Source of the DNA: Amoebidium appalachense
Taxonomy: Eukaryota > Protista > Ichthyosporea
Direction: 5' to 3'
Assembly: GCA_963693365.1 (NCBI GenBank)
Contig: CAVNZM010000010.1
Span: 2,480,001 to 2,544,000, forward strand
DNA length: 64,000 nucleotides
The notes beneath the pieces are model-generated. The model was not told the origin of the DNA. It did no database searches and was given only the letters and a program-made list of their open reading frames with translations. The position numbers and the translations under genes were made by a program. Shown in pieces: positions 1-64,000 of this stretch (position 1 is the first letter of the stretch; each line of letters opens with the position of its first letter).

Positions 1-2940
1 GTAGCCAACGTCAAGGTCAACAATGATCCTCAGCTCTGGCACCACCGTCTCGGCCATCGTGCCCTGTCCACCCTCACCAAGATGGTGAGAGGTGACCTCG
101 TGACAGGCCTCCCCTCATCCCTCTCAGTGGCTGACACCACTGACTGCTTCGGTTGTGTCTCCGGCAAGACCACCAAGGCCCCATTCTCCGGCACCAGAAC
201 CCAGTGCCCCTTCCCCGGTGCCAAGTGGCACATGGACTTCTTCGAGCCTCCCTGTGCCTCCTATGGTGGCTAGAAGGTGGCCCTCGTGTGTACCTGTGAT
301 GCCTCCGGCTACACCATCGTGTACCTCCTCCGTGATCGATCCGAAACTCTCGAATACGTCAAGGCCCTGGTTGAGACTACTGACAAGCAACCCGACAAGG
401 TGGTGACCCACTTCCGTTCAGACTCTGGGTCCGAGTTCACCTCCCACGCTATGGAGCAGTACTGCCAGTCCAAGGGCATCATTCAAGAATTTGCCCCAAT
501 TGACTGCCCCCAACTCAACGGCTTCGTTGAACGTAAGATGAGGGATCTGCAGGAGATCGTTCGGTGCTTCCTTCATCAGGACAAGGCCGACTCCCTTTCC
601 CCCAAACTGTGGGGAGCTGCTCTCAAGCATGCTGCCTACATCATCAACGTGACCCCGGCCAGAGCTGCCAATGGCCGTACACCGTTTGAAATTTTCTACG
701 GTGTCAAGCCTGACATCTCCCACCTGCACGTGTTCGGCTGCCCAGCCTATGTACACGTCCCTGCATCCAAACGAGACAAGTTGGCCTCTACCGTCAAACT
801 CGGCACCTACGTGGGCTGGGATATCACCAACAAAGCCCACAAGATCATGAATCTACGTGGCAACACGGTCAACCTCTACCGCGATGTCGTCTTCGACGAA
901 TCACAATTCACCACGGCATCCAATCAGATTTCTGTGCAGGCCACCAATCAGACGACCTCAATCGATTCATCCCTGCATTCCGGAAATTCCAATTCCGATG
1001 ACGATGAAATTCCGTCGGTGATTATCCGTCGTTCCCCCCGTCGTGTACCTGCCCCCGTGGCTCCACCCACCCCCCCCCCCACCGGTCAGCAACCCCTGCT
1101 GCCGGCCCCTGCCGTCAATGACCACGTACCTGGTCATCTCACCCCGGTTCGTCCTGGGTCTCCGGAGTTCCACTCGGCCCCGTCCAGCCCCGTGTTATCC
1201 GACTCCCCCCTCAACACGGCACCCATCCCTGGCTTCCAGGCCCCCATCCCCGACCACCGAGTGTCTGTCACAGACAACCCCCCGGCCCCTGAGCCCCTCC
1301 GTACCGTTCCCCGTCGTTCCTCCCGTCTCTCCTCCCGGCCTGCTATGGCTATGGTGAGCATCTCCCGACCCAGCCTTGATGTGTCTCAGCTGCCCCGGTC
1401 AATTCAGAAGCTGTGCTCTGGCACCAAGGGTGATGAAGTGGTGACTGCCCTCACTGCCGAGTACAAGGCTTTCATCGACAAGGACATCTTCGACGTAGTT
1501 GAGCCCCCCTCCGATGCCAACATCATCCGATTCAAGTGGATTGTCACGGAGAAGGTCCTCAACTCTGCTGGTGACACCAAGATCAAGGGTCGTGGTGTGG
1601 CCAAGGGTTTCACCCAAGTCTACGGTGTTGACTACGGTGAAAACTCTTCCCCCGTCGTCATGTCCTCCTCCGTCCGTGCCCTGCTTGCCCTCGGTGTGCA
1701 ACAGGACCACGAGATCCATCAACTCGACATCAGCACGGCCTTCCTCAACAGCCCCCTCGACGAGACTTTGTACATGGAGCAACCTCCTGGTTTTATCCTC
1801 CCTGGCAATGAACACAAAGTCTGGAAACTCAAGAAGGCCGTCTACGGACTCAAGCAGGCATCCCTGGCATGGTACGAGTTCTTCAACTCCATTCTCATTG
1901 CCCACGGCCTCACCCGTCTCCGTTCCGATCCGTGTGTCTACTTCCGTCAGTTCCCCAACGGGCACATCATCCGTTCGGGCAACTACGTTGATGATGCCAT
2001 CATCACCTGCACACGGAACTCCACCATCATGCAGGGGCTTGTTCGTCACATCACGAAGTCTGCCGAGTGCAAGGTCGGTCTGCCAGACATCTTCCTCGGC
2101 ACCCAACTGCTGTACACCCGTGACTCCCTCAAGCTGCTGCAGTCCTCCTACATCAAGGACATCATCACCGACTTCAACCTGGTCGATGCCAAGCCTAAGG
2201 CCACCCCTATTCCCGTGGGCACCATCATCAACGAGACCTCCCACTCATCCCTGCCCACCACCGTCCCCTACCGTGAACTCCTCGGCCGTCTGCTGTGGGT
2301 TGCTCGGTGCTCCCGGCCTGACATCTCGTATGCCATTGGCTACCTCGGCCGATTCAGCTCCAAGCCCACCAAGACTGCCTGGGAGCTTCTCCTCCGTGTC
2401 GTTCGTTACCTGCTCGGCACCATCAACCTCGGCCTCTACTACAAGAAGAAGGCCCCCAACAGCAAGGTGCCCATCCTTGAGTGCTACTCGGATTCTGACT
2501 TTGCTGGTTGCCCCACCACCCGTCGTTCCACGTCTGGGTACGTCATCCTCCTCGAAGGCTCCCCCGTCACCTACCACTCCAAGCTGCAGACGATCACTGC
2601 AACCTCCACGTGTGAGGCCGAGCTCCTGGCCCTCAATGCTGCCGTGCAAGATGTTGTCTGGCACCGTGATCTACTAAAGGAGCTGGGCTACCCCATGACC
2701 GAGCCCACCCCCGTGTACTGTGACAATCAGTCCACCATTGCTCTGGTCCACTCCAACACCATCAAGCACCGGACCAAGCACATTGCCGTTCGTTACTTCA
2801 ACACAAAGGACTACATCAACAGTGGGGACGTCACTGTCACCTACATCGACACCAAGAAGAACCTGGCCGACATCTTCACCAAGCCTCTGGCTGGTACGGC
2901 CCACGACACACACCGTGCCAACCTCAGTCTCCGTGACTGA
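1..2940 (+). pseudogene. pol: Copia pol (GAG-pre-integrase, integrase, RT, RNase H) with one in-frame TAG at 271-273
   Basis: Frame 1 from base 1: LWHHRLGH...CFGCVSGK, integrase RSDSGSEF and PQLNGFVERKMR, RT QLDISTAFLN / KKAVYGLKQA / YVDD, RNase H YSDSDFAG / EAE / DNQS / KHIAVRY / LADIFTK. TAG replaces the Ser of GGSKVA seen in copia-2. Confidence 0.93.
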
Positions 2941-3658
2941 CCCGTGCACTGGTGTTCATCATCGAGTGGTTTCTGAGTAGGTTGGGGCCCTGGACAGCAG
3001 TTGACACACCTACGGTGATCAAGATGCCTCCCAACGAAAGTCTACTACTCCTCATCGTTTCTCTTCATCAGTGGGGACTCAGTCTTCCATCGTCATATGT
3101 GTGCATCTTCAGTGGGGATTATTCTCCACCATCCGTCGTTTATTTATATTCATATCCCACCATATATATTGGTTTTCTTCTATATTCGACTTATATATAT
3201 GTCGAACTGGGATGGCGTCCCAGTATAAATAATTATCTATAGCCATGACGTGCTGGTTGACTGCCAGTCTAAACCTAGTCCACGGGATGCACCTTCCCCG
3301 TGTCTTAACTGGTTGACCACCAGTCTATAAATCAGTCCACAAGATGTTCATGTCTTGCGTTTACCTGGGTGGTCCCCAGTATAAACCATTAGCCACCAAC
3401 ACGTCACACATACACTAGTGTTTCCTATCTATATATATATATCGCCGATAACCACCATGATTTCTTATTTCGAGTCTTCAGAGGCAACCGTCGTTGTGTG
3501 CCTCTTCAGTTTTGATTCTCTCCTTCCCACCTCAAGGATCTTCGGTTTGCATCCTCGAGTGGGGAAACTTGAGTGTGACGGCCCCTCCTGTGTTTGGACC
3601 CCATCTACCGTCACATCAACAGACACGAGAACACAAACTTCAACCCCTTGAGTGGGGA

Positions 3659-3807
3659 TGTTGGAATACGTCACCATGTATGACAGCAAGAGCCTTGAAG
3701 TATGTATGTGTCCTAGCTTGTTTGTATTCGTGTCTGCTTTCCTCCTTTGTGCTCTCTCTCTCTCCCTCTCTCTCTCTCTCTCCCTCTCTCCTCTCTCTCC
3801 CTCTCTC

Positions 3808-3841
<34 letters not shown>

Positions 3842-4594
3842 CCCCCCCCCCCCCCCCCCCCCCGTATCTCTCTCTCCCTTGTTTCTGTGGGCACAGATAT
3901 CTGTAGATCTGTGCACACCTGGCTCTCTTGCCTGATAAGAACTTATTGTGTTTTATTTCTATTTGCTCTCCTCTGTTTATCTGAGAGGTAGCGTGATTGG
4001 CTAGCCTCACTCGTTGTCTTTCCTTTATTTCAAAATGGCCTAGTTTGTTCTCAAAAGGATGGCTCGCCAATAGTCGCGAGCGAGTACATCTGTAGATTGT
4101 GTTGTGCATTCCTGTCTGTTAATATATGTGTGTGTTGTGATTGGACAATAGATATATATGGAATTCGGTTTATTGCAAAGTGTCTTCACTTTGAGAGTGT
4201 CGACTGTTAGGAAATATATGTATTTAAATAAGTTTCTTTATAGAGACGAACATAAATATATATGTGAGTTAATAGTGACTAGATGTATAATTACTTAATT
4301 TATTTAAGTAAGAGTTTCTACACTTTAGTTTAATCGGAAGTTGGAATGCGTATGCTCTGTCGGAATGTGTTTTTCTATCTTCTGATAGAACCGATTGGTT
4401 CTCCCTCTTTAGTTGTGATAAGGTGATAAGTTGCAAGTACAAAAGGAACCGAGAGCACAATAAAGATTCAGTTGTTGTTTGAAATCTTTCAATGTCTCGT
4501 GAACAACTCCGATTGCCCTCTCATTAATGTGTTAGTCGTGTTTTTACATGACACCTCTGTGCACTCTGCTCCCTTAGACCCGTACAAAACAACA
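3659..4594 (+). repeat. 3' LTR of copia-1 (~936 bp, contains (CT)n and a poly-C tract)
   Basis: Starts TGTTGGAATACGT right after the PPT and ends CAACA; both ends resemble the copia-2 LTR (TGTTGTAATACGT ... CACCACTGTGTCTCTGCT...TACA). Confidence 0.75.
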
Positions 4595-4636
4595 GTGTGT
4601 GTGTGTGGTGGTGGTAGTGGTGGTGGTGGTGGTGGT

Positions 4637-4668
<32 letters not shown>

Positions 4669-5044
4669 GGCCCCATGCAACCCCACGGTGGTGCACGAAT
4701 TGAGCAAGCTGAGCATCTGGCAGCTAGTACTCTTAATAAAATAAGCTATCCCCATAGTAAAAAAGGAACAGAAGAATTTCCATTGTGTCTCAGTATCTTA
4801 TTGTTAAAACACAAAACGGACACTTTTATCTAAGCGACAGCGGCGTGAGTGTGTGCCACCAGCAAACTCTTATTTCGTAAATACAATATAGGAAATTAGC
4901 CAATCAGAGCATTTCGCATCATTTATTGGCTATCAGCTAGCCAATGGTACAGCGTAAGCCGCGGCGGGCACATTTTTACTACAGTACGCATGCCGGCGCA
5001 TGCACGTGAACAATTCAATGTTAAAAAGAAGGTCGGTGTCATAC

Positions 5045-5654
5045 TGTGGTATATTATACCGGATATCTAGTATGGATGTACACAGGTTGAGATATACGCG
5101 CACGTGTACATGTATATATACCACTGTGTTTGATCTTAGGTAGGCCAGTATGCATGTCCCCCCCAGTCTTGTGCGCATGAGCATGGAGTTAAACATATGT
5201 GCACGTGCAACTTGCAGGATTATTCATGGGAAAACAGATATAATAGTCACATGGGACCGACACGTAGTAGAGGAACCATGAGCGTTAAGTTATAGTTTTA
5301 TCATGGGAAAATATGCAAGTAGCCGTGAGGTATGACTGTGGAATGCATCGATAATCAAGTACTGTCACCCGATTGGCTCACTAGGTTTATTGGAACCGTG
5401 ATAGCCATGGGACAGAACCGTGAACCGTATGTGATTGGCTCTCGTAGCCAAAAAGCACATACCGATGCGCATGTCTGAGCCGCTGTGCGAGCTCCGATAT
5501 AAGGGCATGTCGGGGGCTTCAGAGCTCACTGAGTGTGCTCGGCTTACTAGGTGTAAGTAGGACTAGCACGTAACTAAGCAAAGCGTGGTCTAGTCAACCC
5601 CGTTCGTTTATAAACATATTGTTTGTCACAGACACACGATCATATTATACAACA
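5045..5654 (+). repeat. 5' LTR of gypsy-1 (610 bp)
   Basis: TGTGGTA...TACAACA; differs from the 3' LTR by a 3-nt indel and one substitution that I could see. Confidence 0.95.
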
Positions 5655-8600
5655 GCTGAGCTACACCCCCTACACAATGTGTCCTGTTACCGTCAAGCAC
5701 GACACCACCGTCAAATCTGGCTTTGGATGTGTATTACGTGCAACGGTGCAGGTGACTGCTGCTGCTGCTGCTGCTGGCACCCTCGGTATCTTCGAGCCTA
5801 CTCGTGAATTTCGAGATAAGTTCCCCCCCACCATCTGTGAAATTAGTGTGGATAAATCTATTGCTGTTGTGTGCGAAAATGGTGTGGGTCCGGATTTGAG
5901 CGTGTTCGGTACCATCGGTCATTTCGTTCCTACGAGCCGACATGAGTACATACACGAACTGAGTGTTTTGCAAGCCGAACCCCACCCCAGTCGTACACAA
6001 ACCGTCGTTGGTGCAATAGCGCAGTGCATCAGGTGGGCAACGGGGGGTGGAGAAGGTTGCCTACCCAATTCACCTCCGGCCGTGCCACCGGGCCGGGTGC
6101 CTACCGATAACATGTGTGGGCACAAAGGGCATGTGAGTGGGACACGAGGCGGTCCGATACACTCACCGATCGACCAATCAATGTGTGCCGTTGATCATGA
6201 AAACCCCCCCCCCCCCCCGCGAAAAATTTCGGAAATTTCGGGTGGGGGTGCACACGATGCCGGCCAGGCTCCCCACGGTTTTGATTGGAATAGGGTGCCT
6301 CAGAGTATGCTTCCGGAGGTCAAGAAACTATTAGAAGCACACTCTCGTTGCTTCATCACTACGGACCCCGACGAATTTCCTCAGATTAAAGGATTCACCA
6401 TGCACATAGACACGGGAGATAACCCACCGATTCGATTAAAACAGTGGAGGTTGGAACAAGTGAAAGAGCAGGCTGCAAAGGAGATCGTGGAGGATATGTG
6501 TCGTAGAGGGCAGATGGAACAAGCACACAGTCAGTATAATTCACCCACCTTCGTAATACGAAAACCAAACGGAAAATACCGTCTGCTGACTGATTTTCGT
6601 GCTCTTAACAAGCAAATTCGAAAATCTGCCTGGCCCATGCCCAACTTGCAACAACAAATAGAGAAGTTGGCTGGGTATAAGTATTTCTGTAAAGCTGATA
6701 TGTCGGGTGCCTTTTACCAAATACTGCTAGACGCTGAGTCACGTGAAAAAACAGGATTTTCTGTGGCTGGTGTGTAGTATCGTTATTGTGTGGCACCACA
6801 GGGGCTCAGTACTTCCCCGTCCCAGCTAGCATCTATCATGACACAGATTTTGGCCCCTCTGGCCGATGACGTGGTGATATATGCCGATGATTTAGCTGTG
6901 GGTGCCCACACCGAAAAAGAATTAATACAGAAGCTTGACCGACTTTTCACCCGTCTCGGTGAATATGGTGTTAAGCTCGATGGGGCAAAGACATACATTG
7001 GGCTAACGGAAATACCGTTTTTGGGTTGGATTGTAGGTGTGAATGGCATTCGGCCCGACCCGAAAAAGGTTCAGGCAGTGAAGGATTGGCCGGTACCAAA
7101 CACACTACACCAACTCCGGGGTTTTCTGGGTATTACTTCCTATCTCCGCCGTCACATTTTAAATTATGCAGAGCGAGCCCGACCCATGAATGCCGAGTGT
7201 TACGGAGAAAAACACCGACGGTTAAAATGGACGGACAAATTAGATCGCTCGTTTAAAGATTTAAAATCGGCGTTATCGGAGGAAGTGCTTGCCCTGCCCG
7301 ATCTTTCCCCCACGGGGGGTCAGTTTCTTATTCGTTGTGATGCTAGTCGGTTCTCGGAAGGGGCTTGCCTGTATCAAAAACAAAAAGATGGCAAGTTCCG
7401 CACGGTGGCATATGCCTCCCGGATGTTTCAACCTACCGAACGTAGGTGGAGCAACATCGAACGAGAAACGCATGCAATCTATTGGGCACTGAAAGAGTTT
7501 AGGGTGTACGTGTATGGTCGAGTGAATACTATTGTGGAAAGTGACCATAAGCCCTGTCTTTCTCTTAAAGGTGTCAAACGGATAGCAAACGAACGGATGC
7601 AACGGTGGGCTTTGGAAATGCAGGAGTATGATTTCGATCTATACTACCGTCCTGGCCCTACCATGCACGATGCTGATGGGTTAAGCCGTATAGGATATAT
7701 TCTGCATGAGAACGAAAACATACCACTGGAAAAGTGGGATGTGAAAAAGGAATTACAAGAGGTTCTCACAGCAGATTTATCCGAGCTTAGCTCGAAACCA
7801 GCCGAAGTGTTTGTTGATTGGGGTGATGCACTCGAATTCACACACATTTTCGATCCAGACCGCTTGAAATGTGCACAAATTTCTGCACTCAGTCAAGCCG
7901 GCCTGCCCTCCCTTTCTGCACTCGGTGGTGCCGGCTATCAGAAGGAAGCAATTATGATGGCACAGGGGGGGACAAAATGTGTAAGGATATAATCACGTGG
8001 CTCCGGTGGCTTGCCTCCCTCGATGCCGAGGCCAAACGGGAATGGCAGGCAGGGGGGGAACGAGCTGCACACGGTCTTAATCTTGAGTATTTCGGATACA
8101 AAAAGGTTAAGAAAATAGCACAAATGTGTGTGATAGAGGATGACGTGCTTTATCATGTGGCTAAGGATGGTCGTCGTTGCCTGTATGTGCCCGAAATCCT
8201 TCGTGCTGATTTATTAAGAAGTGTGCACGACGGGGGGGCTCATACTGGCATTGAACGAACCTACGAAAGATTATACAATTATTATTGGCCACGCATGCAC
8301 AAAGATATCACTGCTTATGTGAATGCCTGCACACAGTGCCAAGGCCGTAACGATAACCCACATTTGAGAAGTAGGCCATTTGAACAGAGATACGAAAATT
8401 TAAAAATGTTCTCTCGTGTTTCTGTTGACCTTATGGGTCCGTTCACAGAAACGAAAAATGGTAACACTTTCATTTGTGTGTTTATGGATATGGCAACGAA
8501 GTATTTAATCACTGTGCCCATCCAATCTAAGCATGCCGTTAATGTTGCACATGCACTCATGAATGTAATTTGCTATATACACGGCCCCCCTCGTACACTC

Positions 8601-9533
8601 TTGAGTGATCAAGGATCAGAATTTCTCAATGAGCTAATTGTTGAGATTTGCCGTATAGCAAATATTGCACAAGTGAGCACCTCTGCATATCACCCACAAA
8701 GCAACGGTTCCAATGAACGGTCTCATAGATTTATTAATAATGCACTCTCAAAGTACGTTAATTATGAGCACACTAATTGGGACACTCTGTTGCCGGTGGT
8801 TACTGCATACAACACAACAACACACAAAATTTTGCAATGTACACCGTATTATCTTGTGTACGGGCAAGAAGCAACACAATTCCCTGACGTTGCCCTTCTT
8901 AGCAGTAATCACCCGGCACTCAAGGACCCAGAGTGGAAGGCATACCGGCGAGAGTTACTAGCCCGTCTACCTCTGCTCCGTGCTGTGGTCCAGCAACGTG
9001 CCGTACGAGAGCCCCCAGGCCCCTCGGTGGCTCGTGAATTTAAGAAGGGTGCACGGATTCGTGTTCGGAATCAAGCCAAAAATATCGGTGCCTGGGATGT
9101 ACGGTGGATTACGGGTTACGAAATCGTCAAAAGGGTCGGCCCGGTCACGTATGAAATCCGAAGCTTAGCAACTATGAAGAAATCTAAGTGGCACGTGGAC
9201 GATATTCAGCTTGAATTGAGTGAGCAAAATAGAATTCGGCCTCAAGATCTCTCTCACCTCCCGGACACGGGCGATAGTCACAACTTCAACAAGGTTCTGC
9301 CGGACGAGTGGGTGGTGGAAAAGGTGCTTGACGTAAGAATTCAGAAACGGCGCAAGCAATCCACCCCTTACAAGTGGTACCAGATCAAGTGGGCAGGCAA
9401 AGATGATTCATTCACCTCTTGGGAGTGTGAGAAAGACTTAGCCTGCCCGGACAAGATCCGAGAGTTCCACCAACGCAGAGGTGACCTTGCATCGTTCCAC
9501 GGATACATTGACTCATTGTGTGGAGCATGGTGA
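5655..9533 (+). pseudogene. pol: Gypsy pol (RT, RNase H, integrase, chromodomain) with TAG at 6775-6777 and a frameshift in the G7 run at 7965-7971
   Basis: RT KPNGKYRLLTDFRALN, APQGL, YADD; RH CDAS, ERE, SDHKP, DADGLSR; INT H-H-C-C, VDLMGP, SDQGSEF, YHPQSNGSNER; chromodomain EWVVEKVL...YQIKWAG...SWE. Confidence 0.93.
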
Positions 9534-9573
9534 CGTATGTCGAGGACGACATACTTCTTTTTACGGTGGGGCG

Positions 9574-10186
9574 TGTGGTATATTATACCGGATATCTAGT
9601 ATGGATGTACACAGGTTGAGATACTATACGCACACGTGTACATGTATATATACCACTGTGTTTGATCTTAGGTAGGCCAGTATGCATGTCCCCCCCAGTC
9701 TTGTGCGCATGAGCATGGAGTTAAACATATGTGCACGTGCAACTTGCAGGATTATTCATGGGAAAACAGATATAATAGTCACATGGGACCGACACGTAGT
9801 AGAGGAACCATGAGCGTTAAGTTATAGTTTTATCATGGGAAAATATGCAAGTAGCCGTGAGGTATGACTGTGGAATGCATCGATAATCAAGTACTGTCAC
9901 CCGATTGGCTCACTAGGTTTATTGGAACCGTGATAGCCATGGGACAGAACCGTGAACCGTATGTGATTGGCTCTCGTAGCCAAAAAGCACATACCGATGC
10001 GCATGTCTGAGCCGCTGTGCGAGCTCCGATATAAGGGCATGTCGGGGGCTTCAGAGCTCACTGAGTGTGCTCGGCTTACTAGGTGTAAGTAGGACTAGCA
10101 CGTAACTAAGCAAAGCGTGGTCTAGTCAACCCCGTTCGTTTATAAACATATTGTTTGTCACAGACACACGATCATATTATACAACA
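9574..10186 (+). repeat. 3' LTR of gypsy-1 (613 bp)
   Basis: Direct repeat of 5045-5654, preceded by G-rich GGTGGGGCG tract. Confidence 0.95.
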
Positions 10187-11030
10187 CATACACGTCATTT
10201 TGTGTACATGCTCAGTTAATATTGGCACATGAATTAAGGCTGCACAGGTAAGACAGAGAACGAGGAACCCTATACGGTGCATGATAACAAGCTCAGACTG
10301 TATATATATGCCATAATAATCATGAAACAATACTGGACTCCGATATATGCATTAATACTCAATCAAATGTACATGTACAAACTCGGTGACATGCAGGCAC
10401 AACGAGTACTGCACAAGGACAAATTTTAACACTCACTATGTGTTCAGATATGGGGAATGCCAGGGACGAACGTTGGTGACGTAAAACGAGGTCTTTAGCA
10501 AGGCTAGCCACCGCAATAACTGGCAGTATCCCTTCAATAACATATATTCTAACCTATTGTTAAACAGAGCAAGACTCACTGTCGGTGACTCGTTTTTGCC
10601 GTTCGCTGTAATACTGACTACAGCTTGCATGGAATACATACCGAAGGATGATCAATGGGTGCGAATAGGGCCAATCAGATCGGGAACCATGTATCGACAT
10701 TTTATGTGAGTCGTGTGACCAGTCGCGCCTGACAGCGTTTGGAAGGCACCAACCTTATTTAGGCCCTAAATACGCATACCACGATAAATTTTGTGAATAC
10801 GGTAGATCGTATTTAGGGCCTAAATACGAATACGATTATTGGGGTGCTGCCAAACAGGCCCTAAGCCTTCAACGTTTGCAAGTGGGTTTGGATGCGAGTG
10901 TAAGGTGGGCAGACATTGCTCACATACCCGGCGTTGTGTGAATATCTTGGTGTACGGGATATTGTTTGCATGTGTTATGATCACGGCCGGACACAATGTG
11001 TCATGCAACATGTGTCTGTATCATTTTTTC

Positions 11031-12453
<1,423 letters not shown>

Positions 12454-13514
12454 TTATATACGCGACATCTCTCAACACCCCATAAAGAGTCCCTCAGGCG
12501 GGCGGGCGGGGCGGGCGGGGGGTACGGGGAGGGGAGGGGGGGGGGGGGGGAGGGGGGGGGGATGCATGGGGGTCTACAATAGTTAGATAACGAACCCTAC
12601 CGGTCAGAAGTGATTGTGATTCATTCATAGAGGAAACCACCGAGAAGGCCGTGGAGAGACAGGCCGGATAGGAAGTTCATGAATTGGAGTTTTCAGCAGA
12701 TGCATGCGAGAGGGGAAACATGCATGCATATTCAATATGTGCCCATGAAGATCTGATTCAGCAACCCATACATGTACAGTGGGAGTTTATTAGGGCCCTT
12801 AGGGCAGGTGTTGCGGAGTTGGAAGGAATAGGTGAAGCCGTGGGTTTTGGGGGAAGGTTGGGGGGGTGGGGGTGGGGGTGCGGCCGGGATGTGTGGGAGG
12901 GGGGGAGGGGGGAGGGGGGGAGGGGGGGCTTAGGGGACCCTCCGGAGGGGAGTGGGTGGTGGGGGCCGGGGAAGCCTCGGGGGGGGGGGGGGGGGGGGGG
13001 GGGGTGGGGGGGGGGAGGGGGGGGGGGGGTGAACTGTGCTGTAAACTTGTGCCATGCCCGCGGTGCACGGTCCTCCGTGCAGCGGCAAAAGGGAGTTGTA
13101 AATCATCGGAGGGTACATATGCTTAGTTATGTGCACGTGTGCGTAATCACGGTACCGGTACGTGTATGTGCCATTTAAAGTGTTCACATCCATGGTGAGC
13201 GTCATCGGTCGTGCTGAGCTCAGCCAAACAGCAGGCCGAAGTCTCGAGCTCATATGAACGATCAGTTCACCCCCAGCCATGGTGTACGTAGCGTTCCCGG
13301 ATCATATCGATATCCGAAGAGGAAGAGGGGTGCCACGTGCACGGAAGTTTGGGTTGGTGAGTGGGGGGGGGGCTTCAGGAGAGGGGGGGGTGGGGGGGAG
13401 GGGGGGTTAGGGGGGGGGGGGGGGGGGGGGGGGGGGCTGGGGGGGGGGGGGGGGGGGGGTGGGGGGGGGGTTGGTGTACAGCTAGGGGTCGCCGGGCCCG
13501 GCACAGGGAGGGGG

Positions 13515-13550
<36 letters not shown>

Positions 13551-14566
13551 GCCTGGAGGGGTGGGGTGGGGTGTTGTACTCATGAGGAAGCAGGGGGGGG
13601 GGGGGGGGGGAGGGGAGGGGGTTGCTGCCTATACAAGTTGTAGCTACCCTGGCACTACCGGCTGTCACCCCGCCTCCAGGTAGTATTTAGAGCTAAGGAG
13701 TTTCCCCGCGGCATTTCGCACCCAGCGCGGGTGTTAGGTTTCTAGTCTATGTAAGCCCAGTCATTTGCTACATATCATTAGCAAATCTTGCCGCTTACGG
13801 AAATCTCGAAACTTGAGCTGGAGCCTGGAGCTATGCACAGCTGATACAACTTAACTTAGCTGCTGGACAGTCACTGGTAGGTTTCTTTCGCCCTTCACGC
13901 ATTTGCCCTGCGTGTACATATATAATCTTATAATGACTGTTTCTGTTGTTGTTGTTGCTTTTGTTGGTTGCCGAGCCCTAAGCCCGCGCGGCCAGCATCC
14001 TATCTTTTCATGATCAGGTATGTAATGCCATTCTGGGTATAAATTTTTGGCGGCATGGCAATTGGTCCATTTTGGACCAGGCTAGATCTAGGACCTGGAT
14101 GCTATAATTTTGACCACATGTACAGCACTGTATTTTAGGACCTGGTGGCGCTGCACATGCTGTGCGCTGCACATGCTGTGCACATATATTATTATGTGAT
14201 AGATGATTAATTTTTTTACTTTTGTGTTTTTTACACACCCATTTTGCCATACTGCGCTGTACTGACACGTATTTGCAAAATCAGGCGTGAATCTGCGTGA
14301 ATCGCGACTCTGCGAGTCTGATCGCGAGTCCTTGATCGGATATCTGCTGTAGTACATAGACCCAGCGAGTGACTCGTGATGGCATGAAAAAAGTGTACAG
14401 CCTCAGGGTTCCTGTACCAAAGTTGTGGTTTGAACCTAGACATGCTCTAAGCGTTTCATGACGCCTTCCGTGTATATAAACTTCATAATTCCCGCTCCAA
14501 TGCATCGCAGCGATATATATACTGCTGAGAGAGCTGAGTCTAGACTGTCAGAGTCTGCCCCATCTT

Positions 14567-14772
14567 ATGGCAACAACGTACTGCAAGATGACTTCGACAT
14601 TCAGTGCACTGAGGCATGTTCTTGCCGTCATTCAAGTTGGACTGGCCCTTTACCCATGTGTAGTGCGCACAGCTGACGTCTGCAAAGGTACTTATGATTT
14701 GAAACTGCCCGTGGTGTTCCGTTATTATGTGCGTGCACCGGCCACGGATGCAAATGCGTGGACCGCGGCCAT
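14567..14772 (+). CDS. Candidate first exon (signal-peptide-like) of the C2-TSP1 gene
   Basis: [41 protein letters not shown]...; TATATAAA at ~14473; GTACGT donor-like site follows. Phase does not join directly to the 16539 exon, so intervening exon(s) are unresolved. Confidence 0.45.
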
Positions 14773-14784
14773 GTACGTGCCACA

Positions 14785-14820
<36 letters not shown>

Positions 14821-15492
14821 GTGTGCGTGTGCGTGTGTGTGCGAGTGTGTGTGTGGGTGGGTGTGCGAGTGTGTGTGTGTGTGCGTGTGCCAGTGTGTAT
14901 GTATAATATGTGCCTCACGGTGTGCCACACGGTGCACGTCACAGATCTTAGACTAGACGTACCGTGTGTGCTCTTGTGTAAGTGTGTGTGTCGGCGTGAC
15001 CGCACGTGTATCTGCACAGTGTTCCAAGGCCGTGTATGTGTGGGATCGTACCAGCGTGTGTATGCCCGTGTATGCCTAGGCCTGTGCAGTCGGGCCCAGT
15101 GGGGCAATAATGTGCGTGTTTTCGAAGCGCGCTATCGTGCACGCTCATCTGTTGAAGTGCATTGCATCCTATTAGTATAAACATAATATCACAATTTGTG
15201 TGCAATCTTTGTGCCGTTATGCGTGCTCGGTGTGTGTGTGTGTTTGGCGACATACAGTGTGCTTGTGTTTCAGATATGATACATGTTTATGTGTGTGTGT
15301 GTGCGTGCGTTTTTGCAGTGTGCACTGTGCAACGGTCTCTCGGCTCCTTTCCAGCTAAATCTCTAGAGATCTCTCAGCTCTCTCTAGACTCCCCCCTCTC
15401 CTCTTACACACGAGTCGCTCTCTCTGACACACACACACACTCTCTTCTCTCTATCTCGCTCTTCTTCCCTCCGGACTCCCTTTCTCTCTCTC

Positions 15493-15713
<221 letters not shown>

Positions 15714-15929
15714 TGTGTGTGTGTGCGTATGTGTGTCCTTCTCTCTCTCGCTCTCGGCCTGGATCTCTGTCTCTATTTCTCTTTCTCTCTCTGTGACGTG
15801 TGGTGTGTGCATATGTACATTTGTGTGTGTGTGTGTGCATGTGTGTGTGTGTGTGTGTCTCACGATGTGTTTGCATACCACGTGTTTATGAGATGTGTGT
15901 GTGTCACATTGTAAGTGTACATGTGTGTG

Positions 15930-16040
<111 letters not shown>

Positions 16041-16296
16041 ATGTTCTGTGTACATTCTAAGGCTCTCGGTGTACATGCTTGTGATTGGTCTAAGGCTCTC
16101 GGTGTACATGCTTGTGATTGGCGGAGTGGTAACAGTGTGTGCATTTGTGTGATATATATGGTGGCCTAGTCTGCAGCGAACATTGGCCCATGACTGCCAA
16201 TGCGTAACGTGTGTATGCGCTGAGGTGCTTCAAGTTCCCAGGTCGGAGTCCGTGTGTGTTTGGGCGGGTCATAATACAGTACTGTAATACGGCACA

Positions 16297-16414
<118 letters not shown>

Positions 16415-16538
16415 CTTGTGTGTGTGTGCGCACGCACACTACTGTATACCGTCTGTGCTTACCACGGTGGTTTAGATAGTAAGAATTCAATACTTGGCAA
16501 CTTCTGATAATGCATTAATGATGATGTTACACCAACAG

Positions 16539-17886
16539 GGCGTGTATGCAATTTGAGCTACACCAAGTGGGTCTACAAGGGCATCTTGGACATGGGCGGC
16601 GACCCACTCCCCAAATGCTGCTATACAGGAGACATTAGCGGCTCTACCAATATCTTGTCTTGCCACCAAGCCCAGCCATGTGGGACTGGGGACGAAGCCC
16701 TTACCATTGAAAAAATTGTGTGCTACAACCTGGAGACAACTTCCTACACATCCTATATGGACCCGTTTGTAGTCATCAAGTACGGCTCTTCGAGTGCACC
16801 TTTCACCTATACAACGTCCGTCGGGACACAAATGTCCAGCGCATGGAATGTAAAATTCCCATTGTACAATGCAAATGCTGACCTGGCGGTGGATGTGGAG
16901 GTGTTGGACGACAATACCTTAACGAATCCGTTGCTTGCGACAGCATCCTTTTCCCTTGGCAGTGTTTTTTCGCAACTGCAAGCCGACGACCTTACCAGCC
17001 AAGTGACGCTTACCATCGAGACCAATAAGTTCGATTCTTATTATGTCGTCATAGACGAGAAGCCATATTGTACCTTGAGCTTTCGTCAGTTGTTGCCTCG
17101 GAATGTCCCCCAGTGGTCTGACTGGACGGCACAGGGAGACTGCTCGGTCACGTGCAATACCGGCTCCCAGGTGTGTATATATGTCCTGCCTACCAACAAT
17201 GCGAGTTTGCATTCTAGATTGTCAGGTCTGTTTGACTCAACGGCTGGAATCTGATTACGAACATAAGGGCCTGAATGCCATATTTTCTAAGTACAGATAG
17301 TATATATCATACTAAATGTATACTACTATATACTATTGATGTTATGATACTACACCGTGACATCATACGCGCGCGCACACACACACACACACACATGTAC
17401 ACGTACACACACCCCCACTGTTGTACTCACCGTGGCTCACACCGCGCCGTGTACACTGCCAACAGACACAAAGAAGTGCACTTCCCCCACTCAGCACCGC
17501 AGTACTCAATGACATAGATGACAGTAAAAACACGTCTTGATCTGTGACTCAGACCTGTTGGCGCCTGCATAAAATCTAACTAGACTTCCCATCCCCAACC
17601 ACGTGCGCAGACTTTCACCCGCACATGCACAACCGGCACCACCAACACACCGGGCAGTTGTAGCGGCGAGTCGACGACAACACGTCAGTGCACACTTTCT
17701 CCCTGCCCTGTAGTCACAACAACCACCCCCATTCCCACGGTGACCGATTCTGTGTGGACCCCGTGGAGCCCCAGCGGATCGTCTAATAGGGACGACAACT
17801 TGGCGTCGGTGAATGGGCCAATGTGGACACTGGGCATGTGGGCTAGGGCCATGGCGACACTGTGTGTGTGGATGTATGCCTATTAG
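16539..17886 (+). CDS. C2-domain + thrombospondin type-1 repeat protein, last two exons (16539-17170, 17611-17886)
   Basis: C2-like MDPFVVIKYG...WNVKF...VEVLDDNTLTNPLLATASFSL; TSP1 WSDW...CSVTCNTGSQ joined in phase 0 to TFTRTC...SCSGESTTTRQCTLSPCP; Thr-rich stalk; hydrophobic C-terminus; TAG 17884-17886. Confidence 0.82.
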
Positions 17887-18559
17887 TAAGTCATGGGCAT
17901 CAGCAAGTATTACTTGATCGCTCTGACTATACAAAACTGAACTCTGCCAGTGTTGAGCATTAAATGGCTTACACGGACATGCATGATACTTCGTTTGCAT
18001 CGGCTTACTATATCGACCTTTAAGGTTAGCCCTAGCTAGTGACTGACATGCTTTATAGCAATGGGTTGAAAAATACGTTTTTCTTTGGTTTTATAACTTA
18101 GACGTACTTCATGCCCAATTCATGCCCAACGAGGGCACGGTCTTAAGGGTTAGATCTAAATCGGGGCCGTGGTGGCATATTGTTGAGAGTTCTTGTAGCT
18201 CGATTAGAATATCCCCAACAGGGCATTTATTCACTTTCTCCGGGCCCAGTGGGCCACGTCCCAATAAACTTTTGTAGACTAGTGTACTGTGTACACTTGG
18301 GTATCAAGGCAAGTTTGAGGCACTTGAAGTCGAAGCATTTGAGCTGCTCTCGTTTTCGGTTATAATGCATTCTAAGAACTTGGATGATGCGGGTATCACT
18401 GAAGTGTCCCTGCTGATTAGACTTTCTCTGGGCGTAGTATATTGTGGCCATGTTGCCAATGAGCACCTCAATGTGCAATGTATTACTCATCATGATGTTA
18501 TTCGTCACTATGATACCTTGATTTCCAGTGTGCACAAGTATGGCCAAGGGAATGACCAC

Positions 18560-18865
18560 CCATCGAGCAATGATGGCTTCCGACTTGGGAAAGACACCAC
18601 GAAAAGCCTTTTCTTTTTTTTTTTTTTTTTTTTTTTTTTGTTGGGGGGGGGGGGGGGGGGGTTAAGGGAAGGAGTACATGATAATCACATGTGTAATGAT
18701 AAGTGGGCGAATCAAGCATCTTGTGCAACAAATCTAGACGCATCGGGCAATGATGGTTTCCGGCTTGGGAAAGGCACCGCAACAGCTTTAGTATTTTTTT
18801 TTTCTCGCCGGAGGGGGGGGGGGGGGGGGGGGTGTACATGGTGATTACATGCGATATGATAACTG
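18560..18865. repeat. Diverged ~180-bp tandem duplication containing poly-T/poly-G
   Basis: CATCG(A/G)GCAATGATGG(C/T)TTCCG(A/G)CTTGGGAAAG at ~18561 and ~18741, each followed by T run, G run and TACATG.T.AT.ACATG. Confidence 0.8.
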
Positions 18866-19096
18866 GGCGTGTCAGGCATCTATGTGCAACATTGCGTATG
18901 TTATTGCACCTCTGTGAGTTGCAACCCCATCAGTAGCCACACAGAAAAATGCCACAGAAAGCCTTAAGAACTTGTTCAACATACATGCCGCAATGCACAC
19001 ACACAAACCGTTTTTAGCACACACATTTAAACACAACCACACGCAGTGTGAAACGCTTACACGCACATACAGGCACACACACACGCGCGGGCAAAC

Positions 19097-19128
<32 letters not shown>

Positions 19129-19206
19129 CCACAGACACAGACACACACACACACACACACACACACACAAGCACACACCCACACACACACACACTGTGCC
19201 ACACAC

Positions 19207-19307
<101 letters not shown>

Positions 19308-19340
19308 CACGCACGTAACATGGTTTACATACAAAACACT

Positions 19341-19382
<42 letters not shown>

Positions 19383-20150
19383 CCCCCCCCCCCGCCCTCC
19401 GGAGATTTCAAGCCGAGAAAGGATCAACGAAATCCGTTGAACATATACACATTGTACAGATAACCGTACATAACTCATCAAGACAACAGCCCCGGCGGCC
19501 AGAGTCAATGTGGAACATGAGTCAGACAATAAACTGGACCCCGGGCCCGGACGGACATAAAACAATAATGTTAAGTACTTCATTGGGTTATGAGGTGTTA
19601 ATCAATGATTCCCAGTGGTAGTGCTAAGTGAGTGCTTGCCCGATGCATATGTGGGCTTCGGTTCCCTGCGGGCGAGCGGACCGGGGGGGGGGGGGGGGGA
19701 GGAGGGGGGGGGGAGGGGGGAGGGGGGGTATTTAAAAGGTTCGAATTCGTTGCTGCCGTACAACTGCTAAAGCTTTGTACATGTACACTTGGCAATCCCG
19801 GTAAGATGGTATCATACTTGCGTAGTTTGCCAACCTACTATTGCTGGCAGCACTTGGCACACCCAACCCCACCACCAGCACAACAAACAGTGCAGTCCAA
19901 CACACAGTGACTGACGCTCGAGTCGCTGCTACCCGTTTCGTTTGCACCCTTCCTAACCCCTCGGGCTTTTTTGTGACTTGCGGTAGCATAAATTTTGGCT
20001 TTTTGAATTCCGTTTTCCTGTATGTAAGGCCCCAAACGGTTGCTAATTGTGAATCCAGGACCAGAAAATGTAACAGAAAGGCATCCGGAGAAGTCCGTGT
20101 AAGCACAGAGCAAAACATATGTTTGGTTAACTTTGTGTCCAGGTTTGTGA

Positions 20151-20231
<81 letters not shown>

Positions 20232-20248
20232 TGTGTGTGTGTGTGTGC

Positions 20249-20349
<101 letters not shown>

Positions 20350-20400
20350 TGTGTGTGTGTCTGTGTGTGTCTGTGTGTGAGTCTATGTATGTGTGTGTGT

Positions 20401-20501
<101 letters not shown>

Positions 20502-20576
20502 GGTGGGTGGGTGTGTGTGTGTGTGGGGGGGGGGGGTATGACGGTGAGGTTTGATGCTCTGACCATAGACATGGAT

Positions 20577-20728
20577 TGGGCAAGGAAACAGTGGGGCCTA
20601 CTATTCCCCTAATCCCCCCCCCCCCCTTCCCCCCCCCCCCCCCCCCAAAAAAAAAGAAAAAATAAATAAAATAAATATAAAAATATCAAAAAAATGGGCA
20701 AGAACACAGTGGCCTACTGTTCCCCCAA

Positions 20729-20762
<34 letters not shown>

Positions 20763-20938
20763 ATAATAATAATAATAAGTAATAATAATACTAGTAAAAA
20801 ATGGGCAAGAACACAGTGGGGCCTACTATTTCCCCAATCCTTCCCTCCCCCCCCCCTCCCCCCCAAAAAATAAAAAATAAAAAAAATAAAAATCATAATA
20901 ATAAGTGGGCAAGAACACAGTGGGGCCTACTATTTCCC

Positions 20939-20981
<43 letters not shown>

Positions 20982-20982
20982 C

Positions 20983-21013
<31 letters not shown>

Positions 21014-21050
21014 AAAAAAGAAAAAAGAAAAAAAAAAAAAAGAAAGAACA
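20577..21050 (+). repeat. Four tandem units of TGGGCAAGAACACAGTGGGGCCTACTATTTCCCCAATCC + poly-C + A-rich tail
   Basis: Units start at ~20577, 20694, 20802, 20906. Confidence 0.88.
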
Positions 21051-21175
21051 AATTTCAAATTGAACTATAATTAGTGACCTCTATGCATATCCACGCACAT
21101 ACGGTCATCATAATAGCGCACACATGTCACAGACACACACACACGCACATACACACACACACACACGCGCGCGCG

Positions 21176-21217
<42 letters not shown>

Positions 21218-21238
21218 CACGCACACACGCACACATGT

Positions 21239-21272
<34 letters not shown>

Positions 21273-21290
21273 CACACACACGCACGCACG

Positions 21291-21340
<50 letters not shown>

Positions 21341-21609
21341 TTAAACGCATACACACGCACACGCACACACACACAAACACACAAACACGGAGAGACAGAC
21401 ATGCGTGCACACGCACACACCCGCACGCACGCACACACGCGCACGCACGCAAGCACGCATGCACGAACACGTGCACACACAAATGCGCATACACAAACAC
21501 ACACTCTCTCTCACATGCGCGCGCACACACACATGCACACGCCTACACACACACACTCTCTCTCTCTCTCATGGACACACACACACGCACATGCACGCGC
21601 GCACACACA

Positions 21610-22468
<859 letters not shown>

Positions 22469-22748
22469 TTAACGGCGATGGTTCATATATGCTGAATGAA
22501 AACTTACCTAAGTCTTATTAGTTTTTTTTTTTTGACGGTGTTCATGTTGGCACATATACTGCAGTCAGGTACTTCCATTGGAAAGAGCAACACCCTCGGA
22601 CCACATTTTCATGATGGATTTTCCACTTGCTCACACCGACGGTCCCGGATGATACACACAGTCTGCCTTCAGCTTGAAACATAATGCAAATGATGATGTC
22701 TGAATCATAACCGAAACCCACGAGTCATTAATTCACACAGTCTCCAGC

Positions 22749-22784
<36 letters not shown>

Positions 22785-22974
22785 GAGCCTCCGGCATTAA
22801 TACTGACCCCTTCCCGGGGCCCTCTCCTCGCTTCCTCCACCTGCCCACCCAATATTACCCCCCCCCCCCCACCCCCCCCCCCCTCTCTCCCCCCCTCCTT
22901 CCTCCGGCTCCCGCCCCACCCCTTTATGAATGAACCCCCCCCCCCCCCCCCCCTCATCTCCTCCCCCCTGCTCT

Positions 22975-24030
22975 CTAATACTGTCATCTTCCCATGATTA
23001 ACGGCAAGACTTAGAAGTTGAGTTTTATATATGTTTATTAGTTTGTTGTAGTTTGTTTCCTTTTCCCTTTTCCTTTCTTCCTTTCTTTCTTTCCTTTCTG
23101 TTTCCGTGTGCACCGATATCTTAGATCTGTGTACACATCGAGATATTTAGCCCGCACACACGTATTGTTGTTTGCGTCAATATCTAAATATGTCATCCAA
23201 TCAGATCTTGTTATATTTTCCCACATATAGTAACCTACATTCCTCATTAATTCTATTCGATTCCTTTCCCATTCCATTCCTTTCTATCCTCATTCCTTTT
23301 CCTTCTTTTCCCACGACGTAGCATTGTTCTATGTTCCCCAACTATTAGAAATACTTATATTTAGACGTGTTATGTTAAGAACCGTTGTATAAATATATAA
23401 TGTGAACTAATAGATACATAAGTGGTTTCATTTTGTTAAATGTTTCCGTACTTTTATTAGAAGATTACTTTCATTAGAGGATTGCGTTTTATCTTCTATG
23501 TGTCGACAGGCATTTCGATCGATTTATTTTACCCTCATAGTTTTCGTCTTTCTGATTGGAAAATAGAGTTTTCGTTCTTTTGATTGGTTTATCGATTTCA
23601 CATTCCTGAGTATAAAAAGAACTTCATCTTGGAATAAATATCAAGCAGTCGAATTCATTTCCTATGGTTCCAGAAATCGTTCCACCTCTCCGGTTGTGTT
23701 TCTCCCGTGTGTCTCTGTGTTGTGTATAACATAACACCCATCTGTCACGGTGCTCTCTGCTTCTCCGTTTACCCACACAAAACAACAAATACTGACCCCT
23801 CCTCCCTCTTTAAAGGAGTTCATTTCTCGCCTTTTCTTTTCTTTTCTTTTCTTTTCTTCCATTGGACATCTGTGCTCACACCTTGTGCGCACGCCAGCAG
23901 AGGTCCTAAGTTTCAAAAAAGGCGTGTAAGAGTATTTGCTTGAAATGTGTTTGTGTGTTTGTGTGAAGTGCGTCATGTGCCACAGTGTATTTTATCACCA
24001 GTGTGTGTGACACCTAGGTGTGGCTACATC
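22975..24030 (+). repeat. Degenerate LTR related to the copia-1 LTR (ends uncertain)
   Basis: Shared blocks AATAC.GTCA...CCATG...GCAAGA and GCAC.GATATCT.TAGATCTGTG.ACAC in the same order as in 3659-3920. Confidence 0.45.
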
Positions 24031-24478
24031 CATACTTCGCCTTGGTTATAATGAGGAGAAAAACAATGGCCCACATTTTACATAATTTATAAAATTTTAG
24101 AACCTAGAGAAGTATCTTAGTCTGAGTATCGAAGTGTCGTATCTAACACATGTGCACTATTTGAAATACTAAGATCAACAGCACCTGTGTCGCTCACATC
24201 TTCACAAATTCTTCTGCTCGATCAGATGCTCATGCACAGTTTAGTCGTGTACCATAGGCATTGAAACGAGTCTCCTCCCCCCCCCCCCCCCCCCCCCCCC
24301 CTCTCCTTCTCCCCACCGGGCAGCCCCTCTGCCTCAGCAGTTTATGAGTATTGAGTATGTATGTGTGGCATTACACCATATATTATTACTCTAGAGCTCA
24401 GCAGTTTCTTCAAGCCGTACAGTCGACCATTTATTGTGTTTGGACCAGCCAAGCAAACGTTTTTATGGTGTTCCGGCT

Positions 24479-24513
<35 letters not shown>

Positions 24514-24639
24514 CTCGGCCCGTCTTGCCTTGCGGGAGATATGCTGATGGACAAACAAGGGGCTAGGCAAGAGAGGCATTTACGTAACGAAATCGACACA
24601 AAAACAGAAAAGCTGAAATATACGACACTTTTACACCAT

Positions 24640-25207
24640 CTATGAAAACTACCCCGGGACGTGTGTTGCCTCTAGGGGGACATCCCCTTGGACGAAAGTG
24701 AACCTGCAATGGTTGTAAACCACGGCAAGCCCCCAGTCATCAATTTATTGATCCGTGAGGTCCTTGTGCCCAAAAAACGGGGGAAGTCTTCGCCCCGTGA
24801 AAAAACAGCACGTATGTGTGGATCAATGGGGGTTGAGTGTTGGGTGTAGGTGGGTGGGTGAAAAGAAAATATAGCTGTAAAGCTGCAGGTGCTAAACACA
24901 GAAGATGTGTCTGTTGCTTGCTGATCTGCTAAAAACTGTCGTGCTTATATACCTAAGGCTACCGATCTGAGCCAATCAAAATCGATCTAGTGTTATGTGA
25001 AATCTAATCACTGAGCCAATCAAGCTCGGTCTAGTGATCTGTGGAATCTGATGTTTTGATCGGCTAATAGGTGCCCGTATGCGGGCAGCCGAACGCGAGC
25101 TGCTAAAACACGAAACGAAGCCTACATGGTTATGTTGATATCGGACACCCATCCTACGTGTTTACCCAGAAAAATATTTATGTCAATAAAACTCCACAAA
25201 TAAAACC
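24640..25207 (-). mobile_element. Solo terminal (A + spacer + B) remnant of the Ngaro-like family
   Basis: Reverse-complement match to ~36930-37497, ending at the same TTTTCATAG; no coding region. Confidence 0.88.
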
Positions 25208-25556
25208 AAAACAATGCAACTCCAATATCTTGCATATCAAACCAAATCGATTATAAAAAGAGATCAGAACGACATGACTGCCTGCTGCAAACACCGGGGC
25301 ACCCTCCATCTACGGCTACTAAAAGGATTTAAAGGCTTAATGTTTGCCTGTGATTGGCTGCAACTAAAATCCTTTACGTCTTCAATGATATAAATAATCC
25401 GGAAAATAATACGTCTTTAACTTATAAACTTTTGTAGTCCAGTTAGATTTCCAAGCTGCAGAACACTACCTATACTATTCCAATTCGATGATAATACATT
25501 CTCTCAACTTTTACGCAAATTACACCTTCATGTCACACAGCGAACCCTCTACTCAA

Positions 25557-26920
<1,364 letters not shown>

Positions 26921-27423
26921 CTGGGGGGGGGGGGGGGGGGGTGACTGTGGGAAGGGGGGGGGGGGGGGAGGGAGGAGGAGGAGGGGGGGGGGGGGGGGGG
27001 GGAGGGGGGAGGGGAAAGCTGGATGAGTGTTTTGAATACAAAAGAGCATAAGGAACAATTACATCATGTTGTAATATTTGATCTTAAAAAGAGACATTTA
27101 TTAGGGCCTGTTTGGCAGCACCCCAATAATCGTATTTGTATTTAGGCCCTAAATACGATCTACCGTATTTACAAAATTTATCGTGGTATGCGTATTTAGG
27201 GCCTAAATACGGTTGGTGCCTTCCAAACGCTGTCAGGCGTGACTGGTCACATAAAATGTCGATACATGGTTCACGAGATCTGATTGGCCTTATTCGCACC
27301 CATTGATCCCTTCGGTATGCGCCCATGCATATAGGCTGGTGCAGCTGTAATCAGTATTACAGCGAACGGCAAAAACGAGTCACCGACAGTGAATCTTGCT
27401 CTGATTAACAATAGCGGGTTAGA

Positions 27424-27790
27424 ATGTCTGTTATTGAAGGGATACTGCCAGTTATTGCGGTGGTGTGTGCAGCTGCTGGCGCAGCAATTGTTATGCAATA
27501 CGCATCTGAAAACAAGCAGCAGCAAAACACACGCTCACTCTCTAGATCTGGAAAGGAATATGTTCGTGAGCTGTTAGAATCGGGACACCCTCGTCGTGTT
27601 TTGCGCATCATGCGCGCAAGCCCCGAAGCCACAAGCCAGTTAATTGAAGAGATGTGGCCTTACGTGAAAGAGAGTGCGCACATGGACATTGAAGAGATCG
27701 TGTGTCTACTGATGCTTATTCTTGGGCATGGCGACTCGGTTCGCAGGACGGCCAAGGAAATACAACACAGCACGGAGACTATCAATAGGT
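27424..27790 (+). pseudogene. N-terminal fragment of a PIF-like transposase
   Basis: SGKEYVRELLESGHPRR...EEIVCLLMLILGHGDSVR...QHSTETINRY resembles the PIF transposase N-terminal HTH region; DDE core absent. Confidence 0.78.
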
Positions 27791-27838
27791 ACCGTGTAGG
27801 GTTCCTCGTCCTCTGTCTTACCTGTGCAGCCCAAATTC

Positions 27839-28902
27839 TGTTGGAAGTAGAGTCCGCTGTGACTAGGCCCTCGTCGTGGCGCGCTTGGGCGCTGACCCGT
27901 TTTTTTACTGCTTTCAGTGTGTTAACTCCATGACTGAACTCCATGTCTGCACCTGGCAGAGACGTGGCTTATATACCCGTGGGGCAGCAGTCTGGAATGT
28001 AATCCGGATGCCAGGCGCTAATCGGATTGGTTACTTTCATTTAGAGATCTCTGGGACCAGTGAACCAATCGTTTGCAGTCAAAACACAATTGGCAACATT
28101 CCTCAACTATGCAGATGTGCATGTGGTGATCGAGTGTCAGCGTGTGTCTGTGTACACGGAACCAATTGTAAAGCTAACATACACATATTGTGGAGTGAGC
28201 GTAAGTCTGCACTCCAACACCCCTACCCAATTGGAGAAGTGTACACACCACTAGAGAAGAGAGAGTGAGTGTGGCTACTTGCAGGGTAGACCGGGGTGTG
28301 CATTCCACTGTGGTGCTTGCCCCGCCAATGAAGTGGAATACTTGACGTTGATGTCGCAGGCTGCTGCGGATGGATTTTGTGGAAGCGAAAGTCTCTACTT
28401 CACGGAAATACGCTCGCGGGTGTAGGGTACAGCCTAGAAGTCGGTTTCTGGCTCCTCCGTTCAAGGCGTCGTAGGGGACGTGAAGTTAGAGGCCGCGGTG
28501 TCGTGTCTGGGCCCATAACCCTGTTGGAAGTAGAGTCCGCTGTGACTAGGCCCTCGTCGTGGCGCGCTTGGGCGCTGACCCGTTTTTTTACTGCTTTCAG
28601 TGTGTTAACTCCATGACTGAACTCCATGTCTGCACCTGGCAGAGACGTGGCTTATATACCCGTGGGGCAGCAGTCTGGAATGTAATCCGGATGCCAGGCG
28701 CTAATCGGATTGGTTACTTTCATTTAGAGATCTCTGGGACCAGTGAACCAATCGTTTGCAGTCAAAACAAAATTGGCAACATTCCTCAACTATGCAGATG
28801 TGCATGTGGTGATCGAGTGTCAGCGTGTGTCTGTGTACACGGAACCAATTGTAAAGCTAACATACACATATTGTGGAGTGAGCGTAAGTCTGCACTCCAA
28901 CA
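27839..28902 (-). mobile_element. TRIM-like miniature copia-type LTR retrotransposon (1064 bp)
   Basis: 381-bp LTRs 27839-28219 and 28522-28902 (TGTTGGA...TCCAACA), TSD AATTC, PBS GGGTTATGGGCCCAG (28521-28507), PPT GGGTAGGGG (28228-28220), 302-bp interior. Confidence 0.93.
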
Positions 28903-29463
28903 AATTCATGTGCCAATTTTAACTGAGCATGTACACAAAATGACGTGTATGACACCGACCTTCTTTTTAACAGTGAATTGTTCACGTGCATGCGCCAGCA
29001 TGCATACCGTAGTAAAAATGTGCCCGCCGCGGCTTACGCTGTACCATTGGCTAGCTGATAGCCAATAAATGATGAGAAATGCTCTGATAGGCTTATTTCC
29101 TATATCGTATTTACGAAAATCACCTCCGGAGGTGATTTTCGTAAATACGATATAAAAGCGATCCCTATCGTATTTACAAAAAATAAAAGCCCGCAGCGTG
29201 TTTGGCATGCCACAGGATCGTATACGTATTTAGGCCCTAAATACGAATACGATAAAAAACCGTATTTAGTGCGCTACCAAACAGGCCCTTACTCGTTTCG
29301 TTTTTCCAAGTTTGAGATGCCACAGATGGAATATAAAGAAGTGGCGGCGATGATGTTTGTAGAGGGGGCAAGGACAGGGAACGAAGAATATACCCATTGT
29401 TCGGAATCGATGAGATATGGGTACTTGTATGTGGAGTGGAGAAAGCAAGCGGGGGCAAGGCTC

Positions 29464-29620
<157 letters not shown>

Positions 29621-29752
29621 GTGGGCGTGTGTGGGCGTGTGTGTGCCAGTTGGGAGGTGGTGGTGGCAGAAGTGGTTGTGGTGATGGTGGGGGGGAGAGG
29701 GTAGAGTGAGGAGAGGGTGAAACATGGCCCGGAGCCCGAGCGGCCACGGCCG

Positions 29753-29789
<37 letters not shown>

Positions 29790-29799
<10 letters not shown>

Positions 29800-30420
29800 G
29801 GGGGCAGGGGGGCAGGGGGGCAGGGGGGCAGGGGGGCAGGGGGGCAGGGGGGCAGGGCAGGTGCAGTGGGACAGGGCGCAAGTGATGGGGATGATGGGGA
29901 TGATGGGGATGAGGCGGGCGTGGGCAAGCGTGGCAAGGGAGAGTGGTGAAGGGATGAGTTAAGATGATAATGGTGAGGGGGATGAGTCAAGATGATAGTG
30001 GTGAGGGGGATGAGTCAAGATGATAGTGGTGAGGGGGATGATGGGGATGTGGGCGGGCATGGCGGGCATGGCAAGCGATAGTGATGATGGGGATGTGGCG
30101 GGCATGGCGGGCATGGCGGGCATGGCGAGATGATGGGGACAGGGCATGGTGATAGTAGTGAGAGGAATGATAGTAGTGAGAGGAATGATAGTAGTCAGTG
30201 GAATGTTAGTAGTGAGAGGAATGATAGAGACGATAGGGACAGGGCATGATGATAGTAGTGAGAGGAATAATAGAGACAGGGCATGATGATAGATAACAAA
30301 TCAAGATGACAAATATGTGGAATGTGATAAACCAAATAGTACGATAAACATGATAAAGCAGGCCATTATGATAGTAGTGAGAGGAATGATAGAGACAGGC
30401 CATGATGATAGATATGAATC
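29790..30420. repeat. Compound minisatellite: (GGGGGGCA)n, GGCGGGCAT, GATGATAGTAGTGAGAGGAAT units
   Basis: Visible degenerate tandem units. Confidence 0.8.
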
Positions 30421-30442
30421 ATTATGAATCAATATGAATCAG

Positions 30443-31161
30443 TGTCGTGTCACGCCCTAGCGTGTACACGAACTACTCTAACTAACTGCACGCTTAAAGG
30501 GGCTTGAAACTGTGTATACGTATAAACTTTTCTTTGAGTTGGGTGGGAAGCGAGCAAAACGTGTTCTCAGAAGAACTTCGAAAAGCCCGCGACCCCGCGA
30601 GACACTTCACAGACACGCGGCCCACTGGCCAGACAAATACCACAGTGACATTCAGCCAATCACAACACTCCCTCCCCCACAGGCTACACGCACTCCACAC
30701 CATTGGCTACCGCCACCTCAGACACCCCTACAGCACTACAACACGTACACACCTTTACTCACAATACATATAAGCATACACACACGCGAGCAGGCAACAT
30801 GGGTCTCGCCAAGCACACAGCAAGAAGCAATACAACATTTAACATGGAGAGTACGCAGAGGCACGGAGCATGCACGCGCGCACCAAACAATCAGCCGCCG
30901 CTGCATCGGAGTCTCCCCATACCACTGAATGATCTCCCCATACCCCTTTTAGACCCCGGAATCACTATGCAAGAAAACCCCGAACTTCACTCACCAAAAC
31001 ACAAAATATAGAAGCAAACTAATACGAATCAGCTCAGCACATGACAACTCCCCCCTCGCACAGAAAATAACTGAGTTCCACCTCAGTAAAATCTACCTAA
31101 AAACAAAATAAAGTTATGTGCTGAGCGACTACAACTACCGCTACCCATGCAGGAAGCAACA
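30443..31161 (+). repeat. LTR of family A (possible 5' LTR of a non-coding element reaching ~41992)
   Basis: TG...CA termini, matches 21744-22468 (inverted) and 41790-41992; flanks ATCAG/TTTAA are not a TSD; no PBS recognised. Confidence 0.8.
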
Positions 31162-32440
31162 TTTAACATATAACATAAAACATATACATGCATCCACACA
31201 CCACACCACCATGGTTAATACCCAACCCAACCCCAAAACAAGGATAATTATGAAACGCCACTGACGTTGCCCTGTAGATGCACCTCTGCCCCCGTCCACA
31301 ACCTGCACCCAAAACCCCATGCCCCTGGCAAAATGTTATATCGAGTGGAACATAGCAACTTTGAACAGACATGATAACAGACACCATCCATACAACCACA
31401 TTCAGCATGCCCCATCCACAAAGTATTCCTAGCAAAACCTAACATGCCGTGACGAACACCTCCAGACTCATGTGACGTACACCTCCAGACTCTCTTGCTG
31501 GCCCTTCCTCTACCCGACAAAGACTCCTGCTACGTAGGTCCCGGTGGTTTGGGAATGCCTCCGCCCCAACCGTGCCCTATGACATATACTAATCCGTCTC
31601 AGCAGATTAGCCTAAGTCTACGATCAAGATCGGGGGGGGGGGGGGGGGGGGGTGGCCCGGGTCCACAGATCATCAAGATCAAGTCCGGGGCCTCAAGATA
31701 GCTGAACAGCTGCGTGCATCTTGCCTCTGCCGGCGCAGGGCATTGGACCACGTCAGCCGGGACAGCCGTCCAATAGAATTCTAATTAGTGTGTAGGATAG
31801 ATCGTAGGAGGACTTAGGAATGTGATTGTTCGGGCAGAAGCCCTTTTGTAAGGATTGGCAAGGTTTGATAGTATATGTTGCCAAGCGTATTTATATATGT
31901 AGATGTAGAGGAAAGGGGGGGAGGGAGGGGGGGGAGGATAGTATGAAATGTAGATTTAGACTCTGCGGTGCCACTAGGGGAAGGGTGAGGGGTGAGACTT
32001 GGATAAATATATTAGTTGAGTAGATCGACTTAGCTCGTGCAGGCGCACGATAAAAGTAGAGGTTTTATTTGTGGAAATTATTGACATAAATATTTTTCTG
32101 GGTAAACACGTAGGATGGGTGTTCGGTACCAACATAACCATGTAGGCTTCATTTCGTGTTTTAGCAGTTAGCGGTTGGCTGCCCGCACACGGGCACCTAT
32201 TAGCCAGTCAAAACATCAGATACCACAGATCACTAGACCGAGTTATGATTGGCTCGGATCAGATTTCACATATCACTAGATCGATTTTTGATTGGCTCAG
32301 ATCGGTAGGCTTAGGTATATAAGCACGACAGTTTTTAGCAGATCAGCAAGCTACAAACACATCTTCTGTGTTTAGCATCCACAGCCTTACAGCTATATAT
32401 TCCTTTTTCATTCTCCCTATCTTTCCCTACGCCGGTCAGC

Positions 32441-33610
32441 ATGCCGCCGAAAAAGCGCCAGGCCTCAGCCGCCGCCCCTGCCGCGGCACCTAAGCGCCTG
32501 ACCCGCAGCGACCTCCGCCACAGGCTGACCAACGCTCCCGCGGACACTGACGCGCCTCCAGCGGCCCATACCACCACGGACCCGGACCCGCCGGCTACTC
32601 TCCCCTCCACTCCTGAAGTCCCCCCTCAGGCCCCGCCGTCCCCGCAGATGACTTCTCAAGACGCCGTCCTGGCCGCCCTCACCGCCATCAGCACCCAGAT
32701 GGCTGGCGTCCTGGCTGCTCTCACCAACCGCGACCCTCCCGCGCCCCCCGCCGCGCCTTCCACACCCGGGGAGGTTTCCCCGGGGCTGCATCTCGGCCCT
32801 GACCTAGACCTACCTGCCCTGCCCGCGCCCCCCATCACAGGTGAGAACACTGGCGACATTCAGCCGGGCACACTCCCGCTTCCCCCCGCGGATGTGCTGG
32901 CAGATTTGCGCGCCAATCGTTTCGTCGACCTGTATAAGTTCACCCCCGCCGCCCTCCTGGCCCCATCCAAGAAAGGTCAGCATCTGCGCATGGCCGACGA
33001 CGGCAGCATCGAGACTTTTCGCCAAGACAAACCCGTTCCCCTGCGTTCACTCGTCATTTGGATCCAAGCTTGGACCCATTACATGGCCGCCAAGCACCAC
33101 CTCGGCCTCCCCACGGACAAAGACGTACTTTGGACTCAGCACATCACTCGCCTCAGCACCCGATACCCGTGGGCCCAGATCCACAACTATGACGTATACG
33201 CCCGCACCGTTGCCCACCAGCAGGGTCGGGCTCCGATCGAGTGTCCCAACCTGCTCGCCCAACTCCACCAGGATCTCCTCCTGCCACCCACTCTGCTCAT
33301 CCCGGACGCATGTCAGCGCTGTGGCTTCCCCGACCACCCCAGCGCAGCCTGCCCCATGTACCCCAAGCCCGGCTGTGGTCTTGACGACTTTAAGCCGCCC
33401 CACAAGCCCGGCGGGGGTCAAACCCCTAACCGCCCTGGCCCGCAACCCGGCCCGGCAAAACCGGCCCGACCCGTGGATCTACCCGCGACGCACTGCAGGA
33501 ATTTCCACATTAACGGTCGGTCCTGCGCTAAGCAGCCCTGCCCCTTCTCCCACGTGTGCCCGCTCTGCTCTGGCACACACCCCCGCAAAGACTGCAAGCA
33601 CAATGCCTAG
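32441..33610 (+). CDS. gag: Ngaro Gag-like protein
   Basis: Open 389-aa ORF with CQRCGFPDHPSAAC zinc knuckle and C-terminal CRNF..C...C.F.H.C..C...H....C finger. Confidence 0.88.
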   Translation: MPPKKRQASAAAPAAAPKRLTRSDLRHRLTNAPADTDAPPAAHTTTDPDPPATLPSTPEVPPQAPPSPQMTSQDAVLAALTAISTQMAGVLAALTNRDPPAPPAAPSTPGEVSPGLHLGPDLDLPALPAPPITGENTGDIQPGTLPLPPADVLADLRANRFVDLYKFTPAALLAPSKKGQHLRMADDGSIETFRQDKPVPLRSLVIWIQAWTHYMAAKHHLGLPTDKDVLWTQHITRLSTRYPWAQIHNYDVYARTVAHQQGRAPIECPNLLAQLHQDLLLPPTLLIPDACQRCGFPDHPSAACPMYPKPGCGLDDFKPPHKPGGGQTPNRPGPQPGPAKPARPVDLPATHCRNFHINGRSCAKQPCPFSHVCPLCSGTHPRKDCKHNA

Positions 33611-33887
33611 TCTTCGCGCACACCCACACACACCGCTAGAACATAGGGGTTAGGAGCTAGGACACACGAGTACAGGGAAACGGAGCTCGGGAGAACGGGC
33701 CAATAGGGCTGAGTACAAAATTTCGCAGGCCAACTACGGCGCCCGCGCGCGTCAAGAATAAATGTCCCTACACAAAGACGTTTATTCTGGCCACTGCACA
33801 TAATTTTACTCCCCCCCCCATCCCACGAGCCTCCCCCCCCCCCTTACACTCACCTAGCACTCCCTCCCCCCCCCTTCTTCTACCTCT

Positions 33888-34002
33888 GTGTCCGCCCACA
33901 CCCCCGCGTGCTCGGGCACATTCCCCTGCACAGGGCCCCGCTGCCCTCCCTGCCCACCCTCACTTGGGCCCAGCTGCCCTACTCTAACCCCCCGGGGCCC
34001 TG

Positions 34003-34043
<41 letters not shown>

Positions 34044-35726
34044 CTGCGGGGATCTCCCCAAGGGTACACCACCCTTGCTAACCACCCCTTCCCCCGAGGC
34101 TCAGACCCGGAGGCCCGCCCGCTGCCCCAGCACCACATTGACACCTCCCGCCTCCGGGAACTGCTGGCCTCCTACCCGGACCAACCATTCGCCACACAAC
34201 TCCTCCACGATGTCGAATTCGGCGTCGACATCGGCTATCGCGGCCCCTCCACCTCTCGGGTGGGCCCCAACCTACCCACCACCCCGGAGGCAGCTGCCGC
34301 TATCACGGTGGATATTGCCAAAGAAGTCGCCCTCGGCCACCTGCGCGGCCCCCTCTCCCCGGCCCAATTCTTTGACGAATTTCCGGTCCACCGCTCCTCC
34401 CCCATTGGCGCCGTTACCAAGAAAGGGAACCCCCCCAAGTACCGTCGAATCCACCACCTCTCCTGGCCCCGGGGTAGCAGTGTCAATGACAGCATCACCT
34501 ACCCCGACGAACTTCAGTACATTCGCGCCCGGGATGTCACCCAACTCATTCTCGACGCAGGCCCCGGCTGCTACATGGCCGTGGCAGATGTGCAGGCTGC
34601 CTTCCGGCACATGCCCATCCGACCGGAAGACCACCACTTAATGGCATTCAAATGGCAAGGGCATTTTTACGTTGAAACCAGACTGCCCTTCGGCCTGAAA
34701 TCTAGCCCAGCCATCTGGGAACGGATCGCGGCCACCCTACAGTGGCTGGCACACCAGCACGGTATTACCCTCATCCGCCACTACGTAGACGACTGGATTA
34801 TAGTCGCCCCCACACAAGAGCAGTGCCAACGTCACCTATCCACCTTCCTGCAACTCTGCCGAGAGCTGCACATTGCCATCTCCGAAGACAAGATGCAGGG
34901 CCCGGCTACCCGTGTCGTCTTCATCGGTATCGAATTCGACTCCATCGCCATGGAGGCACGAATCCCGGCTTCCAAGCTCTCGGACCTACTCGACCTCACT
35001 TCCCACCCAAAGCCCACCATCACCATTCGGGACCTCCAGTCCCTCCTCGGCAAACTCACCTGGTGTGCCCAGCTGGTTCCCCCCGGGAGGGCCTTCTCCC
35101 AGCGCCTATGGGCCCTTCTCCGGACCCACCCACACCTTGCCGGCCACCACCACATACGACTGACTGCTGCCGCCCGGGCCGACATAGCCGAATGGCACCA
35201 GTTCCTCACATCATGGAATGGGGTGCACCTCATCACACCCCCCACATACACCACCCTGGCCACTGATGCTGCCGGATCGGTGGGTCTAGGTGGCCACTGG
35301 CTCGACCAATGGTTCTTCATGCCCTGGTCCCCCTCCACCCAAGCCCTCTATGCTCATGAGGGTAAACTCGGTTCTTCCGTCATCGAACTCCTGGCCATCG
35401 CAGCCGCCGTGGCCCTCTGGGCCCCCTCCTGGTCCACCCACCATGTCCGTATTTTATGCGACAACACGGGTGCTGTGTCTGACCTGCACTCCCGGTCTTC
35501 CCCCCACCCCGTGATGGCCAAACTTATTCGGTTCATCACCCGCATGGAAATGCAATACCAATTTACGTTACAGGCATCCTACCTACCAGGACCCCTCAAC
35601 CATCTGGCCGATGCCATTTCTCGTAACCAACTTCCCCGGGCCCGACGACTCCGACCTTCCCTGCAACCGGAGCCCTGCCCCTTCCCCTCCTGGGTCCACG
35701 AGTTCCTATCCCTTCCCTTGGGCTAA
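33888..35726 (+). CDS. Ngaro reverse transcriptase / RNase H
   Basis: KYRRIHHLSWP, ADVQAAFR, LPFGLKSSP, YVDD; RH TDAA, IELLA, CDN, ADAISR; no early ATG. Confidence 0.93.
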
Positions 35727-35780
35727 CCCCCCCCCCCCCCCCCCCCCCCAGATCTCCCGTTCCGGAGCAACACTGGCAGA

Positions 35781-36812
35781 TTGGCCCCCCACTTTGCTCC
35801 GGCCGAGCTGCTTCGAGCCACCACTACCCTGCAGGAATGCCAGGCCCTGAGTCTCAACCTCGACTCTCGGGCCTTTTACTCCCGGGTGCAAAAAGTGTTC
35901 ATCGATTTCTGTGTGGCATCTCGGCTGCAATCCTCCTCCGGGTCCTCCCTCCCGGCCTCCCCACACACCGTGCAACTTTTTCTCGCCTGGTGTGCCCAAC
36001 GAGGGGTACAGGCCTCTTCCTTAACCGGCTACAATTCGGCCATCACCAGGCTCCACCTCGACATGGGCCTCCCTGCTCCCTACCCCCACGACAAGTCTCT
36101 GGCCTGGTTCCTACGGGGGGTGGGCCGATGGCAGCTTTCTCACAACATCCGACCCCGCTCATCCACCAGGGAACCCCTCCTCCCCTCCCACCTCCGCCTA
36201 CTCCATGGCCAGTGCCCCACCAAGGCCTCCTCGGCCAATCTCCGGCTATGGACGGCCCTCATCGTCGGTTTCTGTGGTCTCCTCCGTTCAGGGGAATTTA
36301 CCTCCAAGACCCTGACTTCTTTCGACCCGTCCCGTCACGTTAAACGGAAGGACGTGACCTTCAGCTACACCCCCACCGGTACTTTGTCCCATGCCACCCT
36401 CCACCTGCCAACCTCTAAGACGGATGTACAGGCCCGAGGTGTCAACGTCACCCTAGCTGCCCTGCCCCTCACCCACTTCTCCCCAGCCCATCTCCTCCGG
36501 CAGTTCCTGGATACAACGTCCGGTCAACCCGACGACCCCCTCTTCAGTCTCGGTGGCATCCCCTACACCAAGAGTGCTTTCTCTGCCGATTTCCGTGCCC
36601 TCCTCTCCCGGGCAGGCCCCTCACCCTCCCGGTTTGCCGGACACAGCCTCCGCATCGGGGGGGCCACAGCACTGGCTGAGGCCGGGGTCGACGACTCCCG
36701 GATCAAACAACTCGGCAGGTGGTCCTCCGACTGCTTCCTGATCTATACCCGACTTCGTCCGGCCTCCATTGCTGCCACCACCACACGTGTATTCGCCTCT
36801 ATTCTTAAGTGA
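35781..36812 (+). CDS. Tyrosine recombinase
   Basis: GLLRSGEF, SKTD, GHSLRIGGAT, LGRWSSDCFLIY catalytic motifs (R-K-H-R-W-Y) all present; no early ATG. Confidence 0.94.
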   Translation: MAPHFAPAELLRATTTLQECQALSLNLDSRAFYSRVQKVFIDFCVASRLQSSSGSSLPASPHTVQLFLAWCAQRGVQASSLTGYNSAITRLHLDMGLPAPYPHDKSLAWFLRGVGRWQLSHNIRPRSSTREPLLPSHLRLLHGQCPTKASSANLRLWTALIVGFCGLLRSGEFTSKTLTSFDPSRHVKRKDVTFSYTPTGTLSHATLHLPTSKTDVQARGVNVTLAALPLTHFSPAHLLRQFLDTTSGQPDDPLFSLGGIPYTKSAFSADFRALLSRAGPSPSRFAGHSLRIGGATALAEAGVDDSRIKQLGRWSSDCFLIYTRLRPASIAATTTRVFASILK

Positions 36813-38279
36813 AACCTTTGGAGCAAGCATACTGCTCTCGTGCCGTGGTTTACAACCATTGCAGGTTCACTTTCGTCCAAGGGGATGTCCCCCTAGAGGC
36901 AACACACGTCCCGGAGTAGTTTTCATAGAGGTTTTTATTTGTGGAAATTATTGACATAAATATTTTTCTGGGTAAACACGTAGGATGGGTGTTCGATACC
37001 AACATAACCATGTAGGCTTCATTTCGTGTTTTAGCAGTTAGCGGTTGGCTGCCCGCACACGGGCACCTATTAGCCAGTCAAAACATCAGATACCACAGAT
37101 CACTAGACCGAGTTATGATTGGCTCGGATCAGATTTCACATATCACTAGATCGATTTTTGATTGGCTCAGATCGGTAGGCTTAGGTATATAAGCACGACA
37201 GTTTTTAGCAGATCAGCAAGCTACAAACACATCTTCTGTGTTTAGCATCCACAGCCTTACAGCTATATATTCCTTTTCACCCACCCACCTACACCCACAC
37301 ACAACCCCCATTGATCCACACATACGTGCTGTTTTTTCACGGGGCGAAGACTTCCCCCGTTTTTTGGGCACATGGACCTCACGGATCAATAAATTGATGA
37401 CTGGGGGCTTGCCGTGGTTTACAACCATTGCAGGTTCACTTTCGTCCAAGGGGATGTCCCCCTAGAGGCAACACACGTCCCGGAGTAGTTTTCATAGTCT
37501 TCTTTTTCCTCTCCATCCCTGAAGGGTGACTCAGGAGAGGAACAACTTTCGTCCCAATTCACCCCGATGGGACCCACACCGTCCCCTCCCCCACCCCCAA
37601 AAATCACCCCTGAGATTGCAGCAGGGGGAGGGTGTTCTACCCTGATCTGACGTCCCACCGGCGCCACCTGCCCCCACTAATGCACTACTCATCAGGACCC
37701 CGCCGGAGGGCACCCCCCTACCAAGCACAGATGAGTGGCACTAGGGCAGAGGGGAGCAAAGTGACAGTGCAAGAGAGAAACGGAGCGCAAAGAGAAAAAG
37801 GGGAGAGAGAGGAAGGAGGGGGAGGAGAGAGAGAGACAAGGCGGAAAGGGGGAGAGGGAAGAGAGGACAGCAGAAAGGTGGGGCCCAGCTAGGACTCACA
37901 GGATAAAGGAGAGGGGGAGGGAAGAAGAGGAGGGGAGAAGGGAGAAGTAGGGGGAGGAGGAGGGCGAGGCGAAGGAAGTACAGAGGGAAAAAAAGGAAAA
38001 GAGAGAGAGGCGCAGATGGGGGGGGAAGGGGAGGGGGGGAGGGGAGGGGAAGGGAGGCGGAGGAGGAGGCACGAGCCGCGCCAGGGCCAGGGAGGAGGAA
38101 GTGGGCCGCGGTCTGGTGAGTTTATAATATGAAAGGTTAACTCTCGGAAGGGAAGAGGGAGGGGGGAGGAGAGAGGGGAGGGGGAAGGGGGGAGAGGAGA
38201 AGGATTGGGGAAAGGGGAGTAGGTGAGGGGAAGAGGCAGGGAGTTGAAGGGAAAAAGGAGAGAAAGAGAAGGAATGAGG

Positions 38280-39948
38280 TAGAGCAGGATTTAGTTTATC
38301 TTGTTCTGGGCCAGACGGACACGAGTTTGGGTCCCGACGGCACTTGTGCCTGAGGTTTTGCATATGGTGCATGAGCATCCCATGGCTGGTCATTTAGGTG
38401 TAAATAGGACGTTGCTTCGTGTTAATCGTTCGTATTTTTGGCCGGGTATGAGTAGGGAGGTGAGGGATTATGTGTTGTCATGCATGCATTGTCAGGAAAG
38501 GAATGAGAGTCCCCACTCTCGTTCCCGCCCGTCGTTTATTAGGGATTTTAATGTTCGTATGTTTGAAAGGGTAGCAGTGGATGTGGTCGGTCCTTTTAAT
38601 TCTACGGTTGAGGGTAACACTGTTCTTGTTACCGTCACCGATGTGGCCACTCGTTGGGTTGAAGTTTTTCCTCTCCCCACTGCTAATGCCGTTTTGTTTG
38701 CTCGTATTTTTGTGGATGAAATTTGTCTTAGGTTTGGTTGTCCTCGTGTTTTGTTAACGGATAGGAGTCGTGTGTTTTTAAATCAGTTGGTGTCGGAGGT
38801 GTGTAAAATTTTAAGGGTAGCTCATATCACTACGTCTGCATATCACCCTCAAGCAAAGTGCCATCTCTGAACGTGTGCATGCAGTGTTTCAGAAGTCCTT
38901 TGGCAAAATGGTGGATGTGGAGGCTAATGATTGGGATCATATGTCTAGGTTTATTGCTCATTCATATAATTCTACCCCTCATGCTGTGACTGGTTTTTCT
39001 CCGTTTTATTTGGTCTATGGGCAGGAGGCTATTAGTTTGTTAGATACGGCACTTTTGCCGATGGGGGGGGCTGACCGACTAACTTATCCCCACTGGACTG
39101 AGTTCCGGGAGCAGCTACTAACCCGGGCCCGGGCTGCACGTGATGCAGCTCTGGCCCGTACACAGCAGGCACAGGCACGTACAGACGTGTCCACACGTCC
39201 GTTACGTGAATTTGCCGAGGGTACTTTAGTTTTAATTAGGGATCATACTAGGAAAAAGAGATATAAGCAGGAGCAGGAAGGTAAGGGTGAAGGTGAAGGT
39301 CTTCGTAAGTATGGTAAGAAATGGTTGCCTCTTTTTATCGGTCCGTATAAAATAGTGGCTAGGTTAGGTCCGACGGAATATAAGGTGCAGAGGTTAGATA
39401 ATGAGAGTGATGTTAGATTTTATAATGTAGATGATATAAAGGAATATTATGATAGGGCCCTTAGGGTTAAACGGCCGGAGGGCCGTCGAGTGTTAGATGC
39501 ATTCACCCCCGACTATGACGGGTCGGTGGATGTATCGGAGGCTGCAGTAGATAAAATTATGGATAAAAAGGTTATCGAAGGTAAGGAAGGTAAGGTAAAT
39601 TATTATTTAATTCGTTTTGGGGGAGGTTATCAGGAAGATCAGTGGTTGCCTGAGTTTCATTTGGATTGCCCGTTTTCTATTCGTGCTTATGAGGCTAGAT
39701 TAGTGCAGAGGGAGTTGCCTAGTGCTCCCTCTAGGCCAAAGAGAGTTCAAGTTATTCCTCAGTTTAATCGTGGTGTGAAAAAGTCGATGGGGGAGGGGGC
39801 CGGGGGGGGAGTGATGCAAATACACGTAGACACACGGGGGGAGGGGGAGGGGGGGGAGGAGACCGAGGAGGAGTGTGAACGTAGTCGTAGGAATTTAATT
39901 TATTATCATAGGTGTCTCCGTAGGTATCAAGCTTATGGTGTAGATTAA
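38280..39948 (+). pseudogene. Gypsy-2 integrase + chromodomain, frameshifted near 38860
   Basis: VHEHPMAGHLG...CMHCQ, VDVVGP, TDR, YHPQ | ERVH, GPY, VDKIMDKK...YLIRFGG...QWLPE. Confidence 0.9.
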
Positions 39949-40082
39949 TTTATTATTTTTCTTCGTAATTTATTTATTTTAATTTTTTTTTGGGAGACTG
40001 ATTAGTCTATGTCTTTTTAGGGGGTGTTAGATGTAATGTGACTGAGGTGGGACTCAGCTTTTCCGGGGGCCGGGGGGGGAGT

Positions 40083-40797
40083 TGACATATACTAATCCGT
40101 CTCAGCAGATTAGCCTAAGTCTACGATCAAGATCGGGGGGGGGGGGGGGGGGGGGTGGCCCGGGTCCACAGATCATCAAGATCAAGTCCGGGGCCTCAAG
40201 ATAGCTGAACAGCTGCGTGCGTCTTGCCTCTGCCGGCGCAGGGCATTGGACCACGTCAGCCGGGACAGCCGTCCAATAGAATTCTAATTAGTGTGTAGGA
40301 TAGATCGTAGGAGGACTTAGGAATGTGATTGTTCGGGCAGAAGCCCTTTTGTAAGGATTGGCAAGGTTTGATAGTATATGTTGCCAAACGTATTTATATA
40401 TGTAGATGTAGAGGAAAGGGGGGGAGGGAGGGGGGGGGAGGATAGTATGAAATGTAGATTTAGACTCTGCGGTGCCACTAGGGGGAGGGTGAGGGGTGAG
40501 ACTTGGATAAATATATTAGTTGAGTAGATCGACTTAGCTCGTGCAGGCGCACGATAAAAGTAGATCGGAATGTTAATGGAATGTGGCATCGTAGGGGGCC
40601 AGGTGATGATGATCTTTGAGGGCACGGCCTTGATGGCCTCAGTCGTAACTTAGACTCATTCCGTACGGATCTAAGTTTGCCCGTCGGAGCCTGGTCTGAA
40701 TAAACTTTACCGTTTTTCTGCACACGTTCGTTCCTTTTCGTGTGTGTACACTTAGTAGAGTGCTGCGTCTCTAGTACACATACATTAGGATACGACA
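40083..40797 (+). repeat. 3' LTR of gypsy-2 (715 bp)
   Basis: TGACAT...CGACA; first ~480 bp repeat 31580-32059. Confidence 0.92.
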
Positions 40798-41761
40798 CCC
40801 TACCCAGCGGTGTGTCTAAGGCCTACAGCTGCACTGGGCACAACACTACTCAACAACACTACGGGCAGCCACTCCAAAGGGCCTCAACACCAGGCCCAGG
40901 GCAGCCACTCCAAGGGGCCTCAGCACCAGGCCCTTTGACGACGGGGGTTCACAACAGTGGGGGCCTGCCAGTGCCACTGCCATGACTACACCTCGACCCC
41001 CCCCCCAGCCCCCTCGTCAGAGGGCCGAGCTCCCAGACAGCAGCAGGACTTTCTATTCCACTGACCCTAACCACACACGTCGCCAACACAGGACTCTTAC
41101 ACACGTCGAAAACGCCAGGCACCAGTAGAAAACTCGCCGAAAAATAACACCACACAACAGTTACTCCCATAGTATTACAACAACGTTGAACAACCCAAGA
41201 GATGGCCTACCCCCGAATAAAACCTTCATACCAGCAACACGGTCACCGACGTCCCTGCCCCCCACGACGGGGCTGTTTACACCACGCGTTGCCCCCGCTC
41301 CTTGCAGTTGTCACAGGTGCCTGGGAAAGAGCCTGGCGCCGGCTCTTGCGGTCCCGCCCAAAGACGCCAGCCTGGCCCATCTGTTATCCCGTTGTGGCCG
41401 TGGCTGGTAGGGCTGGTAGCGCCGTGGGGAGGGTGACCGCCGCCGGTCCCCTCTGAGGCCTCTGCTGGGCAAACGGCCCTGAGCTTGCTAAGCCACCTAG
41501 GGAGGTCAAGGTCCTTAGTGAGGACTAAGTCCCCTGTGATACTAGCTAGTCTTACTGCTCATGATGCCTATGCCAACTGTTGCTACTCTGTAGGTCTGTG
41601 TGTGCGTATGTTTCTTCTACCTCTAACCGTCGAAAAAGTCCTAAGTCAAAACCACTCATAACCGCTAGTCCTGAAAAAAAAAACTAGGGGTGAAAGCAAC
41701 AGCCCAGAAGGACTAACAGTGCGTGTGCCCCCTCCCTGCAAAAAACTGCAGAGGAAGGGGG

Positions 41762-41992
41762 TGTAGCTTGTCGTAGCTACAAACAGAGTGTATACAAACT
41801 ACTCTAACTAACTGCACGCTTAAAGGGGCTTGAAACTGTGTATACGTATAAACTTTTCTTTGAGTTGGGTGGGAAGCGAGCAAAACGTGTTCTCAGAAGA
41901 ACTTCGAAAAGCCCGCGACCCCGCGAGACACTTCACAGACACGCGGCCCACTGGCCAGACAAATACCACAGTGACATTCAGCCAATCACAAC
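41762..41992 (+). repeat. Truncated family-A LTR preceded by a polypurine tract
   Basis: AGAGGAAGGGGG then TG; ~41797-41992 matches ~30471-30666; first ~30 bp differ from the other copies. Confidence 0.78.
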
Positions 41993-42409
41993 GGGACGAG
42001 GGGTGAAGCAGAACTTCTGCTGCTTCACCCCCCGTCCCCCCAGACCCCGTCCCCCCAGACCCCCTCTCTCTCTGACCCACGCCGTCCCCCCGGACGCCGT
42101 CCCCCCAGACCCCGCGCGGGCCGGGTCGGGCGCCGTGCTCCGGGCTCCGGGCTCCGGGCTCCGGGCTCCGGGCCTGGCGGCCCTTCGCGATTCGATTCGA
42201 ACCTTACCAAGTCCATCGCCCAATCCAATATTGGAATAGTCACGTGGCCTGGTAACTTTGAGATCACACCACACCAAACCACCTCCGATCCGATCGCGAT
42301 CAATCTATTTCCCACTTCCCACCTTTTTCACTTAAAATCGAAAAAGAGAAAAAAAAAAGAGACAAAACAAACGATACAGCATTACCTACCTTTAAGTGGG
42401 AAAGTGGCC

Positions 42410-42629
42410 AGAGAGAGAGAGAGAGAGAGAGAGAAAAGCTAAGTCTACACGAGAGAGAGAGAGAGAGAGAAAAGCTAAGTCTACACGAGAGAGAGAGAGA
42501 GAGAAAAAAGCTAAGTCTACATGAGAGAGAGAGAGAGAGAGAAAAGCTAAGTCTACGCGAGAGAGAGAGAGAGAGAGAAAAGCTAAGTTTACACGAGAGA
42601 GAGAGAAAGAGAGAAAAGCTAAGTCTACG

Positions 42630-42662
<33 letters not shown>

Positions 42663-42895
42663 CTAAGTCTAGACGAGCTAAGTCTTGACCCAGGCAGGGG
42701 GGGGCACGTGAGGCAGGGGGGGGCAGGTGGGGCAGGTGGGGCAGGGGGGGCAGGAGGGGCAGGGGGGGCACGTGAGGCAGGTGAGGCACGTGAGGCAGGT
42801 GAGGCACGTGAGGCAGGGGGGGGCAGGGGGGGCACGCGAGGCAGGGGGGGGCACGCGAGGCAGGGGGGGCAGGGGGGGCAGGGGGGGGGGGGGGT
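42410..42895. repeat. Minisatellite (GA)n-AAAGCTAAGTCTAC x7 followed by GGCACGTGAGGCAG / GGGGGGCA units
   Basis: Visible tandem units. Confidence 0.88.
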
Positions 42896-43158
42896 TCCAA
42901 AAACAGGGATCTGTATATACTTCACGGGGGTTTACATTAGCATACAATACGGGTATAACAATTCCCAACCCACATATTCTGATCAGCATCAATAATCTAA
43001 ATTCGAGCATACAAATTCCTTAAGGTGAGTGTCGATTTTTTCTATATACAGGTCATTCATCCTCGGTATGATCGGATTGTACATTCATATTTGGACTGAA
43101 AAGAAGAGAGGGACGAGATGTGTTACGGTACACAACCAGAGATACACCATTGTCGTCA

Positions 43159-45604
43159 TCACCACGGGAGATAAGCTGATTCGTCGAAAATCACGTCACG
43201 GAAGAGGCCGACACGATGGGTGGTGGAGTTGAAGATCCGGTGGCAGTGTGATTGAAGATCATAGCCAATACACATGCCGAGTTTGACCGTGGGGGCCAGC
43301 TTGTTCCGTTTGGAGGCTGGCACGTGAGTGTAGGCAGGGCAACCAAACACTTTGAGCTCGGAGATGTCGGGCTTGACGCCGTAGAAAACCTCGAACGGAG
43401 TACGACCGTTGGCAGCCGTGGACGGGGTGACGTTGATGATGTAGGCAGCATGTTGGAGGGCCTCAGCCCACAGTTTGGGGGACAGAGACTAATCTCAGAC
43501 TTGATGGAGGAGGCAACGAACAATCTCTTGGAGGAACCGCATACGACGTTCAACATAGCCGTTCAGTTGAGGGCAGTCCACCGGAGCATAACTGGCCTTG
43601 ATGCCCTGCCAGTGGGAGATGCAAAAAGCACGGGTAGCCTGGGAGTTGAACTCAGAGCCGGAGTCGAAGTGGTAGACACCAACTTTGGAGGGGGCATGTG
43701 TAGCTACGAGGTTGGTGTGAGCTGTGATAATGTCCAGGGTGGTTGTACGGTCGGCCATCGGGTAGATCTTGACGAGTCCGGAGGCACGGCAGACAGTGAC
43801 GAGAGCAACCTTGGAGCCTCCGTACGATGTCGTGGTAGGCTCAAAAAAAATCCCAATGCCATTCATGGCCGGGGATGGTGGAGTGAGGACGGTCACCCTT
43901 GAACGGGGCCTTGGTAGTTTTACCCATGATGCAGCCATGACAATTAGGAACATCACAGTCGAGGACAGACAAGGGGAGGCCGATAACAAGGTCGTGTTTC
44001 ACCATTTCCTTGATGCTGGTCATAGCACGGTGCCCCAGACGATGGTGCCAGATGGACGGGTTAACACTGGTAGTGGCAGCCAGAGCCACAGGACGAGTGG
44101 GTGGTTGAATCGTGTAGTCCGTGAAGTAATACAGACCGTTGTGTAGACGGAGGTTGACGAGGTGACGGCCTGTGAGTCGGTCGAAGAGGAATGATGGAGT
44201 GGAGGCATCATTCAAATCACCCTTGATGTATTCGGCAGCAGCTTGGGATGTTGAGATGAGGAAGGCTTGGCCAGACGGGGTGTAGTAGGCCTCAATGGTA
44301 AGGGTGGCAGTGCCATGGTCGGTGGTGGTGTTGATGACGATATGGCCGGTGTGGGTGGCCAAGACGGGGGTCCCGTTGAAGGCAGCAACGGGAGTCGGTG
44401 TCGGGAGGGGAGTGAGATCATGGAAGAACTCACGGGTGGGGCAGACAGTCATGTTGCACCCGGAATCCCAGGCAGGGTCGGAAGACACGGGGACGGAGCT
44501 AGCATTGTATGCAGAGAAGGCAAAGGAGACGGATTTCTCACTGCCCTGACGGGAACGGTTGTGTCTGGACATACGGCATTTCGGTTCGGGGCAATCGATG
44601 ATCTTGTGATCAGGCTCGTGGCAGTAGGAGCATTCATTCGCTGACGGGATGCTAGAACGAGCCAGGGAAGCAGAACGACGGGAACCCGAGAAACGGGAAC
44701 GATTGGGGAACGGGACGTGGACCGGAAGGCAGGCCGGTGGGGGGAACTGGAACGGGTGTGCTGACGGGAGAGACGAGTTCGGAGGTCCGACGAGTCCGTC
44801 CCGGAGGTACGGTCAAGTCGGTGGCGTAAGTCACGGCGGGGAAGATCACGGGGGGGAGCACTGGCATTCAATGCCATGCTGGTCTTGGAGGGACGGTGTG
44901 CACGGTTGTTCCGGAGTTGCATCTTGAGGTCTTGACGTAACTCGATGCCCTTGATGTGGTTGTGCAGGGACTCAAAGTCGGGGAATATCTTATCACCGAA
45001 GTGGTAGTTTTCGATGAGGCGGTTGAACTCAGGGGTGAGGTCGTCTCGGGTGGTGAGTTCATTGAAGAACTTCTCAGCTAGACAAGTGAAGTGAATGGAC
45101 TCATCTTGGAGGGACTGGAGCTGGTTCACGATGGTCTGCAGACGACGCAGGTAGGTGGTGAATGATTCACCGGGCTGGAGAGCACAGGCATCCCACTGAC
45201 GGTGAAGGATGCGGATCTGATCGGGTTTGCCTTGAAGGTAGTGTTGACGGAATTTCCACATGGCCCGTTCAGGGTCCATGCCAATGCGGTACTGGGCGAC
45301 GGTGGTGAGCACGGAAGGGTCGATGTTCTGAATCATATGGAGCAGGAGGCTATTGCGGGCCTCCTTGAGTTCCGCGGCAGTGCCGTAGCCGTAGAAGTAG
45401 AGTTCACCGTCGACCGCGACGGTGGTAGGGGGGACGTACACTGTCAGCAAGCACAACATCCACGAGTCGGACACCTTTGGTGCCGGTCATCATGCCGAGA
45501 AAGATGATTTCCCATTGAAAATAGGTGGCTTTGCTATCGGGGCCAGTCTTCCCTTCACCTTTCCACATGGTTATTTTGTTCACACCAGTTTTGTTTGGAT
45601 CCAT
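43159..45604 (-). pseudogene. Copia gag-protease-integrase with several frameshifts
   Basis: ATG 45604 MDPNK; gag QPGESFTTYLRRL; knuckle CSYCHEPDHKIIDC; protease AWDSGC; WHHRLGH...CHGCIMGKTTKAPF; DSGSEF; PQLNGYVERR; FGCPAY...RDVIFDE. Confidence 0.9.
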
Positions 45605-45666
45605 GATTGAAAAACGATCGCTAGGTCTAGATGTGTGTAGGGAGCGTGCAAAAGGGCTGCATAACC

Positions 45667-46581
45667 TGTAAAATTGTATAAGTATTTGGGACGTAAGCAG
45701 AGACACAGTGGTGCAGTGTGAAAACACCACAAACACACAACAACAAAACACGGAACGATCGGAGCAGTGTACACAACAGACATCAATGTTTAGACACGAC
45801 TGAACTCAATTTATTTCGAATTCCCTTAAGTCAAATCCATACATGATTTCCGACCAGTCGGAAATCAGATCTATGTCTAAAATAACCAATCACAATTAAC
45901 TGATTATTTCCCGGATAGATCCGGAGACACAGGAACGCACACCATAGGTCACAGCTATAAGAAAGTAATGAGGTGAAAAGTAACGAGGAAAGAGGTGATG
46001 TTTATAACCTATCACCGGCTACAAAGACTCAGACATTTTCTGACTGAGTCTACTGATTGGATATAGTACGGCAACACACAAAACAAAAGTGGTTGACTAA
46101 GCTATGAATCATACCTGACAAGCTAAAGTGTAACCTAAGCGTTTTTCTACCAATCAAAACATAACGAGTAATATAAATCTACTCAACGTATATTAGTGAG
46201 AAAGAAATATATTTATGTGAAAGAAAACAAAGGAGAAAAGAAAGAGAAAAGAAAGAAGAAGAAGGAGGAAAAAGAAAAGAAAGCAGGACAGAAAACACGA
46301 ACATGAAAACACAGTTGTAACCGAAGATATTCATGTACACATAAATATGTACACGTTTCTCCCTCACTGGGTAGACTCGTGTACCTATAATCAGTTGCTG
46401 TAATCGATATCTAAACACACGAATATAGCCGACACAACACGATTACAAGTACTCAAACACACTGGAGATCGATGTCATAATTTACGTACAAGGAGCACTA
46501 TCTTTTTCACTAAGTAAATGAATGAAAACACAACACGAACTGAGAAGATCTTACAATATGTAAATACTACGTATTACAACA
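45667..46581 (-). repeat. 5' LTR of copia-2 (~915 bp)
   Basis: TGTTGTAATACG...TTTTACA directly followed by the PBS. Confidence 0.8.
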
Positions 46582-46582
46582 G

Positions 46583-47381
46583 GCTCGGGGCCCAAAGAGA
46601 GCACTGTCGTTTGAGAACGCAATCCTGCTGGTGCTTGTGAGACTGCGGCACAATTTCCCGTTTCACCACATGGCCTTCCTGTTTAACATAGGTTAAAAGA
46701 CAACACGAAAAACGTTTTGGCGGGGCTTGTATTTGCTAAATGCATGTTCGAACACCCTCTTTTGGATCCACTACAAAACGGTGCATTTACTGCAGCCGCC
46801 GTAACTGCAAACGCCCTGCCTTGTTTCAAGCAAAACTATCCCCATGTCGCTATGATTTTGGACTGCACGGAATTCTTTATTCAGGTGGCTAGTAACACTG
46901 AGCTCCAAAAGCTTACATACTCCAGATATAAAGGACACAACACTGTAAAAGTTTTAGTTGTCATGCTTCCCTCTGGTGAAATATTCTATGTATCATCGTG
47001 TTATCCAGGTAGAATAAGTGACCCGGTCTTATTACTGATGTGTCGGGCATAATAAAAAAATGCTGGCCTGGTGCACAGGTTATGGCAGACAAGGGTTTCC
47101 TCATAGAAGATCTTCTCAAACAAGCAAATATGCACCTTGTTATCCCTCCCTTCCTTGCAAAGGGAACAATCTTCTCACAGGAGGAGCTGGCCTCCACCCG
47201 TGATATTGCCGCTGTGCAGATTCATATTGAGCGGGCTATTGGGCGGGCGAAGGAGAACAAGATCCTCACGGATACTGTTCCCATCACCATGGTGCCCAAT
47301 CACTCCCAGGTTGTCCGAGTTTGCTTTGGGCTTACACGCTTCCAAGGCAAACTCGTGCACTGGGAGGAAGAAGCCCCATAA
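46583..47381 (+). pseudogene. ISL2EU/Harbinger-like DDE transposase remnant
   Basis: RGPKRALSFENAILLVLVRLRHNFPF (HTH), ILDCTEFFIQ, YSRYKGHNTVK, YPGRISD, MADKGF, IPPFL, IHIERAIGR; internal stop and frameshifts; 5' end cut by copia-2. Confidence 0.85.
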
Positions 47382-48429
47382 TAAAGCTAATTGTTTTTGT
47401 CCCCTCCAGCCCCCCCCCCCCCCCCCCCCCCTCCCCGTCCCCTCCCCCCTTCCCCCCCCCCCCCCCCCCCCTTCAGTTACCCAGTCCCCGTGAAAAAATA
47501 TGTATATATAAAAATACCAACATAAACAAATGGCGTGTGTTTATGTTTTTCACTGAAACGGGGGAAAGGGGGGGGGGGGGGGGGAGGAGGAGGAGGGGGA
47601 GAGGGGGAAGGGGAAAGGAAGCCTTTAGAAAAACACGAGCCCGACAGAGAGGGAAAAAACCGAAACCTTCCTGTCTCTCCCCCCCCCCCCCCCCCCCCTT
47701 CCCCCCCCCTCTCCCCCCCAGGCCCCTCCTCCCGCCTATTCTTCCCACACACAACCACTACACATTCCTGGGTGCGCACGCACGCACGCACGCACGCAAG
47801 CAAGCAAGCACGCACGCACGCACGCACGCACAGACGCAAGACCTTGTCACCTCAGTAGTTGTGGTAACAGCAGACCTTCATTCGTTACAGCACATGGCAT
47901 ACATAACCTAGTGCACAGCACTGCCTAGTTGCAATTTTCATTACATTTATACAGAACACAAACACCATTTATTATCCTTAACCGGTTATGGTTACCATAT
48001 AGCACTACTACTAGCGTTACTAATTTATAAAAGAGACTTATCACTTTACATCGATCTACCTTTTCTTTCGAGCGAGTACAGATGCCTTTGCGGCCCGGGC
48101 CTCTCTGGCATACACATCATTTATATTATCTATAAATTTCATCAACGATTTAACATTATCTGCATTCACGGCCACATTTAGCATTCAGCAATGGATTCTC
48201 GCGCAAGAAAATATATCACACCCTACTTTCTTTCTCTTAAACTTGCCACTATCTTTTTGCCCAGACCCCCCTCCACTCTGGCCATCACCGTCAAGATCCA
48301 TTTCACCCTCATCCCCACCCCCGTTCCGTTCCCTGCCATCACCTACCCCACCACCTTCCCCAACCTTTCCTTTTCTTGTAGGCATGTCAGGCTCCCTTCT
48401 TTGAAAAATATACTGCTCGATGGGTTTTA

Positions 48430-48635
48430 TTATATACACCAACCATCTATCACCTTCTTCACCACGCTGTTCTCCTCCTCCAGCTCCAAATGCAGATAGG
48501 CGACATAGAAGTCCGTGGCCATGGGATGGGGCACTAAGCCTCGCAGAAGTACCTTGCGGCCGTCCTTGCAGTAGGAGACCGCCAGGTACTCACTGCACGA
48601 CATTGCCCGCCGCCAACCGCGAACAAAATTCTTGA
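48430..48635 (-). pseudogene. Possible remnant of the accessory SWIM/YqaJ-type ORF of the ISL2EU-like element
   Basis: VLLRGLVPHPMATDFYVAYLHLE...VIDGWCI* resembles the region preceding a SWIM C-x-C; convergent with the transposase. Confidence 0.3.
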
Positions 48636-48749
48636 GGGGGAAGTGCTGCATGATTACCTGCACATGTGTATATAGGTGTCCGCGCAAGCACGTGTGTAGT
48701 GTGGATATTCACAGTGTGTGTAGGGAGAAAGCGCGGGAAAAGGGACGAA

Positions 48750-48793
<44 letters not shown>

Positions 48794-49010
48794 TGTCAGT
48801 CTTTATGTATTCCCAATACCCCCTCCCCATTCTCCCCACCCCCCTCCAACTCCCATTCACCCCCCCTTCCCCTCTCCTTCCTCCCTTCCCCGGGTCCATA
48901 GTCCTCCATCCCTCGGCCTTCATCTCTTCTGTACCCCTTTTCCCCTTTACCCAAGCATCCCAGCCCCCTCTCCTTCCGAACTGCACTGACATATCTATCT
49001 CCTTGCCCCC

Positions 49011-49053
<43 letters not shown>

Positions 49054-49276
49054 AGAAACCATCACTCTTATCTACACCCTCCCCCCCCCTCCACTCCCCT
49101 CTTCATTTTCTTTTCTACCTCTCTCCCCTTCGAGCTTCTTTCCCACACACCTTCCTACCTTCACTCTCCCATCTTTATCCCCCCCCCCCCCCCCCCCCCC
49201 CCTCCCCCTCCTTTTCCGAGCTTCACTCCCTTAACTACTCCCCTTCTTCCCCCCAACCTTCCACCGGGGCTTCTTC

Positions 49277-49317
<41 letters not shown>

Positions 49318-50473
49318 GCTTTACCATCATATCTATGTGTGGAACCATACCCTACCTCATCTGCCCATCAAAGACAAAACAGGCACAGGGGTAGCTCCCA
49401 GTCCATGTTGCCAGAAGTGTATTTCTTTTTTGAACTTTTCAATTATCTTTTCCGTTATTGCTTTTGCCAAGGTAACACTATTGTGTGTGGGCTGTCAGAT
49501 GTGTGCAATAACATAGCTAGTTCATGGCTTTCCTTCGACGTGGTACACTACTAAGGGCCTTGTGAAGAATAGCACTAGCTAATCAATGCCCACCCGCTTG
49601 TCACAAACTAGAGAGCTCGGCAAAAGTGCACCCCTTTTTCTTTTTCTCCGTCAGGCCAACCACTGGTAAAAAATTATCAAACCCCATTTTTTTGCGTTTA
49701 CTTTTCGTGTGATGTGCGAACGCACATTTTGACCCTTGCCCTCCTTCTCGGATCTCGGAGCGATCGCCGCTGTGACGTCATTGTTACTGAACTATTGCGT
49801 GGACACTGCCGGAGGCCCAGCCACATTCGACGGCCTATTGCGTTTTCCAGCGCAGCCAATCAAATGCAGCCCGTGACATATGTACATGCTATAGGCAACA
49901 ATGAGCGCCATCATAGTATATGACACCCCTATTACATATTATGGGTAAGCAGGGGCTAGCATCGGTAGCTCCGAAAGAAAGTTAAAGCACCGGATCACAA
50001 TATCATACTGTGCAGCAAAACCGCGAGACAAATATGACAAATATTTGAGGTATGACGATGACGAATAGCAGAAACGGCCAATCAGGCCAGGTCATGACGT
50101 AAACAACCGGCAACCCAGAGGCGTGATAAGTAACCAATCACAGTAGAGGTGGGGAAAAGAATTACCACCATATCATTGATAAAGACCAAATAAGGCTATA
50201 TGGCTCACACACTGTTACGCAAAAATAGATCTAACCGATTTGATTGGCTTAGCAGGTATCACATGAAAAAATGAATCTTATGAGCATCTCAGGAACATGC
50301 ATATGTGAAACCAGGCCACAAAACAAAAAAGAAAACGTGTTGCAGACAGACGTTCGTGTTTCTCTTCATGACAAATATAGCAGTAGGTGCGGCTTTTATT
50401 CTTGGGAGACAAATAGAGTGCGCTAAAAGGAAATTTTGCTAGTGTAGTAATTGAGCCTGTGATAATCGGCACG

Positions 50474-58491
<8,018 letters not shown>

Positions 58492-58526
58492 TGTGCAGCT
58501 ATGTGTCTGTACCTTTGTGTCTGTGT

Positions 58527-58565
<39 letters not shown>

Positions 58566-58756
58566 GTCGGTGTGTTTGTGCGTGTGGGTGTGTCTGTCTT
58601 TGGGGGGGGGGGGGGGGGGGGGGGGGAGGGGGAGGGGGGGCACATGCGTGTGTCGGTGTGGGTGTTGATGGTGCTTGAGTTTGTAGGTTGACGTATGGTT
58701 TACGGTGTGTGCATGATGTGTGTGTTCTCATTCCAAGTTATCTGCATTTGCTGCAT

Positions 58757-58852
58757 GGTTAAGTGTGCATTTGTGGGTTAAGTGTGCATTTGTAGGTTAA
58801 GTGTGCATTTGTGGATAAAGTGTGCATTTGTGGGTTAAGTGTTCATTTGTGA
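58757..58852 (+). repeat. 19-bp tandem repeat GGTTAAGTGTGCATTTGTG x5
   Basis: Visible tandem units downstream of the oxidoreductase stop. Confidence 0.88.
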
Positions 58853-59409
58853 CTTTTGTGCTGAGTTTTTTTTTGAGGTTTGACATAAGGAGACGACCTC
58901 AAATCGATTTGTGAAAGTTTCCTTCACGATCCTCACTTATGATTAGGAGTGGAAGTTATTAGAGGCTCTAGAGTGGGGCAACGTGTGTACGTATGTGCAT
59001 GTATGTGTATATACCGGACGTACTGCGAAAAAAAAAAAAAAAACACTGCATGTGGTACATGTGTGGATGTCCCTTTTGCTTAACCATTATTTCTCAATAT
59101 TTGTGAATGTTCTGTGTTTTGAATGACACCCCATTGACTAATGCCTTCGTAGTTATGTTGACTTGGTGTCGCCATAGTTTGTGACTTACACAACAGCTGT
59201 ACACAGAGTTAAGGGTTGCACGTATTAGGGTGTGATCGAGAGATGTATAGAGAAAGATTGTTTATCAGTTGGCAGTATATATTTTTATGGATCATATGGG
59301 GACTACGCTCATGCACCAAAGACCTGATATGTAAATAAAAGTGGTCTCAACGGATACGAAAGAGGCCCTTTGGTGATAATCCGTGTGCATTCCGATTTTT
59401 GTATGCTCG

Positions 59410-59455
<46 letters not shown>

Positions 59456-60732
59456 ACACTTTCGCCTACTGAGACCCGATCGAAGCTTAGCTAGGAGTAC
59501 CTCAAATTGAAGGGTGCTGGGTATGATTGAAAACAAGGTAAGCCCCCCCCTCTCCCCCAACACACACACACACACACACCTCCCCTCTCTCCCGGGATTC
59601 CTACCAATTCAGCCACACCACACCCAAACAACTGAAAGATCTGACAACTGGCGCCTCAGTGAGACGATATCATGTCAACTTTCGGCTCATCCTTTTCATG
59701 CCTCCACACAATTAATTACAGCATGATATATCGGGCTGCCCGCAACCCCACCTCACCGCCCAGCAGTGCTGATATGTGTATGTGTGTATGATCGTGCCAG
59801 AGCGCACAACCGAACACTCTCGATAAATTTCTGTACATATTTCACAGTCGTGTACTGAATGAGTCAACAATAAATATTCCTAACTGCTTATCAAAAAGGT
59901 CTGCAATATAAACCCACCGAACAGCATAACAAAGGGAACAACACAGATGTAAGACAAATTTAAAAAGACGGTGCGCCGGTCCCCGATTTGAAGGGGTTTG
60001 GCAAGTTGCACGATACAAACAAGGGCCATACGTTAAGAGACACACACGCTTCAGGTGTCCGTCCCACCTACAAGAAAAGGGGGGTCTTTTCATCGAACAA
60101 CCTACCCCCCCCCCCCCCCCCCCCCCCCCACACGCCCCCCTGCTCCCCCCCAGCCCCGTCCCTAAGCCTGTGTATTATTTACTTTCAAAAGGCGCAGAAC
60201 GAACACATTGAAAGCACTGATGCAAGGTTAAAAAATACGATAAGAATATGAATTTGTCACCCAAGATGGATTTTGGAAACCAAGGGAATAATACGGCAAT
60301 ACGGGTACGTGAATAATGACTACTATAGCACACGAATGCTGAATATTTACGCGCATCGAAATAGCATGCAATGTGAATACCACGTGAAAAGTGAATATTC
60401 GAACACACCACAGCGGTACAGATATGTGGGTAGCAAATACCATAACCATACGAGTACAGGAATAATAGACGACACAGCAATGAAATACGTCAAAATGAAT
60501 ATCACAGCGAGACAAGTATGCGCATAGCATTACTTTTTATCACAACCATACGATTATGCGGTTAACAAACACCACCTTGATACAAATATGTGCGTGTACT
60601 TAATGACTCCAAACAACCAGGAATGCACAACAGCTACGCATCACACAAACACGCACGCACCCAACCACACCCACACCCACACCCACCCACCCACCCACCC
60701 ACCCACCCACACACACAACATCCAACAAGCAA

Positions 60733-61069
60733 CTACTGTGTGCATGAAGTACTTTCCGCACCCATTGCCTCGAGGTGTGCAATCAGTGCATACAGGTCGT
60801 CCTCCTGCTGTGCAAGTAGTCCCTGTATACGCCCTAGCCCGGGCAGCTGGTTGCTAAGCGTCTGGTGCCTGCATGGTACAGGAAATAATATCACATGGTT
60901 AGATATAGCCGAAATTATAGGTGGTGCATAAACTGGGTGCAAAGAGATACGTGGAAACAAGAACTCTCTCCAAGCGCATGTTGTGATAAGTTGCGTGAAC
61001 AATGTTCGGGGGGAAAAAAAACTCTCTGCGCATACATAAGTAATCACGTTTGGTAATGGCAGGTTGAAG

Positions 61070-61110
<41 letters not shown>

Positions 61111-61312
61111 ACCCACCCACCTACCCACCCACTTTCACCCACCCCCCCCCACCGGACAAAATAGATGCAAGTAAGGACCACGCCCATGTGTCTGGACCCC
61201 ATATGCACCTTCGTCCCCTACCACCTTCCACAGACACCCCACACCAACCCACCCAAATACCCACGCACGCACGCACACACACACATACACAACCACACCC
61301 ACCCACCCATGC

Positions 61313-61343
<31 letters not shown>

Positions 61344-61876
61344 ACACAAATACACACACGAACACGCACAGCATTACACACATGCACACGCACACCCACC
61401 CATCCCCCATCCCCCCCCCCCCCCCCCCCCCCCATCCCCCCCCCCCCCCCCCAAAAAAAAAAAACAAAAACAAAAAAAAACACCCACCCACCCACATACA
61501 CACCCCCCCCCCCCCCCCCCCCCGACCACACACACCGCTCTTACCTCCTCATCAATGTTCGTGCCAGCCTCAATGCCTTCCCCACGGGGTCTTCTACCGC
61601 ACTTGGCCCCCCACTAAGGGGGGATAGGGGCATGTTTGTTGCTGTGAAGGGTTGGGTGGCAAAGGTGGCTTCATGTTCCATGTTTCCACTATCAGGTGGG
61701 AGGGCTAGGGTCACTCGGTGGAGGGGTCGGCCTGCATCACCAGATACAGATCTGAGTGCACTGGCTTTGCTGGGTGGAGGCTGTGTGTTTGTGCGTGTGT
61801 GTGTGTGTGTGTGGTGGTGGTGGTGGTGGGGGGGGGGGGGGGGGGGAGGGGGGGGGGGAGGTGTGCGAGTGTGTGT

Positions 61877-61918
<42 letters not shown>

Positions 61919-62731
61919 CGTGGGTGCACGGACGCGGATGTGTGTTTGTGTGCGTGTGTCATTTTTGAGGAGGAGGGGGAGAGGGGGGGGGGGAAAGAGA
62001 GAGAGAGAGAGAGGGGCCGGCAAACGAGTTTGAGTTAGTCTGTGAATTAGCACGTACTGACAGCCCAATACTGCGCCGACATACATACACATGTCAGTGA
62101 TACAGCTAGCTCATATCTTCACCCGGAAGCCAACGTGTAAATCGATTAACAACTGAAGCACACAAGACTCATTGGGGTGTCGTATTGTTGCCCCTCGACC
62201 CCGACTTGACATTTGCGCACGGAACGGTCCTAATGTTGCTAATATCGCACGGCGTGAAATCTTTTGCTTGTATGCATAACACAAAGCCACCAGACCAGCA
62301 ATGCAGCAATGCACCCAAAAATAAACATAGTTTTCAGTGCCACAACAGAAAAGACATGTATATACCTCTAGGGGTGCTTCGCTGGCGGCACGGCCTCTCG
62401 GGGTAGCAATGAATGTGGTGAATGCTGCAATCCCCACCCACATGCAGTCAGTGTGTGTTGGGTGCATCCAAGCATCACATGTGTGCCTGAGCGTAAGAAA
62501 ATCGCTAGTGGTGTAATCCACGTGCTCTTATTAGGTGCCCATCTGTCATCTGTTTTCCTTGCCAGTCATATATGTTTGCATGCATTCGGCCTAAACCAAG
62601 CACCCTTGTATCACACAGAACAGCCCACGTGTAAAGAATTGGGGTTGGTGGGTGGATGGGAACAGAGGAGCGGGGAGGGGATCCCGGGGGGGGGGGGGGG
62701 GGGGGAGGGAGAGGGGGAGGGAGAGGAGAGA

Positions 62732-62792
<61 letters not shown>

Positions 62793-63483
62793 GGAGAGCG
62801 GGGGGAGAGAGAGACGGAGGGAAGGGGGAGATAGGTAGCGATACATGGTGCTAGAGAGAGCACGGTCTATTCTGTCTTTCGTCTTTTTTTTTTTATTGGG
62901 AGGGAGGGATGAGGGGGGGAGGGGAGGAGGGGGGTATCTTACGGCCCAGAGGCTGCCATATATGTGGCGATGATGGCAGGCTGCCTGAGGGCGATGTTAC
63001 GGCTGGCAGGGGGTCTTGGGTGCAGCCGTGGTATGACCGGGATGACGCAACTCGGGGCAGTGCGCTTGGGGAGGAGGGCTGGCCTGGATTGGGCAAAAAA
63101 TGCGGTCAGAAAAAAACTGAAATCAACAGAGACAAGGAAGGTAAAGCTATTTTGTTTTTTTATGTTGAGTTTCGTTTGAATCGGGGCATCGGACAGGGTT
63201 ATAGTGCAATCGGCATAGATAAGCCAAGATAGACGACTGATCAGATAGCTTCACCGGATATCCAACGAGATATACCAAATACGAAATTTCAGCTGTAAGA
63301 CTTCCCAAAATGTACAGCACTTCCAAGAATCCACATTGCACGAAATGGACTGGATAGAAAGACGCTCATGCACGAATCAATAGGTACGTATGAAGGCCCA
63401 CACGGGGCACAATACCTATTTAGGTGCATATGGAGGGAGTGAAGATGTGATGGGTGTTTTTTTTCTTTTTTTCTTTTTTTTTC

Positions 63484-63514
<31 letters not shown>

Positions 63515-63566
63515 GGGGGGGTTTCACACCGTCAGGAGCCACTTCGGACTGGTCTGCATCGTCCCC
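60733..63566 (-). CDS. 3' exons of an unknown Ser/Pro-rich protein with a helical C-terminus
   Basis: Candidate exons 63566-63530, 63083-62943, ~61764-61545, 60868-60733 with GTAAGA donors; last two join in phase: ...[16 protein letters not shown]|[36 protein letters not shown]...*. Confidence 0.55.
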
Positions 63567-63802
63567 CTGCAAATCCGAAAATTAGAATACCCCCCCCCCC
63601 TCCCCCCCCCCCCCCCCCCCCCCTCCCTTTTCTTGGGTTTTTAGTGCCACACAAAGAAGTCTAAAAAAATTGCTTTTACACCAGCAGATATATGTGACGG
63701 GCATACACGGGGGTGGCAGGTATACACATACTGGGGGGTTCTCAGGGCTTGTCAGTGGCGTGTGCACGATTAGGATGTAACTCTTTTCTACAGCAACCAC
63801 AT

Positions 63803-63899
<97 letters not shown>

Positions 63900-64000
63900 A
63901 CGCTCTAGAGAGAGAATGGAAGAAGGAGGATGGAGAAAAAGAATCCCGCTACAGAGACAAACACAAAACCAAACATACAAAACACTATGTGAAAATGCCA

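Follow-up and report, generated by a model that had tools for sequence, protein, structure and literature searches.

How can a retrotransposon make its two enzymes when only its gag frame begins with an ATG? This question is raised by an element in the window analysed here, a 64,000-nucleotide stretch of the Amoebidium appalachense genome (contig CAVNZM010000010.1, positions 2,480,001 to 2,544,000). Judged from its sequence, the element is an intact Ngaro-type tyrosine recombinase (YR) retrotransposon with the organization A1-gag-RT/RH-YR-B1A2B2 (Table 1). Its repeats are direct and split in the Ngaro-like manner, and its gag-like, RT/RNase H (RT/RH) and YR genes lie on one strand in the Ngaro-like order. 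The triplet that closes B2, TAG, is also found directly before A1. Two AATAAA signals are present within 32000-37520. Also Ngaro-like is the absence of a methyltransferase domain after RNase H: Pfam at E<=0.1 reported RVT_1 and RVT_thumb only, and the RT/RH frame stops about 33 aa past the last RH motif. We rejected a PAT-like assignment (order DIRS), which fits the split direct repeats but not the lack of a Pfam methyltransferase match, and a DIRS1-like one, since the terminal repeats are direct rather than inverted with an internal complementary region; the 25 longest of 291 inverted pairs were G/C runs only. The relatives matched were RT/RH proteins without a name, at 24-53% identity. The RT motif YVDD is intact, and the YR residues R187, K231, H306, R309, W332 and Y340 (numbered in the stop-to-stop frame) are invariant in the alignment.

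Table 1. Features of the element (positions within the window).
Feature	Position	Strand	Remarks
Terminal repeat A1	32060..32407	+	aligns with 36929-37277
TATA-like TATATAA within A1	32316-32322	+	likely promoter
gag-like ORF, 389 aa	32441..33610	+	ATG at 32441; aligns with ORF1 of distant relatives
Donor CAG/GTGAGA	32838..32846	+	strongest in gag; phase 1, codon 133; candidate YR donor, without observed join
GT..AG intron, 589 nt	33516..34104	+	donor ACG/GTCGGT, acceptor CTCAG/; gag codon 358 to RT frame
AATAAA inside intron	33757..33762	+	147 nt past gag stop; may terminate a Gag-only mRNA
GCTAAC branch motif, pyrimidine tract and CAG acceptor for RT	34077..34104	+	acceptor used in the X19 joint
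RT/RNase H exon	34105..35726	+	stop-to-stop frame from 33858; Pfam RVT_1 E 1.4e-18, RT alignment
GCTAAC (includes RT stop TAA), C23 and AG	35722..35751	+	predicted YR acceptor, phase 1
Tyrosine recombinase exon	35752..36812	+	Pfam Phage_integrase E 3e-07, YR alignment
Repeat B1	36841..36928	+	88 nt, identical to 37410-37497
Repeat A2	36929..37277	+	pairs with A1 32060-32407
Repeat B2	37410..37497	+	preceded by AATAAA at 37388; 3' end TAG

A first-pass annotation of this DNA had proposed that neither enzyme ORF has a usable ATG, and this holds, although the first methionine, placed there at about codon 230 for RT and 95 for YR, is codon 240 in the former frame and codon 113 in the latter, where it lies inside the conserved part. 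Apart from splicing, nothing in this copy connects an ATG with the start of RT. All three frames are closed just past gag, by stops at 33608-33651 that precede the long C runs, and the two slippery-like heptamers (33675 and 33718) lie past the gag stop; since the stops occupy every frame, frameshifting from gag into RT is excluded for this copy.

Gag and RT were found joined in one of eight public sequencing runs (X19, labelled "DNA?", its kind being a guess), among contigs rather than raw reads. There, a single contig of depth 118.5, with 29 letters on its short side, carries the joint 33514->34104 (cut +1), with GT..AG borders, and the upstream contig terminates exactly at 33515. The bin 34064-34189 had an expected depth of 131.7 and an observed one of 131.7, made up by the joined contig and an internally deleted derivative (67.4). 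The join 33515^34105 is in frame, predicting an 898-aa Gag(1-358)-RT-RH, and it is the sole GT..AG case among the 13 distinct joints listed; simulated random deletions had GT..AG borders in 0.19% of draws, and in addition an in-frame gag fusion in 0.015%. It did not appear in the other seven runs, including X1 (13,291 contigs) and X16 (1,872), which bear the same organism label. Run X20, labelled RNA, passes 32840 and 33515 without a splice but has zero cover at either acceptor (33765-34591 and 35486-35897), and run X23 covers repeats only, so that neither speaks for or against the splice.

Four phase-1 AGs (33933, 34062, 34098 and 34104) lie just ahead of the conserved RT start. The motif GCTAAC occurs only twice in 32441-36812, at 34077 and 35722, that is, 23-25 nt upstream of the RT and YR acceptors; both occurrences had been overlooked in the first-pass annotation. 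Precise excision (in the one joined X19 contig), branch motif and pyrimidine tract thus give 33516-34104 the marks of a spliceosomal GT-AG intron, and we consider the RT splice very probably real. That splicing rather than frameshifting leads to RT, as first suggested, is supported by the joined contig and by the stops after gag.

For YR, the case is built on sequence comparison, and there the same suggestion gains from the branch motif and from conservation in relatives. The first pass had noted, correctly, that the AG at 35751 is in phase 1; the similar poly-C site at 26921, which it placed in a putative host intron, is a C19-AG of the minus strand with an open frame following it. In the closest YR relative (P0001), similarity begins directly after the predicted 35751 acceptor. 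The contig mapping skipped 35715-35759 as repeat (poly-C), so the YR junction falls outside the covered sequence, and no join to YR was seen; a YR contig begins at 35753 both in X19 and in the unspliced X7, and this common break is therefore uninformative on splicing. A short intron deleting the RT stop alone, from one of the phase-1 GTs at 35361-35622, was rejected, the X19 contig being uninterrupted over 34310-35669.

Among distant relatives, the best acceptor ahead of YR is in phase 1 in 31 of 35 families. The best gag donor is in phase 1 in 22 of 26, a figure matched by 1 of 200 synonymous shuffles. Phase-1 donors are, however, favoured by coding sequence as such (16 of 26 in RT frames; shuffle mean 16.8), and because of the relatedness of the families these counts are not independent. 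In the RH motif D-x-L/I-S-R-x-Q, 24 of 25 families encode the Gln by CAG, as opposed to 214 of 462 other Gln codons; the present copy has CAA at this site, and a new phase-1 acceptor lies downstream. RT overlaps the gag end in most relatives, and YR is mostly in a different frame from RT, with the phase-1 acceptor conserved. By contrast, RT acceptors in relatives show no phase bias (12/10/10), which means that the family as a whole does not share the RT intron; in the present element, the generic scorer used there did not pick 34104, its search range ending upstream of that site.

A metagenome scan with a single RT query found nothing, an alignment-based scan returned distant relatives only (27-40% identity), and an Atlas search returned RT clusters without a name only. 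No gag homologue was found at E<=0.01 among proteins of 213-681 aa, the gag profile matched 3 of 189 proteins, all RT relatives, and no ready-made Gag-YR fusion was present among 97 YR relatives with lengths to 618 aa. Taking the phase-1 YR acceptor together with the phase-1 gag donors of relatives, YR is quite probably reached by splicing, from 32840 or from 33515. Overall, we regard it as likely that gag is joined to RT/RNase H by removal of intron 33516-34104, and that YR would be reached through a second splice to 35751.

Alternatively, 33515 could be the only donor, Gag(1-358) being spliced either to RT at 34105 or to YR at 35752 (711 aa), with 32840 unused. This donor is the only one seen in use, its phase 1 fits both acceptors, and contigs pass 32840 unbroken in X19 (depth 137.7) and X20; rare forms, however, get lost from contigs. 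Moreover, 33515 is a poor consensus match, scoring -0.4 against 6.6 for 32840, and several relatives (L008, L025, L032, L034, L044) have strong phase-1 donors within the gag core motif or shortly ahead of it. In synonymous shuffles of gag, the best donor was equally strong in 37 of 1000. We hold a single shared donor at 33515 to be unlikely, and regard 32840 as the leading donor candidate, but for YR alone. As the first pass itself suspected, phase match alone is weak evidence, because 12 of the 33 GTs in gag are in phase 1 (32840, 32975 and 33515 rank highest).

It is improbable that RT is spliced while YR is obtained from an internal start or by readthrough of the TAA into a Gag-RT-RH-YR polyprotein. 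RT and YR do share one frame in the assembly, with the TAA at 35724-35726 as the sole stop between them, as first annotated, and fungal Ngaro YR ORFs, in the part of PMC3783388 that treats them, are both in frame and shifted. However, this TAA belongs to the GCTAAC motif, followed by the pyrimidine tract and the phase-1 AG, readthrough would require a C homopolymer of suitable length, and the different YR frame of most relatives, with its conserved acceptor, also speaks against it, as does the position of the first YR methionine against an internal start. Record lengths in X11 would fit a C run of 24 rather than 23, and with 24 readthrough would be lost; since this fit assumes that the contigs are adjacent, it is not counted.

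Still less probable is that the joined contig stems from a cryptic splice without function, or from a defective copy that suffered a genomic deletion or became chimeric. The family does have several deletion derivatives, as the 13 joints attest, and the evidence is one contig from a run of guessed kind; against this, the joint is GT..AG, in frame and at a branch-linked acceptor, the chance of an in-frame GT..AG among 13 joints is about 0.002, and this copy offers RT no alternative ATG route. Finally, the first-pass model, in which 32840 is the single donor for both RT (33933) and YR (35751), is highly improbable: its three sites are present and in phase 1, and both joins are open (Gag(1-133)-RT, 730 aa; Gag(1-133)-YR, 486 aa), but the RT join that was observed lies between 33515 and 34104, no joint listed for the eight runs uses 32840 or 33933, and 33933 has no CTAAC-type branch motif nearby and would add a low-complexity Pro-rich leader over a 37-nt C run.

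In this scheme, a single promoter in A1 would drive all RNAs. Unspliced RNA would serve as genome and Gag mRNA, and a shorter Gag mRNA may end at the intronic AATAAA. Gag has a CX2CX4HX4C knuckle at aa 291-304 and a Cys/His finger at its C-terminus (Pfam zf-CCCH_12 on aa 352-371 is weak, E 0.057, below the cut-off); the predicted Gag(1-358)-RT-RH, whose join is the one observed, would keep the knuckle and lose most of the finger. The weak RT donor would hold Gag in excess over Gag-RT, the job of frameshifting elsewhere. For the predicted Gag-YR fusion, 32840 (486 aa) is slightly favoured, 33515 (711 aa) is a less likely source, and another donor has a small chance.

Foamy virus Pol is likewise made from a spliced mRNA rather than by frameshifting; that Pol is translated from a start codon of its own, separately from Gag, whereas the present RT lacks such a start and is predicted to include most of Gag. 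Ngaro-like elements (order DIRS), in the passages describing them in PMC8547959, PMC9210276, PMC3783388, PMC6681497 and PMC4157794, share with this one the A1-[ORFs]-B1A2B2 split direct repeats, the gag, RT/RH, YR order without methyltransferase and the solo AB repeats elsewhere in the genome. Their ORFs are described there as overlapping, in frame or frameshifted, in contrast to the present element, where stops close every frame between gag and RT and an intron links the two. The available text of PMC3783388 contains neither "splic" nor "intron", and that of PMC9210276 and PMC8547959 does not contain "splic". In EVADE, BARE1 (Ty1/copia) and Ogre, according to the relevant section of PMC12786077, alternative splicing of one transcript sets the Gag:enzyme ratio, as it would here; there, spliced RNA gives the short Gag and unspliced RNA Gag-Pol, the reverse of the present scheme, and these are LTR elements with a DDE integrase, unlike this YR element. 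Retroviral env and accessory genes, as outlined in part of PMC12789967, are also reached by splicing from one promoter, with unspliced RNA as genome, but in this element the genes reached downstream encode the core enzymes, predicted to be made as Gag fusions.

We found no report of Gag-enzyme production by splicing for YR retrotransposons, and the passages reached in this literature leave open how their downstream, often ATG-less ORFs are translated. The defined in-frame junction makes one such expression route testable, and Gag-Pol via splicing would be the inverse of the copia/EVADE scheme. Tentatively, and with slightly less than even confidence, we picture an old, family-wide gag-to-YR splice to which this lineage added a second intron replacing the gag-pol frameshift, intronic polyadenylation setting the Gag excess: a retrovirus-like programme of one promoter, three proteins, two donors and two acceptors. 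The enzymes would then be Gag fusions rather than free RT and YR, each with a Gag handle into the particle. More broadly, the conserved phase-1 acceptor that distant relatives carry within the RNase H coding motif suggests that YR genes throughout the group are mis-annotated at their 5' ends.

A complete retroelement spans positions 32060-37497 of the window, and the catalytic motifs of its enzymes are intact. The element has the layout A1-[ORFs]-B1A2B2 that PMC8547959 and PMC9210276, in the portions consulted, describe for Ngaro elements, a likeness judged from layout and not from tree placement. No methyltransferase domain was found in the element. The triplet TAG precedes A1, sits at the B1-A2 junction and ends B2, which fits integration through recombination at that triplet. 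The window also holds a solo repeat of the element's family, slightly diverged, of the kind described for Ngaro elements. The element lies at the end of a repeat, with gypsy-type integrase frames downstream, and looks nested in an LTR element; a rearrangement is likely, because the sequence past B2 does not carry the repeat on.

Features of the retroelement and of the surrounding window
Feature	Position	Details
Repeat A1	32060-32407	pairs with A2, 36929-37277
Gag-like ORF	32441-33610	389 aa; CCHC knuckle at 291-304
RT/RNase H frame	33858-35726	RVT_1, E 1.4e-18
Tyrosine recombinase (YR) frame	35727-36812	Phage_integrase, E 3e-07
Repeat B1	36841-36928	pairs with B2, 37410-37497; 88 nt identical between the B copies
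Repeat ending at the element	31580-32059	shared with 40083-40564
Gypsy-type integrase frames	38295-39948	rve, Integrase_H2C2, SH3_Tf2-1
Solo A-spacer-B copy	24640-25205	minus strand
Two likely host exons	26921 and about 25725	minus strand; after poly-C or CA-repeat acceptors; each open about 45-50 codons
Host-like exon	16511-17254	C2 domain, E 1.1e-05; weak thrombospondin type 1 match
Long frame	274-2940	copia-type by eye
Long frame	43841-45486	minus strand; copia-type by eye
Long frame region	5614-9533	gypsy-type by eye

Between 33608 and 33651, ahead of the long C runs, stops close all three reading frames; a link from gag to RT by frameshift, or through correction of homopolymer lengths, is therefore excluded in the window copy. 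The first-pass annotation had proposed splicing instead, from a single gag donor at 32840 to acceptors at 33933 for RT and 35751 for YR. These sites are present, all in phase 1, and the two joins are open for 730 and 486 aa. The first Met lies inside conserved sequence in both downstream frames, at codons 240 (RT) and 113 (YR), which are not the positions that the annotation gave. The phase match by itself is weak evidence, since phase 1 is shared by 12 of the 33 GTs within gag and by four AGs ahead of the conserved RT start (33933, 34062, 34098 and 34104). More weight falls on two features absent from the first-pass annotation, the closed frames and a branch motif. Only two copies of GCTAAC, which matches the usual branch-point consensus, lie in 32441-36812: one at 34077, 23 nt ahead of the CAG at 34104, and one at 35722, 25 nt ahead of the CAG at 35751.

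Eight of 24 listed public sequencing runs, none of the 24 recorded as RNA, were examined as contigs. One of them, X19, contains a contig joining 33514 to 34104, with GT..AG ends when the cut is shifted by one, corresponding to an intron at 33516-34104 (its length, 589 nt, equals a +1 shift). The donor falls at gag codon 358 in phase 1, and the joined frame is open for 898 aa up to the RT stop. The joint is carried by one contig (depth 118.5, short side 29 letters); the upstream contig terminates exactly at 33515, and the depth at the RT start is fully explained by the joined contig plus one internally deleted derivative (131.7 expected, 131.7 observed). Among the 13 distinct joints listed, only this one had GT..AG ends. 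Such ends arose in 0.19% of 400,000 simulated random deletions of the element, and together with an in-frame gag fusion in 0.015%, giving a chance of about 0.002 for such a fusion among 13 joints. X19 is labelled "DNA?", the kind of run being guessed, and its contigs total 44 million letters; if the run is in fact DNA, the contig would represent a copy reverse-transcribed from spliced RNA, so that a splice is still implied. The other seven runs, among them X1 (13,291 contigs, differences from 1 in 100) and X16 (1,872), list no such joint. X20, guessed to be RNA, passes 32840 and 33515 unspliced and has no cover at either acceptor.

No joint was listed at donor 32840 or acceptor 33933 in the eight runs; the stretch 35715-35759, which contains the YR acceptor, was masked as repeat. 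An X19 contig of depth 137.7 that begins at 32763 and reaches at least 32861 retains no fork at 32840 for that allele, although contigs lose rare forms. Splicing rather than frameshifting is supported for RT by the X19 join and the closed frames, at sites other than the proposed 32840 and 33933.

Two internal deletion derivatives recur among the runs, 32583 to 33358 (X11, X19, X16, X7) and 34169 to 35622 (X11, X19), neither with GT..AG ends. Runs X20 and X23 both carry a joint of 32336 to 36897, linking part of A to part of B, with loose ends that belong to other sequence; it perhaps comes from a related family whose end motifs are shared. Beneath the 3' two thirds of gag (32808-33653), the RT frame stays open for 281 codons and then meets four stops, all intronic; this stretch is possibly a relic of the overlapping layout seen in relatives.

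The three nearest proteins share 52-54% identity, and similarity to one of them, P0001, begins at the residues directly after 35751; upstream of about 34104, the RT relatives have only Pro-rich, unalignable leaders. An alignment scan gave 80 more distant loci (27-40% identity), 61 with a YR hit; with seven late-starting hits excluded, the remaining 54 collapse to 35 families, which share ancestry, so that none of the family counts is a probability. Ranked with a simple scorer of our own within 150 nt of the YR start, the best acceptor is phase 1 in 31 of 35 families, compared with 135 of all 281 AGs there (window included). Most of these sites fall in the RNase H motif D-x-L/I-S-R-x-Q, where protein constraint could mimic acceptor conservation; however, its Gln is CAG in 24/25 families versus 214/462 other Gln codons (window included). 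Among these 80 distant Ngaro-like loci (e.g., L006, L008, L023, L044), the sequence encoding A-D-x-L-S-R-x-Q also supplies a branch-like GCTGAY, a pyrimidine tract and a CAG acceptor whose phase, 1, matches the YR frame. Several relatives have shifted the site yet kept phase 1, like the window copy, which has CAA at the Gln codon and a new phase-1 acceptor past the RT stop.

The best gag donor is phase 1 in 22 of the 26 families with usable gag, against 16/26 for RT frames and a mean of 16.8 for synonymous shuffles (22 reached by 1 of 200); the gag donor signal is therefore real but modest. RT acceptors are unbiased in phase (12/10/10 among 32 scored, window included) and RT overlaps the gag end in most distant relatives, so that, judged by these comparisons, the RT intron looks specific to the lineage of the window element.

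In the open literature covered, consulted in portions of the main texts (PMC7192593, PMC6681497, PMC4157794, PMC3783388, PMC9210276, PMC8547959, PMC3266345, PMC12477816, PMC12786077, PMC9341512, PMC5890265, PMC12789967), we found no description of splicing native to Ngaro elements or other YR retrotransposons; the founding Goodwin and Poulter papers and the 2015 review lie outside this scope, and absence from print is thus not established. The splicing in the consulted portion of PMC7192593 belongs to an engineered marker. EVADE, BARE1 and Ogre are known to be spliced, and in EVADE and BARE1 the short Gag is the product of spliced RNA (PMC12786077, in the portion consulted).

The feature in the window element is real, and splicing is supported for RT. 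Transcription would start from a TATA-like box in A1, and the unspliced RNA may double as genome and Gag mRNA. The intronic AATAAA at 33757 could terminate a Gag-only mRNA; X19 depth peaks just ahead of it, although contig depth cannot rank gene parts and C-rich DNA drops out nearby in other runs too. The 33515-34105 splice would yield an 898-aa Gag-RT-RH protein retaining the CCHC knuckle. YR is likely reached by splicing as well, with a predicted Gag-YR fusion made through acceptor 35751, probably from one of two candidate donors: 32840 is the strongest donor site (matched by 37 of 1000 shuffles) and lies 23 codons ahead of the gag core, as do strong phase-1 donors in several relatives, and 33515 is the only donor observed in use.
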